Origin: a virus
DNA length: 64,000 nt
Direction: 5' to 3' (one strand)
Virus record (IMG/VR): IMGVR_UViG_3300043788_000023
Coordinates: 96,001 to 160,000 of that record
The notes beneath the pieces were generated by a model that saw only the letters and a program-made list of their open reading frames with translations, was not told where the DNA came from and made no database searches. Positions 1 through 64,000 of this stretch are shown here, piece by piece. The position numbers and the translations under genes were made by a program. How positions within the stretch are numbered: the stretch's first letter is position 1; the number at the start of each line of letters is the position of its first letter.

Positions 1-442
1 CGAGGCGTGACCGTGACAACCACTGCCGGGATCGCCGAGTTCCCCATCCGTTGCCAAGCAGCCATCCTGTGATGACCATCCAGCACCGAGTAGACGCCGT
101 CTTGCTTCATCAGCCAGACAGCTTCAAACTTCTTCGTGGAGCGAATACTGGCTATCAGTTCGCTCACTTCCTTGTCAAACAATGGCGTATCCCACCGCCA
201 CTTTCCCCCGTCATTCGGGTTCCTCTGGATGTTCGCGATTGAGACCTCTTCGCGCCCTACTTCCAGACCCACCTTGAACGACAAGTACAAGGCTCGCAGG
301 TCGTACCACGCCTGCGATTGTCTTGGCGTACGATCCCCAAAAGGATCGGCATACGCCACTTCAATTGCTCCGGGGATAGCCACAATTTCCATTTGCTTCA
401 GTCCGTCGAAGCCCGGCATTTGATGCCATTCCCCGAACTCTT

Positions 443-2317
443 TTACTCAGCGGCGGCCAGCGCAAGACCCTCGTACGAGGACTTCTTGCCCTTGCTCTTT
501 TCCCTGACCTCAGCGGCAGCAGCTTCGGATTCTTCCTGCTGGTGTTGCTTGCTGAGTGCCTTCGTCGCTTCGTCAAACATGTCCGCTGCACGGAAGATTG
601 ACTCAACCGCTTCACGCACTGCACGTGTGTCGTTGACCGAGGTCAAGGACTTTGCGTCAAGGTACATCTTCTTCAGGTCGTTGCCGATCTGTTCGGATTC
701 CTTGACTGCCTTGCCAGTGGTCTTCTCGGCTGCTGTCTTTGACTGCTCGTTCAGCTTGATCGGCTCGGTGGTCTCGTGCTTGGTGATGCCTGTGTTGTCC
801 TCAAGCATGCTGTGCGCCTCACCGATTTCCGGTGTGCGACCGCCGTCCTCGTCAACTTCCATCGGCTTGTAGCTGGTGTACCAGCCGCCGCCGTAGCCCG
901 CCGCGATCTTTTCAACCTGCTCAGCGATGATCCTGAGAGCAGATTCCTTCTTGTTGTGGATTGACCAAGCCGTGGCGTATGCCTTGCTCTTGTCGCCGGG
1001 GTATTCCTTCTTCAGCTTGTGCATCAATTCTTCACTGATGCCCGGAGGGGTGACGCCGACCTTCACAGAGGCGGACATCGGAGTCGGAGTCTCGTGCATC
1101 TCGTTCGGAAAGTCCACGGAGCCAGGGACGCCATGCTCTTCCTGTTCCTGCATGCTCGGCTTTCCGCCAGTCGGGCGGACGCCTTCTCCGGTGAGTTTGT
1201 AATCTTGGATGCGATAGTCGTCAGCGGTCTTTTCCTCTTCAAGGGCTGCAACGCTCAAGCCACCGAAACCGATGGTTGCCTTTTCAGGAGTTGCGGGAGC
1301 CTGCTTGGGGGCAGCCGGAGTCGGATTCGCACTCGGACGGGAAGATGACGGGCTGATGCTGGTGCTGGAAGATGAGCTTCCACCGTCATTCACCCTGTGG
1401 TCGCCGAGGTCTGCCTTCTTTTTGGCTGACGCTGCAACTGGACCCGGAACTGGTGCCGCAGCCGGAACCGGGGCGGGAGCCGCTGGGGCTGCACCTTCGG
1501 CTGGCTCTGCTGGAAGAACCGGACGGGACTTCAGGATTTCTGTCAACTGCACAACCGCATCCTGCTTGCCCTTGTTCTGGGCGAAGTCGTCTTCCTTCGG
1601 AAGATCGCCGATGACCTTGATGAGGGTCTCGGTCGGGATGAAGTCAATCGGGTTTGAACCGCCTGCTGCGGGAGCCGGAATTGGTTCTGGTGTGGGTGCT
1701 ACGGGGGCTGCTGCCATTGGTTCCTCGGGGACTGCTTCCTTCTTTTTCTTTGCTACACGGGGGACTTCAAGCTTCTCGGGAGCCTTGGCTTCGCCCTTCT
1801 CATCGCGATCGGTGGAGAATGCTGCGCCACCATCTGCGTTCTTCTTGCTTGCGTGAATCGGTTCGGCGATGGGACGGAGGCTGTTCTTCATGTTGGGGTC
1901 AAACTGGTACTGACCCGATTCTGTTGCTCCGCTCGGGTACTGATCTGCTCCGTGCTGATAAACAGCCGAATCGGGAACGTTGCCGACTCCCGGTTGGCGC
2001 TGCGCTTTGACGATTTTCAGAATCATATCAACCTCGTTTTTGAGCTTCCTTGCTTCCTCCGGCTTCACGGCATCATCCATGTAGTCCGAGATGCTCGACA
2101 CGCCGTCCTGCTTCATCTGCTGTGGATTCGCTTTCAGAATCCGTGACATGTGAGCAACGGCGTTTTCAATCTGTTCAATGCTGGGGTCGTTCGGGTTGGA
2201 CTCCATCAGGGTCTCAACCGCCATGTTGGCCCGGTTGATGGCTTCCTGAACCGTCCTCACGGACACCAACACTGTTGACTTCTTCCTGCGTCCAGCGATG
2301 AACTTAGACTTTGCCAT
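443..2317 (-). CDS. Low-complexity Pro/Ala/Glu/Lys-rich virion-associated protein (possible internal head or scaffold protein)
   Basis: 624-aa ORF downstream of the sheath gene; disordered composition with recurring K-x-A motifs; AGGAAG RBS. Confidence 0.55.
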   Translation of the reverse strand: MAKSKFIAGRRKKSTVLVSVRTVQEAINRANMAVETLMESNPNDPSIEQIENAVAHMSRILKANPQQMKQDGVSSISDYMDDAVKPEEARKLKNEVDMILKIVKAQRQPGVGNVPDSAVYQHGADQYPSGATESGQYQFDPNMKNSLRPIAEPIHASKKNADGGAAFSTDRDEKGEAKAPEKLEVPRVAKKKKEAVPEEPMAAAPVAPTPEPIPAPAAGGSNPIDFIPTETLIKVIGDLPKEDDFAQNKGKQDAVVQLTEILKSRPVLPAEPAEGAAPAAPAPVPAAAPVPGPVAASAKKKADLGDHRVNDGGSSSSSTSISPSSSRPSANPTPAAPKQAPATPEKATIGFGGLSVAALEEEKTADDYRIQDYKLTGEGVRPTGGKPSMQEQEEHGVPGSVDFPNEMHETPTPMSASVKVGVTPPGISEELMHKLKKEYPGDKSKAYATAWSIHNKKESALRIIAEQVEKIAAGYGGGWYTSYKPMEVDEDGGRTPEIGEAHSMLEDNTGITKHETTEPIKLNEQSKTAAEKTTGKAVKESEQIGNDLKKMYLDAKSLTSVNDTRAVREAVESIFRAADMFDEATKALSKQHQQEESEAAAAEVREKSKGKKSSYEGLALAAAE

Positions 2318-2326
2318 TCGTCTTCC

Positions 2327-2773
2327 TTAAACCGTGGTGTCAGGAATCACAGGCACAAGCGTGTTGCTACGAAGTTGCATCATCGCCTGTGCAATACGCC
2401 CTGACCCTGCCATCATCATAACGTTCGCCCAAGCCGTTGCCGCTTCACTCGGGTTCGTGGTAATGCAATCAAGCGGTCCCTGAATCGGGGCTGGTTGATT
2501 CGGATTCACAGTGCCCGGCAGCGCTTCCATGAAGCGCACCGTGAAGCTTGACATCTGCGTCGTTACGCCCACCCACTGTTCCGTTAGCGGGAACTGGAAT
2601 GTGAACGATGGATTCTGCGGGTCAGCAAAAGTGCCCGCGATGTTCACAACCGGGTCGCCAAAAGCCGCAATCTTCGCCTTGTCAGACGCGTCTGTGGGAT
2701 CGCCAACGAACAACGCCTGAAGCGTTACGCTAATGACCCCGTTAGCCTGTGCAACCACTGCGTGAATCTTCAT
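2327..2773 (-). CDS. Hypothetical structural protein
   Basis: 148-aa ORF with GGGAG RBS, co-oriented in the sheath operon. Confidence 0.6.
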   Translation of the reverse strand: MKIHAVVAQANGVISVTLQALFVGDPTDASDKAKIAAFGDPVVNIAGTFADPQNPSFTFQFPLTEQWVGVTTQMSSFTVRFMEALPGTVNPNQPAPIQGPLDCITTNPSEAATAWANVMMMAGSGRIAQAMMQLRSNTLVPVIPDTTV

Positions 2774-2791
2774 CCGTTAGCTCCCAAGAGA

Positions 2792-5700
2792 TTACAGGCT
2801 CGTCTGCACCGTGAAGGTCACGCTCAAGTAGAGCAAGCTGAAGATCGGCTTGAACGTTACCGTGACGTCAACCTCGGTCGGGTCGTTCGGGTTCTGCCTG
2901 ACCACGAGGCTCTGATAAGCAGCCACGATCTGCAAGTCAACCAAGTTCTTGAGCAGGCTGTTGCTGACCACCGTGATGTCGGTAACGAGGCTGTCAACCA
3001 GCTTGCGACCGATGAACTGTGCGAGAGTTGAGCGGAACTGCTGTGCGACGTAGTCCGCGATTGTCGTTGATGTCGGTTCGGATACGAGAACGCTTGACGG
3101 ATCGGTCGTCTTGTAGTGACGGATGAGCAGGCTGCCGTTGTTGTTGAGAACGAACGTCAATCCATTCGCTGCGCCCAGGTCCATCGTCGGGTTGTCAAGA
3201 GTGATGAGCAGGCGGCTGAATCCGACCAAGTTCTGGTTGGTCAGCGTGGTTGCCACATCGTTCGCCGGGTTGCAGTTCAAACCTGCCATTGCGGCTCCGA
3301 TGAACGGTCCGTCAACCAAGTACTCAATCGCGACGCCCGTGACTGGGTTCGTGATGAGGATGCCCGCCGCAACGTTGCCCATTGCGATCATGCGCTGGCT
3401 GAGCAGGCTGCTTGCGTTTGCGTTTGCCTGTGCCGGAGAAGTGAACTGGCTGTAGCCGACGAAGCCGATTGCCTCACCCTTGTAGCGTGCGGTCGCCTGC
3501 GTTGTAAGCTGGCGGCTGAGCGCTTGGTGAACTGTCGGGTCGTTGCTCAGTGGAGCCACGACGTCAGCCTTGCGGTTCAAGCCCGGAAGGTTGGATGTCA
3601 ATTGCTGAAGTGCCGCGATGTAGTCGCTGGCGGCAGCCACGTTCGTGCCGGGCTGTACCGGGACTTGGATCGCACCGAAAGTCTGCACACCGTTCAGCGC
3701 CATCAACTGGATACCCAGCGAGAGGCGGTTGATCGTGGACGGCTGACCGTAGTTTGCGTAAGCGTCCGAGGGGCGTGTGTAGAGCTTCAGGGCGTAGTCC
3801 GAAGCAACCTTGTTCGTCGTGAAGGTCACGAAGTAGAAGGTGCCGATTGCCGGGCCATCACCGCTGCCACGGAAGGTGCTCACGATGACCGTGTCGCCTG
3901 TCGTGGAGTTGAAGTTGCTGACGACTTCCATGTTCAAGCCAGCGATCGCGATTGCGTTGTTGCTGTATGCCGGAGCGATGCCCGGAGTACCGCAGTTGCG
4001 GGTTGCTGCGCTTGCGCCGGAGGCGTCCTTCTTCACAACGTATTGAAGCGTGTCGCCCGGAGCGTATTCGTAGGCTGCCGGGATGGACGTGATGCCGTAT
4101 GCTACGTGGTCGTCCGTGCGGACGATGGTCACACGGAAGCCAGTCTTGGCGTCAATGTAGGTCTGGTTGAGGTAGCCGATGCCAGCAGAACCCGCTGCGC
4201 CTGCGGTTGAAGACACCGTGTAGCTGTGGGTCACGGGGGCGAAAGTGCCGTCCGTGCCGCCAGTCAGGTTCGTTGCCGCGGTCGTGCTTGCGTTGCCAGT
4301 CAGCGTGCCGGAGCCGACCAAGAGAATCTGTCCACCGCTTGCCGTTTCGGCAGAGGGGAAGTTCGCAATGATCTGGTTCAGCGTCAGAGGCGTGCCAGCG
4401 TAGTTTGAGTAGATCGTGACGAGGTCGCCGGACACAACCACCGGGATCGGGTTGATCGTGACGTTGTCAATTGCGATCTGGACGTTGTTGCCGCTCGTGC
4501 CGGGGATCGTAGCCGTGAAGTGCAGCGTGCCTGCGCCCTGAACCAGCGCGAGGGTTGCTTGCACCGCAGGGATGACGACTGCGTTGCCGTCGTTACGGAA
4601 GGTCAGGGTGACTGTTTCGTCAACCGCTGCGCCAGCCGCCGCTTGTGCGTCGCCAGTCTGGTACGGGCTGTCAAAGCTCACTGTGTTCGGGTAGAGGACG
4701 CCAGTCGTTGCAAAGCCGCCAGCCGCCACCGTGTTGGTGCCGCCCTGTACGAGCGGAGCGATGCGACCGAGTTCGTCCTTGATCTGGTAGGTGCCGAGAC
4801 CGACGAAGCCAGAGTTGATGACCGTGACCGTGTACTGGTGCGAGGTGATCGTGTTGCGGTAGTACGATGCCCACACGCCTACTGGTTCGCCGGGCTGGCT
4901 GCTGCCGCTGTTAGACGGCTGCGGTGCGTTGAACAGGGTAACCTGCTGCGCCGAACCGTTGAGCGATGCGACTGCCACTGCGCCAGCTTCAAAAGCTGCC
5001 AGAGGGTCGGAACCGACGTAGACCTGAATGAGTGCCGGGTTGTCCGTGGTCTTACCGGAACCGCTGCCATCAGTCGGTGTGTCCAGCAAGGTGAAGACCG
5101 AGTTGCGGCCATTCACTGCACCCGCTGCCGGACGGAGGTAAACTTTCTCGTCCACGAGGGATGTGAGAATTTCTGACGGGGTGAAGTTCGCAAGCTCGCC
5201 AGCGGAAGAAGCTCCGATTGCTTCGCTTACGTTGTTGCCCCAGTTGACCGTGTTCGCCACGATGTTGCCGTGGGAATCAACGGCGGTGCCGAGGACGTAG
5301 TCAACGCCTTGGCGGAAGTCGCTGCGGTTCGGTCCGAGACCGACTTGAATGATCGAGGCGACGTTAGAGCTTGGGAGCAGGTCAAACGTGTTCTGCCACG
5401 TGTTGTAGTAATAGGTGAACGTCAGGGTTGCGCCAAACGGAACCGGGTTCGCCAGAGTGATCTGACCGAGAGCGCCGTTGACTGCTGAGACCGTTGCCAC
5501 AACGCCGTTGACCTGTGCGGTCACGAGCGCCGGGTTGGTTGTGGTCACGCCGCCGTTGGTACCGTCCACGATTGGGAAGTTGTTCACGACGAACAGGGTG
5601 TTGCTGCCCGGACCAGAGCCGCCAGCAAAAGGAACTGCTGCGCCTGCGGCGATCACTGTGGTCTGAACGCCTGCCAAAGCCTTCACTGTGAGGTAGCCGC

Positions 5701-6433
5701 CGTCAAGCGTCGGGATGCCTGCGGAAACAAGGCTCACGAGATTGGCGAGGGTGCGAACCGGGGTGGAGATGGAATTTGAATTGATGTTGATCGTGATTGC
5801 GTCGGTGCCTGCACCGCTTACAGCCTGTGAGTCCGGCACGTTCGCGCCAGCGATGAACTGGAGTGTTACGAGGTTTCCGGTTGAACCGGGGTTGCTGAGG
5901 CTCAGCGTGACAGTGTTGCCACCGCTGCCCACAACCAGTGTTGCGTACTGCGGAACGTCTGCGGTGTGATCTTCGTTCGTGACGAGAGTGTCGCCGCGCT
6001 TGAAGAAATAGTCAATCGTGAGATCAGTTCCGACCGGGATGATGTCTTGAGTAGTGAATGCGCCAGTTGCGCCGTTGAGGCTGATGACAGTGACAGGGAC
6101 GATGTTCCCGTTGGAGTATACTGCCTGAACCTGAATCTTGCTTGGGTCGTTCGTCGTGACGCCCTTGCCGGAGCCGTCAGTGACGGGGGCGTAGGTCGTG
6201 ACGAAGCTTTGCGTTAGTCCTGTGACTTGGTCGGAGATGTTCTCGTTGACCGACTGGTCGTCCTGCACCGGAGAGGAGCCACGGAACAGTTCGAAGTTGC
6301 TGGTCGTGAAGAATTGGACGCCTTCTCCGATGATGACCGGGATGCGGGCAGTGCCCGTCGCAGTCGCCGTGTTGGAGACGAAAATCTCGGTCGTGTAAAC
6401 GCCCGGAGGTGCATAGCTAGTGAAAAGTGCCAT
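2792..6433 (-). CDS. Contractile tail sheath protein with large beta-rich insertions
   Basis: N-terminal YAPPGVYTTE motif; C-terminal sheath domain (IADYVAQQFRSTLAQFIGRK...DPTEVDVTVTFKPIFSLLYLSVTF). Confidence 0.9.
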   Translation of the reverse strand: MALFTSYAPPGVYTTEIFVSNTATATGTARIPVIIGEGVQFFTTSNFELFRGSSPVQDDQSVNENISDQVTGLTQSFVTTYAPVTDGSGKGVTTNDPSKIQVQAVYSNGNIVPVTVISLNGATGAFTTQDIIPVGTDLTIDYFFKRGDTLVTNEDHTADVPQYATLVVGSGGNTVTLSLSNPGSTGNLVTLQFIAGANVPDSQAVSGAGTDAITININSNSISTPVRTLANLVSLVSAGIPTLDGGYLTVKALAGVQTTVIAAGAAVPFAGGSGPGSNTLFVVNNFPIVDGTNGGVTTTNPALVTAQVNGVVATVSAVNGALGQITLANPVPFGATLTFTYYYNTWQNTFDLLPSSNVASIIQVGLGPNRSDFRQGVDYVLGTAVDSHGNIVANTVNWGNNVSEAIGASSAGELANFTPSEILTSLVDEKVYLRPAAGAVNGRNSVFTLLDTPTDGSGSGKTTDNPALIQVYVGSDPLAAFEAGAVAVASLNGSAQQVTLFNAPQPSNSGSSQPGEPVGVWASYYRNTITSHQYTVTVINSGFVGLGTYQIKDELGRIAPLVQGGTNTVAAGGFATTGVLYPNTVSFDSPYQTGDAQAAAGAAVDETVTLTFRNDGNAVVIPAVQATLALVQGAGTLHFTATIPGTSGNNVQIAIDNVTINPIPVVVSGDLVTIYSNYAGTPLTLNQIIANFPSAETASGGQILLVGSGTLTGNASTTAATNLTGGTDGTFAPVTHSYTVSSTAGAAGSAGIGYLNQTYIDAKTGFRVTIVRTDDHVAYGITSIPAAYEYAPGDTLQYVVKKDASGASAATRNCGTPGIAPAYSNNAIAIAGLNMEVVSNFNSTTGDTVIVSTFRGSGDGPAIGTFYFVTFTTNKVASDYALKLYTRPSDAYANYGQPSTINRLSLGIQLMALNGVQTFGAIQVPVQPGTNVAAASDYIAALQQLTSNLPGLNRKADVVAPLSNDPTVHQALSRQLTTQATARYKGEAIGFVGYSQFTSPAQANANASSLLSQRMIAMGNVAAGILITNPVTGVAIEYLVDGPFIGAAMAGLNCNPANDVATTLTNQNLVGFSRLLITLDNPTMDLGAANGLTFVLNNNGSLLIRHYKTTDPSSVLVSEPTSTTIADYVAQQFRSTLAQFIGRKLVDSLVTDITVVSNSLLKNLVDLQIVAAYQSLVVRQNPNDPTEVDVTVTFKPIFSLLYLSVTFTVQTSL

Positions 6434-6498
6434 AGTTTCCTCGTCAAAAGGACTTCATCCAAGGAGACGAAAGTCCAAAAATGTAGTCGTTCCCGTGC

Positions 6499-6852
6499 TT
6501 ACCGCTCTGTCGGCTCGGGGGTTTTCACGAAGTCGAGTTTCCGGTCGTGAGCCTTGAAACCCTCGGTCGTCCATTCCAACCCCTTCTTGCCGCTCTTCTC
6601 ACGAATCTTGTCCCGCTCGGCTTTCTTGTCGTGTATCCGTTGCCAGCGCTGATTCGCGTCCTTGCCTATCGCTACGTCCTGCGTCATGTTTTGCATGCCG
6701 CTGGTCGCAATGCCGGGAGCCACAAGGATCACGTGTTCCGAGTCTTTTCCGCACCGAGGACATGAAAGCGTATCAGGCAAGCGTTTGTGGATTGACTGAA
6801 TGTGCTCCTGAACCACGCCGCAAGACTGACACTGATAGTCGTAAGTAGGCAC
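6499..6852 (-). CDS. FmdB-like zinc-ribbon protein
   Basis: MPTYDYQCQSCG...CPRCG signature. Confidence 0.8.
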   Translation of the reverse strand: MPTYDYQCQSCGVVQEHIQSIHKRLPDTLSCPRCGKDSEHVILVAPGIATSGMQNMTQDVAIGKDANQRWQRIHDKKAERDKIREKSGKKGLEWTTEGFKAHDRKLDFVKTPEPTER

Positions 6853-6858
6853 GTTTCC

Positions 6859-8751
6859 TTACCTGTAGGACGGGATGAAAATCTCGGAACCGAAAGCCTT
6901 CATCCTCGGAGCCATCTGTAATTTACCCAGAAAGTCGGTTTCCACTAGCGTTTCCGCGATCTCAAAATGAGTCAGGCGCGTCACGAGGGGAATATAGACC
7001 TTCCAGTCGGCTGCCGCCGAGACGGTGACGGTGTTGACGTACGTTGGCGCGGTGGCGCTGGTGTCACGGGCTTGCCCCGTGAAGCTGCGGTTGGTCTCAA
7101 AGATCGTGAGTCCATCCGCCTCAGTATCAATACGGCGCATGATGAGAAGCTCACGTTTGATCATTTCTGCGAGGTCGGATGACGTTTGCAGGTCGTTCGC
7201 CTTGACTTCCAGCGTGAACGACAGGTTCTCCTTGGAACCGAATACCTCGTATGTCTCGCAAAGTCCGGGGCTTACGATGATGGCGCACTGATCGCCCACC
7301 ACCACGTTGTCGCCAATGGCGAGGCGCAAGCCCGGCAAGATGGGCTGCTGCTGCCCATTGATAAGGAGCGGCTGCCCGGCGCTGGTCTGCACGACGTTCG
7401 TAAGCTCGGACGGGTCGGCGTTCTGCACGAAGCTCGCCGAGATCGGCTGAGCGAGTACGTTGCCCTGCTCGTCCACACGGGCGTAGGTGATCGTGTTCGG
7501 GTCTACCTGCGAGAGGTTGTTGATCTCCCACTTCTTAGCCGATGCTTTGACCTCCCCGGAGTCAATACGCACCTCCCAGCGGAGGAAGTCGCCCGGCTGG
7601 AGGAGTTGGGGGATGAGCAAGGAACCGTTCGCCTGCGGGATCGGGTTCGTGAAGCTGCCAGCCGGGGTGTTGATGAACACCTGGCCTGGCGCGAGGGTCT
7701 CGTTCGGGCCGAGGTTGACCTGAAGGTAGTTCTCGGGCATGATCCCTACTGCGTTGACAGGATTGACTTTAACCACCATGTTCGCTGTGATCGTGGAGCC
7801 TGCCGGGGTGTATTGGGACAAATTTACCCATTGAGGCCCCTGAAAAACGTAGTCAATGCCGGGACGCAGGTCGTAGCCGTCTTGGTCGGTCAAAGCCACT
7901 GAAATATAAGGACTTGGGATGTTGGCAAGCTGGCTGCCGGACACCGTCTTCTGGACGATGACGGCGCTCTCCGTGCGCTGGTACCAGAAATCCGTCAAGG
8001 GCGTCAGGGATTGCCCTGCAAGGGGCACAGCGGCGCTGTAGGGCGACCATGCGGCGGGATTGGTGCTAGGAGTCACTCCGGTGCTCTGTGCGGCTGCCAA
8101 GTAGGCTGCCCCGAGGTAGGTGACCGCCGTGCCGGGCGCATAGGTGAGCGTGGCGTTCCAAGCTGGGGAGTTTAGCCCGCTGTTGTACGTGCAGGCAAGC
8201 TGCTGGGTCGGCGTCACGAGGTATGCGAAGCCGCCCGAGGTCTGGTTGAACGTCTTCGCCACGACCGGAGTGCTGGTCGCGGAGTCCGAGAAGCTAACGG
8301 TGTTGAGGTCAATGCCGGGACGGAAGTTCACCACCGTGCCGGACGCCTGCGCCAGTTTGTCTTCAACCCAGCGGTACTTGTGGACGGTCAGTCCGAGGTC
8401 ACGTGTCTTGTCGTCAAAGAAATCTACGTTGAGGTAGTAAACGCCAGCCGGAGGATTCTGGTTCGTGGGATCAACCTCACGAGTCCATTCAATGAACTGC
8501 CCGTCCTTGTCGCCGACCTTCGCAAGGATGGCACGACCGATCTGCGTACACATGAAATAAGCTGGAGAGAGGCGGTTACCGGAGGTCGTGACGCTGGTGA
8601 TTGAAACCCACACATCGCCCCAACGCATGATGGTGTTGGCGGGAAACGTAACTTTGCCGAGGGTGTTCTTCCAACGTGGGTTGCGATCCACGATGTCGCG
8701 GATCACACGCATGAGATAATTGATTAGATTTGCGCCAGTAAGGTCAATCAT
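6859..8751 (-). CDS. Putative tail completion/terminator protein with an inserted CBM5/12-like motif
   Basis: 630 aa between neck genes and sheath; contains AWNATLTYAPGTAVTYLG...PAAW carbohydrate-binding-like motif; function inferred from position. Confidence 0.5.
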   Translation of the reverse strand: MIDLTGANLINYLMRVIRDIVDRNPRWKNTLGKVTFPANTIMRWGDVWVSITSVTTSGNRLSPAYFMCTQIGRAILAKVGDKDGQFIEWTREVDPTNQNPPAGVYYLNVDFFDDKTRDLGLTVHKYRWVEDKLAQASGTVVNFRPGIDLNTVSFSDSATSTPVVAKTFNQTSGGFAYLVTPTQQLACTYNSGLNSPAWNATLTYAPGTAVTYLGAAYLAAAQSTGVTPSTNPAAWSPYSAAVPLAGQSLTPLTDFWYQRTESAVIVQKTVSGSQLANIPSPYISVALTDQDGYDLRPGIDYVFQGPQWVNLSQYTPAGSTITANMVVKVNPVNAVGIMPENYLQVNLGPNETLAPGQVFINTPAGSFTNPIPQANGSLLIPQLLQPGDFLRWEVRIDSGEVKASAKKWEINNLSQVDPNTITYARVDEQGNVLAQPISASFVQNADPSELTNVVQTSAGQPLLINGQQQPILPGLRLAIGDNVVVGDQCAIIVSPGLCETYEVFGSKENLSFTLEVKANDLQTSSDLAEMIKRELLIMRRIDTEADGLTIFETNRSFTGQARDTSATAPTYVNTVTVSAAADWKVYIPLVTRLTHFEIAETLVETDFLGKLQMAPRMKAFGSEIFIPSYR

Positions 8752-8784
8752 CAGATTCCCCTACAAAGGCGTGAGAAAGGTGGA

Positions 8785-9306
8785 TTACCAACCGCCAGAG
8801 ACGCCGCTGCCGCCAGTGCTGTAGCCGCCCTTGCCTTCTTCGTGATTGTAGCTCTCCGGGTTGTCCACGATCTTGACGGGCGTGGAGCCGTAGTCAACGC
8901 CGGGTGCGGGAGCCGGGATGAAGACCTGCACAGGCTCGACCCACTGTTCGATTGAACGACGGACGTCGTTGATGCTGACCTGTGCGTTGATACGGGGATA
9001 CCAGCGGTTCTCAATGTGGACGATGCCCTGCCACGGATAGTCAAGGATGTTCCACTGGCTGCCGTCCTTGGCTTGGAACGTAGCGCCGGGGATCATGTAA
9101 GCGAAGAACATCTCGTCGCCTTCAATGGGCGAGAGAGGATTTGCAAGCTGCGTGTTGCCGGGGTTCGGCTTGAACTGTGCGAACGGGCTGGAGCGATAGT
9201 CATCCGGGTCGCCCACCATGGACTGAAGTTCCGGGTTCCCGTTGGGAATATCGGATTCGTCCAGTACGCGTGCCACTTTTGCGAGTTCGTTTGCGTCAAA
9301 AGCCAT
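8785..9306 (-). CDS. Hypothetical protein
   Basis: Start MAFDANE at 9306 with AGAGAGG RBS, inside the 8785..9492 ORF. Confidence 0.6.
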   Translation of the reverse strand: MAFDANELAKVARVLDESDIPNGNPELQSMVGDPDDYRSSPFAQFKPNPGNTQLANPLSPIEGDEMFFAYMIPGATFQAKDGSQWNILDYPWQGIVHIENRWYPRINAQVSINDVRRSIEQWVEPVQVFIPAPAPGVDYGSTPVKIVDNPESYNHEEGKGGYSTGGSGVSGGW

Positions 9307-9343
9307 AGAGGTGCCTCTCTTTAATGCAGGCGGTAGTTCCGAT

Positions 9344-10636
9344 TTACGTCTGAATCTTGCCAAACTCCACCGTCTTACCAATCGGGATGTTCGGGTTCTC
9401 CCAGTCCTTGCCCCCCGGAACAGCCGGGACGGTGCGTGGGTCAAACACGGGCTGTCCTGTGCCAGTGCCATTCTTCGGGTCAGGACGCACAATCGGGTTG
9501 TACAGGGTCGGCAGGCTGTTGTAGTTCCTGCGGATCATAGCCGAGGCAGCCAAGTATCGGGTGTCGCCGGGCGAGAGAAGCTCAACGACGAAGTCCTGCT
9601 GCAAGATGATACCCCGAGGCATCTTGTACACCACGTCGCTGACGACCATGATGTCGCCGTTGGCACGGAGGATCAGGTCGCCATTCTGGATGATCGGCGT
9701 GCGTGTCATGTAGCTGCGTGAGGTGCGTGTCGTCTTGATGCCGCCCTCGTCAAGGATGCGATTGAGAGCGGAGTCGGGCGGGACGAACAGAAAATCGTAC
9801 GGTCCATGATAGCCCCCGACGAACCCTGTTTCAAAGCACACGGGGCACCCAGTCTTGGGTTGCTCGCTGCCGAAGATGCAGCCGCAATGCTCTCCACGCC
9901 ACATGCGGAAGAAGCATAGTGCTGGCTCCCCAGTCGTCTCAAACAGATATTGGTTGCGGCGCACCATCTCTTCAAATTCCCAACTGATGTTGTCCACTTC
10001 CTGCGTGTTCTTGACGACGGTGCCAGGTGCGCCAGGTGGGTGAAGCTCGCCACGGTCGCCCACGGGCACGACGGTGTAGTAAGTGCGGTTGATGGCTGTG
10101 TAGATGTCAACGAAGTTCGTGAGCTTATTGAAGATCGCCTGCCAAGTCTTCACGCCGTTGTAATCCGTCACGTTGACGTTCCCGGTGTTCGCCTGCGCGG
10201 TGTCGGACACGGCTCCGCCCGGCTTCAGCGTGTTGTCAATCAGCATCGTCACCGTACGGTCAAAACTGTTCACGGATGTCGGTCGGCGAGTCACGCCATC
10301 GGTGATGATCATCACATCGTCCGGGCTGTTGGTCGCAGTGACACGCCCCGACTTCACGGTCGTGTACGGCGTTTCGGGCAGGCGGATAACCCATTGCCCG
10401 ATCTCGCCCTTCTCAATGAAGTCAGACGGCTGCACATCGTACGTCACCTGCGTCAGCACAGTCATGTCACGGTAGAAATGCCCAGTGTGCGGAGCCTGAT
10501 TCAGCTTGACCCAGTTGGACGGATGATCGTAAGCACGGTAGATGTTGTAGCCCTTGGTTGAATCATGGCTATCCGCCCACCACAAATCGTGCGAGCCGAC
10601 GAGACCGGAATCAATGAGTAGAAGGTTTGTGACCAA
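9344..10636 (-). CDS. Putative head-closure/neck protein
   Basis: 430 aa; CxC...CxxC...GFxGGY motif typical of neck proteins in large myophages; synteny. Confidence 0.55.
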   Translation of the reverse strand: MVTNLLLIDSGLVGSHDLWWADSHDSTKGYNIYRAYDHPSNWVKLNQAPHTGHFYRDMTVLTQVTYDVQPSDFIEKGEIGQWVIRLPETPYTTVKSGRVTATNSPDDVMIITDGVTRRPTSVNSFDRTVTMLIDNTLKPGGAVSDTAQANTGNVNVTDYNGVKTWQAIFNKLTNFVDIYTAINRTYYTVVPVGDRGELHPPGAPGTVVKNTQEVDNISWEFEEMVRRNQYLFETTGEPALCFFRMWRGEHCGCIFGSEQPKTGCPVCFETGFVGGYHGPYDFLFVPPDSALNRILDEGGIKTTRTSRSYMTRTPIIQNGDLILRANGDIMVVSDVVYKMPRGIILQQDFVVELLSPGDTRYLAASAMIRRNYNSLPTLYNPIVRPDPKNGTGTGQPVFDPRTVPAVPGGKDWENPNIPIGKTVEFGKIQT

Positions 10637-10640
10637 AGCT

Positions 10641-11597
10641 TTACCCCAAGAGCCAGCGTTGCTGGCGCAGACCTGCGCTGAACGGGCGGTTCGCAGTGAG
10701 AAGCGGTGCGACGGTGTTGAACTGCTGTTGGTAAGTCTGTGCGAGTGACTGGTACAGCGCTGACTTGTTGATGTCCAGCGACACGCCGTTCAGCGAGTAA
10801 CTGAACTCGTCGGCCGCCCAACGTGCGGACTCACCAGACAGGCAGTACGACGCGGCACCCAAGGCAGCGATGTTGCCCCAGTCAAACGGAATGTTGTCCA
10901 GCGTGAAATTGAAAAAGTTCATCGGGTTGTAGACGTTCAGCGTGGAGATCGCAATGCTGAGGTTCACAAGGATCGTGGTGTCCAGCCAGATGAAGCCAAC
11001 ACGGGTCGTGTAATTGGAAACCACCTTGCCGGGTGTCGGCGGGCGGAAGTGGTAGTTCCTGTCCGGGTTCGTGTCAGCGATAAGTTCACGCACCACACGG
11101 ATAGCCTGCGCATACATCGCTGGCGTCGTTCTTGCGGAGGCGATGGAAAGCTGCTTGCCGATGATCATTGACGGGGCTTCAAACGCCGGGTCAGCCGGGT
11201 CAATGGACTGGACGATGAAGTCCATGTGGACGTAGTTTGCCGGGCAGTTGGCGGCGTACTGCTGAAGCTGCCAGACGATCTTGTAGATGCCCTGTCCCCA
11301 CACGGTCGGGATAGTGAACTTGGCGTAGTAGGTGCCGAGGCTGGCACGGATCGGAATCTGACCAGGCGGAATTACGAGCGTTGAGCCTTCCGGGGGAAGC
11401 GGGGGTCCGCCTTCCATGTTGAGCGGCTGGTGCAGGTCGTACTCGTACGCCACCGTGGGCTTGGTCGGCACCAAGTCCCGCAACTTGAACACACTGTAGC
11501 TGATGTTGACTGGATCAACCAGATTTCCCTGCGCGTCGCGGACTAGGATCGCCAAGTCCTGCGTTCCGGTCTGTTGTCCTTTGGTTAAAACGATCAT
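10641..11597 (-). CDS. Putative head-to-tail adaptor/neck protein
   Basis: 318 aa; C-terminal FSYSLNGVSLDINKS...Y helix typical of adaptors; AGGAG RBS. Confidence 0.55.
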   Translation of the reverse strand: MIVLTKGQQTGTQDLAILVRDAQGNLVDPVNISYSVFKLRDLVPTKPTVAYEYDLHQPLNMEGGPPLPPEGSTLVIPPGQIPIRASLGTYYAKFTIPTVWGQGIYKIVWQLQQYAANCPANYVHMDFIVQSIDPADPAFEAPSMIIGKQLSIASARTTPAMYAQAIRVVRELIADTNPDRNYHFRPPTPGKVVSNYTTRVGFIWLDTTILVNLSIAISTLNVYNPMNFFNFTLDNIPFDWGNIAALGAASYCLSGESARWAADEFSYSLNGVSLDINKSALYQSLAQTYQQQFNTVAPLLTANRPFSAGLRQQRWLLG

Positions 11598-11638
11598 GGA
11601 AAGGTCTGCTCCTACCCTAGATTTGCGTATTTATTTGT

Positions 11639-12208
11639 ATGATCCTCATTGACTTGTACGGTGGACCGGGTGCTGGGAAAACGACCCTCTCGTTCTATCT
11701 CATGTATCGCCTCAAGATGGCTGGAATCCGGGCTGAACTGGTCGGCGAAGCCGCCCGTGAGCACCACATCTACGACTCCATGCCGGGCAACGTCGCACCA
11801 CCGCTGCTTGACAACCAAGTCCTCTTGGCCGGACAGCAGTTTGAACGCATTCTGCGGTTGCAGCGTCATGACTTTGAAGTCGCCGTCAACGACTCGCCGC
11901 TGATCCAAGGCATGCTTTACTGCGAAGGGCAGGCGTACCACGATCACCTGAAGAAAACCATCCGGTCTTTGGAGCCGTATTTTGAAACCTACAAGGTCAT
12001 GATCCATCCACGACCCGGCAGCTATGACCCGGAGAGCCGGGTGCAGCGCACAGAGAAAGAAGCACGGGCGCTGGATGCGACGGTCGTCAAATTGGCAAAG
12101 GGGAAGTTCTGGTCGGAAGTTGGCTGGGAAGACTGGGACACGCTGGGCGACGCTGTCGTCGCCTTGGCTCTGTTGAAGCGAAAGAAAAAGAAGACTAGCC
12201 GTAAGTGA
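11639..12208 (+). CDS. NadR/AAA_28-like P-loop nucleotide kinase
   Basis: LYGGPGAGKTT Walker A, DSPL motif, YDPESRVQ. Confidence 0.75.
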   Translation: MILIDLYGGPGAGKTTLSFYLMYRLKMAGIRAELVGEAAREHHIYDSMPGNVAPPLLDNQVLLAGQQFERILRLQRHDFEVAVNDSPLIQGMLYCEGQAYHDHLKKTIRSLEPYFETYKVMIHPRPGSYDPESRVQRTEKEARALDATVVKLAKGKFWSEVGWEDWDTLGDAVVALALLKRKKKKTSRK

Positions 12209-12761
12209 TCCTCTCTTTTGATTCCATCAGGTTCTTGATCCACTCAAAGATGTTGTTCACGCCTATCGTGCCGTCTACGCGGTAAAGTTGCGCCTCACGG
12301 TCGTAGTAGCCGATCAACGGGGCGGTGCGGGTTGCGTATTCTTCCATGCGTTCGCCAATAGTCCCCGCGTTGTCGTCGGGACGTCCCTCGTTACGAGCCG
12401 CAATGCGGCGGAGAACTTCCTCCTCCGGTACTTGGAGCAGGATCGCGAGGGGATGCCCGTAGTGAGCGTAGTACCATTCCGCTTGCGTGACAGTGCGGGG
12501 ATAACCATCAAGAATGTAGCCGTCTTCGCAGTCTTCTTGCCCCAAGCGGGAAGTGATCAGGTCCTCCATCAGGTTGTCCGGCACAAGCAGACCCTTGTCA
12601 AGAGTCTCCTTGACAGCCATACCGAGGATGCTTCGTCGCTGGACATTGAAGCGCAGTATTTCTCCGGTGGAGATGTGGGGAATTCCAAAGTAGGCGGACA
12701 GGAGCTTTCCCTGAGTGCCCTTGCCAGAACCAGGCGATCCGATCAGGACAACGGGCATCAT
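12195..12761 (-). CDS. adk: Adenylate kinase (short-LID type)
   Basis: GSPGSGKGTQ, HISTGEILR, GYILDGYPRT and GRPDD motifs. Confidence 0.92.
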   Translation of the reverse strand: MMPVVLIGSPGSGKGTQGKLLSAYFGIPHISTGEILRFNVQRRSILGMAVKETLDKGLLVPDNLMEDLITSRLGQEDCEDGYILDGYPRTVTQAEWYYAHYGHPLAILLQVPEEEVLRRIAARNEGRPDDNAGTIGERMEEYATRTAPLIGYYDREAQLYRVDGTIGVNNIFEWIKNLMESKERITYG

Positions 12762-12928
12762 GCGTTCCATCCTGCGAAGAACGCCTTCCAAGCGTTCTCG
12801 GTGTACGGCGAAACGTATTCACCGTTGGCGCACTGATCCAGCGAGTACCAGATAGGCTTGACGCCTTCCCTCGTCCAGAACTCAAACTCGGCGCGAGCCT
12901 TCTTTTCGTTCTTTTGTTCAGATGTCAT
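12758..12928 (-). CDS. Small hypothetical protein
   Basis: ATGA overlaps with the genes on both sides. Confidence 0.5.
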   Translation of the reverse strand: MTSEQKNEKKARAEFEFWTREGVKPIWYSLDQCANGEYVSPYTENAWKAFFAGWNA

Positions 12929-13221
12929 TTCGTCTCCGTGCCGCAAGTCGTGTCGCCCGGTGGTAAGAATGCAACACCGATGTCATGGATTCCCTTGACG
13001 ACATGATCTTTGTGTTTCTCGTCAGTCCAATAAACATTGTACGTGTTGAAGGTGATCTGTTCAATGACCACCTCATTGTAGCAGGCGTGGGCGGTGCCGT
13101 TGCCCGGATTCACGGTGATCAAAGCCGGAGTTGAGTAATGAGTGAGCGACCCGCCCGCAGGCGGTTTGGAACTGCCGCAGCCTACAAGAACCAGTAAGAA
13201 AACCAACAGTGTCTTTTTCAC
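12925..13221 (-). CDS. Putative lipoprotein
   Basis: MKKTLLVFLLVLVGC lipobox. Confidence 0.65.
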   Translation of the reverse strand: MKKTLLVFLLVLVGCGSSKPPAGGSLTHYSTPALITVNPGNGTAHACYNEVVIEQITFNTYNVYWTDEKHKDHVVKGIHDIGVAFLPPGDTTCGTETK

Positions 13222-14048
13222 TTGTCCCCCGGATAGTTGCTGCGTGGTCTGCCTTCACCGAGGCGGACACGTTCGTACTTGTCAAACTCACAAAGGCAGT
13301 TCTGCAAATCCTGCGCGTGCAGCGGAGGCATGCCCGCAGCCTGTATCATTGGAAGGATTGCGGCTCTCAGCCCGCAGAGGGTGACGAACCATTCGCCCTC
13401 TTTCCAGTTCTGATTGACGGGTCGCCCCATGACACGGTTCAAGCCACGCTTGCTGCCCGGTCCCTCAACGGCGAACTCCCACCAGTCCAGCGCGGTGTCC
13501 AGCATGCGTGTGTACTTGGTGTCGCACACGATCTGCCCCGCCATGAAGCTGCCGATGCCGTTGAACTCAGTCAGACGCTTCTGCAAATGGGCGCAGCTTC
13601 TCGTCTCGCCAATGTAATCCCGTCGTTCCCACAGCGGGGTAAGAATGTTGTCGGCGATGTGAGCAACCTTGGAGCCGCCCTTCCCGGCGTGGATCATGTA
13701 TGCGCCCGTCCAAACCTTTTTGCCTGTGTCCGTCAAGCGCTGCATCACCGCCTTGAAGCCGTGACCCTGTCCCCACGGCACGGGGTAGCCTATCTCGGCG
13801 AGTGTGTCGGGCCAATTGACGTAGCGGGCGACTGCCATTGCGAACCACACATCGGGGTCGTTTGTGTTCGGATCACGCCAGTTTTCCTTGATCCATTGAG
13901 TGACGGTGTCGTCCTCGCGGTAGACGTTGCAGAAGCGGTAGTTCTGGAGGATGGGGTCTTGAGTCCAAGGCTTGGGCAAGCCCTGCTTGCGGTGCTGGAG
14001 CACGGCGTAGCGCTCGCTTACGAATCGGAAGAGGTCTTCGGTGCGCAC
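13218..14048 (-). CDS. 5-hmdU DNA kinase helical-domain / aGPT-pyrophosphorylase-family protein (thymidine hypermodification)
   Basis: ER...PWTQDPILQNYRFCNVYREDD and QNCLCEFDKYER motifs. Confidence 0.8.
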   Translation of the reverse strand: MRTEDLFRFVSERYAVLQHRKQGLPKPWTQDPILQNYRFCNVYREDDTVTQWIKENWRDPNTNDPDVWFAMAVARYVNWPDTLAEIGYPVPWGQGHGFKAVMQRLTDTGKKVWTGAYMIHAGKGGSKVAHIADNILTPLWERRDYIGETRSCAHLQKRLTEFNGIGSFMAGQIVCDTKYTRMLDTALDWWEFAVEGPGSKRGLNRVMGRPVNQNWKEGEWFVTLCGLRAAILPMIQAAGMPPLHAQDLQNCLCEFDKYERVRLGEGRPRSNYPGDK

Positions 14049-14279
14049 TTACTCATTATGCCCCGAGGGGGAAGCAATGTCAATCAGGGCGTTATCCTCA
14101 ACGAAGTCGTAATGCTCGGCGCACAGCCAGATGCCGTCACGCTTGATTGAAGCCGGGGCGTCACAAAAGCCGTAAGGCGAGTCGTCCCCAGAGTTGTGGC
14201 AACGCCCGGCACCTGAAGCATTCAAAGCTTCGCAGGTTCCGACGCTGGCACCACCAGTGATGAACTGACAGCGGTTCAT
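14049..14279 (-). CDS. Small Cys-rich protein
   Basis: CDAPASIK...WLCAEHY; paralogous motif in 44840..45046. Confidence 0.55.
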   Translation of the reverse strand: MNRCQFITGGASVGTCEALNASGAGRCHNSGDDSPYGFCDAPASIKRDGIWLCAEHYDFVEDNALIDIASPSGHNE

Positions 14280-14470
14280 GACGGGATTTTGTTCAGCACC
14301 AGCCAGTGGTCAGCTTCGCAGTCCTTGGCGAGGCGAATCAGCATGGAAGCGTGTGTCTCGCAAAGCTGCACAAGCTCGCCGTCGTGCTTCTTCAGGGTAG
14401 TAGTAGCGGGGTTCTCGCAGGTGAACTTCCTAGCATCATTGTCAGCGACGGTGAATTTGCAAGTAGCCAT
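14276..14470 (-). CDS. Small Cys/His protein
   Basis: C...CENPA...LCETH; coupled stop/start. Confidence 0.5.
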   Translation of the reverse strand: MATCKFTVADNDARKFTCENPATTTLKKHDGELVQLCETHASMLIRLAKDCEADHWLVLNKIPS

Positions 14471-14473
14471 GGA

Positions 14474-14779
14474 TTAGCCCACAGGGTATAGGTTGCCGAT
14501 CATGTCCGAAATCTGCTTGTATTCCGGTATGTCGCCGTTCTGCCAAATCTTCAGTTCTTCATACGGGCGGGTCACACGGACATCAAATTCGGCGGCTACT
14601 TTCTGGAGGACTCCTGCCACGGCGTTGATCTCTTCGTAGTTCAGCCCCTTGGCAAGCAGAAACTTTGCGGCAAGCCGTGTGATCGCGTAATTGAGATCGC
14701 CCACAGTCTCAAGCTGTTCAGACAGGGACTCTACGCATGGGTCAATGGGTTTCCGGTCGGATGGTTGTATGTACGGCAT
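14474..14779 (-). CDS. Conserved phage protein (DUF6899-like)
   Basis: MPYI...GDLNYAIT...PYEELKIWQNGD. Confidence 0.65.
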   Translation of the reverse strand: MPYIQPSDRKPIDPCVESLSEQLETVGDLNYAITRLAAKFLLAKGLNYEEINAVAGVLQKVAAEFDVRVTRPYEELKIWQNGDIPEYKQISDMIGNLYPVG

Positions 14780-15573
14780 TAGTTCACCTTTCTCCACGTC
14801 GCGCCTTCCATGACGTTGCTTTCGGTTTCGTAAACTGCCGATGGCTGGTAGGACTTTCGTAGTTCCTCGGGCAGTTCAAGCATCAGGGAATAGGCGATGA
14901 TACTGTAGCCCAGTAGGTCACGAGCGCTGTCCTCACGCTTCTCAAAGTTTCCGGCACGATTGTCAGCCTTGAGTTGAGCGTACCGGGCGATCTTGTCCCA
15001 CAGCCTGGGCAGGATACCTGGAAGGCCGTGCCTGCGGAAACTCTCGCCGTAATCCTGCGCCTTGGGGTGTAGGAATTCGCATGCAGCAGCGACACGTTCC
15101 CTGACAAGCTGTTCCGTGCTGTGGATGTCCTGAAGCTGGGCGTCGGTGAGTGCTTTTTCTTCCATCAGCACGAGCAGTGCCGATGTGTAAACCAAGAAGT
15201 GAAGGCCTTGCTCAACCATGTGGAGAAACATCGGAGACCACTTAGACGGCGGGGTGTTGCGGTTGTGCTCAATCAGGCTCTCAACCACAATGAAGCGGTA
15301 GAGCCACTGGAGCGCTATGTGCCCGAGGCTGCACGGCACGGCATCAAGCTCCGGCATGACGGTTTCTTTATCCAGTTGAGTGTCAATCCTGTCCCCGGCG
15401 ATGTACCCTACGCCGTTCAGGTAGGAAAGCTGGTCAGCGGATTGAAGAAGCTCTCTAGCTTCCTTTGCGCTGATATGGGTGGGGAGGTTCTCAATCACTG
15501 GCTTCCAGCCGTCGCCGCGAACCATCAGGCTTCGGCGTACCTCTTGCCAGAAGGGGGTAGTTTCATCGCTCAT
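14779..15573 (-). CDS. Nucleotide-modification-associated domain (DUF1599-like) protein
   Basis: KAQDYGESF...RLWDKIARY...DSARDLLGYSII. Confidence 0.7.
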   Translation of the reverse strand: MSDETTPFWQEVRRSLMVRGDGWKPVIENLPTHISAKEARELLQSADQLSYLNGVGYIAGDRIDTQLDKETVMPELDAVPCSLGHIALQWLYRFIVVESLIEHNRNTPPSKWSPMFLHMVEQGLHFLVYTSALLVLMEEKALTDAQLQDIHSTEQLVRERVAAACEFLHPKAQDYGESFRRHGLPGILPRLWDKIARYAQLKADNRAGNFEKREDSARDLLGYSIIAYSLMLELPEELRKSYQPSAVYETESNVMEGATWRKVN

Positions 15574-15591
15574 ACCCCTTAATACTGCGAT

Positions 15592-15783
15592 TTAAGCTTC
15601 GTCTTCGTCGTCGCAGTTACATTGCACGACTGGGGAGGGGGCGGGATACTTTCCTGTCACCGACCGGACGAGCTTGATCACGAAGTCGCAAAGAATGCCT
15701 AAACCGAACAGAATAAAGCACCCGGTGATGAAAGCGTGACCGGGGTACCTAGCTATCCAGTCTAGAATGTCGTTTAGATTCAT
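15592..15783 (-). CDS. Small membrane protein
   Basis: One hydrophobic helix; GAGGA RBS. Confidence 0.5.
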   Translation of the reverse strand: MNLNDILDWIARYPGHAFITGCFILFGLGILCDFVIKLVRSVTGKYPAPSPVVQCNCDDEDEA

Positions 15784-16030
15784 CTATCCTCACAAAGAAG
15801 TCAATGGCATCACGCAACGTGCCCTCTTCGTTCTCAAGCCGCCAGTACACGTCTTGCAGCCTGCTATGGTTTGCGGCTAGCCAATCCATCCTGTCGCTGT
15901 CGTCCAATTCTCACCTTCCCGAAGTACCTGATCTTGCCCTCTTTCGCCGCCTTGTTGATCTGGTGGCTAGCCCACAGGGTCATGACGATCCCCACGGAAC
16001 CCAGGCTGATGATGAAAATATCGTAGAGCA

Positions 16031-17836
16031 TCAATGGGACTCTACGCCAGAACCACCCGAGAACTGGGAAGCGGAGGCGGCTCTCGCTCTCGGCTTACGG
16101 GACTTCCTGATCGCCTTCAGTTTCTCTGGGATCACGGGTGCTGTGTCCTTCGTGTGCTTCATGTCGGTCTCAAAGCTCACGGAAGCCGTCACGGCACGCT
16201 TGAGGTCTCCGATGTTGATCGTCCGGTTCTTGGACTTCGCGAGCGTCATCGCCATGCGGATTGAGTTCTTGATCTGGCGACCGTTCACGTCGTAGCTGGA
16301 AAGCTCCGCAGCCCACTCCGGGTTGAGACCCGCAGCACCGAGGAGGTTCGTCCACACCTTCTGCGCTTTGCCTTCCTTCTTATAGTGCAGGGCGACGGAG
16401 ATGCGGCTGTAGAACGCTTGGTCAATCTTCCGCACACGGTTGGTCGTGAGGAAGAGCACACCGTTGTGATACTCAAGCAGGCGCAGGAACACGCCCACCA
16501 TTGCGTTGCGTTCAATGTTGTGCTCGTCACGCTCTTCAAGGAAGATGTCTGCCTCGTCAAGCAGGAGCACGGCGTCCCAGATGACGGCGACGTCAAGGAT
16601 GTTGCGCAGCTTCTTTTCCAGCGTGTCGGTGCTGGTGCCGAGTTCGCCGACGCCAACGGAGTACAGAGGCTTGTGGAGGAGTTCTGCCACGGCTTCTGCC
16701 GAGGCGGTCTTGCCCCAGCCCGGAGGCCCGTGAAGCAGGAAGATCGTCCCGCCGCCTTTGCCCTCAATGATGTCTTGGAAGCCCGATCCGTGGAACTTGA
16801 CAAGCGAGTAGATCAAGTCCTTCTTGTCTTCCTCCACGACGAGTTTGTCCCATGCGTCATCACGCCACTGGATGTCGGTCATGCCGTCAAGGTCAAGCTT
16901 GCCCCACTGCTTCACAGCGAGGGAGAACCCGTAAAGCTGCGGTAGGCAGCGCCAGTAATCCTTATCCGCGATGTCAGTGTTGGCACGAACCTGACCACCA
17001 CGCTGGCGTTCCTCTTCAATCTGGACGCCGCAGCGTGCGACGCAGGAGCGCCAGACTTCAGGTTCTTGGCGTTCAAACGAGATCGGATCAATGACGACAC
17101 GACCGTCAGCACGGAACGTGCGGGCGTTCCACCAGCTAGGCTGTTCCAGCGTGCCCTTGTAGGCAACGTAGGTACCCGGCTTGAGGAAGCGTGCGAACCG
17201 CTTGCCACGTTCCGTCAAGAACGCTCTGTCCTTTTTCGTCACGGGACGCACGGGCAGGTCTGCCAGCGGTATGAGACCACGAAAGCCCGGCATTGAGTAC
17301 GAGTACAAGCCCTGTGCGACCTCGCCCTTGACGGCGTGGACGACACTGATTGTGAACTCCCAGTAGACGCCCGCGAAGAAGGAGCGCTGGAGCTTCACGG
17401 ACTTCACGATGCCGCCAATCAGACCCTCGTCGTAGGTCTTCGCCACGATCTCGGTGCCAGCAGGGAACACGGTCTCTATGTCGCTCATCTCAACGAGACC
17501 CTTTTCCTTGCGTTTCTCGTAGGAGGTGACACGGCGCTGTTTCTCTTCTTGCAGGATGGTGATGAGCGTGCCCTTGGACGGGTGATTGATGTGGTTGATG
17601 AGGTCAATATAGTCGGCGAGAAAAGCAACGGGGTAGCGGTGTCCGAATTCCTCAACCATTTCTTCTTCAAGAGAATTGGTCAGATAGGACCAGACGTAGT
17701 CACGCATGCCGCCAAACTTCGGGTCACGCATGTCAATGAACTTGTGCCCACGGTCTTCAAGAAGCTGGAACCCGGCGTTTTTGGAAACGACGACTGGCTT
17801 CTCGTTGTAGGTGTAGTACTCGTAGCTTCTTGCCAA
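16031..17836 (-). CDS. AAA+ ATPase
   Basis: LHGPPGWGKT Walker A; LLLDEADIFL Walker B; FLTTNR sensor; SRI arginine finger. Confidence 0.9.
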   Translation of the reverse strand: MARSYEYYTYNEKPVVVSKNAGFQLLEDRGHKFIDMRDPKFGGMRDYVWSYLTNSLEEEMVEEFGHRYPVAFLADYIDLINHINHPSKGTLITILQEEKQRRVTSYEKRKEKGLVEMSDIETVFPAGTEIVAKTYDEGLIGGIVKSVKLQRSFFAGVYWEFTISVVHAVKGEVAQGLYSYSMPGFRGLIPLADLPVRPVTKKDRAFLTERGKRFARFLKPGTYVAYKGTLEQPSWWNARTFRADGRVVIDPISFERQEPEVWRSCVARCGVQIEEERQRGGQVRANTDIADKDYWRCLPQLYGFSLAVKQWGKLDLDGMTDIQWRDDAWDKLVVEEDKKDLIYSLVKFHGSGFQDIIEGKGGGTIFLLHGPPGWGKTASAEAVAELLHKPLYSVGVGELGTSTDTLEKKLRNILDVAVIWDAVLLLDEADIFLEERDEHNIERNAMVGVFLRLLEYHNGVLFLTTNRVRKIDQAFYSRISVALHYKKEGKAQKVWTNLLGAAGLNPEWAAELSSYDVNGRQIKNSIRMAMTLAKSKNRTINIGDLKRAVTASVSFETDMKHTKDTAPVIPEKLKAIRKSRKPRARAASASQFSGGSGVESH

Positions 17837-17855
17837 AGGAGTAACCTCTCAAGTG

Positions 17856-17884
17856 AGCATAACCCCCTTGGCGGGGAACGTCAA
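17856..17884 (-). promoter_or_regulatory. Sigma70-type promoter of the AAA ATPase gene
   Basis: TTGACG-N17-TATGCT. Confidence 0.6.
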
Positions 17885-17994
17885 GCGGCGGCCGTTATGG
17901 TTTATCTCCGCCCATCAGCCGGAAAAAAGACCGGAGCGCCCACGCACCTGCGAAGGCCACCCCGGTCCACATCAATGCTTCGGGCCAGTTCAAA

Positions 17995-19464
17995 CTAAAC
18001 TCCCACACCGTTCGCTTGGGCGTATTCCGCACCCTGCTCGTCCGCGATCTTGCGGATTTCGTCAAGGTTCTGGAAGCGCTTCATCTCGCCGTTGAGAAAA
18101 ACCGTCTCAAGGCGGTCAAACGGGTAAGGGACATCACGATTTGAATTCACCACAGTCGCCCAGCGACCACGATCCTGCTTGAGCAGTACGAGGCGTCCGC
18201 CCTTGCTTGCCTTGCCCTTGTCGGTGGACGGGTCCTTGGACACCGGGATGTCCTTGCCGTCAATCACCGCGTTGCAAAGCTTGATGGCGAACTTCTGGGT
18301 GTCACGGTTGACCTTCTGGAGTAAGCCGCCTCCCATACCGCAGACGATGTTCTCGGTTGACCAGTGTGCTGCCTTGATGGCACGAAGCAGCGAGTGGATG
18401 GAGTACAAGTCCATACCGTCTCCCCACAGGGTGCCGATGCACGGGGCAAGAACCTTGTAGCCCTTGCCGTTCTCACGGGTGCCGAAGCTCTCGGCGAAGA
18501 TGTCAAACAGTTGGGGAACCTGAGTGGTCGGATCGCCGGAGTCCGGTCGGCAAACCACCTTGCCCTCACGAGCACGAATCAGATCACGAAACTCTCGTCC
18601 GAGAATTTCCTTTGCGAAGTTGAAGATGTTGTAGGAGTCGCCCACAAGGCTGATGATGCCCTTGGGGTACTTACGCAGCGCGGCTCCGACTTGCTCCGCT
18701 TCGCCAGCGCGACCCTTGATGGTGAACATTGAGTGCTCGGTCGCCGGGACGCTGTACATTGAGACGCGAGGAGCACCGTAGTACTGGTGCGTGTAGTCCA
18801 TGCCGACCATCGTATCGCTACCGAGAAAGTTGATGCCGTGCGCTGCGCCGCCACGCCCAGCCGCCTGCACGCATTCCACGCCCCGGAAGCCGAAGTCGTG
18901 AAGCTGGAAGGGGAGAGCCGCCAAGGTGTCGGCTGTTTCCTCAAGAAACTTGCGGAAGAGTTCTTTGCACATGCGTGACTTGGTCGCAACCGTGGTGCCG
19001 TACCAAGCGTGTTGGAGAACAGTCTCCATCCACTGCCCGATTCCCGGCACCCGCTGATCTGTGGAGCGGACGGTGTAGAGAACATTGCTGACCGGAACGA
19101 TGCTGCCTTCTTTGACCGCTTTGATCTCAACCGGGAGCCGCCCGTCATACTTGTCCAGAATGTATTTCCAGTCGTCGTAGTGGAACGGGAAGCCCTCGTA
19201 GAAGTGGGCTTGGGTGTCTTCCTGCATGTCGTTCAGGTTTTGCAGGGTGAAGAACTTGCCGATGAAATGCTCAATCAAGAGACCTTGAAGCCCGAAGAAC
19301 TGGGTGTACGGAAACTCGCCGCCACGAGATTCAAAGTAGGCGAGCAACTCCTGCACAGCCGCTTCGTAAAAATGGGTGTTCTTGTAGCTGTCCGCCAAGT
19401 GGAGCGGGTTGGGGTCAAACGGTATCGGTGCAGCGTAAGACAAAGTCGGGTTATACACTTGCAT
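17995..19464 (-). CDS. nadV: Nicotinamide phosphoribosyltransferase
   Basis: DSYKNTH, LHDFGFRG, SVPATEHS, RPDSGDP and GMGGGLLQKVNRDT motifs. Confidence 0.95.
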   Translation of the reverse strand: MQVYNPTLSYAAPIPFDPNPLHLADSYKNTHFYEAAVQELLAYFESRGGEFPYTQFFGLQGLLIEHFIGKFFTLQNLNDMQEDTQAHFYEGFPFHYDDWKYILDKYDGRLPVEIKAVKEGSIVPVSNVLYTVRSTDQRVPGIGQWMETVLQHAWYGTTVATKSRMCKELFRKFLEETADTLAALPFQLHDFGFRGVECVQAAGRGGAAHGINFLGSDTMVGMDYTHQYYGAPRVSMYSVPATEHSMFTIKGRAGEAEQVGAALRKYPKGIISLVGDSYNIFNFAKEILGREFRDLIRAREGKVVCRPDSGDPTTQVPQLFDIFAESFGTRENGKGYKVLAPCIGTLWGDGMDLYSIHSLLRAIKAAHWSTENIVCGMGGGLLQKVNRDTQKFAIKLCNAVIDGKDIPVSKDPSTDKGKASKGGRLVLLKQDRGRWATVVNSNRDVPYPFDRLETVFLNGEMKRFQNLDEIRKIADEQGAEYAQANGVGV

Positions 19465-20389
19465 TTTGGGCCTCCTCTTTCTTGATGCCCTTTTCCTTCA
19501 AAAACTTCTCCAGAAGGATAAAGAGCGGCTGGTGCGTGTCAACGATGTTTCCCGCTACCAGCGCTTCGGTCTTGAACCATCTCACTTCAACAATGTCGTC
19601 GCTCGCCGTCGCACCCTGAGACGTCACGGTCGTAGAGAAGAACGAAGTCTTGACTGCACGGTCGGGCGTGTTGTAGCGCCAGTCGGGAATGAGTGCGGAG
19701 CCGATGTACTGCATCTTGTGCGGGTCAAGCGAGGTCTCTTCAAAGACTTCGCTGCGGGCGTCTGCCTCGTAGGTCGGGCGCTTCCTCTCCGCATGTCCGC
19801 CGATGAAGCGGTACTTTCCTTCTGGATCAGTGTCCTTGCGCCCGAGGAGAATGTTCACATAGTCGGTGGTGAAGATTGCAATGTCCACAGTCGGCAGAAG
19901 CACGGGCCAGAGGTGTGCGGATGCGTAGATCATCCCGGCTCGGAACTCGGACGACTCAATGACGGTGTTGGAAAGAGCGTTGCGGATGTCGGTGCCCTTG
20001 ATCTTGGAGATTTCCACCGGGAGGGTGAGTTCAACGGGGGTGTAGCGCCCTTTGTAGTGCGGGACGAATGAATCACGTCCGCCGTAGAGAGTCGCATCGC
20101 CGAACGTCACGACCGAGGAGATTGCTTTGTCAAGCTGCTCGCTCCACATCTCGTCGTTGCGCACGTCCATGAGCGGGAGCACTGTGAAATCGGGGAATTT
20201 CGCCTGAATCATCCTGCGGCGTGTTTCAAAATCAAGCGGATTGTCTTTGGTGAGTCCGGCTGGGTGAACGCCGACGAACACGATGACGCCGTTATGCCGG
20301 ATGCGTACTTGACGGAACAGTTCCATGTGTCCGTCGTGCAAGTCGTTGACTTGGAACCTGCCTACAACCACTCCGTAACTGGGTTTCAT
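19451..20389 (-). CDS. Bifunctional NMN adenylyltransferase / Nudix ADP-ribose pyrophosphatase (NadM-Nudix, NatV-like)
   Basis: GRFQ..LHDGH HxGH motif, NPL, Nudix-like box (GG...ARSEVFEET), ASDD. Confidence 0.9.
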   Translation of the reverse strand: MKPSYGVVVGRFQVNDLHDGHMELFRQVRIRHNGVIVFVGVHPAGLTKDNPLDFETRRRMIQAKFPDFTVLPLMDVRNDEMWSEQLDKAISSVVTFGDATLYGGRDSFVPHYKGRYTPVELTLPVEISKIKGTDIRNALSNTVIESSEFRAGMIYASAHLWPVLLPTVDIAIFTTDYVNILLGRKDTDPEGKYRFIGGHAERKRPTYEADARSEVFEETSLDPHKMQYIGSALIPDWRYNTPDRAVKTSFFSTTVTSQGATASDDIVEVRWFKTEALVAGNIVDTHQPLFILLEKFLKEKGIKKEEAQNASV

Positions 20390-20562
20390 CTGAAGAACTT
20401 TCCGACTACGGCAATCGCCGACAGAAAGAAGGCGGCGACGACCAGCAGTCCAAGTACAGAAGTCAGACGCACGATCACAAACGAGTGGGCGATGACCCAA
20501 TATCCCACATAGAGCAGAAATGCTGCCATCAACACAAGAAGAATGGCGAGACGTCTCATCAT
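20386..20562 (-). CDS. Small two-TM membrane protein
   Basis: Hydrophobic; ATGA overlap with the NMNAT gene; GGAG RBS. Confidence 0.5.
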   Translation of the reverse strand: MMRRLAILLVLMAAFLLYVGYWVIAHSFVIVRLTSVLGLLVVAAFFLSAIAVVGKFFR

Positions 20563-20698
20563 ACTTATCTCCAACTCCCAAATCTTATCCGGTACGCAAT
20601 GGGGGCGCTGACGACAGCGAGAACTACTCCCAAAGCGAGGACGTACCGATGGGTGAAAATGTCCGTCCATGTAGAAACCAAGATCATCTGAGGGGGCA

Positions 20699-20938
20699 TC
20701 ACTTCAGTTCTCCGGCTGCGAAGGCTTTCTCAAGCTCGGCGCTGACGATGGGGTTGTCCACTCTAAAAACGGCAACAGAGTCCCACTGCTCTTGGAGCTT
20801 CTTGGCGTACCCACGATCACTTTCTGAAAGAGCGGTGTTGTACTTCAGGTTGAAAAGGAAGTTCGCCATCTTCGCGCCAATGAAGTCGGCGCGGGTAACC
20901 GGACGGCGTGTCTCAGCCTTTTTCTTAGCCTTCGCCAT
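20699..20938 (-). CDS. Hypothetical protein
   Basis: 79 aa with GAGAGG RBS. Confidence 0.55.
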   Translation of the reverse strand: MAKAKKKAETRRPVTRADFIGAKMANFLFNLKYNTALSESDRGYAKKLQEQWDSVAVFRVDNPIVSAELEKAFAAGELK

Positions 20939-20951
20939 CTTGACCTCTCAC

Positions 20952-22988
20952 TTACTTAGATGCGGCGGTCTTGGGTAAAGCGTCAATTTCTTTCAGGAAT
21001 CTGGAGGGGGCTACCCGCTGGACGTTGGCGCTGCCTTGGACGGGCACCTTCTCCGGTAGGCACAATACTAGCGCATCCTTGGCACGGGTGCAAGCTACAT
21101 AAAACAAACGCCTTTCCTCCTCTATTTCCTCGTCGGAACCCATGGAGAACCTGTTGGGGAGGCTGCCCTCGTACACGTTGGTGACGTACACCCGCTTCCA
21201 TTCCAGCCCCTTCGCGGAGTGGATCGTGCTGATGGTCACGGAGCCTTGGCGCAACTCCTCCATCTTGCGGTCGTACTGCATCTGGGTAAGCTCCCCGGTC
21301 GCAAGCTGGCGGTCGTACATGATCTTCTCAGTCTCGTCGCCCTTGGTGCGGTCAAGCGCCATCTGGAAAATCAGGTCTTCCAGCGTCATGTTGGCGTCAA
21401 TGGTGAGGGACTGAACCATGAGAATGAAGCGTTCGATGTTCTCCAGCTTGGTCTTCACCTTGTCCGGGTCTTTCTTGTACTTTTCCTTCTGGTACTTGCG
21501 GTAGTCAAACAGGGCGAGCAGCTTCTCAACGGCGGTGAGAGGCATGTCCTTGAATTCGGTGACCATGTCAACGATGCCGATGAGATTGTGCAACCGTTCG
21601 TTTTCTTTCGCGGCCTCCAACAGGTCACCGTCAAACCGCTGGTTCGCGTCAATCCTCAGCTTGTTGAGCGCAACCTCGCCCACGCCACAGCGGGGCACGC
21701 CGCAGCAGCGCATGAACGCAGTGAAGTCCTTGCGGTTGCATACCAACCGAAGATAGCCAAGGATGTCCTTCACCTCCTCGGTCTGGAGCAAGCCACGTCC
21801 GCCACGCACGATGTACGGGATACGCCGACGCACAAGCTCACCCTCTAGGTCACGCACCTGCATACCGCTGCGCACGAGGATGGCATTTTCTTTGAACAGA
21901 ATCGGGTCTTGTTTACGTGAAGCATCATTCTTGATCTGCTGGGCGATGATCTCGGCGCAGTTCTGGGGCAGGCTGGCACGGAACAGTCGCCAGTCCCCTT
22001 CCTCCTCACGGAACACGTCCATTTGAAGAGGGATGGTTTCAGTCATCGTCTTTTGAATCTTGTTGGCGAGATGCACGATCAATTTCTTGCTACGGTGATT
22101 CCGCTTGATGCGGTGCATGGTGGGCGTCGTATCACGCCAGTTCTCGCTGTAGTCCTTCAGGATTTTCGGCACGGCTCCGTTGAAGCCGTAGATGGACTGA
22201 CCCATGTCCCCGACGACGTACAGGTTCATGTTCTCCGGTGCGAGGAGACCGTTGACGAATTCCCACTGCACCGGGTTCGTGTCCTGTGCCTCGTCCATGA
22301 GGACGTGATCAAATTGCTTTTGAAGGACTGCCTTCCACTGTGGGTCGTTGCGCATCCTGCGGACGACGAGGTGGAGCATGTCGTCAAAGTCAACCACGGA
22401 GTTCTTGCGCTTCTCGTCCTCAAAAAGCTCCCAGAGGTCAAGGTACTCCTCGGTCATTGCATGATACCCGGAGTGCTGCTCAAGCGCCTTCTCATGGACA
22501 GCGTCGGTGTAATCGTCACGGAAACCCACGCCACGAGCACGATGGAAGCCGATCTTCTCCAGAACGGAGTAGGTGTAGCCGTTGCCCCGAGGTTCGCTGC
22601 GCCCGTGCTTCTCGTCGTAGCGTTCAATGATCTTCTTCATCAACTGCGATTGGTCGTATTCGTCAAGCGGTGTAACGTGCTGCTGAAGACCGAATGCTTT
22701 GGGGTTCTTGCGGATGCCGGACAGTGCGAGGGAGTGGATCGTGGAGACACGAGGCTCCTTGTCCATGGGCGTGTCAAGACCCAAGCCAAGGCGATCCTTG
22801 AGTTCTCCCGCGGCCTTATTGGTGAACGTGATGGCACAGATGCGACGGGGCTGCACGCCCTGCTCCATAAGCCAGCGGACACGCTCAGTGAGCACACGAG
22901 TCTTACCAGAGCCAGCGCCAGCGATTAGAACGGCAGGCTTACCTACCGGATGCTGTACGGCGGCTGTTTGCTCTTCGTTTAGCTGCAC
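20952..22988 (-). CDS. UvrD/PcrA/Rep SF1A helicase
   Basis: LNEEQ Q-motif, AGAGSGKT, DEAQDTN, VGDMGQSIYGF, STIHSAKGLEW, EERRLFYVACTRAK; GTG start. Confidence 0.95.
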   Translation of the reverse strand: MQLNEEQTAAVQHPVGKPAVLIAGAGSGKTRVLTERVRWLMEQGVQPRRICAITFTNKAAGELKDRLGLGLDTPMDKEPRVSTIHSLALSGIRKNPKAFGLQQHVTPLDEYDQSQLMKKIIERYDEKHGRSEPRGNGYTYSVLEKIGFHRARGVGFRDDYTDAVHEKALEQHSGYHAMTEEYLDLWELFEDEKRKNSVVDFDDMLHLVVRRMRNDPQWKAVLQKQFDHVLMDEAQDTNPVQWEFVNGLLAPENMNLYVVGDMGQSIYGFNGAVPKILKDYSENWRDTTPTMHRIKRNHRSKKLIVHLANKIQKTMTETIPLQMDVFREEEGDWRLFRASLPQNCAEIIAQQIKNDASRKQDPILFKENAILVRSGMQVRDLEGELVRRRIPYIVRGGRGLLQTEEVKDILGYLRLVCNRKDFTAFMRCCGVPRCGVGEVALNKLRIDANQRFDGDLLEAAKENERLHNLIGIVDMVTEFKDMPLTAVEKLLALFDYRKYQKEKYKKDPDKVKTKLENIERFILMVQSLTIDANMTLEDLIFQMALDRTKGDETEKIMYDRQLATGELTQMQYDRKMEELRQGSVTISTIHSAKGLEWKRVYVTNVYEGSLPNRFSMGSDEEIEEERRLFYVACTRAKDALVLCLPEKVPVQGSANVQRVAPSRFLKEIDALPKTAASK

Positions 22989-23745
22989 GCTTTTTCCCTT
23001 CAAACCTAGCAACGAGGGCGGTTGCATTGTCGCCCGTAGGCATTGCCACAGCACGGTCAACGATGGCTTGCGCCTCAGCGCCTTCCTCAACCAGCTTGAC
23101 TATGCTCTCTGCTGCCACGGCAAAATTGTAGTGGCTGGGATCAAATACGCCGTCCGTCGCTACGATTACGAAGCTGTCTTGGTTGACCTTTACGGTATAG
23201 ATGTCAGGCACACGTGACAGCACACGGTTCAAGTGGTAGTTGCCGAGAGCACGTGCCATCTGCAACCCACCGCCGCTGAAGCTTGCGCAAAGGTAGCCGT
23301 TAAGGACGATTCCACCACGCTCCTCCGCTGCCCTGCGCTCTTCGTAATTGGTGCGGACATTGTGCTCGGGTCCGATGTTGATCTTACCCTCGGCGTCCTT
23401 GATGACGATGGGACTGTCTCCCAGAATAGCGCACGTCACCGTGTTGCCCCTGTACGGAATGTACGCGAGGGACAGCGTGGAGCCGGGGTTGAGATGCCTA
23501 GTCAGCGAGTGAAGCTTGTTGATCGCCTTCTTCAGGGCGGTGCGAGGCGTGGCTTTAGGCTCGGTAATCTCGTCGGCGAAAATGCCGGGAAACTTCTCGG
23601 ACGCAAGGTGCGACACTTGCTGACCGCCATGGCCGTCAAACACGCCGATCAGCAGCCCCTTCGGGCAGCTTACGGTGAAAAAGCGGTCTTCCTGATAACC
23701 ACGCAGACCCACGTGGGTCGCAGATGTTGTAGGTTTTATCTTCAT
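22939..23745 (-). CDS. PP2C-family protein phosphatase
   Basis: RGYQEDR, GVFDGHGG, GDS, ATDGVFD and DNAT motifs. Confidence 0.92.
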   Translation of the reverse strand: MKIKPTTSATHVGLRGYQEDRFFTVSCPKGLLIGVFDGHGGQQVSHLASEKFPGIFADEITEPKATPRTALKKAINKLHSLTRHLNPGSTLSLAYIPYRGNTVTCAILGDSPIVIKDAEGKINIGPEHNVRTNYEERRAAEERGGIVLNGYLCASFSGGGLQMARALGNYHLNRVLSRVPDIYTVKVNQDSFVIVATDGVFDPSHYNFAVAAESIVKLVEEGAEAQAIVDRAVAMPTGDNATALVARFEGKKRAAKRRANSRRTASGR

Positions 23746-24032
23746 ATCATGTACTGCGTGACTTGGATGTTCACGTCCTTGAAAACGATGTCGTAACAGG
23801 GTTCGCACAAAACCGCGGTGTGTATGTCCCCGTCTTTCTGGGAACCATAGCCCCAGCCTTGCTTGAGCAGGAAGTGGTTGGCGAACGAAGGTTCGTGGTA
23901 GATGCTGTACGGCTCGCCCATAGGGTTCCAGCCGCCCTCTACGATCTTCTCAATCTCCACACCGCAGCGGTCGCAGGTGACCTTGTCCAATTCCTTGCGT
24001 TCGGAGTTGACGATTTTGTATGTTAGACCCAT
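23742..24032 (-). CDS. Zn-finger hypothetical protein
   Basis: CDRCG...WGYGS..DG...LCEPC. Confidence 0.6.
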   Translation of the reverse strand: MGLTYKIVNSERKELDKVTCDRCGVEIEKIVEGGWNPMGEPYSIYHEPSFANHFLLKQGWGYGSQKDGDIHTAVLCEPCYDIVFKDVNIQVTQYMI

Positions 24033-24046
24033 GCAGACTAATACTG

Positions 24047-24083
24047 CAAAAAGAAAAGCCCCGGCTTTTGAGACCGGGGCTTC
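24047..24083 (-). terminator. Intrinsic terminator
   Basis: AAGCCCCGG/CCGGGGCTT stem followed by a U-tract. Confidence 0.75.
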
Positions 24084-24105
24084 TCCGTGGTGAGGTCTGC
24101 AAACT

Positions 24106-25221
24106 TTAGAAGCCGCTGTCTCCGCCAGAACTGCCGCCGAAACCGCTGTCGCTGGAGCCGCCAAAATCGCTGCTGGGCGGGTCGTAGCTGGGCGTGGATT
24201 CCGGTTCGGAGAAGCTGGTGTCCGGTGCCGACTGCGTAGGCTCTTCCCAAGTTGAGTCGGGAGCCGAGGGCGCAGGCGGGGTGTAGGAGGGCGCTGGTTC
24301 AACGTAAGTCGTCTGCGGTTGTTCATAGACCACAGTCGGGTTGTTCGGACGGCTGAGCATCTCGCCGACCACTAAACCAGAGACGAAGCCATCGCCACTG
24401 CCGGAGTTGTTGTTGATCACGGTCGTGTGCGAAGGCGCTGCCGCTGCGTAGCGGTAGGGGTTGGGCGGTGTGGCGTAAGACGTACGATCCGGCACGGGCG
24501 TGGTGTCGTAGTCGGTTGTCGTGGGTGTGGTCGTTTCCGTTTCCTCAGTCTTCTTGCGGAGGACGAAGTAAAGCACGAGACCGAAGATGCTCAACGTGAG
24601 CAGGACAAGGAAGAAAACCAGGAGTCCAGACGTTCCGCTGTTGTCGGTTTGCTGGGTCTGCACCGGGGCTGTGTTCTGCGCACCTGACGCTGTGTACGTG
24701 CGTGGTTGCCCGGCTGCGCCGGGTCCACGCTGTTGAGCGACGTGGAAAGAAGTCGCCTGCCCGGTCGTGCCCGTCAGAACGGCCGCGAGACCTAGTTCCC
24801 ATTGGCGGTTCTTGAAATACGTGTTGGAAAGCTGGCTGTAAGTGGACGTGATGTCAAACGCACCGTTGTAGTACGAGCCGAGAAACATGTTCTTGGCGCG
24901 GTCGTTCGGCGCAACCATGACCACGAAGAGATTCGCCTTGCGCTGTCCGTTGGTCGTCCAGCTTGGGCAGTTTAACTCAAAGCGCCGTTCCACGTCGGAA
25001 AGGCTGGAGCCATAATTGGCGATTGAATCAACGATGACGACCTTGACGTCTGCGCCTTGATTGATCAGAGTGCGGGCGGCGCTGCCGATGACCTGCGGGT
25101 TGTGGATGACCCCGGCTTGGTCAATGATGGTCGCATTGCATTGAGTCTGGGTTTGGGCTTGAGTCAGCGGGGCAAAGAGTAGAACGAGCGCCGCGACGAG
25201 CAAAGACAATCTTAGGTTCAT
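24106..25221 (-). CDS. TPM-domain membrane protein with Ser/Gly/Pro-rich tail
   Basis: Signal peptide, IIDQAGVI TPM start, one TM helix, DSGFGGSSGGDSGF tail. Confidence 0.75.
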   Translation of the reverse strand: MNLRLSLLVAALVLLFAPLTQAQTQTQCNATIIDQAGVIHNPQVIGSAARTLINQGADVKVVIVDSIANYGSSLSDVERRFELNCPSWTTNGQRKANLFVVMVAPNDRAKNMFLGSYYNGAFDITSTYSQLSNTYFKNRQWELGLAAVLTGTTGQATSFHVAQQRGPGAAGQPRTYTASGAQNTAPVQTQQTDNSGTSGLLVFFLVLLTLSIFGLVLYFVLRKKTEETETTTPTTTDYDTTPVPDRTSYATPPNPYRYAAAAPSHTTVINNNSGSGDGFVSGLVVGEMLSRPNNPTVVYEQPQTTYVEPAPSYTPPAPSAPDSTWEEPTQSAPDTSFSEPESTPSYDPPSSDFGGSSDSGFGGSSGGDSGF

Positions 25222-25276
25222 GGTGATCTCCTGTACTGAAAATACCAGAGCGGGGGAAATTTACAAGGAAGGCCTT

Positions 25277-25307
25277 AAAAAGAAAAAGCCCCGGCGAACC
25301 GGGGCTT
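25277..25307 (-). terminator. Intrinsic terminator
   Basis: AAGCCCCGG-UUCG-containing loop-CCGGGGCTT plus U-tract; same stem as the 24047 terminator. Confidence 0.75.
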
Positions 25308-25322
25308 CCTCCCACTCTAGGA

Positions 25323-26012
25323 TTAGAGGACGAACTTGAGTCCGCCGCCGCCAGTCCACGTGGTTGCACGCAGAATGGACGAGGTAGAACCCGTCAGGTT
25401 GGACGAGAAGGACAAGGTCTGGGTGAAACGGAGGTGCTTGCGAATTCCAGTCTTGCCGAGGATGATCTCGTTGGTCACGTTGAAGGAACGATCTGCCACC
25501 GGGGGATTGATGTTGGTGATGGAAAAGCCACCGGGCAGGATGTAGTTGGCGATGATGCGATCACGGCTGAAGTTGAAGCCGCCGCCGACGAATGGACGGG
25601 CCTGAGCAACGTTCACGCTGGTAAAGAAAGAGCGGACGCCCTCTTCACCTTGCTGAATGGTCGTGAAACCTGTGACTTGGTTGGAGTAGGATGCGCCGCC
25701 GCCGACGAGCACTACCTTGAAAATCTTGAGGTAGCCTGACCCCGTCACCTTGCCCGTGTAGCCGGACGCGGTGCTGAAGCCGTTGGCAAACGATTCCTGA
25801 TAGTTGACATCGAGCAGCAGGTGCTTGGTGCTGGACTCAATACCGACGCCGACGTTGGCGCTCGGGGTGGAAGAGTTCAGGACTGAGCCTGTGCCAGTTC
25901 CGGTGATGCCGATGGTGCCGTAAGGTGCAAAAGCGCCGTTCTGTGCGTGAGCCGGGGCGACGAGCGCCAGAGCCGCGAACAGAGCGATGACTGCTAAGGT
26001 TAGAACCTTCAT
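25323..26012 (-). CDS. Exported protein, probable outer-membrane beta-barrel
   Basis: Signal peptide (AHA-Q); amphipathic strands; C-terminal GGGLKFVL. Confidence 0.6.
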   Translation of the reverse strand: MKVLTLAVIALFAALALVAPAHAQNGAFAPYGTIGITGTGTGSVLNSSTPSANVGVGIESSTKHLLLDVNYQESFANGFSTASGYTGKVTGSGYLKIFKVVLVGGGASYSNQVTGFTTIQQGEEGVRSFFTSVNVAQARPFVGGGFNFSRDRIIANYILPGGFSITNINPPVADRSFNVTNEIILGKTGIRKHLRFTQTLSFSSNLTGSTSSILRATTWTGGGGLKFVL

Positions 26013-26106
26013 TCTGTTTTTCTCCTGTGGGTTTTGCCCAGACCCTATAATACTCGGAAAAGAACGAATGGCGCAAACTTTTTGTAATGATTGTAAAATA
26101 AAGGAC

Positions 26107-27033
26107 TTAGTTGAAGTGGGCGAATAGGAAATTCACCCCGCCGTCGTTGCTGTACACGACACCATGCTTTAGGCTCGCCACTACGATGTGGTTTCGGTCT
26201 GTGGCGATCATGTCATTGACAACCACGACGTTGAGGCTCCGACGCTTCCAAGAGTCCCCGCCGTTGGTGGAAAGGAATACGCCGTCAGTCGTCCCAGCAT
26301 AAATCGTGTTCTTGTCCACTTGGAAAAGAACCTTGGTTCGCCGTGCATCCTTGCTCGTCTTCAGCTTTTTGTACTGCTCACCGTCGTCGCTGCCTTTGTA
26401 TATGCCGGAGCACGCACCGATGTAGACCGTTGAGGGGTCGGTCTTGTCAAGGATGATGGAAAAGAAATCTGAATCGTTGATCAAGCCCTTGTCTATGGGG
26501 TGCCAAGCGGCTCCGCCGTTGTGCGTGACGTAACCCAAGTGCCAAGTCCCTGCAAAAATCTGATTGGGGTAGTTCGGGTCTACAGCTACGCTCTGGACGT
26601 TCTTGATCGTGAAAATTTTGTCCCAAGTCATCCCCTGATCCGTTGAACGATACACGCCGTCCAAACCGCCAGCGATGAGCGTATCCCCGGAGAGTGCCAA
26701 CCCACGGATGCTTTTGTGGAGCGTCAGTTCCCAAGTCTTCCCTTCATCAAGGGAACGGAAGAAGTCGCCCACATTAGGATTGTTCAAATCCCAAGCGGCG
26801 ATGTAGATGCGACCGCCGTCCGTCAGGATGCGGTCAATCACGTACTGGTTGCCGAACGAAACGAAAGCTTGCCACGAAACGCCTTGATCGTGAGAGGTGT
26901 AGAGGATTCCAGCGGAGGTTCCTAGATACAGCACGCCGGGGGCGGCTGCCAAGCTGCGGGCCTCTATGTATGGCATAGAGACCCGCGCCGGGACAAGGAA
27001 GAATACTACGAGTGCGAGGAGAAAGGCTCTCAT
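26107..27033 (-). CDS. BNR/Asp-box beta-propeller (VPS10/YCF48-like) exported protein
   Basis: Repeated SxDxGxxW Asp-boxes; signal peptide. Confidence 0.85.
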   Translation of the reverse strand: MRAFLLALVVFFLVPARVSMPYIEARSLAAAPGVLYLGTSAGILYTSHDQGVSWQAFVSFGNQYVIDRILTDGGRIYIAAWDLNNPNVGDFFRSLDEGKTWELTLHKSIRGLALSGDTLIAGGLDGVYRSTDQGMTWDKIFTIKNVQSVAVDPNYPNQIFAGTWHLGYVTHNGGAAWHPIDKGLINDSDFFSIILDKTDPSTVYIGACSGIYKGSDDGEQYKKLKTSKDARRTKVLFQVDKNTIYAGTTDGVFLSTNGGDSWKRRSLNVVVVNDMIATDRNHIVVASLKHGVVYSNDGGVNFLFAHFN

Positions 27034-27509
27034 TGCTCCCGAATCGTGACAGTGTTGCCCGTGGTCGCATCGGCAGTTACGCTGATGCGGGAAGGAGCAA
27101 TTCCGAACTTGGATTCACCGCTGGTGAGATAGCGACGAACGCCCTGAACGTTCTTGGCACTTCCACGAACCACGACTGTCTTGGTGGGATTGCTCTGCAA
27201 CCACAACGCCACAGTGTCAAGCGATGCTTTGCAGAGGTTGGTGACCACAGCCTTGGCTCCGAACTGGCACGATGCGTCAAACGTCGGCACAGTTGCAGGT
27301 GTGGGTGTAACCGGAACCGGAGTCGGAACCGGGGTGGGTGCCGTAACCGTCACCACTGCCGGGGGCACTGGTGTTGGAGGAGGCGGCACTGGTGTCGGTG
27401 CTATGGTCAGAACCAAAGCTGCCGTGGCAACCACGACGGCGGTAATGAAAGGTCGCCGTGCCGCCAAGTGGAGAACGCCTGAAATACTTCCCGATGGAGA
27501 ACCGTACAT
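27030..27509 (-). CDS. Membrane-anchored OmpA-C-like protein
   Basis: TM helix, Pro/Thr linker, CKASLDTVALWLQSNP...GIAPSRISV. Confidence 0.6.
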   Translation of the reverse strand: MYGSPSGSISGVLHLAARRPFITAVVVATAALVLTIAPTPVPPPPTPVPPAVVTVTAPTPVPTPVPVTPTPATVPTFDASCQFGAKAVVTNLCKASLDTVALWLQSNPTKTVVVRGSAKNVQGVRRYLTSGESKFGIAPSRISVTADATTGNTVTIREQ

Positions 27510-27510
27510 G

Positions 27511-28392
27511 TTATTGTCGCCCCTTTTTGTTGAAAAGATTCCAATCAAATGATGTGTTGAAGAAGAAATAAGCACCCGTGGACGAAAGCCCCGAGATGAA
27601 GCGGTTTTCGTGACGTACCGAAGCGCCTATCTCAGTGTACACGCCGTGGATGGGAGCAGCAAGCTTAATTCCGCCACCGCCCGCAACTTTGTTTTCCCAA
27701 TCGTTCCCCTGCGTGTCGCCGACGAATCGGATTTCAGCGTAGGGAATGAGAGCCACGCGACCGAAGCGGTGAGCGATGACGCCCTGTTGGACGTTGCCCA
27801 TGCCGATCACGTTGTTGTGCTCAATGGGTTCGATGTTGCCCGCTTCAAACCACGCAGAACCGGGGAAGCGGCTCTTCGGGTCAGCCATGGGCTGCCAGCC
27901 GAACCAGCCGTTGACGAAGCCTGTTGCTCCGCCGCGCTGCGTTGGCAGGTTGTAGGTGCCGTTGACCAGAGTCGGGCTGAGGAACTGTCCGGTTCCGACG
28001 TAGCGATCTTCGTACTGGTAGCCACCGCTGACGCTGATGACTCCATGCCGGAAGAACTTGTTGATCTTCGCTCCACCGAACGGCAGGACCATGTTGTTCC
28101 ACGGGTAGCCGTAGGTGTCGTTGCCCAGCGAAACGCTGGCGTATGGGGTGAATGTGACGGAGCCTTTGGCGGTGCTAAACAGCGTTACGCCCTGCTCCAC
28201 GTAGATTTCGGATTGAATGTTGCCATGCTCGACCGGGCTTGAGTCGCCGACTGACGTCCAAGCCTGACCGGGAAAGGCGGAAACTTGCAGCGTGCTGCCC
28301 TTGGCAGCGGGGATCGGGCCGTCCTGCGCGAAAGCCGCTGAGGCTACCGTCAGGGTTAAAGCTAGGAACAGTGCTGAGAGTACGTTTTTCAT
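27511..28392 (-). CDS. Outer-membrane beta-barrel protein with internal duplication (candidate glycan export pore)
   Basis: Signal peptide; two repeats of FPGxAW...PxEHxN...QG...PYA....D..G..WxN. Confidence 0.6.
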   Translation of the reverse strand: MKNVLSALFLALTLTVASAAFAQDGPIPAAKGSTLQVSAFPGQAWTSVGDSSPVEHGNIQSEIYVEQGVTLFSTAKGSVTFTPYASVSLGNDTYGYPWNNMVLPFGGAKINKFFRHGVISVSGGYQYEDRYVGTGQFLSPTLVNGTYNLPTQRGGATGFVNGWFGWQPMADPKSRFPGSAWFEAGNIEPIEHNNVIGMGNVQQGVIAHRFGRVALIPYAEIRFVGDTQGNDWENKVAGGGGIKLAAPIHGVYTEIGASVRHENRFISGLSSTGAYFFFNTSFDWNLFNKKGRQ

Positions 28393-28479
28393 AAATCTCC
28401 TTGTTCCCCTTTGATGCTGTGAACATCGGGCGGGGTGCGCCCTTTTTGAAAAAAGTGCTTGGTGCCAGTAATTTTTACC

Positions 28480-29544
28480 TTAGTACCTCTTTACAGAGAA
28501 CCACGCTTCTGCGTGTTTGCGGGCGACGATGGTCTTCCAAAAACTGGTGAAGAGTACACCACAGTCCACAAAACGCATTACCACATACGCAGGGGACGCA
28601 AGTATCACATCCATCCTACGCTCGCTGATGCCGCAAAACACGGCAAGCGCGAATGTAATGAGGAAGTCGCAGCCTGTGAGCCACAGCATCCTCATCGGAT
28701 ATTTGAGCAGGAAGTACGGGAATAAACAGAGCATTACCCCGAAGAACATGCCCTCGCCCATGAGCAGCTTCCACTCAAGGTCAAGTCTTTTCCAGCCAGT
28801 AAAAATGTTGTACTTCAGACCAATCTGCCAAGTGCCAGTATACCACCGATTCATCTGTTTTACATAGTCCGTCAGCGTGCGTGGGTCCTGCGTGTAGACC
28901 TCGGCCTTCGGTCGGTACACGATCTTGCCCATATTTTGGCGGTGGACTTGGAGGGTCACGTCCATGTCTTCGACCAGCGTGTCACGGTTCCAGTCCAGCT
29001 TGGCGAACACGTCGGAGCGATAGCTGGCGGCGCATCCTGGTGCTACGTTGATCACGCCCATGTTGCTCTGCGCCTCGCGGTAGATGAAGTGCGTCACGAA
29101 GTAGCCGAAGCAGCGGTAGGCCGTGAGCCAGTTGTACGGCACACTCTTCGCCCTGCCGCACACGAGGGCGACATCCTTCCGTCCGTAGAAGCCTTTGCGG
29201 ACCTCCCGGTAGTATTCCTCGTTGACCATCGTGTCGGCGTCCATCAGCGTGATGATGTCGTAGCGCTTGATTAGGTCAAAGTGGCTACAGGCACGGGCGA
29301 TGGCGTTTGCCTTGCCGACGTTCTTCTCGTTGCGGAGCACGTTCACGCCGAACGACGCTGCGATCTCCCCGGTGCCGTCCGTGGAGCCGTCGTCAATCAC
29401 GTACACGTCAGACGACAGCATCCGGGCGTTCAAGATGCTCTTCACTGTGCGGGCGATCACCCTTGCCTCATTCATGGCGGGAACAATGACACAAAGCCTC
29501 AAGTCGGGACTCCTCAGTTCTGTTCTCAGGTCTTCGCTAATCAC
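28480..29544 (-). CDS. Processive GT2 glycosyltransferase (PgaC/CslA-like)
   Basis: DDGSTD, DADT, TLVED and QMNRW (QxxRW) motifs; C-terminal TM helices. Confidence 0.9.
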   Translation of the reverse strand: MISEDLRTELRSPDLRLCVIVPAMNEARVIARTVKSILNARMLSSDVYVIDDGSTDGTGEIAASFGVNVLRNEKNVGKANAIARACSHFDLIKRYDIITLMDADTMVNEEYYREVRKGFYGRKDVALVCGRAKSVPYNWLTAYRCFGYFVTHFIYREAQSNMGVINVAPGCAASYRSDVFAKLDWNRDTLVEDMDVTLQVHRQNMGKIVYRPKAEVYTQDPRTLTDYVKQMNRWYTGTWQIGLKYNIFTGWKRLDLEWKLLMGEGMFFGVMLCLFPYFLLKYPMRMLWLTGCDFLITFALAVFCGISERRMDVILASPAYVVMRFVDCGVLFTSFWKTIVARKHAEAWFSVKRY

Positions 29545-30500
29545 CGAGCCACGACCGTCAACGCTCTGGCATCAAACGCGACGTTGTACACACCATCTTC
29601 GGATTCAAGCTTGACTCCCTGCTGGAAAAGGTTGACGTTATCCGGTGCAGTGATGCGCAGCGTTACGCCGTCAGGAAACGCTGGTGGTACTTCCCATGAG
29701 TAAGTCACGCCGTGCGTGTCCGTCCCCTGCTTCGCATGTTCAAATGCTTCCTGCGCCCGGAGGTAAGCTGCAACGGTTCCGAACGGTGCGATCCACAGCC
29801 CTTTATCTTCCTGCGTCTTCATGTAGTCAAGCATCCCGGTGAATGTCTCAACCGGAATAGGTTCCCAACCGCTTTTCTCATCACCGATTCCGTGAATCTG
29901 GAGCACAGTCCAAGCGTTCTTGGACATGTCGGTATCCACCCAGCTTTTGTACGTGTCAAGCGTAGTCGCTGTCATGGTGACCTGCGACGGGATGTTGTAG
30001 AAGTCTGTGTTGTCTGCGGGCACGACGTAGAAGTTGTCAGACCATCCGGCACGAGCGGCGAAGTGGAATGACTTCACCCAGCCGTCCAGCCCCGGTGACG
30101 TCTCGCCGTATGGGTAAGCGAAAGTGTAAGTGCGCAGACCCATGTTGTCCATCAGGAAATGCACCGAGTCCTCAATCTGCTCCTCTGTGTTCTCGGCATC
30201 AAGCAGATTCGGGTGCTCGTGAGTCATGGTGTGGCTGCCGATTTCCTCTCCGTTCGTCGCAGCTTTTTCCCAATCCTTGAAGCGGGACAGTTTGGAGATC
30301 AGGAGGTAGAAGGTGCCACGCATGTCACGCTTTTCAAGCTCCGGCACGGCGATGTCAAGCTGGCACGGGCGGGCGTCGTCAAACGTGAGCGACACGGCGG
30401 CCGTGTGATTGTCCCACGGAAGGACTTTCAGCGTCGGCGCAGTTTGAGCTTGTGCCGAGACACACATCAGGGTCAGAAACAGCACTGCAAATAGTCTCAT
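29541..30500 (-). CDS. Polysaccharide deacetylase (CE4), exported
   Basis: SLTFDD, EIGSHTMTH and FAYPYG motifs; signal peptide. Confidence 0.9.
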   Translation of the reverse strand: MRLFAVLFLTLMCVSAQAQTAPTLKVLPWDNHTAAVSLTFDDARPCQLDIAVPELEKRDMRGTFYLLISKLSRFKDWEKAATNGEEIGSHTMTHEHPNLLDAENTEEQIEDSVHFLMDNMGLRTYTFAYPYGETSPGLDGWVKSFHFAARAGWSDNFYVVPADNTDFYNIPSQVTMTATTLDTYKSWVDTDMSKNAWTVLQIHGIGDEKSGWEPIPVETFTGMLDYMKTQEDKGLWIAPFGTVAAYLRAQEAFEHAKQGTDTHGVTYSWEVPPAFPDGVTLRITAPDNVNLFQQGVKLESEDGVYNVAFDARALTVVAR

Positions 30501-30544
30501 ACCAATAGTATACAGCCGAGTGTGCAAGTTTGGCTGGGTCATCG

Positions 30545-32242
30545 TCAGTTCTCCACCTGTAAGATGCTCGCCACGGACGGGATGCCGGACGAGTTCACAA
30601 GAAAAAGCATGTAGTAGCCCGGAGGGGCTACGGAACCGTTGGGCGGCACGGTCGCGGTCAGCGAACCGGAGCCGGATGTGAAAGTCACGCCGACGTAGCG
30701 CTGATCGGTGTCAAACGAGTGCGTGTCAGCGCCAAGCTTCATCAGTACGACCGTCTTGATGTTGGTGTTCGGCGTTGCGATCTGAAAACTCTGACCGTAG
30801 TGCAACACGGTCGGTGCGGTCGTGATAGTCGGGCGGGACGCCGGGGAACCATCCGGGTTCCAGAAGTACGGCGGTTGATACACTTCAATGTGATTGTCAA
30901 ATTGTCCCTGCGCTGGATTGCTGCCCATGGAAACCACGGAACCGTCCGGCAGAAGCAGCGCCGTGTTGTGGTAGAGCCGGGCGTAAGCCTGCGTCCCTGC
31001 GGGGCTGAACGAATCCGTCGCCGGGTCATAGATTTCCGCATCCAGCGATGCAGTCGCCGGGTCTTCGTCGTTCGCAGAACCAGCCATCGTCAGCACTTTT
31101 CCGTTCGGTAGAAGGACAGCTTGCATTTCAATGCGTCCCAGCTTCATGTTGCTTTTGCTGTAGACCCAAGCCGGATTCGGCTGGCTGAGGTCAATGGTTT
31201 CCACGGTGTTCGTCGCCGGGTCGTTCCCGCCGAACGTGACGACCGTTGGCTTGTACGTGGGCGGCACGAGCGGAAGCAGAACAGCGGAGCCGTAGGTGCG
31301 GATGCCCGTGTAGTTCGTCTTGGCAACTTCGTTCCAGACCGTGGGGTTCGCTGGGTCAAACATGTAGGATTGCACATCAGGTCCAGCGTAGAAGACCTTA
31401 CCGTTCGGCAGCAGGAACATGCGTGGATAAAGCTGCGGATAGAAGCCGTTGTCAACTGTTCCGTTCAGCGCAGGGTTCGTGGCGAAGTACGGGTCGTTGA
31501 AGTCCCAGCCGTTCGCCGCGCTGTAGAATTCCACGGTGTTGTTGTCCAGTGCGTTCTGATCTTGTCCGCCGAATACCATCATGCGTCCGTCGCCTAGTTC
31601 AACCACGGTCGGGTACCAGCGCCCATCCACCATCGGAAGGTCGGTGTCCGTAAAAGTCGTTGTGTTCGGGTCATAGATCGTTGCGTTTGAGGAACCAAGA
31701 AACTGGTCATCCGCAACGGTGGAGGCGTTTCTTGCCACCTTGTGCCCCGGCATCCGTTCGGAAGTATTTGTCGCTGCGCCCGGTGCGCGTTCAGGTTGAC
31801 TGTGCCCCATCGCCCGCATCATTGCGGCGACTGTGCCGCCAGCGTAACTCTGCGTGCCTCCTGCGACGAACAGCCGCCCGTCAGGCAGGTGGGCAGCGCC
31901 ATTGCAGAAGATGTCCCAGCTAGTGGTGGGAATGGTCGTGATGGTCTGCTTGATTGGATCAAGAACCGCCGCCGTGTACTGTGCGGGTGTGGTCGGGCAT
32001 CCGGCTTGCGTCGGCGGGCAGTTGCCGGAGCCTTGGAGAGTCACTACCGTGCCGTCCGGCATCAGCGCCGCATGAATCGGATTGATCGGCATGGAGGCCG
32101 GGACGGTATTCCACACGCCGTCAGGATGTGGCGTGTACGTTGGGGGAGGCGGGGGCGGTGTGCCGGGATCGGAAGTCTGCATAGACCCACCGCCGCAGGC
32201 TGTCAAGCACAATAGAGGGAGCAATGCCAGAAAGCGTCTCAT
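30545..32242 (-). CDS. Galactose/glyoxal oxidase-like radical-copper oxidase (AA5, GlxA-like) lipoprotein
   Basis: Lipobox LTAC; DIFCNG, RWYPT, YPR, RLYHN, THS and APPGYYMLF motifs. Confidence 0.9.
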   Translation of the reverse strand: MRRFLALLPLLCLTACGGGSMQTSDPGTPPPPPPTYTPHPDGVWNTVPASMPINPIHAALMPDGTVVTLQGSGNCPPTQAGCPTTPAQYTAAVLDPIKQTITTIPTTSWDIFCNGAAHLPDGRLFVAGGTQSYAGGTVAAMMRAMGHSQPERAPGAATNTSERMPGHKVARNASTVADDQFLGSSNATIYDPNTTTFTDTDLPMVDGRWYPTVVELGDGRMMVFGGQDQNALDNNTVEFYSAANGWDFNDPYFATNPALNGTVDNGFYPQLYPRMFLLPNGKVFYAGPDVQSYMFDPANPTVWNEVAKTNYTGIRTYGSAVLLPLVPPTYKPTVVTFGGNDPATNTVETIDLSQPNPAWVYSKSNMKLGRIEMQAVLLPNGKVLTMAGSANDEDPATASLDAEIYDPATDSFSPAGTQAYARLYHNTALLLPDGSVVSMGSNPAQGQFDNHIEVYQPPYFWNPDGSPASRPTITTAPTVLHYGQSFQIATPNTNIKTVVLMKLGADTHSFDTDQRYVGVTFTSGSGSLTATVPPNGSVAPPGYYMLFLVNSSGIPSVASILQVEN

Positions 32243-32331
32243 GCTGGTTTAGATGCTCGGCAAGGTAAGAATGACGTGTTCTTGGTACATTTTTCACGGA
32301 ACTTTCAGTAACATAGGTAGGGGAGAACACT

Positions 32332-33192
32332 ATGATTTCTTGGATTATCGCAGCAGCCGTAACCGCAGGAACAGGCGGAGGTTACGCCGTCTATCGTGCC
32401 AAAAAGAAAAAGCCGACCCCGGCACCCGTCCCGAAACCGACGCCACCGCCCCCACCAGCCCCCAAGCCCGTGCCTACACCTACTCCCAATCCGACGCCGA
32501 CTTTTGAGGATGATTTCAGCAGCGGTACCCTGTCATCAAACTGGCGTGTATCAAACTGGACAGCGCCAGGTAACGTCGCAGGTGCGAACGTCGGCACCTT
32601 CATCCCCGCAAACGTTGATCTGAGCCAAGGTTGCCTGTGTCTCAAGTTGCAGCAGACCAAGAACGCCGATGGCTCCGTGTCCTCGGTCGGTGGTGAGATT
32701 CAGCTTAACCAACTCTGCGGGTACGGCACGTACGTCTACGACATGCGTGCATCGTCAACGAGCGCCACGGTGTCCGGCGCAGGATCGGCCGTCAACGGTC
32801 AGATAAGCTCGGGATTCAACTACCTGCCGGATGCGAACTACAACTCAATCACCGAAATTGATGCGCCCGAGATTGAAGGGCAGCACCCGAACCAAATCTC
32901 CTACACGGTGTGGAACAACCAAGTGTCGGAAGACACCAGCGCTGTTCCGATTCTTTCGCCGGATGCCCAGTTCCACGAATACAAGTTCCAGTGGTTCGCT
33001 GGGAGCGTGAAGTTCTTCCTTGACGGTCAGCTTGTCTACACGGCTACGACGAACATCCCGGCGCAAGCCGCCTACATGATGTTCAATCATTGGGGAACGA
33101 ACAGCACGAACTGGGGTGGTCTTGCGACACCGGGCGTCGACCGTTTCATGTACGTGAAGAATTTTAAGTTTTACGCGAACGCTGCTGTCTGA
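32332..33192 (+). CDS. GH16 glycoside hydrolase with N-terminal anchor
   Basis: EIDAPE catalytic-like motif, FEDDFS, FHEYKFQW, FMYVKNFKFY; Pro linker. Confidence 0.8.
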   Translation: MISWIIAAAVTAGTGGGYAVYRAKKKKPTPAPVPKPTPPPPPAPKPVPTPTPNPTPTFEDDFSSGTLSSNWRVSNWTAPGNVAGANVGTFIPANVDLSQGCLCLKLQQTKNADGSVSSVGGEIQLNQLCGYGTYVYDMRASSTSATVSGAGSAVNGQISSGFNYLPDANYNSITEIDAPEIEGQHPNQISYTVWNNQVSEDTSAVPILSPDAQFHEYKFQWFAGSVKFFLDGQLVYTATTNIPAQAAYMMFNHWGTNSTNWGGLATPGVDRFMYVKNFKFYANAAV

Positions 33193-33530
33193 AGAGTCAA
33201 GGGGTGATGCTCTTTGACATGGCAGTTCTTGCAAAGAACTTCGCACTTCGCAATCTCGGCTAATATGCGTTCTTTACTCCAGCCGTTGTTGGCGGCCTGT
33301 GCTAGATTCGTGTCTTTCTGCGTTGGGTCTAAGTGGTGGAAATCTAAACAAGCCCAGTGGGTTTCTGGGCAACGATTACACTTCAGCGTCTTTAACTCAT
33401 GAAACCACGCCACAAGTTCGTTGCGGCGCTGGGCAATTTCAGCCCGACGCTTACGCTGGTTTTTAGCATACCAGCGCTTGTTAAAGCGACGATTATAGGT
33501 CTTCTTTTTTGCTTGGTTCTTGAATGGCAC
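33171..33530 (-). CDS. HNH endonuclease
   Basis: CNRC...LDFHHLDP...EIAKCEVLCKNCH. Confidence 0.85.
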   Translation of the reverse strand: MPFKNQAKKKTYNRRFNKRWYAKNQRKRRAEIAQRRNELVAWFHELKTLKCNRCPETHWACLDFHHLDPTQKDTNLAQAANNGWSKERILAEIAKCEVLCKNCHVKEHHPLTLQTAAFA

Positions 33531-33542
33531 CAAGTTTAATAC

Positions 33543-33627
33543 TGGCTGGGAAGGCAGGATTCTAACCTGCAAGCCTTGCGGCACCAGTTTCAAGGACTGG
33601 CGTGTTTAACAATTCCACCACTTCCCA
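33543..33627 (-). tRNA. Atypical class-II tRNA with UUG (Gln) anticodon and Leu-type body
   Basis: Acceptor UGGGAAG/CUUCCCA-G-CCA; loop CC-UUG-AA; long variable arm GCC-GCAA-GGC. Confidence 0.75.
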
Positions 33628-33633
33628 AGAGAT

Positions 33634-33707
33634 TGGCTGGGAGACTAGGATTCGGACCTAGACTTCTTGGTTCAGAGCCAAGCGTGTTGCCGTTACACTA
33701 TCTCCCA
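33634..33707 (-). tRNA. tRNA-Gln(CUG)
   Basis: Cloverleaf; loop CU-CUG-AA; U1-A72, G73; encoded CCA. Confidence 0.92.
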
Positions 33708-33716
33708 AAAGAAAGT

Positions 33717-33790
33717 TGGCTGGGAGACCTGGATTCGAACCAGGATAGCAGGGTCCAAAGTCCTGCGTCCTACCGTTGGACGATCTCCCA
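33717..33790 (-). tRNA. tRNA-Gln(UUG)
   Basis: Cloverleaf; loop CU-UUG-GA; encoded CCA. Confidence 0.93.
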
Positions 33791-33799
33791 AAAGAAAAT

Positions 33800-33875
33800 T
33801 GGAGCTACCAGAGGGCATCGAACCCCCAACCTCCGCATTACAGGTGCGGCGCTCTGCCAATTGAGCTATGGTAGC
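33800..33875 (-). tRNA. tRNA-Thr(UGU), C33
   Basis: Cloverleaf; loop CC-UGU-AA; U73-CCA. Confidence 0.9.
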
Positions 33876-33884
33876 GAAAATTTT

Positions 33885-34121
33885 TTACTTGCAGCAGCGC
33901 CCGTTCATCGGATGCTGGGCTTCAGGCACCGGGTAGACCGTTGCGCCCTTGTGCTCCTCGCAGGGCCAAACGTGTTCGCTTCCGTCTCGTGCCAACCACT
34001 TGATGCCGTACTGCTCCAGCGGATTGACGACCGCCTCTACCGCCAGTTCCACGTCCCCGATCACGACCTTCTTGCCCATGAGCAGGTTCATCGCCTGCTC
34101 GCCGTTCAACTTGATTTCCAT
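33885..34121 (-). CDS. Small hypothetical protein inside the tRNA operon
   Basis: 78 aa with GGAG RBS, between Thr tRNAs. Confidence 0.6.
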   Translation of the reverse strand: MEIKLNGEQAMNLLMGKKVVIGDVELAVEAVVNPLEQYGIKWLARDGSEHVWPCEEHKGATVYPVPEAQHPMNGRCCK

Positions 34122-34136
34122 TTCATCTCCCGAACT

Positions 34137-34212
34137 TGGAGCTACCGGGTGGATTCGAACCACCGACCTCCCCCTTACCAAGGGGGCATTCTACCAACTG
34201 AACTACGGCAGC
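34137..34212 (-). tRNA. tRNA-Thr(GGU)
   Basis: Cloverleaf; loop UU-GGU-AA. Confidence 0.93.
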
Positions 34213-34223
34213 AAACTTAAACT

Positions 34224-34299
34224 TGGAGCTACCGGAGGGCCTCGAACCCCCGACCTCCGCATTACGGGTGCGGCGCTCTACCAACTGAGCTACGGTAGC
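34224..34299 (-). tRNA. tRNA-Thr(CGU), C33
   Basis: Cloverleaf; loop CC-CGU-AA. Confidence 0.9.
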
Positions 34300-34310
34300 A
34301 CTACAAAAAT

Positions 34311-34385
34311 TGGTACCCATGGAGGGATTCGAACCCCCATAACACGCCTATCGAGCGTGCGTCCTAGCCGTTGGACGACACGGGT
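34311..34385 (-). tRNA. Atypical tRNA-Ile(GAU), C33
   Basis: Acceptor ACCCGUG/CAUGGGU-A-CCA; loop UC-GAU-AG; Gln/Glu-type D arm. Confidence 0.8.
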
Positions 34386-34397
34386 AAAACAAAATCG

Positions 34398-34549
34398 TGG
34401 TGGAGCGTGCGGGATTCGAACCCGCTTCGGTACCAAACGATCTCAAGCCCATCCAGCTTCGGATTTTTGCCCGTCGCCTTCAACTGCTCGCTTGCGATCC
34501 GGGGAGTCGAACCCCGCGTGAGTCGTCGCTCTAGCCTCCAAGCCGCCCC
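34398..34549 (-). ncRNA. 152-nt tRNA-Ala/tmRNA-like RNA with a second T-arm inserted in place of the anticodon loop
   Basis: GGGGCG/CGCUCC-A-CCA (G3:U70, A73); D-like arm; terminal T-arm; internal CGGGG-UUCGACU-CCCCG. Confidence 0.75.
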
Positions 34550-34558
34550 ACAGAAATT

Positions 34559-34634
34559 TGGTAGGCGCGACTGGGATCGAACCAGTGACCTCAGTCTTAT
34601 CAGGACTGCGCTCTGCCAACTGAGCTACGCGCCT
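34559..34634 (-). tRNA. tRNA-Ile(GAU)
   Basis: Canonical cloverleaf; loop CU-GAU-AA. Confidence 0.95.
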
Positions 34635-34647
34635 TCAAAACGTGCCT

Positions 34648-34685
34648 AAAAACAAAAAAGCCGACCACTTGTTGCTTGGTCGGCT
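34648..34685 (-). terminator. Attenuator terminator upstream of the tRNA operon
   Basis: AGCCGACCA/UGGUCGGCU stem plus UUUUUGUUUUU, ~14 nt before tRNA-Ile. Confidence 0.88.
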
Positions 34686-34713
34686 GCTAACGTCCTGAAT
34701 TTGCTGGGCTTAC

Positions 34714-34803
34714 TTAGTCTTTGAAGCCCTCAGACACGTCAACGGACCGACCGCATGTAATTCGTTGCGTCGTCGTAGTTCGCGTTGTAGGTGTCTGGTT
34801 CAT
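34714..34803 (-). CDS. Attenuator leader peptide MNQTPTTRTTTTQRITCGRSVDVSEGFKD
   Basis: 29 codons with 8 Thr, 2 Gln and 1 Ile in the first 16; overlaps the antiterminator strand 34736-34752. Confidence 0.82.
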   Translation of the reverse strand: MNQTPTTRTTTTQRITCGRSVDVSEGFKD

Positions 34804-34819
34804 GATCTTTTCTTTGTGT

Positions 34820-34854
34820 TGGCTGGGAGTCTCCGGTTTTACCAAAGACTCCCA
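34820..34854 (-). ncRNA. tRNA acceptor-stem minihelix, Gln-like (G-CCA end)
   Basis: UGGGAGUCU...AGACUCCCA-G-CCA; first 6 bp and discriminator match the tRNA-Gln genes. Confidence 0.7.
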
Positions 34855-34856
34855 AC

Positions 34857-34890
34857 TGGAGCCGAAACTCAGCTTTCGCTAACCTTCGGC
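34857..34890 (-). ncRNA. tRNA acceptor-stem minihelix, Thr-like (U-CCA end)
   Basis: GCCGAAG-G-UUAGC-GAAA-GCUGA-G-UUUCGGC-U-CCA (7+5 bp). Confidence 0.7.
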
Positions 34891-34892
34891 AT

Positions 34893-34926
34893 TGGTGGAG
34901 AACCTCAGATTTCGCTGCGATTCTCC
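34893..34926 (-). ncRNA. tRNA acceptor-stem minihelix (A-CCA end)
   Basis: GGAGAAUC...GGUUCUCC-A-CCA. Confidence 0.65.
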
Positions 34927-34932
34927 GTCTTG

Positions 34933-34964
34933 ATTATATTACTGGAAGTCCAGAAATATGTCAA
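34933..34964 (-). promoter_or_regulatory. Sigma70-type promoter of the minihelix/attenuator/tRNA operon
   Basis: TTGACA-N17-TAATAT, with an overlapping TATAAT. Confidence 0.8.
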
Positions 34965-34983
34965 GGTTATTTTCGCAGCGCCT

Positions 34984-35187
34984 TTAGACGGCTGTGACGC
35001 GTTCGGCTTGGAGACCCTTGGGTCCCTTGACCACTTCAAACTCAACTGCTGCGCCTTCGTCAAGGCTCTTGTAGCCCTCGCTCTGGATCGCCGAGAAATG
35101 TACGAATACATCCTCGCCAGTCTGACGGGTGATAAAGCCATAGCCCTTTGCTGCGTTAAACCACTTCACGGTACCTTGTTCTGCCAT
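34984..35187 (-). CDS. cspA: Cold-shock protein
   Basis: GTVKWFN...KGYGFI (RNP1) and DVFVHFSAI (RNP2). Confidence 0.95.
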
Positions 35188-35296
35188 TTTGTTTCCTTTG
35201 ATTGGATTGCTGAGAAAGTCTTTTGCGGGAGGGGTAAGCCTACAGCGGAGATCAGTTCTACCAGCTACTACACTATAATACCGAAAGTTGGGAAAG

Positions 35297-36198
35297 TCAA
35301 GCCTTGATTAGCGGTAGTTCCTCGGGCATGATCCCGAAGGTGTCCCACCAGAACTCGGGCTGTTTGTCCCCGTTGTTCCGAAAATAGCGTCGGCCTTCAC
35401 GCAGGGACTTCTCCATGCGACCACGTTCCCCATCCATCCAGCCCATAAACGAACATTCCACGCCCTGCGGGTTGAGACGCATGAATCGCCGGATCAGGCG
35501 ACGGCAGACGTAGTTCCTGCCCCTGTTGCCCGGCACGATGTCCTGCTCGCGGAACACGCACAGGGTGCGGAAATGGTCGCGGGACACCGGGTCTAGGTCC
35601 TGCCGGAAGAGGCTCGTCTCGTCCACGCGGCTTTTGCCTTCCACGATCTGAAGCATGCGCTCGTAGCCGAAGCCCACGTCCACGGAGTGCCCCATCGGGT
35701 TCACGAGATTGCCTACTTCAAGCCCCTCCGGCGTGAACAGTTCCGAGCAGTAGCCGCCCACGGTGCCGTCCGACCAGACGCAATCCGGGTCGTGGCACAC
35801 GGGGAAGACTCCGTTCCAGTGCCGCTCAAAGCCGGACTCCGGGTGGATGTTTACGTGGGAGATCGGGATGCCGAGGTCGCGGACGATGCCCGTCCACATG
35901 TCGCAGTGCCGCTGGTAGTCGTCCGTGCCGAAGCCGAAGCTACCGACCATCTGGAAGAAGGTCAGGTGCGTGCCGTCGCCGACCTCGTCGATGTCATTGG
36001 TGCGGACGCAGTGCTGGATGTTGCCGTGGCTGGTGCCGTCCGGTGTCTGGAACCTTGGCTTGAGTGGCTGCATCCCCGCGCTGATGAAAAGCGTGGTGGG
36101 GTCGTTCTCGGGGATTATGTTGGTGCTTGGTTCAAAGGGGAGACCGTTCTCGCTGAAGTGGCGTCGAAGGGTCTCGTTTAGGCGTCCCGCTGTGACAT
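35297..36198 (-). CDS. Minimal alanyl-tRNA synthetase-like protein (aminoacylation core only; start is out of frame)
   Basis: [39 protein letters not shown], motif 3 [13 protein letters not shown]...[21 protein letters not shown]; RBS-linked ATG at 36198 is one base out of frame. Confidence 0.82.
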
Positions 36199-36227
36199 GG
36201 CATCCTCCTACCCTATGATACCAGAAG

Positions 36228-36590
36228 TTAAGAGACTATGGCGGCTTTTCGTCTCGTCAAGTTAAAGGTTTCGCGCACACCCTTGAATGAGACTTCAACC
36301 TGTTTAGCTTGGGACAATAGAGCCTCAAGCACGCGCTCACAGGTACCAGAGTCGCCGTACAAAATCTCCCAGTGAACGTACCCGGCTTTCAACTCTGCCG
36401 AAGGACGGCAAGTTTGAAGATGGCTGACATCAGACGGGAGCAACCGAGGCAACACCACTTGCACGCTGTATACTTCAGCGCGTGAGGAGTTGGCGATAAG
36501 AGCGATGATACGCTCTTTAAGCTCAAACCGTGTTAGCTCCGGCAGTTGACCGCTCATAAGTTCCCCTGTAAAGGGTTCTAATACGCTCAT
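36228..36590 (-). CDS. Hypothetical protein
   Basis: 120 aa; ATGA-coupled to the kinase gene. Confidence 0.5.
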   Translation of the reverse strand: MSVLEPFTGELMSGQLPELTRFELKERIIALIANSSRAEVYSVQVVLPRLLPSDVSHLQTCRPSAELKAGYVHWEILYGDSGTCERVLEALLSQAKQVEVSFKGVRETFNLTRRKAAIVS

Positions 36591-37375
36591 TTCGTGCCCT
36601 CCATGGCTCTGTTAGCGAAGTCGTGCGTCGGTTGGGGAAGCTCGTACACCACGCCAGCGTTTTGAAGACTGGCTTGCAGTTGCTTGCGTGTGTCTGGTGT
36701 AAACTGCCCATGGACTTTCTGAAACCCCCGATGAAAAATGGCGGAGACGTTGTCTTGATAGGTGTCCAAAATTTGGCGACCCTGAGGCTGTAAAATCCAG
36801 TCCAGAACTTGGTTGGCTTCACCGCTTGCGTTCGCGGCGAGGGCAATCCCATAGTCAATGCCGACTAGCCCGTATGCGGGCGAATACGCCCAGTTGCCAA
36901 GGTGACGGTCGGTTACCCCGTAAGCTTTGTGGAGCCAGTGCCACTGTCCCAGTTGATCCAAGAATCGCACGCGCCATGCTTCGGTTAGCTGAATCAACCG
37001 CCATGCGTCAGGCTGCTTGTCGAGCGTTACGGCTCCGGGCACCCATACGATGACGTTTGTGTCTCGGTTTTTCAGCACCCCAATTTCGTCTATGTCAATC
37101 TTGAGGATAGGTCGGGCATTGTCAACCCGCAGCAGCATGGCAGCCTCAGCTACGAGGCGTTCATTTCGGGCAGCATTTGCATGACTCGGCGAGGCTTTGA
37201 GACTACCCACCACGCCGTTTTCGGTGAGTAACTTGAAGTGGGTGTCGTTGTTCGCCCCGGAACTGGTTATCGTGTCAGCGGCTACAGGCTCCACAGCAAC
37301 GATTCTCCCAAGCGACAGAGATAGCGCAGTTAGCTTGGCGTTGATGCTGTCCAGCAGTGTTTGGTCGAGGAGCAT
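36587..37375 (-). CDS. HipA/PI3K-like kinase-fold protein
   Basis: LK...NE, DRHLGNW catalytic loop, IDYG Mg-binding motif. Confidence 0.65.
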   Translation of the reverse strand: MLLDQTLLDSINAKLTALSLSLGRIVAVEPVAADTITSSGANNDTHFKLLTENGVVGSLKASPSHANAARNERLVAEAAMLLRVDNARPILKIDIDEIGVLKNRDTNVIVWVPGAVTLDKQPDAWRLIQLTEAWRVRFLDQLGQWHWLHKAYGVTDRHLGNWAYSPAYGLVGIDYGIALAANASGEANQVLDWILQPQGRQILDTYQDNVSAIFHRGFQKVHGQFTPDTRKQLQASLQNAGVVYELPQPTHDFANRAMEGTK

Positions 37376-37383
37376 GCCCTATT

Positions 37384-37722
37384 CTAGTCTTGAACCCTTT
37401 CCCAAGTCACGTAAACTTTTCGCGCCTTCAAACCGGATTGCTTCACGGGCTGGTAATTCACATCAACCGCCTCAACGATTCTCTCCCAATGGCAATGCTT
37501 GTTTCCAAGAGGGGCATCGTCAAAAGCACAACCGTGTGGCGCGTTGTCAGTGGGCATGATCACCGCACTTTCAGGAACATCGTAGTCTTTGGCGTACTCA
37601 GCGGCATCGGGCTGCGCCCAACTACATCCGGCTGCGCGGCAAAGCCAAAAAATAACGCCAATCAGGATGAGGCCCGACACTGTTCCAAATGGATTGCTTG
37701 AAGCCTTTTTTGTCTCAGCCAT
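37384..37722 (-). CDS. Membrane-anchored hypothetical protein
   Basis: N-terminal TM helix; PHGCAF..APLGNKHCH. Confidence 0.6.
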   Translation of the reverse strand: MAETKKASSNPFGTVSGLILIGVIFWLCRAAGCSWAQPDAAEYAKDYDVPESAVIMPTDNAPHGCAFDDAPLGNKHCHWERIVEAVDVNYQPVKQSGLKARKVYVTWERVQD

Positions 37723-37907
37723 TATTGCACCGTACCCGTGATCACGCGCCCGCCGCCGTTGATGTAGTCGGGTTGAACCACGCACGGGCCTTGGATGCAG
37801 GTGTGGTTGCCAGCAGGCACTAAGTCACCTGCGTGGTAGACGGGTTGCTGTGGGGCAGAGGAACACGCACACAGCAAAACAACTGGCAGGAGCAGCAGAC
37901 TTTTCAT
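37722..37907 (-). CDS. Small lipoprotein
   Basis: MKSLLLLPVVLLCAC lipobox; GGAGGG RBS. Confidence 0.6.
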   Translation of the reverse strand: MKSLLLLPVVLLCACSSAPQQPVYHAGDLVPAGNHTCIQGPCVVQPDYINGGGRVITGTVQ

Positions 37908-37997
37908 CGTTCCCTCCAGCCATAGTATACAGCGGGGTCTGAAGGATTGTCTACGAAGGAAAAGCGAAGAGGGCACGTCCCATAACGGAGAGTATGT

Positions 37998-38504
37998 TTA
38001 CCTGCCTGCGCGTGCTTCTTCCCTTATTTTTTCGTCTCTAAGGGCTTGGTAGATCGTTCCCACAGAGCACTGATGCTTCTTCGCAACAGCGCGATAACTC
38101 ATCCCACTTTGCCGATCTCTTTTGACCGCTTCTAAATCAAAGACTCTTTTAGGTCGTCCGGGGAAACGTCCATTTTCACGGGCTTTTTCCAGCCCGCGCT
38201 TGATTCTCTCGCCCACGGGAAGCATGCTGTACAACACTGTCAGGTCTCCGGGCTTATACACGACGACGGGCAAGCCCGCTTTCGCCAGTAATCCTGCGAC
38301 CTCGTTTTGATTGCCGTGCAGTTGTCGCCCTACCGTGGGGCCTTTTGTCTCAATCGGTCGAATAGTTAGTTCATCTGTCTCAGGGTCAGTTCGGTAGCAA
38401 AGAAAATCGGGCCAGCCGTTTCTGATAACAGTCCATCCATCCGCCTCAAGCTCTTCTTTAGCTTGTCGTTCCGCTTTGGTCAGATTCCTCGCCGTTATAG
38501 CCAT
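37998..38504 (-). CDS. VRR-NUC/PD-(D/E)XK nuclease fused to a resolvase-type HTH
   Basis: GWPD...IETKGP...Q; GRFPGRP; SYRAVAKKHQCSVGTIY. Confidence 0.65.
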   Translation of the reverse strand: MAITARNLTKAERQAKEELEADGWTVIRNGWPDFLCYRTDPETDELTIRPIETKGPTVGRQLHGNQNEVAGLLAKAGLPVVVYKPGDLTVLYSMLPVGERIKRGLEKARENGRFPGRPKRVFDLEAVKRDRQSGMSYRAVAKKHQCSVGTIYQALRDEKIREEARAGR

Positions 38505-38509
38505 CAGAT

Positions 38510-38698
38510 TTACCTTGTCTTACACACCGCGCATCTGGAATCGCTGGGCGGTATCAGGTGCTTGCAACTGCGGCACGGGTGATAGCCCAAGTCCAGCAAC
38601 GTTTTCCTGCTCCGAACGCCCCAGTCCCGGCACCACGGACACAGACCGTTTTCGTCAAGCTGGTACCAGAAATTGCGAAGTTTGGTCAGGATTCCCAT
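38510..38698 (-). CDS. Small Zn-ribbon protein
   Basis: Three CxxC motifs. Confidence 0.45.
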   Translation of the reverse strand: MGILTKLRNFWYQLDENGLCPWCRDWGVRSRKTLLDLGYHPCRSCKHLIPPSDSRCAVCKTR

Positions 38699-39171
38699 TT
38701 GCCCAGCTTGCTGCGCAGCCTTGCCTCTACAGCAGGGGGCACCAATCCCGAGACCGATCCGCCGTGGCGCACGACCGCCCGCACAAGCGACGAGCTTAGA
38801 TAGCTGTGAGCCTCGCCGGGTATCATGAATACGGTCTCTATCTCAGGGGCGAGCTTGCGGTTCATCATCGCCATCTGTAACTCGTACTCATAGTCGGACA
38901 CGGCGCGGATGCCGCGCAGCAGGATGCGTGCTCCCAAGTGTTTCGCGTAATCCACCACCAGCCCTTCAAACGTCCCCACCTCTACGTTTGGGAGATGCTT
39001 GGTGTTCTCGTGCAGCATCTCTATCCTCTCCTCCAAGGAAAAGAGGGGTGCCTTGTCGCTCTTCAAGGGCACAGCCACGTAAACTATGCCGATCTTGGAA
39101 GCCCGCGAGATCAGGTCAAGGTGCCCGTTCGTGACGGGATCGAATGTGCCCGGATATACGACGATGTTCAC
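38686..39171 (-). CDS. coaD: Phosphopantetheine adenylyltransferase
   Basis: YPGTFDPVTNGHLDLI, LRGIRAVSDYEYELQMAMMN and YLSSSLVR motifs. Confidence 0.95.
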   Translation of the reverse strand: MNIVVYPGTFDPVTNGHLDLISRASKIGIVYVAVPLKSDKAPLFSLEERIEMLHENTKHLPNVEVGTFEGLVVDYAKHLGARILLRGIRAVSDYEYELQMAMMNRKLAPEIETVFMIPGEAHSYLSSSLVRAVVRHGGSVSGLVPPAVEARLRSKLGKWES

Positions 39172-39558
39172 TTAAAAAGTTCCGATCCGCTCGCGCTTCT
39201 CCAGCCCCATCTCCACGCACCAGTCTTGCAGCACCGTGATGGCCTTGATCACCTGCTTGCGGGTGATCTTCTTGTACTTCCGGTTGTGGAAGATGTGGTC
39301 GGCTGTCTTCTCGGCGGCGCAGGCGATGGGCAGGTTCGTGTTCCAGTCCGTCTCCTTGGCGAAGCCGCAGCCGATGGTGCCGAACTTCGGGAATATCTGC
39401 ACCGCCTGGTCACGGTACAGCTTGATGCGGGCGATGAAGTAGTCCTCGTCCAGCGGGGGCGTGATTGACACCAACACACCACCCTTCGCCACGAACGTGT
39501 CTTCCGCCTTGGCGAAGCTTGCGTTGACCTCGATGACTATCTTCTTACTCGTGCTCAT
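39172..39558 (-). CDS. Hypothetical protein
   Basis: 128 aa; strong phage-type codon bias. Confidence 0.6.
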   Translation of the reverse strand: MSTSKKIVIEVNASFAKAEDTFVAKGGVLVSITPPLDEDYFIARIKLYRDQAVQIFPKFGTIGCGFAKETDWNTNLPIACAAEKTADHIFHNRKYKKITRKQVIKAITVLQDWCVEMGLEKRERIGTF

Positions 39559-40231
39559 ACTCTTCCTTCTCAACCTTGCCCTTACGGTTGACCGTGATCT
39601 TCATGTGGTCGCCGAACATGGTCTCAAGGTCTTCCTCGTCAAAATTCCCGAGGAACTTGGAGACCTTGTCCGTCGCCTTGTCAAACGCCTTGCTGTACTC
39701 CTCGTGGGACTTGACCTTCACGCCGTCCACGGTGATTGCACCCTTCTCGTCAATGGCGACGGTCTTGCCGTCGATGCTCATGGCGGAAATCTTCCCGCCC
39801 TTCATGCCGTCGAACATGCGCTTGTAGTCGTCCTGCGTCTTGATCTCGTCGCCGTCCTCATTGGTGAGGTCGCCGCTGTTCTCGTCGTACGTGATCTCCT
39901 GCCCGTCCAAGACCAGCGTGACGGAGGGGTAGTCGGTGTGGGCGCTGAACTCGCAGACGTCCCCGTCGTTCCAGTAGGGCGTGTACTGGGTCCAGCCGAA
40001 CGTGATGATGTCCGGGTTCTCCTCAAAGAACTCCTCCGCCATCTCAGCGAAGGCGCTCTTCGCCGTGGTCTCCATCGCCTTTTTGGCTTCGGCGATCTTC
40101 TTCTTCAGTTCTTGGTACTTCTTCGCTGCTGCGGTTGCCATGATGGGTTTCTCCTCTGATTTTGGTTCCGGTTCCGGCATGTAGTGCGGGTGTCCGACTG
40201 GCGGCTTGTTCAGTCCATTCATCGGGTCCAT
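39545..40231 (-). CDS. Conserved phage hypothetical protein
   Basis: WTQYTPYWNDGDVCEFS...MFGDH...VTVNR motif. Confidence 0.7.
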   Translation of the reverse strand: MDPMNGLNKPPVGHPHYMPEPEPKSEEKPIMATAAAKKYQELKKKIAEAKKAMETTAKSAFAEMAEEFFEENPDIITFGWTQYTPYWNDGDVCEFSAHTDYPSVTLVLDGQEITYDENSGDLTNEDGDEIKTQDDYKRMFDGMKGGKISAMSIDGKTVAIDEKGAITVDGVKVKSHEEYSKAFDKATDKVSKFLGNFDEEDLETMFGDHMKITVNRKGKVEKEEYEHE

Positions 40232-40232
40232 G

Positions 40233-40619
40233 TCAGTCCACCGTTTTCCTTTTCCTCAAAAGTCTCTTCGCTGACGGAGGCGGCTCGCCTCGCCCGGTTA
40301 CCATCCATTCCTTGACTTCCATCTCTTGGAGGAAGTCCTGCGCGGAGGGGATGAACCTCCCCCGGAAATCCTCAAGCACGTGCTGCTCGCCGATGTCCCG
40401 CACCGAGATCGTCATGCCGTCGCTGTTCTTCAGCGTGACCCCGAAAACCAGTTCAAGGATCGTGCCCACGAACCATGCGTTGTGGGTCAGCGTCCTGTGG
40501 CGGCTGTCCGCCATCGTGCCCTTGGAGGAGTCCATGAGGTTGTGAATCTCAATGTAGTCCTCGGGCTTACCACCAAACTTTTTGGCGCTGCTCTCTGCGT
40601 GAATCCAAGGCTTCGCCAT
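40233..40619 (-). CDS. DUF6915-like protein
   Basis: PWIHAESSAKKFGG..EDY..IH..MDSSK....D.RHR...H...GEQHVLED. Confidence 0.7.
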   Translation of the reverse strand: MAKPWIHAESSAKKFGGKPEDYIEIHNLMDSSKGTMADSRHRTLTHNAWFVGTILELVFGVTLKNSDGMTISVRDIGEQHVLEDFRGRFIPSAQDFLQEMEVKEWMVTGRGEPPPSAKRLLRKRKTVD

Positions 40620-41116
40620 CAGAGGTCATCGTCGCTTTCAACCTCTGGAAATGGGTAATCTCCCAAGTTCGTCGGGCTGTGATCAATGGTCACACCGTGG
40701 TTGTGACCCCAAGAAAGCTTGACCTCCAAGTCCGGTTCGCTTCCCCAGAACTGGAGCACCGTGCCGCCGCTGACTTGGTTCAGATGCCACCCAAAAGGCT
40801 TGCGTGACTTCTCCACCATCGCTTGGTATTCCTTGTACGCCTTCGTCGCTGCTTCGTGTTCGGCTTTCAGTTCGCCCACGGTCTTCGTGTCGGGCGTCGC
40901 GGACGTGATTGTTGCGCCATAGCCAGGAGACGGGGCAGGAGTTAATTTCTTGAATTCGTGTTCGGTGTTCAGGTAGGACTCTTGTGCCTGCTCGCAGAGG
41001 GCGTCAAGCTCTTCCTCTGACATGTCAATCGGCACCCAGACGTAGGTGTACCCGGTGCCGTGCTTCCAGCTTATCGGTTCACCGCAGCGCCAGTGCTCAA
41101 TCCTTGCAAGCTTCAT
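40619..41116 (-). CDS. Hypothetical protein
   Basis: GAGGAG RBS; TGATG coupling to the next gene. Confidence 0.6.
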   Translation of the reverse strand: MKLARIEHWRCGEPISWKHGTGYTYVWVPIDMSEEELDALCEQAQESYLNTEHEFKKLTPAPSPGYGATITSATPDTKTVGELKAEHEAATKAYKEYQAMVEKSRKPFGWHLNQVSGGTVLQFWGSEPDLEVKLSWGHNHGVTIDHSPTNLGDYPFPEVESDDDL

Positions 41117-41117
41117 G

Positions 41118-41417
41118 TCAGTTCTCCTCAACGATGTCAAGCATGCGTCCCGCAGCGGAAAGACGCCCACGCATATAGTTCACTGCGAAGAAAAGTTCCT
41201 CGGCTGCTTGTTGGGAGAAGGCTTGTGCGAAGATGCGACCGTCAGACTCGTAGATGTTCCACTGGTTGTTGTACATCCCGTCGTCAACGAACTCCATCCG
41301 AGTTAGAGGCAAGTAGATCATGGGAGAAAGCGCAAGGGAGGCTGCGCAGCCTCCCCCACATAGCTCACCAGTGCTCACCAGTACTGTCAAACCCTGACCC
41401 TCATCGGAGACACTCAC
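41118..41417 (-). CDS. Hypothetical protein
   Basis: ORF fills the operon gap; start uncertain. Confidence 0.4.
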   Translation of the reverse strand: MSVSDEGQGLTVLVSTGELCGGGCAASLALSPMIYLPLTRMEFVDDGMYNNQWNIYESDGRIFAQAFSQQAAEELFFAVNYMRGRLSAAGRMLDIVEEN

Positions 41418-41529
41418 GTGAGCTTCAACTCTCCGAACTATTGGCGGATTCTATTAGACTGGACTGTCGCTCTGGACTGTCGCCAAGTTCATAATACATC
41501 TACTGGGGGATTTTGCAACATGCGGCCGC

Positions 41530-42285
41530 TTAAGACTGCACAGCCCGCCACATGCTTTTTAGCGCACGGCTGACTTCAGCACGAGCTTCCGGTGTCCAAT
41601 GTGCTGCGAGAGCTTTGGACATGCGCTTGCGCACACGGTCAGGAGCCTTGTCCCAAACCGCGGTCATCTGTTGGCTGATTCTTTCACGGTCTTCAGGGGA
41701 CCAACGTGCGTCCTTGAAGGAACGTCCGTAGTTATGCTTGGGTCCGTGCCCCTTGCCTCGGTAAATGCCGTGAGCACGTGCTATCCTCGCAACGTATAAA
41801 GTGGGCTTGTTTAGGTCACGACCGATGTCAGAGTAGCTTTGATCCGGGTGCTTACGCACATATTCAGCGACCTCGGCGTTGCGCTGCCTAGATTCTTCGG
41901 TCACGTTTGTGCGGCGCTGATTGCTGCGGTACACGACCTGACCGACCACGTGCTTCGGCAACCCGAACGCTTCGGAGATTTCTATGTAGGTCATCTCAGG
42001 GTGCGACTGCACGTAGCGCAGGATGCGGGTATCACGCTTCTGTTGGAGTTCCTTGGCGGATAGGACTCGGGGCACTCGTGGTTTGGGGGTTCTCCACTCC
42101 AAGTGGGATGTCCCGGTGAGACCAGCGGCACGGGCTTTCTTGAAGTTCCGGCGCTTCGCTGCAAAATAGACGGAGTTCATAGAACGCCCGAAGTGCGCCC
42201 CGATCTCACGCCAAGTAAGCTCCGGGTGTTCAGCAGCGTACTTCACAACTTCATCGTTGGATTGTTTGGAACTGTACTTGCTCAT
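41530..42285 (-). CDS. Basic DNA-binding protein with three HTH repeats and NUMOD3-like helices
   Basis: Three Y..xHP..(T/S)(W/Y)..I repeats; W(S/T)PE.R repeats. Confidence 0.65.
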   Translation of the reverse strand: MSKYSSKQSNDEVVKYAAEHPELTWREIGAHFGRSMNSVYFAAKRRNFKKARAAGLTGTSHLEWRTPKPRVPRVLSAKELQQKRDTRILRYVQSHPEMTYIEISEAFGLPKHVVGQVVYRSNQRRTNVTEESRQRNAEVAEYVRKHPDQSYSDIGRDLNKPTLYVARIARAHGIYRGKGHGPKHNYGRSFKDARWSPEDRERISQQMTAVWDKAPDRVRKRMSKALAAHWTPEARAEVSRALKSMWRAVQS

Positions 42286-42305
42286 GCTTGCTAATACTTG
42301 AAAAT

Positions 42306-42390
42306 TGGTACGCGGGGGAGGAATCGAACCTCCGACCTCTCCTCATCAAAAGGGGAGCGCTCTGGTACAACCCAACTGAGCTACCCGCGT
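42306..42390 (-). tRNA. Atypical tRNA, anticodon undetermined (expanded D loop and anticodon arm)
   Basis: Acceptor ACGCGGG/CCCGCGU-A-CCA; normal T arm; anticodon region CUCCCC-UUUUGAU-GAGGAG. Confidence 0.65.
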
Positions 42391-42392
42391 AT

Positions 42393-42497
42393 TGGAGCGC
42401 CTGGGGGGATTTGAACCCCCGACCAACGGATTATTTCTCCGCTGCTCTTGCGAGGTCGGTTTTAGAGACCGCCGCTCTACCACTGAGCTACAGGCGC
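42393..42497 (-). tRNA. Amber-suppressor tRNA(CUA), 105 nt, with an extra anticodon-like arm
   Basis: GCGCCUG/CAGGCGC-U-CCA; loop CU-CUA-AA; inserted GCGGA-GAAAUAA-UCCGU arm. Confidence 0.72.
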
Positions 42498-42502
42498 AAA
42501 CT

Positions 42503-42577
42503 TGGCACCCCCGGTGGGATTTTTACCCACATGCGCGGCTTTAGAGGCCACTGCTCTTGCTGTTGAGCTACGGGAGT
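42503..42577 (-). tRNA. Amber-suppressor tRNA(CUA) with degenerate D and T loops
   Basis: ACUCCCG/CGGGGGU-G-CCA; loop CU-CUA-AA; T loop UAAAAAU. Confidence 0.78.
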
Positions 42578-42703
42578 ATGGTGTACGCATCTTATCGCAC
42601 CCACGAGGGCGTAAGGGAGACTTTCTTTCCGGGTGCGCGGCGTACCTGCGATTTTTCCCGTCAGTCGTCTCTGCGAAATATCGTTCGGTGTCTAATACTG
42701 GTG

Positions 42704-42782
42704 TGGTGGGGTCGGCGGGATTTGAACCCGGCGATCAGGGTTTTAGAGACCCCTGCTTTGGGCCAGACTAAGCTACGACCCC
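42704..42782 (-). tRNA. Amber-suppressor tRNA(CUA)
   Basis: GGGGUCG/CGACCCC-A-CCA; loop CU-CUA-AA; T loop UUCAAAU. Confidence 0.85.
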
Positions 42783-42788
42783 GCACCA

Positions 42789-43394
42789 TCAGTATACAGC
42801 CACCTCTTTCAAACTGGCTACCAGCTTCTTGCCGATCTTGTCAATCTGCTTCCACTTGATCTTGAACGTGTCGCTGTCAAGCTGATGCAGCCATGACGCG
42901 TTTGAGTGAATCTCCGCAAGACCCGCAAGGATCAGTGACGGAGCCTCGGGACGCTTGATGAACTCGTCAATGGCGGTTGCGCCCTTGATCGTGTGGATGT
43001 CCATGTCCGCCCGAATCAGGTCGCCGATCTGCTCGTCTTCCGGTGACCAGTGATCGTGCCCGTCAAGTTGTATAGCAGCATGCTTCATCCACGTCTCGTA
43101 ACTGATCTGCGCGTGGTTCGTAAAATGCTGCTTGCCGTCCTCGTCCACAGTGCGACAGAACGGCTTGCCGCAGTCGTGGTAGATCAGGTAGTGCTGCATG
43201 ATGTTCAGAGGAAGCTGGTGCGGCTTCATCGCTGCTGCCCACTCGGGCATGCGCCACTTGAGCTTTGGCTCCGGGCTGATGATGTCCAGATAGCGGGCGA
43301 ATACGTCCATCCCGTGATCCAGCACACTCATTCCGGGGAACTGCTCACACCTCTTCATCGGTTCTTCCAGCTTACACAGATTGGTCTACAGCAT
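42789..43394 (-). CDS. HD-domain phosphohydrolase with an in-frame TAG at codon 3
   Basis: SVLDHG, YHDCGKP, HFTNHA, DMDIH; GAGGAGG-N6-ATG CTG TAG in frame with the ORF. Confidence 0.78.
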
Positions 43395-43572
43395 TGTCTT
43401 CCTCCTCGGCGCAGAACCCGCAGTGCGGGCACGTGACGCCATATAGAATTCCCCAGCAATACGACTTGCCACACTTTTCGCAAGCAAGTCTGTGGGAGCC
43501 GGGGTTTGAGCTTCCACAGCAACAAAGTTTTGTCACCACTGGTGACGGCATAAACACGTCAAGCCAACTCAT
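43372..43572 (-). CDS. Small Cys-rich Zn-ribbon protein
   Basis: CEKC and CPHC; TGATG coupling. Confidence 0.5.
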   Translation of the reverse strand: MSWLDVFMPSPVVTKLCCCGSSNPGSHRLACEKCGKSYCWGILYGVTCPHCGFCAEEEDNAVDQSV

Positions 43573-44237
43573 CAGACATCCTCCTCGGTGCTGCCCTGCT
43601 TGCGGACGCCCCATCCTCCGCGCCAGTATACCTCAAGGGTGTCATCCCACATCGCCTCACGGCGGTCGTTCCAACTGGGCCAGACCTCGTACTCCTTCGC
43701 GCCGATCCCGAGGATGCCACCGTGCTTTTCTTTCTTCGGCGGCAAATCCTTGACTGGGTCTTTGGGGCTGAGACCAAGCTTCCCGTAGGCGTAGTCCGCA
43801 GCGTGGCGGCATTCTTCACCGCCTGGACGAATCTCATCTGCGTGCCTTTTCACCCAGCGGTGGAAGGCGTCCATCTCAACCTTCAGTTCCACGTCGCGGC
43901 TCGCCTTGCGGGTCTCGTCATCGCTCTTGCGGTAGCGCTCGGCGGAGTCCGAGTTGCCCACTTCCGAGTAGTCAATCTCGGCGTCGGGGGTATCCCACAG
44001 CAGATCGGTGATGCTCATTGGCGAGATCACGACCTTTGATCCTTTGCTGGTGTACTTACCGCCCACGAGATCGTAGTAGGGCTTCTTCGCCGGGTCACGC
44101 TTCAGCACTTGCAGGCGTCCGTCCCAGTACGCAGGCTCGGTGGTCACCGTGAAGATGTCCACGTTCTCCACGCAGCACTCAAGCTCACCGCTCGGATCGG
44201 CTTCCTGTAATTCCGCTATTAAGTCCTTGGTTTTCAT
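43572..44237 (-). CDS. Hypothetical protein
   Basis: MKTKDLIAELQEADPSGE...PAYWDG; ATGA coupling to the Pth2-like gene. Confidence 0.7.
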   Translation of the reverse strand: MKTKDLIAELQEADPSGELECCVENVDIFTVTTEPAYWDGRLQVLKRDPAKKPYYDLVGGKYTSKGSKVVISPMSITDLLWDTPDAEIDYSEVGNSDSAERYRKSDDETRKASRDVELKVEMDAFHRWVKRHADEIRPGGEECRHAADYAYGKLGLSPKDPVKDLPPKKEKHGGILGIGAKEYEVWPSWNDRREAMWDDTLEVYWRGGWGVRKQGSTEEDV

Positions 44238-44602
44238 TGTATTGCTCCTGTTGCGTCCGGCTCGTGCCAGAGGCGGTAATTGGACAGCGCCCGGCGCTGC
44301 ACGCCCTCAATGGGGACGGTGGCAACGGCAGACAGACCCATATTGAAGTCCGGCTCGTAGAATACCTGATGACCGATGTCGTGGGAACGCAGCTTCTCAA
44401 TGACACGGAAGAGCGCCGCCTTGTCGGGCACACCAATGGTGATGCACGATGGGGTCACGTCTAAATCTTGGGGTTGAGACAAACGGCGGGCGACCTCAAA
44501 GGTCGCGTGATTGGACTGAACCAACTGTTGCGCAAGGCTGATGTCCTGCCTCACGAACACGTAAAAGTAGGGGTGTTGCTGGGAAACCTAGTGCTGTGAC
44601 AT
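44234..44602 (-). CDS. Pth2-like peptidyl-tRNA hydrolase with an in-frame TAG at codon 5
   Basis: YFYVFVRQDISLAQQLVQSNHA...FYEPD...LSAVAT.P; ATG TCA CAG CAC TAG in frame; GGAGG upstream. Confidence 0.75.
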
Positions 44603-44655
44603 ATCCTTTGAGCCTCCATGACTCAATACTGCTAAAGTGGTCAGTAGTCAAATAA

Positions 44656-44817
44656 ATTGTCGGCGCGACGAACGGGAAATCGAACCCGAACTCCATACGG
44701 TGAGGAACCAACCGCCGCTCGCTTCGGCTGACTCATCCGGCTAGATGACGCCTCCACGATTATCGCTATCCGGGGAATTCGAACCCCGCTCTCAGCCACG
44801 AGAGGTCGCCCGACGAT
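44656..44817 (-). ncRNA. ~160-nt structured RNA with two T-arm hairpins (related to 34398..34549)
   Basis: Closing helix GUCGG-GCGAC/GUCGC-G-CCGAC; CGGGG-UUCGAAU-UCCCCG and CGGG-UUCGAUU-UCCCG; own promoter. Confidence 0.68.
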
Positions 44818-44833
44818 AACTCCAACAGTGCAT

Positions 44834-44862
44834 ATTATCTCACAGATCGGCGGCTTTGTCAA
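44834..44862 (-). promoter_or_regulatory. Sigma70-type promoter of the ncRNA/Pth2/HD/suppressor-tRNA operon
   Basis: TTGACA-N17-GATAAT with extended -10 TG. Confidence 0.8.
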
Positions 44863-45046
44863 CAGCATCTTTTACGAAACTAAGCACCTCATCGTAGTGC
44901 TCAGCGCACAACCAGCCCTGAGCCAGCTTGATAGACGCGGGCTTGTCGCAGAGGATCGGATCGCCGTCTTCCCCCGGCTCCGTGTGGAAATCCACGATGA
45001 ACTGGCAGTTGTGCAAAACTGGCTCCAGCCGTGGAGTTCCGTCCAT
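44840..45046 (-). CDS. Small Cys-rich protein
   Basis: CQF...CDKPASIK...WLCAEHYD; paralog of 14049..14279. Confidence 0.55.
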   Translation of the reverse strand: MDGTPRLEPVLHNCQFIVDFHTEPGEDGDPILCDKPASIKLAQGWLCAEHYDEVLSFVKDAVDKAADL

Positions 45047-45054
45047 GTCACCAC

Positions 45055-45314
45055 GGCTCAGGGGATTTTCCGGCGCTCATCCTCAGCATTGTTCCCGACG
45101 CCAAGGTTTGCCTATTCTTCTTTCGGCGCAATCGCACCGCTGTCCCCGAGTTGAAGAACGTCCAAGCAGCGGGGGTCAATTCCCCCTTCAAGACAAGCGC
45201 AGGTGAGTTTTACGTCACCTCTCCCCGCAAGCCCTGTCACACTTGGCAAAGTCTAGTCTCCCGTAGGTTTACTTTCGGAACCGATGACGTCTGCTGCCCA
45301 CGGACACTGGAGCC
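45055..45314 (-). ncRNA. Candidate ~260-nt structured ncRNA
   Basis: No credible ORF; TG-G-TATCAT -10 just upstream; GGCUC/GAGCC closing stem; several hairpins. Confidence 0.4.
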
Positions 45315-45332
45315 TTCTGTATGATACCACCA

Positions 45333-45361
45333 GAAACAAAAAAGCCCAGCCGAAGCTGGGC
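45333..45361 (-). terminator. tmRNA terminator
   Basis: GCCCAGC-UUCG-GCUGGGC plus UUUUUUGUUU. Confidence 0.85.
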
Positions 45362-45652
45362 GAATTTTGTGGTGTTGAGGATCAGAGACACCGTCTCTGG
45401 GCACGCAGGTTTTTAAGCTGCGGCTGCCATTGCCATTGCCTTTGGAGCAGTGACGTTTAGTTGTTTCCATCCTGATTTTCGAGGGTATGGTACCTCGGGT
45501 CGCTAGCTCCGTCCTCGCACGTCTTCCGTCGAAACCGATTACCCCCGCAGTGGTGGAGGTAGAGGGAATTGAACCCTCGTCCGAAAAGACTGTCTGGTGC
45601 CTTTTACCCCCACACTTACCCTTCGGCAGTCTACAGGGGCTTACGACCATCT
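45362..45652 (-). ncRNA. ssrA: Circularly permuted (two-piece) tmRNA; tag (A)VTAPKAMAMAAAA*
   Basis: T-arm + UACCUCC-A-CCA (ending 45551) precedes GGGGGUA...GGUUUCGAC (starting 45546); G3:U70; tag ORF 45454-45413. Confidence 0.88.
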
Positions 45653-45658
45653 AACCTA

Positions 45659-45687
45659 AGAATACCGTAGTTCTGGTACTTTGTCAA
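45659..45687 (-). promoter_or_regulatory. tmRNA promoter
   Basis: TTGACA-N17-TATTCT. Confidence 0.75.
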
Positions 45688-45689
45688 GT

Positions 45690-46511
45690 TCAGCGTCCAC
45701 GCATGATACGGCGGTATGCGCTCTGGGACTTGCGGTCTTCCTTAATCATTTCCCGAACTTCCTCGTAGGCGTCATCTGCCTCCCTGAAGTTCCCTTCATC
45801 AAACCTCTTCAGTTCGGCGTCAAGGTCAAGACCAAGTTCGTCTATCCACGCCAGCAGTTTCTTGCGGCGGTAGGTCTTCATCCTCTTGACCTCAGCGTCC
45901 GTCATCCCCGGTGAGGGTGCGGGCTTGTCCACGTACTTCAGGTCGTCCGGCAGGTACAGCGCTGTCACTGGTCTCTTCCAGTCGTAAGCGGGTTCCCAAG
46001 TCGGGTCTTTTTCTTTTTCACGGCGGGGTCGTTCAGACGGTTCAAAGAAGATGTCTGGTAGGTCGTCGTCAGTGATTTCAGGACGTGGCTTTTCTTCTGC
46101 CGCGGTCTTGGCCCCTTCCAGAAGTTCAATCTCGTTCTCAAGCTCAACCCTACGGAGGTCGGGGTTCTGCCATTCGTTCAGGTATTCTTCGTCCTGCACC
46201 AGTGCGAACGCAATCTGACGTGCTCGGTCACGATATATCTTTGAAACGTTGGAGCCGTGCGTGACGAGGAACACGACGATTCCGAGGTAGCGATCCGGGT
46301 CGTCTCCTCCACTCATTGCGTCAAGCTCTTTGATGAGCACAGGAAGCTGCTTGTCAGATATAGGCTCGTCGAAGCCTTTTCCCCGTGGGTCTTGCGGGCG
46401 GTGCTTGTCTAGGATGTCATGGACGCTGTCGCTGTCGTAGGACTTGTCGCCCCACTGTCCGGCAAACTTACCTTGGCTCCCACGCCGAGTCCTGCTCAAC
46501 GCTGGCGACAT
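45690..46511 (-). CDS. Acidic hypothetical protein (possibly a +1 frameshift continuation of 46468..47160)
   Basis: Coding-like from GKFAGQWGDKSYDSD onward; start uncertain. Confidence 0.55.
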   Translation of the reverse strand: MSPALSRTRRGSQGKFAGQWGDKSYDSDSVHDILDKHRPQDPRGKGFDEPISDKQLPVLIKELDAMSGGDDPDRYLGIVVFLVTHGSNVSKIYRDRARQIAFALVQDEEYLNEWQNPDLRRVELENEIELLEGAKTAAEEKPRPEITDDDLPDIFFEPSERPRREKEKDPTWEPAYDWKRPVTALYLPDDLKYVDKPAPSPGMTDAEVKRMKTYRRKKLLAWIDELGLDLDAELKRFDEGNFREADDAYEEVREMIKEDRKSQSAYRRIMRGR

Positions 46512-47160
46512 AGTTCGGGGAGTGCAGTTCCCGTTCGTTCTGCTGTGTCGGGTCGTGCGTCTCCGCCCACATTCCCCAGAGTCCCTTGTGCGACCTGATC
46601 TGCTCGGCATACTCCGCCTTGACGATTTCTTCGGCGACGTGCATCTCTGGCTCGGTCGGAAAGTTAAACATGGAAACTTCGTCGTCTTCGTAGTGCGTGA
46701 CTTCAAAGTCTTTCATTCCAGCTTTGGCGAGATGAAACGCTACAGTTCCGGCAGCCTTCATCGGGACGGCAAAGCTGAAACGTGGGGGTCTCCCGGCGAA
46801 CTTCTTTGCGGTGCGTTGGTGTCCTATGATACCCATACTCTTCAGGAAGTCCTCATCGGACTTCTTCTCGTCCTCGGGGCTGAGCGTTGGCGGTTCCTCT
46901 TCCTTCGGCTCTACGATAGTCTTAAGCGCTTCTGAATCTGTCCAGTGTGCGGAGCGGGAGCCGTCCTCGGTAATGACTTGGTAGAACGGTTCCTCTGTTT
47001 CACGGTCTACGTCAATCTTGACCTTGATGTCGCTGTAGGGGCTGCCCCACACCTCTTCCCCGGTGCCGGATGGGAAAAACCCGTTAGCGCCGAGGATTTC
47101 ACGCCAGTCGTCATCCGGGTACTTGCCCATATCTTCTGCTTTCTTTAGGAGATCGCTCAT
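46468..47160 (-). CDS. Acidic hypothetical protein (possibly virion-associated)
   Basis: 230 aa with GAGG RBS; K/R-x-A motifs. Confidence 0.6.
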   Translation of the reverse strand: MSDLLKKAEDMGKYPDDDWREILGANGFFPSGTGEEVWGSPYSDIKVKIDVDRETEEPFYQVITEDGSRSAHWTDSEALKTIVEPKEEEPPTLSPEDEKKSDEDFLKSMGIIGHQRTAKKFAGRPPRFSFAVPMKAAGTVAFHLAKAGMKDFEVTHYEDDEVSMFNFPTEPEMHVAEEIVKAEYAEQIRSHKGLWGMWAETHDPTQQNERELHSPNYVASVEQDSAWEPR

Positions 47161-47199
47161 CGGAGCCTCACAAAAGGAAGGGAAATTCCGGTTTTGGGG

Positions 47200-47436
47200 T
47201 CAGTTGGGGTTGGCAAACGTGCGTGGGGGGAGCTTGTCTTGATCGGTTGTCCGGTCAAGGATGTCAGCGTACTCACGGAGCAGATTCGCAAGCTCGTGAC
47301 CATTCTCAGTGAGATTGCCGATGCCGATGAACTCGGTCGGGTTGGCTTTCATCATGAAGCCTGCGTAGGCGTAGCCGAGTTTCGTAGCGAGTAGGGTGAA
47401 GTTCTGGTATGCGATCATCAGGTCTTCGGGCAGCAT
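47200..47436 (-). CDS. Hypothetical protein
   Basis: TGATG coupling. Confidence 0.5.
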   Translation of the reverse strand: MLPEDLMIAYQNFTLLATKLGYAYAGFMMKANPTEFIGIGNLTENGHELANLLREYADILDRTTDQDKLPPRTFANPN

Positions 47437-47819
47437 CAGCTTTCGCCTCCTATTTCTAAGTCGTCGTCAATGTAGTCCTCATCAGGATACATCTCGTGGA
47501 ATTCCTTGCGGAGCTTGTCGTAGAACTCGTCCGTCGCCTTCAAGCGTTCGGGCGTCATGGCGATGTTGCCGTGCCAGCCGTTGATTGAGTCCATCCCACG
47601 GTTCGCCTCGGCGGGGCAGGGCTGCTGAATCCAGCCGTGGTCTAGCTCAAACAGTTTGCCGTCCTTGTCAAAGGAGTGCCCGGTGAAGGCGATGCCCCAA
47701 GCCTTGCGTAGCTCCTGCCAGAGCGGGTGCTTGTTGCAGAATTCGCAGTTGTCCTCGGGTGCGTGGAGCACACGGGGATCGCAGTGGGGAAATTGTGTGA
47801 TGTGTTCGCGCCGTGCCAT
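47436..47819 (-). CDS. Hypothetical protein
   Basis: FPHCDPRVLHAP..CEFC motif. Confidence 0.6.
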   Translation of the reverse strand: MARREHITQFPHCDPRVLHAPEDNCEFCNKHPLWQELRKAWGIAFTGHSFDKDGKLFELDHGWIQQPCPAEANRGMDSINGWHGNIAMTPERLKATDEFYDKLRKEFHEMYPDEDYIDDDLEIGGES

Positions 47820-47837
47820 GTTTCTATAATACACCAC

Positions 47838-48416
47838 TCAGCAGGTTTGTGGGGGTGTTCCACCACCGGAACCAGGCGTAGAACCTCCGGGACCGGAGCC
47901 ACCGGGGTTATTAGCGGATGGTTGGAAGCCTTTGAAGCCCGGAGCGTCACGGATGACGTTAGGCCAATTCTTGAAGAGCGGGAACGTGAGCCAGTAGTTT
48001 CCTGCGAACTCAATCCAGTAGCCACGCAGCGGATCAAAGCCCGCATCAAGCATGGTCACATTACCCATTGCGACGGGAGGAGCCGGAGGGGAGACGTTCG
48101 CTCTGTTCGCCATCAGGTAGTACGCTGGCGTCGCCGCGAATGGCGGCTGGGAAAGCTGGGCAGCAGGGATTGAGGCTCCAAACCACGGCTTCATGAAAAG
48201 TCTGAAACCGTCTTGGCGTGATAGCTGCCCGATGTCGTAGGAGATCATAAACAGCGAGTCGCCGAAGAGAATGGTGGTCTGAACTTTCCCCCAGATTGTG
48301 GTAACGGACAACATGGCACGATAGCCATCTTCAAACGCAACATTCCCATAACCCGGAGGAGTGACTTGCTGGGGTTGGGGTCTGCTAAGCTGCAATGCGA
48401 ATATGTTTTCGCCCAT
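47838..48416 (-). CDS. Hypothetical protein
   Basis: 192-aa ORF in the late operon. Confidence 0.55.
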   Translation of the reverse strand: MGENIFALQLSRPQPQQVTPPGYGNVAFEDGYRAMLSVTTIWGKVQTTILFGDSLFMISYDIGQLSRQDGFRLFMKPWFGASIPAAQLSQPPFAATPAYYLMANRANVSPPAPPVAMGNVTMLDAGFDPLRGYWIEFAGNYWLTFPLFKNWPNVIRDAPGFKGFQPSANNPGGSGPGGSTPGSGGGTPPQTC

Positions 48417-48428
48417 TATGCCTTTTCG

Positions 48429-48692
48429 TTACCGCTTCATCGGACAGTTGTACTTGTGCGGGAAAGGTCTCTCGCCAAACTCAGCAGTGCGGCCGCACTT
48501 GTCGCATTTCAGAACCGACTTGCCGTCCACGTAGGTGTGCGTGAAAGTGAAGCCCATGTTGGCGTCCTGCTCTGCACGCCTGATCTCGGCTATCTCTTCC
48601 TCAGTGAACTCAAAGTCCTCGTCATCAAGGTCGTTTGGGTTGCCGTCCTCGTCGTACTGCTCGTCCATGTAATCGTCAAAGTCAATTGCCAT
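48429..48692 (-). CDS. Acidic Zn-ribbon protein
   Basis: CDKC...H...C. Confidence 0.5.
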   Translation of the reverse strand: MAIDFDDYMDEQYDEDGNPNDLDDEDFEFTEEEIAEIRRAEQDANMGFTFTHTYVDGKSVLKCDKCGRTAEFGERPFPHKYNCPMKR

Positions 48693-48693
48693 G

Positions 48694-48990
48694 TCAGACC
48701 CACCCCGTGCCGCCGCAATTCTCGCAGCCCTTGCCTTGGCACTCCTTGCAGTGCAACAGTGGTTCAAGCTCCGGGTGCTCCTTGGCGATCTGAGCGTCCT
48801 TCTTTGCCCGTGCCTCGTGGTACGCCTTCAGAAATTCCTGACCAGCGGGAGTCTTCCTGAAGCCTTCCTTGAAAGTGATCCAGAACGCCGTCCAAAACTT
48901 TTCAATCCAGTTGTCCCAGATTTTCTTAATGGGCCACACGGCGAAAGCACCGATGCCAGCCCAGACCCAATGTGACCAGTGCCCACTCAT
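48694..48990 (-). CDS. Membrane protein with a DnaJ-like Zn finger
   Basis: N-terminal TM; CKECQGKGCENCGGTG. Confidence 0.55.
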   Translation of the reverse strand: MSGHWSHWVWAGIGAFAVWPIKKIWDNWIEKFWTAFWITFKEGFRKTPAGQEFLKAYHEARAKKDAQIAKEHPELEPLLHCKECQGKGCENCGGTGWV

Positions 48991-48991
48991 A

Positions 48992-49660
48992 TTAGAAGCT
49001 CAACACCCACGAAAAGATGATGTCCACGCCAGCCGGGAGGATGAGCGGTGGGAGGGTCTTGTAGTTCACAAGCACAACGCTGTCCGCCGGACCCGGAGGT
49101 GTTGCAGCCGGGTTAAAATACGGGGCGTTCGTCATGTTCGTCGGTTGTCCGCCAGCGCCTACGAGTGTACCACCGCCGATCAATCCCATCTCACGAATGC
49201 TTTGGGTGATGTTGTCGGTCGTGGCGTTCACCGTGGTCTGGAAGTCTACCATCGTGCTGAACTGGTTCACCGGGTTGAAGTTCACGTCCACGTAGTTGAT
49301 GCGGGAAAGCGGCTTGCGCAGGAACTCGGAAATGAGCGCAGTCTGAACCGGGGAGGGGTCGGGCTGTGTCTCAGGTGCCCAGGAAGGGCTGCCAGCGCCT
49401 ATTGCAAGGCCCCAGACGCCGTACAGCGGGTCTGCTGACACGCCAGCCTCGCCGAGGGTGTAGGGGACGGCTGGGGCGTTCGGGAGGGCGTTTGCCATGA
49501 GGCGTGCGAATAGCCACCGTACGACGTTCACGATGATGTTGTGACCCGTCCAAAGCACCTCGCCATTGTCTGCCCGCATGACGCGGATGTTGATTTTGGC
49601 AGGGTACTGCTGGCGATCCAGCATGTCCGAACCAAGCTCTATTTTCCTGAATTCATTCAT
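48992..49660 (-). CDS. Baseplate/tail-fibre attachment protein
   Basis: HNIIVN...LAIGAG...L.SEFLRK...IREMGLIGG motif typical of myophage baseplate distal proteins. Confidence 0.6.
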   Translation of the reverse strand: MNEFRKIELGSDMLDRQQYPAKINIRVMRADNGEVLWTGHNIIVNVVRWLFARLMANALPNAPAVPYTLGEAGVSADPLYGVWGLAIGAGSPSWAPETQPDPSPVQTALISEFLRKPLSRINYVDVNFNPVNQFSTMVDFQTTVNATTDNITQSIREMGLIGGGTLVGAGGQPTNMTNAPYFNPAATPPGPADSVVLVNYKTLPPLILPAGVDIIFSWVLSF

Positions 49661-49672
49661 AAATTCACCCTC

Positions 49673-51139
49673 TTAAATAGCTCCCTTAGCCTCAATACCC
49701 GATTCTACAGGCTTTGTGTTCGTGAAGTCCTCATCTGTTATGGCTTTGACTCCGACTCGCTGCGCACGACCATCCCTTCTCAGGTGGTACACCGCCCATG
49801 AGCCGTCATCCCGCTTCACGCCGTACCGCTTGATGTTGTACTGCGGGATCACCAATGCACGCTTGCCGCCCAGAGTGCCCCAGTAGCCGACACGTTCAAT
49901 GATCATGAGGCCTTCAAAAATTTGTCGCCCGGACAGCTTATCTGCCGCAAGCCGCTTCTGGAGCTTGTCCAACGGTACGAGGTCGTCGTAGGTCTTGGTC
50001 GGCTTGAGATGCACCATCACTTGGCTGCCACCATACATTTCATGCTGACGCATGACTTGCTCGGGTTTAACTTCGTACGGGTTGGGCTTTTTCTGAACCT
50101 CCGGGGTTGGCTCCGGTTCGGCCGCTTCTTTGACTTCTTCCTTCGGAGCCTGCTTCACATCTTTCGGCTGTTCAAGCTGCTCCTGCGGGATCATCGTCCA
50201 GTTGGTGCGGTTCTTCGGCACGGGGAAGTTCAGTAAGCGCATCTTGCGGAACGTCGGGCGTCCGGGGAAAATCTGAGTGCGTCCGTCAGGGAACTTGACG
50301 ATGTAGTCCTGCGGTCCTTTGTACAGCGCCATATCGCCGCCAGCTACTCCTTCAGGCTGATACGTCATGCCTTCCACGGAGATTGCACGGGGGATACCGT
50401 TGAGCGGAGCGGCTTTCATTTCCTGCTCGTTCACGAAGCTCACGGGCGCAGTGAAATCCACGCTGCCCTTCTTGAGCATCTTGAGAAGCTGATTCTTGAA
50501 CGACTTTCCGGTTCCGATTGGAATCGTTCCAGTAGCCCGACCCATCTGGTCGTACACGATGACAAACATCGGTTTCGGCTGTTGCTTGAGCGAACGGTTA
50601 CGATACTGGCGTATCACACGTGCGCTGTCGCTGGGCTTGATCTTCTGCTTCGGCGAGTAGGTGAGTTCAATGTGGCGAATCTTCGGCTCACGCTTGAGCT
50701 TCTTCCCCGAACCTGTCACGACATGCTTCTGCGTGGCGTTGATGAAGTCCATTGGGATGTCAAACGTGCCCTCGTAAATCTGCACGGTCGGGTCTTGCCC
50801 AGCTATGTCTTGATCTTTCGCCGTGTCAGCCTCGGTGCTCATGCTCTTGAACGTGGAGAGCACAGTCTGGTACATCTTGACAATGACTGGCTCCTCGTAC
50901 TCCTGCGCGATCATGAACGAAGCAACCTCGTCAAGCAACACGTTGACCGCCTCGGCGATGAGTTCCGACATGGCACGAGGCTCGCCCTCGGCGAGTGGGA
51001 AGTTCATGGAAAACACGGTAAAGTTGGGAATTCCGAGATCAAGTGCAATAGTCACACGGGGGTTCGCATCGCGGATGATAGCGAGTTCCAGCACTCCGTG
51101 CGGGGGTGAGACGTACGCGGTTTTGTCAGTCTTTTCCAT
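49673..51139 (-). CDS. Hypothetical (virion-associated) protein
   Basis: 488-aa ORF within the baseplate operon. Confidence 0.6.
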   Translation of the reverse strand: MEKTDKTAYVSPPHGVLELAIIRDANPRVTIALDLGIPNFTVFSMNFPLAEGEPRAMSELIAEAVNVLLDEVASFMIAQEYEEPVIVKMYQTVLSTFKSMSTEADTAKDQDIAGQDPTVQIYEGTFDIPMDFINATQKHVVTGSGKKLKREPKIRHIELTYSPKQKIKPSDSARVIRQYRNRSLKQQPKPMFVIVYDQMGRATGTIPIGTGKSFKNQLLKMLKKGSVDFTAPVSFVNEQEMKAAPLNGIPRAISVEGMTYQPEGVAGGDMALYKGPQDYIVKFPDGRTQIFPGRPTFRKMRLLNFPVPKNRTNWTMIPQEQLEQPKDVKQAPKEEVKEAAEPEPTPEVQKKPNPYEVKPEQVMRQHEMYGGSQVMVHLKPTKTYDDLVPLDKLQKRLAADKLSGRQIFEGLMIIERVGYWGTLGGKRALVIPQYNIKRYGVKRDDGSWAVYHLRRDGRAQRVGVKAITDEDFTNTKPVESGIEAKGAI

Positions 51140-51142
51140 CTA

Positions 51143-53602
51143 TCAATACAACCCAAAGATATTTAGATCGTCGCCGCCCGAGATTTCCCAGACTTGGTCA
51201 AGGCGTGGAGCCACAAGACCGTACAGGTGGTTCGGGTCAACGTTTCCGACTTCTCCGGTCGGAGGCGGTGGAGTGTTTCCGGTTCCCATGTTCAAAATTT
51301 GCACCCAGCCATTCGGGGCGCTGAACGTATTCTTGCCAACGTTGCGCCAAATGACATTGCCGTCCGTGGTGTTGCCGTTGAGCGAGTCGTTCCAGCTTGG
51401 CTTGGGGTTCGCTTGGGACACGCCAGCGTTAAGCGCAAGCTGCTGGTTGCCGTTGGTGTCTACTATGATCTGTCCGAGGAACACCGTGCCAGCCGGAACC
51501 CAGCTTGATCCCACAGCTACGCTGGAGAGGTTGCTGTTGATCGGCGGATTTCCGAGGACGTAGTTTCCATTGACGAGGTAGTAGGCGGATTGAAGCGTCG
51601 GCGAAAGCATGCCAGCGTCAGCTTGAACGCTTGGCGATTGGAGCGCCACGGTAGCGGTGCTTGCGATCTGGAACGTGGACACTTCAGCAGTGCCGGAATC
51701 CAACGGGTTCTGGTAGTCCCCAGCGTTGAAGTTCGCCGTGAAGCTGGTGGGCGTCACCGAGAGCACGACCACGGTCTGCCCGTTCAGGAAAGCTTGGGCT
51801 GTGCCTTGCAGAGTCACAAGCATGCCGGGGAGAAAATTGTTCGCCGCTGTTACGGTGAGGACGTTCGTACTGATTTGGGTCGCCCGCACATTGGCAACGA
51901 GGTTGTACACATTGTGGATCGGGGCGGTGACGTTGAGCGCCGCCGCACTGAATCCGGTGACCGTGACGTACTCCCCCTCGTGGAGAAACTGAGTCGTCGG
52001 CACGTAGGAGTACGTGGCATTGATCCCGTCCGCCATGCCGTTGAGGAGGTTGACGAATACAGTCGGAAGCGCCTGCCATTGCGGCAGCGTAAGCTGGGCG
52101 GATAGCCTTCTCCCGTACGCCGCGACGGTTGTCTTCGGGTTCGCAGGGTTGAGAGGGATAGGCTTGCCTTGCCCGTCTTTCGCCACAGTGCCGTCTGCGT
52201 TGAGCTTGAAGTTGGCGAGGGGGGCGATCCACAGCATGGGACCGAATGGCGGTTGTTCAATCTGCTTCACGAAGATGCGCAGCGTGTCCGTCATGCCGTG
52301 CGGTACAGAGTCGCATGGCACACAACAGAAGTTCGTGTAAAGCTGTTGGTAGAGCGCACGCCATACCGAGTTAAGAGCGTTGAACTGGACAGTGGTGATG
52401 TTGGCGGGGAAGCCGAACGTCGCTGTTCCAGTGGCTTCCGCTTGCGTCAAGTAGTTTGGGTGCTTGAAGTTGGCTGTGAACGAGTTGCCGGACACGGAAG
52501 TCACCGTGAGGGGCACGTTGTTCAGGAACGTTGAAACATTCAGATTGATAAGCTTGACGACCGAACCAGCCGAAACAGGAACCGCAAAGCTGAGATTGAC
52601 TGTGAGAACGTCAAACGTCACAGAAGTGCTCTGCACTGCCGGAGAAATCCCGGTCCACGTCAACTGATTGTCGCCAGTTGTGGGTCCGACTAGGTTGCCT
52701 CCAACCAGTGTCGCACCAACAGTGCTCCACGTTGGTTGCGTGATGCCGCTGGTGTTCGGAAAAACGCCGATGCTGGTCGTAAGTTGAAAGTTGCCATTGG
52801 AGTCCCGCAACAGACTGCCCAGCGGAAACACCGTGGACGCCTTCCAGTACAGCGCCGGGCTGATCCCCGTAAATCCTGTGAACTGGTAGAACGGCTGCTC
52901 GTAGGTCGGAAGCTGCACAAACTGCGATTGCGTCACGTTCTGTGGGCTGAGGATGCACTGTAAATCTTCACCTTCGCCAAAGATCGTTGTGAACTCAAGC
53001 CCGACGTGCGCTGGCTTGGCGAGTGCGATTGCGTTGTAGAGGCTCTGGATGATGGTCTGAAGCTGGAGCAACGAGGTGACCGTCGTCAGAGGATTTGATC
53101 CCGATCCACCGACTTGCACAGCCACGCTGATCGCGTTGCGGTCGGACTGGTCAAAGACCCCGTTCCCGATTTCCTTGTAAAGCTCCACGACGTTGACGGA
53201 GATTCCCGTGTACGCAAGAATGACATCATGAATCGCTTGAACGGTCGTTCCCTCTTGGTACGCAGAGATAAGATCAACGAGCATCTGCTTGTACTGCGTG
53301 TCAAATTGCTGCGGCGAGGGCCAGTTGGATGCGATGTACAACGGCGCAGCCCAGCGGCGGCGAATGTCCGGGGGAGTCAGCAGGCTAGGGTCTTTGTTGA
53401 CGAGATCGTAGGAATAATCGTAATCAAGCTTTGAAAGCTCAATCGCCAGCGCCCTGAGGAAGTTCCCCCAGATACTCTGGTCGTTGCGTGTTGCGTAGAA
53501 GTCCGCAACTGCCTGAATCAAAGAGTTGAAGCGGGCGTCTTCGTACCGGAGAAGGTCTTCACGTGATCTGAGATAGAGCAGGTCGGGGTTGTTGTTCGCC
53601 AT
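51143..53602 (-). CDS. Baseplate wedge protein (gpI-like N-terminus) with CBM-like and beta-repeat modules
   Basis: Directly downstream of baseplate J; AKPAH motif; W..ST.F repeats. Confidence 0.65.
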   Translation of the reverse strand: MANNNPDLLYLRSREDLLRYEDARFNSLIQAVADFYATRNDQSIWGNFLRALAIELSKLDYDYSYDLVNKDPSLLTPPDIRRRWAAPLYIASNWPSPQQFDTQYKQMLVDLISAYQEGTTVQAIHDVILAYTGISVNVVELYKEIGNGVFDQSDRNAISVAVQVGGSGSNPLTTVTSLLQLQTIIQSLYNAIALAKPAHVGLEFTTIFGEGEDLQCILSPQNVTQSQFVQLPTYEQPFYQFTGFTGISPALYWKASTVFPLGSLLRDSNGNFQLTTSIGVFPNTSGITQPTWSTVGATLVGGNLVGPTTGDNQLTWTGISPAVQSTSVTFDVLTVNLSFAVPVSAGSVVKLINLNVSTFLNNVPLTVTSVSGNSFTANFKHPNYLTQAEATGTATFGFPANITTVQFNALNSVWRALYQQLYTNFCCVPCDSVPHGMTDTLRIFVKQIEQPPFGPMLWIAPLANFKLNADGTVAKDGQGKPIPLNPANPKTTVAAYGRRLSAQLTLPQWQALPTVFVNLLNGMADGINATYSYVPTTQFLHEGEYVTVTGFSAAALNVTAPIHNVYNLVANVRATQISTNVLTVTAANNFLPGMLVTLQGTAQAFLNGQTVVVLSVTPTSFTANFNAGDYQNPLDSGTAEVSTFQIASTATVALQSPSVQADAGMLSPTLQSAYYLVNGNYVLGNPPINSNLSSVAVGSSWVPAGTVFLGQIIVDTNGNQQLALNAGVSQANPKPSWNDSLNGNTTDGNVIWRNVGKNTFSAPNGWVQILNMGTGNTPPPPTGEVGNVDPNHLYGLVAPRLDQVWEISGGDDLNIFGLY

Positions 53603-53605
53603 AGG

Positions 53606-56600
53606 TTACCCCGCTGTCACATAGTTAATGGTGATCGTGCCCGGTGCCAAGTACTCGGTCGGCGACACCGTGACGTCTTTTGCCCCGCCTTCGTTGAAGA
53701 CTTGGTATGTGACGAAGAAAGAAAGCTGCGCTGGAGTCGGGATGTCAAGCGGAACCGTCAAGGCAATCTTTCCGCTGTTAGCATCATCCGTGCCGTAGAT
53801 GTAGAACGAACCTGGCGTGGAGTTCACGATGCCTGGTGCGACGGCGAGATGCGGGACAGAGGGGCTGTTATTCAGGAAGTCCTGCAAGGACGTGGCACGG
53901 CGGAACACCTGACCTTGGTACAACACATCCACAATCGCAGTTGGCTGTCCCCCCGTTGCGATGGTGGTATCAGGCAGCACTGTGTTGGTGCTGATCCATG
54001 CGTTGTTCGTCTTGTTCGTCTGCGTCCAAGCTGTGCCCGTGGGAATAACGACGCCGATGTCGTATGAGCCGTCACTCTTCGCACACTTGACGAGCGGGAG
54101 TTCCACGCTTTGCACGCCCGTGATCGCTTGCACTTGGCTCACAAGCTCGGACTGAAACAGGGTGGTCGTGGAGTTGTCAAGCACCACGTTGATCGCTGTA
54201 CGGATGACCGGGTCAACTGTCGCGGCGTTGGTGTTCTTGTCAAGTGTGACCGTCATGGTGATGTCAACCGGGTTGGCAACCATCGCCTTGATAAGTACGT
54301 CCGCTGCTGCTGATTGAGTCTGAGCAATAGTGTTCGCCAGAAGCTCAACGAACGTCGGGTACTGGGTGGAGACTGTGAAAGTCTCGGTCACAAAATAAGA
54401 GACCAGCACTGTGCCGCCGTCTGGGATTCTTCCCGTGAGGATTCTCGCCAATGTGGCGGAACCGGATGTCGGGTCAACCGTGAGCGTGAAGTCAAGGTTC
54501 TCTTTATAAACCACTGTGGCAGGTGAGTTGGTGACCTTGATGTAGCGGGATTCGTGTGGAACTTGATTGCCCACTAGACCGACTGGATCAAAGGTCAAGG
54601 AGCCGATAACATCCAGCCCGCCGTCAGCGCCCAACAAGCCGTTCCAGCCGTCAAGCGTCAAATCAAAGCCCTGCTGCGTTACCGGGAACACGTCGGTTCC
54701 GATGGTGTAGCTTTCAGGCAGCCAAGTGTTGAATACGAAACCGTCGTTGTCCAGTGTGGTGGGCAACGTGCCGTTGAGCACCTGCGCCTCGCCGGATATG
54801 AAAGTCAGCCGTTCGTACAGAACGAACTTGTTATAGGCGACGACGATCTGTTGCCCGGCTTGGATCGCGCTTCCGGTCACGGTGCCCGAAGTCAGCGTCG
54901 GTCCAGTGTTGGCTTGAATGAACGTAGCCGTGAACTGGGTCGGCGAGGCTGTGGCGATTGTCACCGTCTGATTGTTGAGGATCGCAGCGAAGGTCGGGTC
55001 TTGAATACCGCTGAACTGTACCGATGCCCCTGCACCGAGGTCGTTAGCCGCAGATACGGTCAGCACGTTATTCACGATTGTAAGCTGCGTCAGCGTTGCG
55101 GTTGACGTGAGCGGCTGGATGCCGTACTGGTGGTACGGACCAAAAGCGACGATGTTGTAGTCCTTCCCGAACACGTATGAGGTGGACAGGTCAAGACTCA
55201 ACACGCTATTCACATTAAGGGGCACGCCGCCTGCGCCGAGGGGCTGATCCATGCCGATGTCAATGAGAGTCGGGGATGCTAGCGACCCCACGGTGATAGT
55301 CTTTTGCACCGGGGAACTGGTCAGGGACACTTGCACGATGTCGCCCGCCTTGTTTGATCCGCCGTTCAAAAGGAAATCAGACGTGTGTACCAAGGTCACG
55401 TCGGTGCTCGGCAAGACGCCCGATCCGGTCGCCGACCCAGTGACGGAGTAGATTTGAAGCACGGGCTGAAGCGCTGGGACGTGCGAGAACGGTGAGGCAA
55501 GCCTCATGAAGAGTGCAAAGGAGTACGTGTTTGTTGCAGCGCCCGACAACGCCGCCAAAGCTGCTTGGTTTGTCGCCGGGTTGTTGTTGAGCGTGAGGGG
55601 AACCTTCGCCTTCGTGGTTGAGTTGCCCACGTATTGGTAGGCTATGTCGTTCGGGTTGATGATAATCTGACCCGTCTGATTATTGAACTGCGCTCTGTCA
55701 AGCGACAGGTAGAAAGCGTTTGACGAACGGCTCACGAAAAGTTCAACGCCGTCGTACGGAGGAAACGGCAGCGCACCAAAGTTATTGATCTGGAATGTGT
55801 TGCTACCGATGAACGCCAGCGTGGAGTAGGTCTGCGTGTTCCCGTACACACCGTTGTCGGCGTAGGAGAACGGCACGAACTCGTCCTGCTGAGAGAACGT
55901 CGTACCCCTTGCGTAGATGTCCACCGCACCGAATACATGCTTCAGGCGAGTCGGGTCCCAGTCACGCAGCATCTCAAGATCGCCAGCCGCCACGACTTGT
56001 GCGGAGATGACGCCGGGGGTGCTGAGAGCGGTGACGAGGTAGCCGTTGGCTGAACTGCTATCGTTGCCTGTGAACTTGCGGGCTTGGATGCGTGCGGCAA
56101 ATGCAGAGTTGGATTCTTGGTCGGTGCCGAACGTAGCACCCACGAGGTTCGTCACATTCACGCCAGACGGAACGCCGTTTACTGTCTGCCTGATGGTGCC
56201 AGCCCCGACGTTTCCGATGGAGCCTGGCTGCGTGCATTGGGCGGGAACGCTTACGCCCCACCATCCAGTGCTCGTGTTGAAGAACGAGGCGAGATTAGCG
56301 ATGTTGATTGTTCCCTGACCCTGCGTGGTGAACGTGAGAGTACCTGTCGTACTATCGGGCACCGTGGAAACGGTGGCTCCCTCGGGGATCGTGATGCTGG
56401 ACGTGGGCTGCTGGTACGTGTAGAAAGTCAGCACCACGGTCGCCTGTGTTGATCCGAGGCGGGTCAATCCCGCTGCTTCGCCGAGAAGGTCAAACTGCTC
56501 ATTGATGAGGTTCTGTGTATCCTGCGGTGACAGACCGTAGGCACGGGCAATCTGCTGCTTGTACGGGCTGGACTGGAACGGATCGGAGAGTCCATTGCCG

Positions 56601-58681
56601 CTTGCGTTGTCAATCTGCGAGATGGCAGAGATTGAAGTTGAAACCCTCGCAAACCACTCACGGACGGACATATTGGCAAGCTCAATGGAGAACGGATCAA
56701 TGAAGATGTCTCGTACTTCGGAGCGTGGCGACAGGTCAAGGTCGGGAAGCTGCTTGTTGATCTGCGCGATCAGACGTCCTGCAATGTCCTCTTTGCGCTG
56801 GAGTACAGGGAAGTCGCTCGGATTGGCGACGTGCAGATTGACGTAGCCTGCCAGCAAAGGTCCATTCTCAACAGACTCGTACACGATGTTCGTCGTTGGG
56901 TCTTGGACGACTGTTGAGAACATCGCATAGAACTGGGTGGCGTTGATCGTGGAGAACGGGACATCCACGGTGCTGTAGTTCGTCAGCATGGAGGTGTCAG
57001 TCGTAGACGTAGTGCTCGTAGAGATCACGCTGACTGCCGTACCGTTGTCGGCGATTGAAGCTACTGCCCCGAGTGGTTCGGCGCTGTTGGCGTAGTTTGA
57101 GTGCGTGAAAGCTGCCCTGAATTGGAACGGGTTTGCTAAGGTAACAGTCAGGACTTGACCGTTCAGGAACGGCTCCGCTGTACCGCTGATGACCACCTGC
57201 TGTCCGACAGAGTAGCTATTCTGCGCCGTGACAGTGAGAACGTTACCGGAGATTGAAGTCGCAGAGATAACGTTGCCGTAAGAGTTCGTGCCATTGTCAG
57301 GGTTTGAGTAAGTGAACAACGACGTAAAGGCGGTCGGCGTTGCGGTCAGGATAGTCAGGCTCTCACCGTTGAGGAACGTGGCGTTCGCAAGACTTGCGAT
57401 CTCTACCACCATGCCGGGGACAAAACTGTTCTGCGCCACGATTGTCGCAAGGTTGTTAGCGAGCACCACGTTTGAGATGACCGCTGTCGGCACGTTGACC
57501 GATGTGTTTGAGGCGGATGTTATGACCGTACCCGTGGAACTGGAGATCGCCGTGACGAGGTCTCCGAACTGAGTGAACGGCGGGTTTACGCCTGCCGGGT
57601 CGGTGGAAATCTGCACTCTGACGCCGATGAAACCAGGGAAATCGGGAGTCACCCACTGCAACGTGCAATCAGTCTGGTTCTTTAGCGCAGAGATACCGGA
57701 AGGCGGAGCAATAGCAACTGAGAGGTCGCTTTGCGCGAACAGCAGGGAGAACCTAACTGTGGGCGTGATCGCCGTGGGTCCGATGTTCGCCCACACAAGC
57801 TGGTTGTCCAGCGTTGCCGCTTGCACTATTCCTGAGTCGGCAGCAGCAGGATAATCCGCCTGCGTGATGGGGGCAGTGAAGAACGTCGGGTTCGCATTGG
57901 AGATCGTTACGACCTGACCGTTGAGAAGTGCGTTGACAAAGCCCGTGAGGTACACGGACTGACCTACGACAAAGGTGTTGACGCAGGTGACGGTGAGCAA
58001 GTTCGCAGAAATGGACACCTGTGTGGCAGTCGTCGGAGGCTGTTTGCTCCAAGCAGGCTGTGGTACCACGCTGCCAGAATCAGAGATGTTCGTGAAGTTC
58101 CCGGCGACGATTGTTGATGTAAAGCCAGTGAACGTCGGGCCTGCGCCGATGAGCGCTGCGACGAGAACGGTCTGACCGTTGAGTACCGCTTCGGCGGTTC
58201 CGGTGAGAACGACGGGCTGTCCCACGGTGAACTTGTTGTTGCACGTCACAGTGAGGACGTTGTTCACGACGGAGGTCGCCGTGATAGACGACCCGGTTGA
58301 AGACGACGTTCCAGACCCGGTTGACTGAACCACGACCTCTACGTTTCCGAACGGATCAGCAAAGCGTGTGTTTAGCGGGTAGCTGGTGCCTGGTAGCCAG
58401 GTAGCGGTTGGATCGTAGTTACGACCGATGATCGTGACATTCGTCTGCGCAACCGAAGGGGTCAGCGGGATGGACTGAGTGAACTGGTTGAAATTTCCGA
58501 CGATTGAGAATGTGTTGATGGCATAGGGGGTGTTGTAAATTCCAACCTCTACACGGGTTGTGTGCTGGTCGGCATCAACTACGAGCGGAAGAACGGACGA
58601 GTCAATGGAGACCACACTCGTCCCGGTAGGCAGAACTGGGATCACCAGTTGAAGAGGCGACAATGTTGCCGAGGGTGCCAT
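53606..58681 (-). CDS. Baseplate J/gp47-like wedge protein, 1691 aa
   Basis: LTRLGSTQA...FTT...GSIGNVGAGTI...VTN...GTDQESN..FAARI; GAVDIYARG. Confidence 0.85.
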   Translation of the reverse strand: MAPSATLSPLQLVIPVLPTGTSVVSIDSSVLPLVVDADQHTTRVEVGIYNTPYAINTFSIVGNFNQFTQSIPLTPSVAQTNVTIIGRNYDPTATWLPGTSYPLNTRFADPFGNVEVVVQSTGSGTSSSTGSSITATSVVNNVLTVTCNNKFTVGQPVVLTGTAEAVLNGQTVLVAALIGAGPTFTGFTSTIVAGNFTNISDSGSVVPQPAWSKQPPTTATQVSISANLLTVTCVNTFVVGQSVYLTGFVNALLNGQVVTISNANPTFFTAPITQADYPAAADSGIVQAATLDNQLVWANIGPTAITPTVRFSLLFAQSDLSVAIAPPSGISALKNQTDCTLQWVTPDFPGFIGVRVQISTDPAGVNPPFTQFGDLVTAISSSTGTVITSASNTSVNVPTAVISNVVLANNLATIVAQNSFVPGMVVEIASLANATFLNGESLTILTATPTAFTSLFTYSNPDNGTNSYGNVISATSISGNVLTVTAQNSYSVGQQVVISGTAEPFLNGQVLTVTLANPFQFRAAFTHSNYANSAEPLGAVASIADNGTAVSVISTSTTSTTDTSMLTNYSTVDVPFSTINATQFYAMFSTVVQDPTTNIVYESVENGPLLAGYVNLHVANPSDFPVLQRKEDIAGRLIAQINKQLPDLDLSPRSEVRDIFIDPFSIELANMSVREWFARVSTSISAISQIDNASGNGLSDPFQSSPYKQQIARAYGLSPQDTQNLINEQFDLLGEAAGLTRLGSTQATVVLTFYTYQQPTSSITIPEGATVSTVPDSTTGTLTFTTQGQGTINIANLASFFNTSTGWWGVSVPAQCTQPGSIGNVGAGTIRQTVNGVPSGVNVTNLVGATFGTDQESNSAFAARIQARKFTGNDSSSANGYLVTALSTPGVISAQVVAAGDLEMLRDWDPTRLKHVFGAVDIYARGTTFSQQDEFVPFSYADNGVYGNTQTYSTLAFIGSNTFQINNFGALPFPPYDGVELFVSRSSNAFYLSLDRAQFNNQTGQIIINPNDIAYQYVGNSTTKAKVPLTLNNNPATNQAALAALSGAATNTYSFALFMRLASPFSHVPALQPVLQIYSVTGSATGSGVLPSTDVTLVHTSDFLLNGGSNKAGDIVQVSLTSSPVQKTITVGSLASPTLIDIGMDQPLGAGGVPLNVNSVLSLDLSTSYVFGKDYNIVAFGPYHQYGIQPLTSTATLTQLTIVNNVLTVSAANDLGAGASVQFSGIQDPTFAAILNNQTVTIATASPTQFTATFIQANTGPTLTSGTVTGSAIQAGQQIVVAYNKFVLYERLTFISGEAQVLNGTLPTTLDNDGFVFNTWLPESYTIGTDVFPVTQQGFDLTLDGWNGLLGADGGLDVIGSLTFDPVGLVGNQVPHESRYIKVTNSPATVVYKENLDFTLTVDPTSGSATLARILTGRIPDGGTVLVSYFVTETFTVSTQYPTFVELLANTIAQTQSAAADVLIKAMVANPVDITMTVTLDKNTNAATVDPVIRTAINVVLDNSTTTLFQSELVSQVQAITGVQSVELPLVKCAKSDGSYDIGVVIPTGTAWTQTNKTNNAWISTNTVLPDTTIATGGQPTAIVDVLYQGQVFRRATSLQDFLNNSPSVPHLAVAPGIVNSTPGSFYIYGTDDANSGKIALTVPLDIPTPAQLSFFVTYQVFNEGGAKDVTVSPTEYLAPGTITINYVTAG

Positions 58682-59475
58682 TAGCCGTTCATCCTAAGTG
58701 TGAATCCCAACGGAGCAGCCTGACCGCTGTAGTTAGACACGGTCGCACTGACCCTCACGACAGTCGGGTCTTGCTGGTCAATCGCTGCTGTTATGTTCAC
58801 AATGTCCTTCAAAATCTCCTGCGGGTCTAAGTTCTGTACGGTGCTTTGAGCCTGTTGCACCCTCTGCATGTTGGTTAGGGCGTTGACGACCGCAGTCTGT
58901 ATGTCTGTGTCTGTAATCTGAATACCGAGTTTGCGACCAACATAGCTCTTTATGGCGCAGACAAAGGTCGGGTAGAAGGGGCAGCGGGAGGTGAGAATCC
59001 ACTTCAAGGCCTTCTGTGCCAGCTTCGTCGCTTGCGTGACTTCAGAAAATGGGGCGCTCCCCACACCCAGCTTGAGGTCATTCAGGAAGCCCGTGGCGCT
59101 GCACTTCAGGCAGTAGTCTTGCCGGGAAATGTACGAGACCTCAATCAGCGGTAGAACAAGACGGACAGGGTTGTTGAACACGATCTTGTAGAAAATGTTA
59201 TCGGTTGTGAGGTCTATCCTGTCTGGGTCTAGTACCACTTGCCAGCCATAGATCGGGTCGGAGGAATGCACTTGCTGCCCGTGAATCCACATCTGAACCG
59301 ACTGAGCACCGTTGATGGGCGCACGTTGATTGATTGACGGTTGCCCAGCGTAGTTCAGAGTACGGAAGTCGTCCTGATTGACAACGTACCGCTCAAACCA
59401 CTGATGGTGGTCGCACGCGCCGATGGGTAGATTCGTCATCGGGTCAAACATCAGGATGTTATAGTCAAAGCTCAT
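58681..59475 (-). CDS. gp25/GPW-like baseplate wedge (sheath initiator) protein
   Basis: KLAQKALKWILT...YP..; C-terminal DPTVVRVSATV; upstream of the J-like gene. Confidence 0.65.
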   Translation of the reverse strand: MSFDYNILMFDPMTNLPIGACDHHQWFERYVVNQDDFRTLNYAGQPSINQRAPINGAQSVQMWIHGQQVHSSDPIYGWQVVLDPDRIDLTTDNIFYKIVFNNPVRLVLPLIEVSYISRQDYCLKCSATGFLNDLKLGVGSAPFSEVTQATKLAQKALKWILTSRCPFYPTFVCAIKSYVGRKLGIQITDTDIQTAVVNALTNMQRVQQAQSTVQNLDPQEILKDIVNITAAIDQQDPTVVRVSATVSNYSGQAAPLGFTLRMNG

Positions 59476-60158
59476 CAGGTTCCGAGTTCCCTTGTGTCAA
59501 CAGACGGTCCGGTTCCGGCAGGCGTAGAAGTTATCTGCTCAATCTCCCACTGTGTCGGGGCGTCAAGCTGGTTCACACGGAACCTCGGCTGCCCGCTCTT
59601 TTCCGGGTAGACATCCGTTTGGTCGTCTACCAAAACAGCTTCGTATTCCGGTTGACTGAAATAGCCGTTTATGCGGGTGATGAGGTTCTCCACCGTGTCG
59701 TTGGAGAACTGCGTCGGGTTCATGGCTAGGAAAGCCTTTTCAGCCTTATCTTCCGTCTTTTCAATAACATTGCGGAGATGGTTCATGGCGAACACACTCT
59801 CGTCCTGCCGCTGAAACTGCTCCTTCATGTAATCCTTGATCTGGTACATGGCGACCATCGGAAGCTGGTCGTCACGGTACGGGTAGTTGAAGCTTCCCTG
59901 CGGACCGGGTTTCCACGGCTCTTTCTTAAAAGTCGGAGCGAGCGTTTCATCGTTCAGCGTGGCGTAGTACTGTTCAAGCACACCAGCCGTCTTGCGGAGC
60001 ACCGCAGCACGAATTTGGAAGTGCTGCTGAATCGCAGAAAAATTCTTCTCACGAGCACGTACCCATGTGTTGAACGCATTCTGCTGCGTTTTTGAGAAGT
60101 GCCCTAAGAAGTTGAACGGCGGTCCGGCGTAGCCGTATACATATCCGTTTCCTGCCAT
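59475..60158 (-). CDS. Hypothetical structural protein
   Basis: 227-aa ORF with TGATG coupling. Confidence 0.6.
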   Translation of the reverse strand: MAGNGYVYGYAGPPFNFLGHFSKTQQNAFNTWVRAREKNFSAIQQHFQIRAAVLRKTAGVLEQYYATLNDETLAPTFKKEPWKPGPQGSFNYPYRDDQLPMVAMYQIKDYMKEQFQRQDESVFAMNHLRNVIEKTEDKAEKAFLAMNPTQFSNDTVENLITRINGYFSQPEYEAVLVDDQTDVYPEKSGQPRFRVNQLDAPTQWEIEQITSTPAGTGPSVDTRELGT

Positions 60159-60161
60159 TCA

Positions 60162-63071
60162 TCACTCCTGTGGTGCAAGGGTAAGCGCAACGGCGCATCC
60201 CGACGATTGGTTGCACGGCCAAACCACTCCGTACCCTCCGGCACCGTTCACCACCTGGTAGGCAAGAGCCGACGACCACGTGAATCCGTTAAACGAGGAC
60301 GGGTTGCCCAGCAACGTCCACCCGGCTGGCACACCACCGCCGCAGCCGCCAGTTACGCAGGAGAGGAGAACGTCGTGCTGGTTACCTGTGAAAAGTGTGC
60401 CCATGTTGTTGGTGACGCTTTGGCTGGCTGACGTGTACGCTTGGTTGATCGCGATAGGCGAACCGTCAACTTGGTAGCCGTAATTCGCTCCCTGCAACTC
60501 AACGACTGTGACAGCCAAGGCTGCGTTGTTTGCGTTGGCGTGGTGGCAACCCAAGTTGGTAATTTCAGCGTCGGTCGCTGGGGCGTTGACGTTCGCAACG
60601 GAAATCCAGCAAGCTTCCTCAAAGGAGTTGTAGCTCTTCGGGGTGACTCGGTTGTAAACGTTTCCGCCGTTGTCGTGGATGGACGGTTCTCCACCACCTG
60701 AAATCGTGGACCAGTCAAACTCGGAGAAGCCCATGACCATGATGTTCCCCGGCGTGGTAGCTTGGGGCAGCGGGATAAACGCGGTGCCCTGAACGCAGCC
60801 GAACTGACCAGGAAAGATCGTGTACGTGGCACGCTGCACGACGTTGATGCCGTACGTGATGGTGACCGGGAACGTGTACGTGGTGTTGCTGTAAAATGTC
60901 GTAGACAAACCGCTGACTGTGTCCGTGGCAACGAATCCGAGAAGGTCTGTGGTGCCCAACTGCTGGTTCGGCGGTGTGAACGCAATCGTGAACGTACTGA
61001 AGTACACGGTCTGACCGTTGACGGTGCCTGAAGAGTGGCTTTGCAGCGCACCGCTGCCGATGAGGTTCGCCCCAGATTGTGAACTGTTGAAGTAGAAATC
61101 CATCGTCATCGGATTGTTGTCAAGCGTGTATGCGGTTCCGGTGAGAATGTACTGTTGATTGGTGAGCGCCGTGTCGTTCGGGCTGATAGAGAACGCATAC
61201 GGGGTGGGTGCGATAAAGCCAGACCCAGTCAACGAAATAGCCCGTGACACGTTGGACATGTATGTGACGGGACCGTTGATGACGAATGCCGTGCCGGAAA
61301 GATAACTGAGAGTTCCAGTCAAGCTCGTGCGAAGATTGAAGCCGCCGTTGGAGGTGGAGAACGGCACAGCCACAGGCACGGTGTACCCCGTCAAGAAGCC
61401 GGAGGTGTTAAACTGCGCTGCAACGCTGCCCGTCTGAACGGAGGTTCCGCTGTCCGATGTGAATGAGGCAGTGACGGTGTTGGTGGTCTTGCCGCCCGTG
61501 CCGATCTGCTGCGGTGACATCGGTTCGCTCAGCGTAACGGTGAACACGTGGACACCGCCGTCAGCAGGCACAGTTGACGGCGACACAGCGACCGAAGTGG
61601 GGTTCGTCATGTAGTCAACTTCTACGCTGAATGCAATTCCGCCCGGTCCGCTCAACGATGCCGGGACGAACGTGTCGTAGCTCTTGTTGACGGAGTTGAA
61701 CCAAGCAATGTCCTCGGCGGTTACGGTAAGCTGCGTGGAAGCAGCGATGCCGGGAGGGAACGGGGTGCCGTTGTACTTGAGGCTGAACTGCCCGTCACTT
61801 GCGTCGTTGTACACGACGTTGAGGAGGCTCTGCGTGTTTCCGCTGAGCGTGAAGACGTTCGTGGCAGCAGAGGGTTTGTCTACAGCCTGACCATTGTAGG
61901 TCTGAAAGTTGAAGACGTGGGTCGGGTCGTTGTAGATGAAGAGCTTGCCTATCGTTCCCTCAAAGATCGGGATGTACTGCTTGTTCGCATACACGATCCC
62001 GTTCACGCTGACGTTCACCGTGATCTGGTTGCCCTGAATCTGAATGTTAGACTGCGCCAAGCTCAACTGCAAATTACCTGCGGGTGTCGTAGCCGGGGGA
62101 GCAGCCTGAAGAGCCACAGGCTTGATCACACCGCCTGATTCGCCGTTACCGGAAGCCGGAGGAATAGCACCCGTACCTGCGGCGTATGTCATCTGGAAGA
62201 ACGTCTGCGCGTCGCCGTTGTTCACGAACCATGAGAGGAACGGATAGATTCCGGGCGTCGGGAAGTTGATGTATACGTAATCAGTCGGCTGAGTACCGAT
62301 AGCCGGGGTGTTGCGGGTGCCCAACAGCGGCCATGCGCCGACTCCTGTCAGGGACGTGCCTGAGATCGCAGCGATGGCAGTGCTCGGGGAAGCTGGAGCG
62401 CCGCCGCCTGGCGTGGTCGTGAAAGCGCCAGCCACGTAGCTTGCGCCGCCGCCGATGTAAAGCGCCCAAGAGTCGTCAACCAAGAAGTAGAATGTCTGCA
62501 CGCCCGCTTGAGCCACAACAAGCTGCCCCTGCAAGAACGTGACGAAAGCGCCGTCGCCCTGTGCGCCCTGACCCCAACCAAGAGGCGTGCCGAGGGATGT
62601 CAGTGCGGTACCGTCTGACTTGACGTCGTCTAGCAGCGGTGGTGTGTGCCTCAACTGCCCGGTGTTGCCGTCGTCTGTGGTGAGACCCACGATGGGAACG
62701 CCCGTTCCGGCAGTACCGTTGGTGAAGACTTGGTTGATCACCACGGTGTCTCTGTTGAGCATCGTGCCGTATGACGAGCCAACGCCATGCCACGTGGGGT
62801 TCTCGCCGGGGTTAACGTATCCGGCGATAGTCAGGTTGCTGGCGAGGGACACAGTGCCGTTTGCCGCCTGCCATGCTACGAAGGCGTTGTTTGAGACGTA
62901 TGCGTGGTTGGCAATGGTAGCCGCTGCGCTGAACTGATCCTGACCGCCGTTCACACCCGTGAATGTGACGCTGGTTGAACCAGTGCCCGTGGTCGGGTCA
63001 ACGTTCACCGCGACCGTCTTGGTCTGCGGGTTGGCTCCGGTCACTGTTATCGTTATTGTCTCTGTAGGCAT
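60162..63071 (-). CDS. Large beta-rich virion/fibre protein with Ig-like and PA14-like regions
   Basis: 969 aa, T/G/S-rich; TFYFLVDDSWALYIGG PA14-like motif. Confidence 0.6.
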   Translation of the reverse strand: MPTETITITVTGANPQTKTVAVNVDPTTGTGSTSVTFTGVNGGQDQFSAAATIANHAYVSNNAFVAWQAANGTVSLASNLTIAGYVNPGENPTWHGVGSSYGTMLNRDTVVINQVFTNGTAGTGVPIVGLTTDDGNTGQLRHTPPLLDDVKSDGTALTSLGTPLGWGQGAQGDGAFVTFLQGQLVVAQAGVQTFYFLVDDSWALYIGGGASYVAGAFTTTPGGGAPASPSTAIAAISGTSLTGVGAWPLLGTRNTPAIGTQPTDYVYINFPTPGIYPFLSWFVNNGDAQTFFQMTYAAGTGAIPPASGNGESGGVIKPVALQAAPPATTPAGNLQLSLAQSNIQIQGNQITVNVSVNGIVYANKQYIPIFEGTIGKLFIYNDPTHVFNFQTYNGQAVDKPSAATNVFTLSGNTQSLLNVVYNDASDGQFSLKYNGTPFPPGIAASTQLTVTAEDIAWFNSVNKSYDTFVPASLSGPGGIAFSVEVDYMTNPTSVAVSPSTVPADGGVHVFTVTLSEPMSPQQIGTGGKTTNTVTASFTSDSGTSVQTGSVAAQFNTSGFLTGYTVPVAVPFSTSNGGFNLRTSLTGTLSYLSGTAFVINGPVTYMSNVSRAISLTGSGFIAPTPYAFSISPNDTALTNQQYILTGTAYTLDNNPMTMDFYFNSSQSGANLIGSGALQSHSSGTVNGQTVYFSTFTIAFTPPNQQLGTTDLLGFVATDTVSGLSTTFYSNTTYTFPVTITYGINVVQRATYTIFPGQFGCVQGTAFIPLPQATTPGNIMVMGFSEFDWSTISGGGEPSIHDNGGNVYNRVTPKSYNSFEEACWISVANVNAPATDAEITNLGCHHANANNAALAVTVVELQGANYGYQVDGSPIAINQAYTSASQSVTNNMGTLFTGNQHDVLLSCVTGGCGGGVPAGWTLLGNPSSFNGFTWSSALAYQVVNGAGGYGVVWPCNQSSGCAVALTLAPQE

Positions 63072-63083
63072 TGATCTTGTCCG

Positions 63084-64000
63084 TTATAGAAGCTGCGTCG
63101 GAAAACTCCCTGAGGACGGTGCCACAATCAGCGTACCGTCAGTGTAGACCAGCCACATAAAAGTCTTGGTAATCTGGACACCGGAATCCGTTACCGAGAC
63201 CACCAAATCGTTGTTTCCAGGCGCTCCGGCGTTGAATGGTCCGAGCAACGGGATGATCGCCGTCCTTGTCCCTGTGTTCAACTGGATGGTGCCCACCGTG
63301 ATCGCAGGGTTGCTCAGCGATACCGATATGGTGCTCGTGGAGGTGCTGACCACGTTTGTCGCCACGACGTGGAACGACAGGTTAATTTCGGGGTTGATCG
63401 TCGCCACGTTCCCGGCATCCACATAGCCGAGATAGAGGGTGCTCGTGCTGTCCGTAAAGTCAATTCCAGTCTGAAGATTGAGTCCGACGTTCACCGCGAC
63501 CGTGAACGCTTGGTCAACGTACGTGCCGAGTGTGTCCACCACACGGAAGAGCACGGACTTACTGTAGCCAGACTGGGTCGTGATACCGCTCACCAAACCA
63601 CTGGATGAGACTCCAATACCCGTAGGCAGCGGATTTGTGTTATTCGGTGAAAGCTGGAACGTGTAGGGCGTGTTCGGGCTGCCTACGGCCGTAAGCTGGA
63701 AGCTCTCCTGAATACCCGAGACGATGTTGATCGTGAACGGCGAATTGGTGAAGTGCAAGCCGGATGGCTGCGACGTGATAGTGATGCCAGTAACAGTCGC
63801 CACGGTTGACACGCTATCTGTCGCGTGGAACGTGAACGTCGCCGGGTTGGGGCTGAAATTGGACGGAACAGTGCCCGTGATGAGACCGCTGCTCGCCAGT
63901 GCCAAGTTCGGGGCGACAGTGTTCATGGGCGTCGGGCTGCTCGTCCACGTGTACGGCGGGACGCCGCCAGTGGCGATGAGTTGCACGCCGACAGTGCTCG
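63084..64000 (-). CDS. Putative Ig (He_PIG) repeat virion protein, 5' truncated by the window edge
   Basis: QLIATGGVPPYTW...GLITGT and LPTGIGVSSSGLVSG repeats. Confidence 0.75.
   Translation of the reverse strand, partial: STVGVQLIATGGVPPYTWTSSPTPMNTVAPNLALASSGLITGTVPSNFSPNPATFTFHATDSVSTVATVTGITITSQPSGLHFTNSPFTINIVSGIQESFQLTAVGSPNTPYTFQLSPNNTNPLPTGIGVSSSGLVSGITTQSGYSKSVLFRVVDTLGTYVDQAFTVAVNVGLNLQTGIDFTDSTSTLYLGYVDAGNVATINPEINLSFHVVATNVVSTSTSTISVSLSNPAITVGTIQLNTGTRTAIIPLLGPFNAGAPGNNDLVVSVTDSGVQITKTFMWLVYTDGTLIVAPSSGSFPTQLL

What the first reader, a model, noticed from the sequence alone, without database searches (positions are those of the whole stretch)
34820..34926. Three tandem ~34-nt NCCA-ended acceptor-stem minihelices upstream of the attenuator: candidate tRNA decoys
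Seen: three consecutive hairpins separated by 2 nt, each ending in discriminator + CCA. They are GGAGAAUC...GGUUCUCC-ACCA, GCCGAAG-G-UUAGC-GAAA-GCUGA-G-UUUCGGC-UCCA (7+5 bp, the acceptor/T minihelix geometry) and UGGGAGUCU...AGACUCCCA-GCCA. Their discriminators A, U, G follow the order of the downstream tRNA classes (Ile A73, Thr U73, Gln G73). The third copies the UGGGAG/CUCCCA-G acceptor of this phage's tRNA-Gln, and the second shares G1-C72/C2-G71/U73 with its Thr tRNAs. They lie before the terminator, so they would be made constitutively. Established: minihelices are substrates for RNase P, CCA enzyme and some synthetases, and toxSAS/CapRel, MenT and GNAT toxins attack tRNA acceptor ends. 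Inference: anticodon-less decoys for acceptor-end toxins, or synthetase-titrating RNAs. tRNA scanners would miss them.
Basis: partly seen in the sequence, partly recalled or inferred. Interest (0 to 1): 0.87.

Follow-up and report, generated by a model that had tools for sequence, protein, structure and literature searches.

The report
Tandem CCA-ended tRNA minihelices in phage
A giant soil phage and its relatives carry one to three conserved 34-base RNA hairpins that copy only the amino-acid-accepting end of a tRNA (12 base pairs plus N-CCA) at the front of a regulated tRNA operon. They probably mimic tRNA ends for enzymes or toxins that read that end, an arrangement I could not find described.

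Summary
On the minus strand, three strong hairpins (34926-34893, 34890-34857, 34854-34820) lie 2 nt apart. Each has 12-13 stacked pairs, a GNRA-type loop and an encoded N73-CCA.

They start a few bases after a sigma70-like promoter. They precede a Thr/Gln/Ile-rich leader ORF, an intrinsic terminator and an Ile/Thr/Gln tRNA operon.

About a dozen metagenomic relatives carry the same module with 0-3 copies. Across 16 distinct hairpins:
- 96% of cells pair, and 9 of 12 pairs show double (compensatory) changes.
- The 12-bp/6-nt register is fixed and CCA is invariant.
- No Rfam family or tRNA finder detects them.

Minihelix 3 keeps U1-A72/G2-C71/G3-C70/G73, the tRNA-Gln set. Minihelix 2 keeps G1-C72/C2-G71/C3-G70 and mostly U73, the tRNA-Thr set, and matches 6/6 a candidate-host Acidobacteriaceae tRNA-Thr. 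Minihelix 1 (GG../A or G) is unspecific, so the "Ile" label and the fixed order do not hold.

Best reading: tRNA-processing enzymes release anticodon-less acceptor-end mimics that act in trans, for example as decoys for acceptor-stem-reading toxins. This is untested. The main rival is a cis-acting RNase P processing or stability module. This scan has noted other tRNA top-half mimics (with T-loops) in other phages.

The parts
34936..34964 (-). Sigma70-like promoter (TTGACA, 17 nt, TAATAT) driving the array, leader and tRNA operon. The predicted start lies a few nt before minihelix 1.
   Evidence: Consensus scan scored 10/12. The same TTGACA-N17-TAnnnT box sits 8-17 nt upstream of the first minihelix in every relative that includes this stretch.
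34893..34926 (-). Minihelix 1: 12-layer stem (8 bp, a G/A mismatch, 3 bp), loop CGAAAU, then ACCA. Acceptor end is G1-C72, G2-C71, A3-U70, A73.
   Evidence: Alignment A1 of 7 distinct homologues: 96.4% paired, 6 of 12 pairs with double changes, G1, G2 and CCA invariant.
34857..34890 (-). Minihelix 2: 7 bp, a G/G mismatch, then 4-5 bp, GAAA loop, then UCCA. Acceptor end is G1-C72, C2-G71, C3-G70, G4-C69, A5-U68, U73, which is tRNA-Thr-like.
   Evidence: Alignment A2 of 5 distinct homologues: 96.7% paired, 5 of 12 pairs with double changes. It matches the candidate-host tRNA-Thr acceptor at 5 bp plus the discriminator, 6/6.
34820..34854 (-). Minihelix 3: 13-14 bp, loop UAAAA, then GCCA. Acceptor end is U1-A72, G2-C71, G3-C70, G73, which is tRNA-Gln-like.
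   Evidence: In 9 distinct homologues pairs 2 and 3 are invariant, pair 1 is U-A in 8 and A-U in 1, and pairs 5-8 covary. It shares 6 of 7 bp with this phage's tRNA-Gln acceptor and best-matches only Gln in the candidate host.
34714..34803 (-). Context: 29-codon leader ORF (MNQTPTTRTTTTQRI...), rich in the Thr, Gln and Ile codons read by the downstream tRNAs. It starts 16 nt after the CCA of minihelix 3.
   Evidence: Read. The ORF is conserved in relatives, but frame-shifted by 1 nt in L139.
34648..34684 (-). Context: intrinsic terminator (GCCGACC..GGUCGGC followed by a U-run) ending the leader. The first tRNA-Ile begins at 34634.
   Evidence: Conserved with compensatory and loop variation in all relatives.
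33543..34634 (-). Context: tRNA operon with Ile(GAU), an Ala-identity tRNA-like RNA, Ile-like(GAU), Thr x3 and Gln x3. All have encoded CCA.
   Evidence: ARAGORN and Rfam; sequences.

Best explanation
The three elements are genes for anticodon-less tRNA acceptor-arm mimics.

Shown:
- Each is a GNRA-capped helix of 12-13 stacked pairs, the length of the acceptor stem plus T stem, ending in an encoded discriminator and CCA.
- They are packed 1-3 nt apart, like this phage's tRNA genes.
- Their structure, length register, CCA and the first 2-3 base pairs are under selection, while the rest of each stem drifts by compensatory change.
- Two of the three classes carry the acceptor identity sets of tRNA-Thr and tRNA-Gln.

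Inferred, processing: the host tRNA-maturation machinery treats them as tRNA-like units. RNase P cuts at the 5' side of each helix, guided by the helix and by pairing of RCCA with its L15 loop. That cut also frees the previous unit with a 1-3-nt trailer, which 3' exonucleases trim back to CCA. An RNase E-type cut in the A-rich spacer after minihelix 3 separates the array from the leader. The result is discrete RNAs of about 34 nt ending in CCA-OH. They would be made whenever the promoter fires, independently of the attenuator that gates the real tRNAs.

Inferred, function: with no anticodon, D-arm or T-loop they cannot decode. They can only engage factors that read the acceptor end. I think the most likely role is as competing pseudo-substrates (decoys) for acceptor-stem/CCA-reading proteins. 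The leading candidates are tRNA-end-modifying toxins of host defence systems (toxSAS, MenT/AbiEii-type nucleotidyltransferases, GNAT toxins). The minihelices would complement the attenuator-controlled replacement tRNAs.

My odds: released by tRNA-processing enzymes about 0.65; trans-acting acceptor-end mimic about 0.45 (the confidence given for this explanation); toxin decoy specifically about 0.25.
For: Structure and selection:
- 16 distinct H1/H2-type units align without gaps. 95.8% of cells pair, 9 of 12 pairs show double changes, and slid controls pair at 33-49%. H3 covaries likewise.
- CCA follows the helix after exactly one nucleotide in all roughly 25 distinct units seen.

tRNA-gene-like layout:
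- All 11 tRNA genes of the window encode CCA, and 8 of 11 have U at -1.
- Minihelices H2 and H3 also have U(-1) in the window.
- In L017 a 12-bp, 7-nt-loop, ACCA unit sits 1 nt after a tRNA inside a different tRNA cluster, so it behaves as a free-standing gene-like unit.

RNase P competence of this design:
- Bacterial RNase P pairs RCCA with GGU in L15, prefers U(-1) and tolerates extensive truncation of the tRNA (PMC4919922).
- Model hairpin substrates of the acceptor plus T stems, also with a GAAA tetraloop in place of the T-loop, are cleaved by E. coli RNase P RNA (PMC3035440).

Trans role rather than cis role:
- Copy number varies from 0 to 3 while the attenuator stays intact (L017 has none).
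- U1-A72 with G73 in H3 and GCC with U73 in H2 are kept although RNase P has no need of them. They match Gln and Thr in the clade's tRNAs (UGG/G: Gln 9, Asn 1; GCC/U: Thr 12, Lys 1) and in a candidate-host Acidobacteriaceae MAG.

Decoy plausibility:
- Window H2 has exactly that determinant set. The phage's own tRNA-Thr genes (GCUACCG type) do not.
Against: - There are no expression or end-mapping data.
- The array always sits at the 5' end of one transcript, 9-18 nt before the leader start codon. That also fits a cis role.
- A substrate decoy only slows a catalytic toxin unless it is abundant or binds tightly.
- No toxin of the unknown host is identified. The host assignment rests on one 73%-identical gene in a MAG.
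- H1-type units, the most widespread class, have no specific identity.
- In L002 the phage tRNA-Thr acceptor (GCCGGGU) is nearly the same as its H2 (GCCGGGG). The pattern of a host-like decoy beside a divergent replacement tRNA is therefore not general.
- With GAAA loops and C(-1)/G73 combinations, E. coli RNase P RNA can miscleave model hairpins.
Confidence: 0.45

Rival explanations
1. Cis-acting processing or stability module, comparable to a t-element or tRNA punctuation. The minihelices recruit RNase P and 3' trimming to fix the 5' end of the leader/tRNA precursor. They would remove the 5' triphosphate, leave a base-paired 5' end that resists decay, or separate read-through csp transcripts. 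The released hairpins would be by-products.
For: - Position is constant: right after the promoter and 9-18 nt before the leader ORF in about 12 variants.
- No terminator was predicted between csp and the array.
- tRNA-like t-elements act as RNase P/Z signals at mRNA ends in plant mitochondria (PMC1920247).
- Earlier notes of this scan read other phage tRNA top-half mimics this way (unchecked AI notes).
Against: - With its own promoter 8-17 nt upstream there is almost nothing to cut off.
- Three tandem copies are unnecessary for one cut.
- L017 keeps the promoter, leader and terminator without any minihelix.
- L009, L019 and L139 have no csp gene immediately upstream.
- Class-specific terminal pairs (U1-A72/G73; GCC/U73) are conserved without any known benefit for RNase P.
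Confidence: 0.27
2. Chargeable or synthetase-binding minihelices. Host ThrRS and GlnRS (or GatCAB), or the phage's own truncated AlaRS-like enzyme encoded about 370 nt upstream, bind or aminoacylate them. This would either titrate synthetases, tuning the charged-tRNA signal that the attenuator reads, or produce aminoacyl-minihelices for another use.
For: - H2 and H3 carry Thr and Gln acceptor identity pairs (identity sets in PMC9976931).
- Minihelices are charged by several synthetases (PMC9976931).
- A catalytic-core-only AlaRS (N. equitans AlaRS-alpha) alanylates hairpins that need only A73 and CCA, independently of G3:U70 (PMC11392972).
- H1-type units are mostly GGG../A73, one (L010) even has G3-U70, and the 258-aa AlaRS-like gene is syntenic in the window, L002, L015, L016 and L019.
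[quoted passage not shown] I saw only the title.
Against: - GlnRS and ThrRS depend strongly on the anticodon; kcat losses reach 10^4-10^5.
- Phage islands with the AlaRS-like gene but no attenuator (L018, L021) and bacterial homologues (L020, L141) have no minihelices nearby.
- A dedicated Ala-identity tRNA-like RNA and a tmRNA already exist as likely substrates.
- The synteny is clade-wide and so is not independent evidence.
Confidence: 0.12
3. Promoter-proximal hairpins that act on the transcription complex or bind a phage protein, in the manner of nut/boxB or put. They would modify RNA polymerase so that it reads through or pauses before the downstream terminator.
For: They lie between promoter and terminator. 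The loops are GNRA-like or GAAAA-like, reminiscent of boxB (my own knowledge, not tested).
Against: - Conservation lies in the helix ends and CCA. Loop sequences vary: GAAA, GCAA, GAGA, UAAAA and a 7-nt loop.
- Stems are 12-14 bp rather than about 5.
- There is no Rfam match.
- One unit lies inside a tRNA cluster far from any terminator.
- This reading gives no reason for an invariant single-stranded NCCA.
Confidence: 0.04
4. Decaying remnants of tRNA genes, or chance hairpins.
For: H3 shares 6 of 7 acceptor pairs with the phage's tRNA-Gln.
Against: - Compensatory substitutions, a fixed 12-bp register and invariant CCA across about 25 distinct units.
- The three units are paralogous to each other in their inner stems and loops, not to T-arms.
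- None of the background hairpin+NCCA hits listed lie in tandem.
Confidence: 0.02

Closest known systems
Synthetic acceptor-TPsiC minihelices and RNase P model hairpins (Schimmel-type minihelices; Kirsebom's pATSer substrates)
   Same: A 12-bp coaxial helix ending in N73-CCA. Some pATSer versions even have a GAAA tetraloop in place of the T-loop. Such RNAs are cleaved by bacterial RNase P RNA (PMC3035440), charged by several synthetases (PMC9976931) and modified by the toxSAS FaRel2 (PMC11559606).
   Different: Those are laboratory constructs. Here the design is genomically encoded, tandemly arrayed, evolutionarily maintained and placed ahead of a tRNA-operon attenuator in a phage.
t-elements of plant mitochondria and tRNA punctuation
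   Same: tRNA-like partial structures inside longer transcripts that are thought to direct RNase P/RNase Z cleavage (PMC1920247).
   Different: t-elements keep T-arm features, are single, lack encoded CCA and mark mRNA ends. The present units have GNRA loops and encoded CCA, come in arrays at a transcript's 5' end, and carry class-specific acceptor identity pairs.
Phage regulatory RNAs matured by RNase P (C4 antisense RNA of P1/P7)
   Same: Small phage non-tRNA RNAs that are RNase P substrates (listed in PMC4919922, ref. 206).
   Different: As far as I recall, C4 acts by antisense pairing through its loops. The minihelix loops are tiny generic GNRA caps and their conservation lies at the acceptor end.
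tRNA-like domains that are aminoacylated (tmRNA TLD; plant-virus TLS) and tRNA-like small RNAs (mascRNA)
   Same: Mimicry of the tRNA acceptor/T half with a CCA end that is used by host tRNA enzymes.
   Different: Those retain a T-loop/elbow and larger architectures. None is a bare 34-nt GNRA-capped helix and none forms tandem arrays. Rfam models for them do not hit here.
Phage-encoded tRNAs that bypass tRNA-targeting defences (PARIS, retrons)
   Same: A phage counter-measure built from tRNA-like RNA. It is discussed as the selective force on acceptor-stem-reading toxins in PMC11559606.
   Different: Those are complete decoding tRNAs that replace depleted host tRNAs. The minihelices cannot decode and could only compete for the toxin.
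'tRNA top-half mimics' noted earlier in this scan in other phages (e.g. e1-1239721, e1-5262354)
   Same: Unannotated acceptor-arm-only tRNA look-alikes in phage transcripts, sometimes just before start codons.
   Different: Those are described as 40-55-nt units with a T-arm/T-loop and were read as cutting signals after genes. I did not check them. The present units are 34 nt and GNRA-capped, all have encoded CCA, are tandem, and carry identity-like acceptor ends.

Membership tests
Canonical tRNA (Rfam RF00005) | Cloverleaf with D-arm, anticodon arm and T-arm; detected by tRNA models | tested here: not met
   ARAGORN finds 11 tRNAs in the window but nothing at 34820-34926. Rfam at E<=1 gives no hit there or on the homologous units. 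Each unit is a single hairpin.
Acceptor-TPsiC minihelix (geometry) | About 12 stacked base pairs (7 acceptor + 5 T-stem) followed by a single-stranded discriminator and CCA | tested here: met
   H1 and H2 types have 12 layers and a 6-nt loop in 16 of 16 distinct units, with NCCA directly after the helix. H3 has 12-14 pairs.
Acceptor-TPsiC minihelix (T-loop) | 7-nt T-loop (UUCRANY) capping the helix | tested here: not met
   Loops are GAAA, GCAA, GAGA, (C)GAAA(U) or UAAAA. Only the L017 unit has a 7-nt loop, and it is UUAGUAG.
Bacterial RNase P substrate | Acceptor-like helix, 3' RCCA able to pair with L15, favourable N(-1) (U preferred) | tested here: met
   The sequence features are present. 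NCCA is invariant. N(-1) is U for H2 and H3 and C for H1 in the window. Requirements are taken from PMC4919922 and PMC3035440.
Bacterial RNase P substrate | Actual cleavage at +1 by RNase P | not testable with these tools
   Needs an in vitro or in vivo assay. The read-mapping route was unavailable.
tRNA-Gln acceptor identity (H3) | Pairs 1-72 and 3-70 and the discriminator (PMC9976931); U1-A72, G2-C71, G3-C70, G73 as recalled for E. coli | tested here: met
   U-A in 8 of 9, G-C in 9 of 9, G-C in 9 of 9, and G73 in all. UGG/G occurs in Gln (9) and Asn (1) among 130 clade tRNAs. H3 best-matches only Gln in the candidate host. Anticodon determinants are absent by construction.
tRNA-Thr acceptor identity (H2) | G1-C72, C2-G71 (with U73 in this lineage) | tested here: met
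   G1-C72 and C2-G71 in 6 of 6. U73 in 4 of 6 and A73 in 2. GCC/U occurs in Thr (12) and Lys (1). The window's H2 matches the candidate-host tRNA-Thr 6/6.
tRNA-Ile acceptor identity (H1) | A73 plus C4-G69 (E. coli set, PMC9976931) and resemblance to the phage or host tRNA-Ile acceptor | tested here: inconclusive
   The window's H1 is GGAG../A (G4-C69). Most relatives are GGGC../A, and two have G73. The phage tRNA-Ile is AGG/A or ACC/A. The candidate-host tRNA-Ile is GGGCCUG/A, but Lys, Val, Met and Arg share GGGC/A.
tRNA-Ala identity / AlaRS substrate | G3-U70 wobble pair with A73 | tested here: not met
   Pair 3-70 in H1-type units is G-C, A-U or C-G. G-U occurs in only one (L010) of 16.
FaRel2-type toxSAS substrate | G1-C72, C2-G71, G4-C69, Pu5-Py68 plus 3' CCA (PMC11559606) | tested here: met
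   The sequence determinants are present in H2 of the window, L002 and L010 and in L016 Ha, but not in L009 or L011, which have U4-A69. Modification itself is not testable here.
nut/boxB- or put-type antitermination RNA | Short stem with a conserved GNRA-like pentaloop bound by N (plus boxA), or the put two-hairpin fold | tested here: not met
   Stems are 12-14 bp, loops vary, and conservation is at the helix ends and CCA. There is no Rfam hit. I did not search for boxA.

The most novel reading that the evidence does not exclude
The array is an RNA counter-defence: class-specific acceptor-end decoys. One unit is tRNA-Thr-like, one is tRNA-Gln-like and one is generic GGGC/A-like. They are made constitutively and soak up host toxins that read the first five acceptor base pairs plus CCA (toxSAS such as FaRel2/CapRel, MenT/AbiEii nucleotidyltransferases, GNAT acetyltransferases). 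The attenuator downstream senses the resulting Thr/Gln/Ile decoding failure and switches on replacement tRNAs. The result would be a two-tier, RNA-only system of shield and spare parts.
Probability: 0.22. Interest if true: 0.92.

Novelty: new variant of a known kind. Interest (0 to 1): 0.76.

Why it matters
RNA minihelices have been laboratory models for more than 30 years, used to study how synthetases, RNase P, the CCA enzyme, EF-Tu and, recently, antiphage toxins read the tRNA acceptor end. Here nature appears to encode the same minimal object, in tandem copies and under clear purifying selection. Two copies are dressed as tRNA-Thr and tRNA-Gln, and the array is wired in front of a sensor for Thr/Gln/Ile decoding.

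If the RNAs are released and act in trans, they would be a new class of phage small RNA: acceptor-end mimics. They would also add a new logic for countering tRNA-targeting immunity, decoys in addition to replacement tRNAs.

Even the conservative reading is useful. RNase P-guided processing modules made of GNRA-capped CCA hairpins would add an unannotated, tRNA-scanner-invisible element to phage tRNA islands. That gives a simple search pattern (12 bp + GNRA + NCCA, tandem) for finding more.

Tried and rejected
- Similarity searches of the INPHARED phage collection with the region and with a neighbouring 565-aa protein found only csp-gene matches or nothing.
- The search for related loci with the 565-aa oxidase found nothing.
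- An exact leader 25-mer found only one IMG/VR contig. A 20-mer in the metagenomes gave 9 true relatives and 2 chance hits, L012 and L013.
After filtering for hairpins, none was a true new array.
- Rfam at permissive thresholds gave nothing on any minihelix.
- Single-protein patterns for the AlaRS-like gene found nothing in genome contigs. The alignment-based scan did.
- Pfam on 19 neighbouring ORFs found no toxin-counteracting enzyme such as an alarmone hydrolase next to the array.
- The paper PMC394483 (Hipps & Schimmel 1995) is not held, so I cite only its title.

Ideas considered and dropped:
- That H3 co-evolves with the phage's own tRNA-Gln acceptor. L002 and L016 contradict it.
- That the phage tRNAs always differ from the decoy acceptor. 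L002 tRNA-Thr contradicts it.
- That NCCA pairs with a UGGN element in the leader, as in a T-box. I saw no conserved partner on reading the alignment.
- That the hairpins terminate the csp gene. They have no U-tract.
Full report
**1. What is there**

All genes of the window lie on the minus strand. The window is bases 96001-160000 of a 169.6-kb IMG/VR virus record that is estimated to be 54% complete.

Read on the minus strand, the order is as follows:
- A 258-aa protein related to the AlaRS catalytic domain (36073-35297; Pfam tRNA-synt_2c, E = 1.8e-16).
- A cold-shock protein gene (35185-34984).
- A promoter, TTGACA-17-TAATAT (34964-34936).
- The three hairpins (34926-34820).
- A 29-codon ORF rich in Thr, Gln and Ile codons (34803-34714).
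- An intrinsic terminator (34684-34648).
- The operon: tRNA-Ile, an Ala-identity tRNA-like RNA, a second Ile-like tRNA, three tRNA-Thr and three tRNA-Gln.

The folding program forms them as three independent helices (z = -7.15 for the whole leader). Each helix is followed by one unpaired nucleotide and CCA. The units are separated by AU and GU.

All 11 tRNA genes of the window also encode their CCA. Eight of the 11 have U at position -1.

**2. Is it more than chance?**

Yes.
- A scan of the phage's whole record for hairpins of 11-14 layers followed by NCCA finds these three. Otherwise it finds only weak, G-U-rich hairpins inside genes. CCA is not enriched after hairpins in general (14 of 720).
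- In 117 unrelated viral loci (1.83 Mb counting both strands) I found 73 scattered hairpin+NCCA cases. None of those listed lie in tandem.

The decisive evidence is comparative. The leader downstream is nearly invariant, and a 20-mer from it retrieved nine metagenomic relatives. The neighbouring AlaRS-like protein retrieved more.

The arrays found:

| Locus | Array before the leader |
|---|---|
| L005, L014, L015 | As in the window; L015 has a variant H3 |
| L011 | New H2 |
| L002 (= L006) | All three units different |
| L009, L010 | All three units different |
| L007 | H1 and H3 only, joined by GU |
| L008 | H1 and H3, with a GAAUUCA remnant between them |
| L004 | H1 and H3, with a roughly 105-nt branched insert in place of H2 |
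| L016 | Three units of different sequence and order |
| L139 | Two GGG/A-type units |
| L019 | One unit |
| L017 | None; it has a 12-bp, 7-nt-loop, ACCA unit 1 nt after a tRNA in another tRNA cluster |

Covariation is strong.
- For H1 (7 distinct sequences), 96.4% of cells pair and 6 of 12 pairs show changes on both sides.
- For H2 (5 sequences), 96.7% pair and 5 of 12 pairs show double changes.
- For 16 distinct H1/H2-type units aligned without a single gap, 95.8% pair, against 33-49% when the partner is slid. Nine of 12 pairs have double changes, and no shuffle of 500 reaches the covariation score.
- H3 covaries at pairs 1 and 5-8.

CCA is invariant in every unit. The frequent G-U pairs fix the RNA to the minus strand.

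**3. Anatomy that is conserved**

- Helix length is conserved: 12 layers in the H1 and H2 types and 12-14 pairs in H3. That is the length of the acceptor stem stacked on the T stem.
- The cap is a stable GNRA-type loop (GAAA, GCAA, GAGA), not a T-loop. The loops vary within GNRA, so the loop is probably a structural cap and not a recognition site.
- The single-stranded NCCA is conserved.
- The first two or three base pairs are conserved and class-specific: G-C, G-C in H1; G-C, C-G, C-G in H2; U-A, G-C, G-C in H3. The middle of each stem drifts by compensatory change.
- The inner stems and loops of the three units resemble each other (AGCGAAA.CUGAG), so they are paralogues and not shrunken copies of T-arms.
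- Neither ARAGORN nor any Rfam model sees them.

**4. Whose acceptor ends do they copy?**

I tabulated the first three acceptor nucleotides plus the discriminator of 130 tRNAs from the phage clade.
- UGG/G is Gln (9) or Asn (1).
- GCC/U is Thr (12) or Lys (1).
- GGG/A is spread over Ala, Val, Ile, Lys, Tyr and suppressor tRNAs.
- The phage tRNA-Ile genes are AGG/A or ACC/A.

A host clue came from the AlaRS-like gene. A 73%-identical copy lies in bacterial-looking context on a 202-kb contig of an Acidobacteriaceae MAG. More distant copies lie in Planctomycetota.

The chromosomal-type tRNAs of that MAG have these acceptors, all with encoded CCA:
- Thr: GCCGACG/U and GCCGAUG/U.
- Gln: UGGGCCG/G.
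- Ile: GGGCCUG/A.
- Lys, Val, Met and one Arg: also GGGC./A.

Scored over five pairs plus the discriminator:
- The window's H2 matches tRNA-Thr 6/6.
- The six UGGG-type H3 variants scored best-match Gln alone. L016 Hc ties between Gln and Pro.
- H1-type units match the GGGC/A group without specificity. The window's own H1 (GGAGAAU/A) matches nothing well.

The claimed order and discriminator pattern is not general:
- H1 has G73 in L002 and L009.
- H2 has A73 in L010, as does the GC-type first unit of L016.
- L016 has the GC-type unit first.
- L019 and L139 have only GGG/A units.

H3 also does not track the phage's own tRNA-Gln. L002 has UGCC/UGCG tRNAs beside a UGGGGGC minihelix.

**5. How it most likely works**

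*Established from the literature*
- Bacterial RNase P pairs the 3' RCCA with GGU of its L15 loop, prefers U(-1), and tolerates extensive truncation of the tRNA. Non-tRNA substrates include pre-4.5S RNA and phage regulatory RNAs (PMC4919922).
- In E. coli, RNase E cuts 1-3 nt after encoded CCA and exonucleases finish the 3' end (PMC2190699 abstract).

*Inferred*
- The array is processed like a string of tRNAs into RNAs of about 34 nt ending in CCA.
- These are made whenever the promoter fires, because they precede the terminator.

*Arguments that they act in trans rather than only as a cutting signal*
- Copy number ranges from 0 to 3 while the leader and terminator are unchanged.
- The array has its own promoter only 8-17 nt upstream, so there is nothing to cut off.
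- One unit sits as a free-standing gene inside another tRNA cluster (L017).
- U1-A72/G73 and GCC/U73 are conserved although RNase P does not need them.

*What could read such an RNA*

Only acceptor-end readers could. [quoted passage not shown]

The window's H2 carries exactly the FaRel2 determinant set (G1-C72, C2-G71, G4-C69, A5-U68). The phage's own tRNA-Thr genes (GCUACCG type) do not.

This makes the decoy reading concrete, but it remains unproven. No host toxin is known. A competing substrate only slows a catalytic toxin. In L002 the phage tRNA-Thr resembles its H2.

*My odds*
- Released by tRNA-processing enzymes: about 0.65.
- Trans-acting acceptor-end mimic: about 0.45.
- Toxin decoy specifically: about 0.2-0.25.
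- Cis-acting processing or stability module: about 0.27.
- Synthetase ligand or substrate, including the neighbouring AlaRS-like enzyme: about 0.12.
- Transcription-complex hairpins: about 0.04.
- Remnants or chance: about 0.02.

The AlaRS-like link has one precedent. The AlaRS-alpha fragment of N. equitans charges hairpins that need only A73 and CCA (PMC11392972).

**6. Comparison with what is known**

Functionally the units look like the laboratory minihelices and RNase P model hairpins. In genomic role they are nearest to t-elements (PMC1920247) and to RNase P-matured phage small RNAs (C4; ref. 206 in PMC4919922).

They fail membership of the tRNA family (no cloverleaf) and of T-loop-bearing tRNA-like domains. 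They do not carry the Ala G3-U70 mark, except for one unit in L010.

Full-text searches for natural minihelix arrays or acceptor-stem decoys in phages found nothing.

Earlier notes of this scan report many tRNA top-half mimics in other phages, read as punctuation signals. As described there, those have T-arms, are single and follow genes. I did not verify them. The present elements differ: they are GNRA-capped, have encoded CCA, are tandem, and mimic particular tRNA classes.

**7. Verdict**

- I rate it a new variant of a known kind (tRNA-like RNAs and RNase P-substrate RNAs) and of high interest. It offers a directly testable link between tRNA-end-targeting immunity and phage RNA mimicry.
- The function remains inferred.

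Noticed in passing
window 34714-34803 (-), and L139:3044-3120: The leader ORF (MNQTPTTRTTTTQRI...) uses the codons read by the operon's tRNAs. GGUCGGU inside it can mimic the terminator's 3' arm, giving an antiterminator. In L139 a 1-nt difference shifts the conserved AACGCGAACUAC block out of the Thr-rich frame. Part of the conservation may therefore be at the RNA level, or that contig has an indel.
   Followed up: partly
window 34398-34549 (-): A 152-nt tRNA-like RNA inside the operon. It has a GGGGCG../..CGCUCC acceptor with G3-U70 and A73-CCA, two T-arm-like hairpins and no normal anticodon arm. Rfam gives only a weak tmRNA hit (23.8 bits).
   Followed up: partly
window 35297-36073 (-): A 258-aa AlaRS-like protein aligns to AlaRS residues of about 67-334 with internal deletions. 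It lacks the N-terminal motif-1 region, the editing domain and the C-Ala domain. More than 300 homologues of about 258 aa exist, in jumbo-phage tRNA islands and also in Acidobacteriaceae (73% identity) and Planctomycetota (about 50%) genomes.
   Followed up: partly
window 42503-42782 (-); also L002, L015-L019, L140: Two or more tRNAs with anticodon CUA (amber suppressors, labelled 'Pyl' by ARAGORN) are conserved across the clade, next to odd tRNAs with irregular anticodon loops. This suggests TAG read-through or recoding in this phage group.
   Followed up: no
window 45413-45611 (-): A phage-encoded permuted (two-piece) tmRNA (Rfam tmRNA_permuted, 70.6 bits; ARAGORN tag VTAPKAMAMAAAA). It is also present in L002, L016, L017 and L019.
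   Followed up: no
L004:399-508 (-) and L008:91-99: In L004 minihelix 2 is replaced by a roughly 105-nt branched structured RNA closed by a 10-bp stem and ending in AAUUCA, not CCA. L008 keeps only the remnant GAAUUCA. There is no Rfam match.
   Followed up: partly
window 44670-44850 (-): After a promoter-like TTGACA..GATAAT lie two T-arm-like hairpins (GGGGUUCGAAUUCCCC and GGGUUCGAUUUCCC). Rfam gives a weak mascRNA-like hit at 44764-44821 (E = 0.18). These may be further tRNA-like non-coding RNAs.
   Followed up: no
L187 (G001:C53:314604-317676) and G001:C44:239700-240620: The Acidobacteriaceae MAG used as candidate host carries two dense tRNA arrays of about 20 and about 10 genes. Their acceptor stems differ from its scattered chromosomal tRNAs, so the arrays may belong to a mobile element or prophage.
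   Followed up: no
L017:7850-7923: A tRNA-like gene with an irregular anticodon loop (ARAGORN reports a 2-nt 'anticodon') lies directly upstream of the solitary ACCA minihelix. It is homologous to the odd 'Glu(ctc)' gene at window 42306-42390.
   Followed up: no
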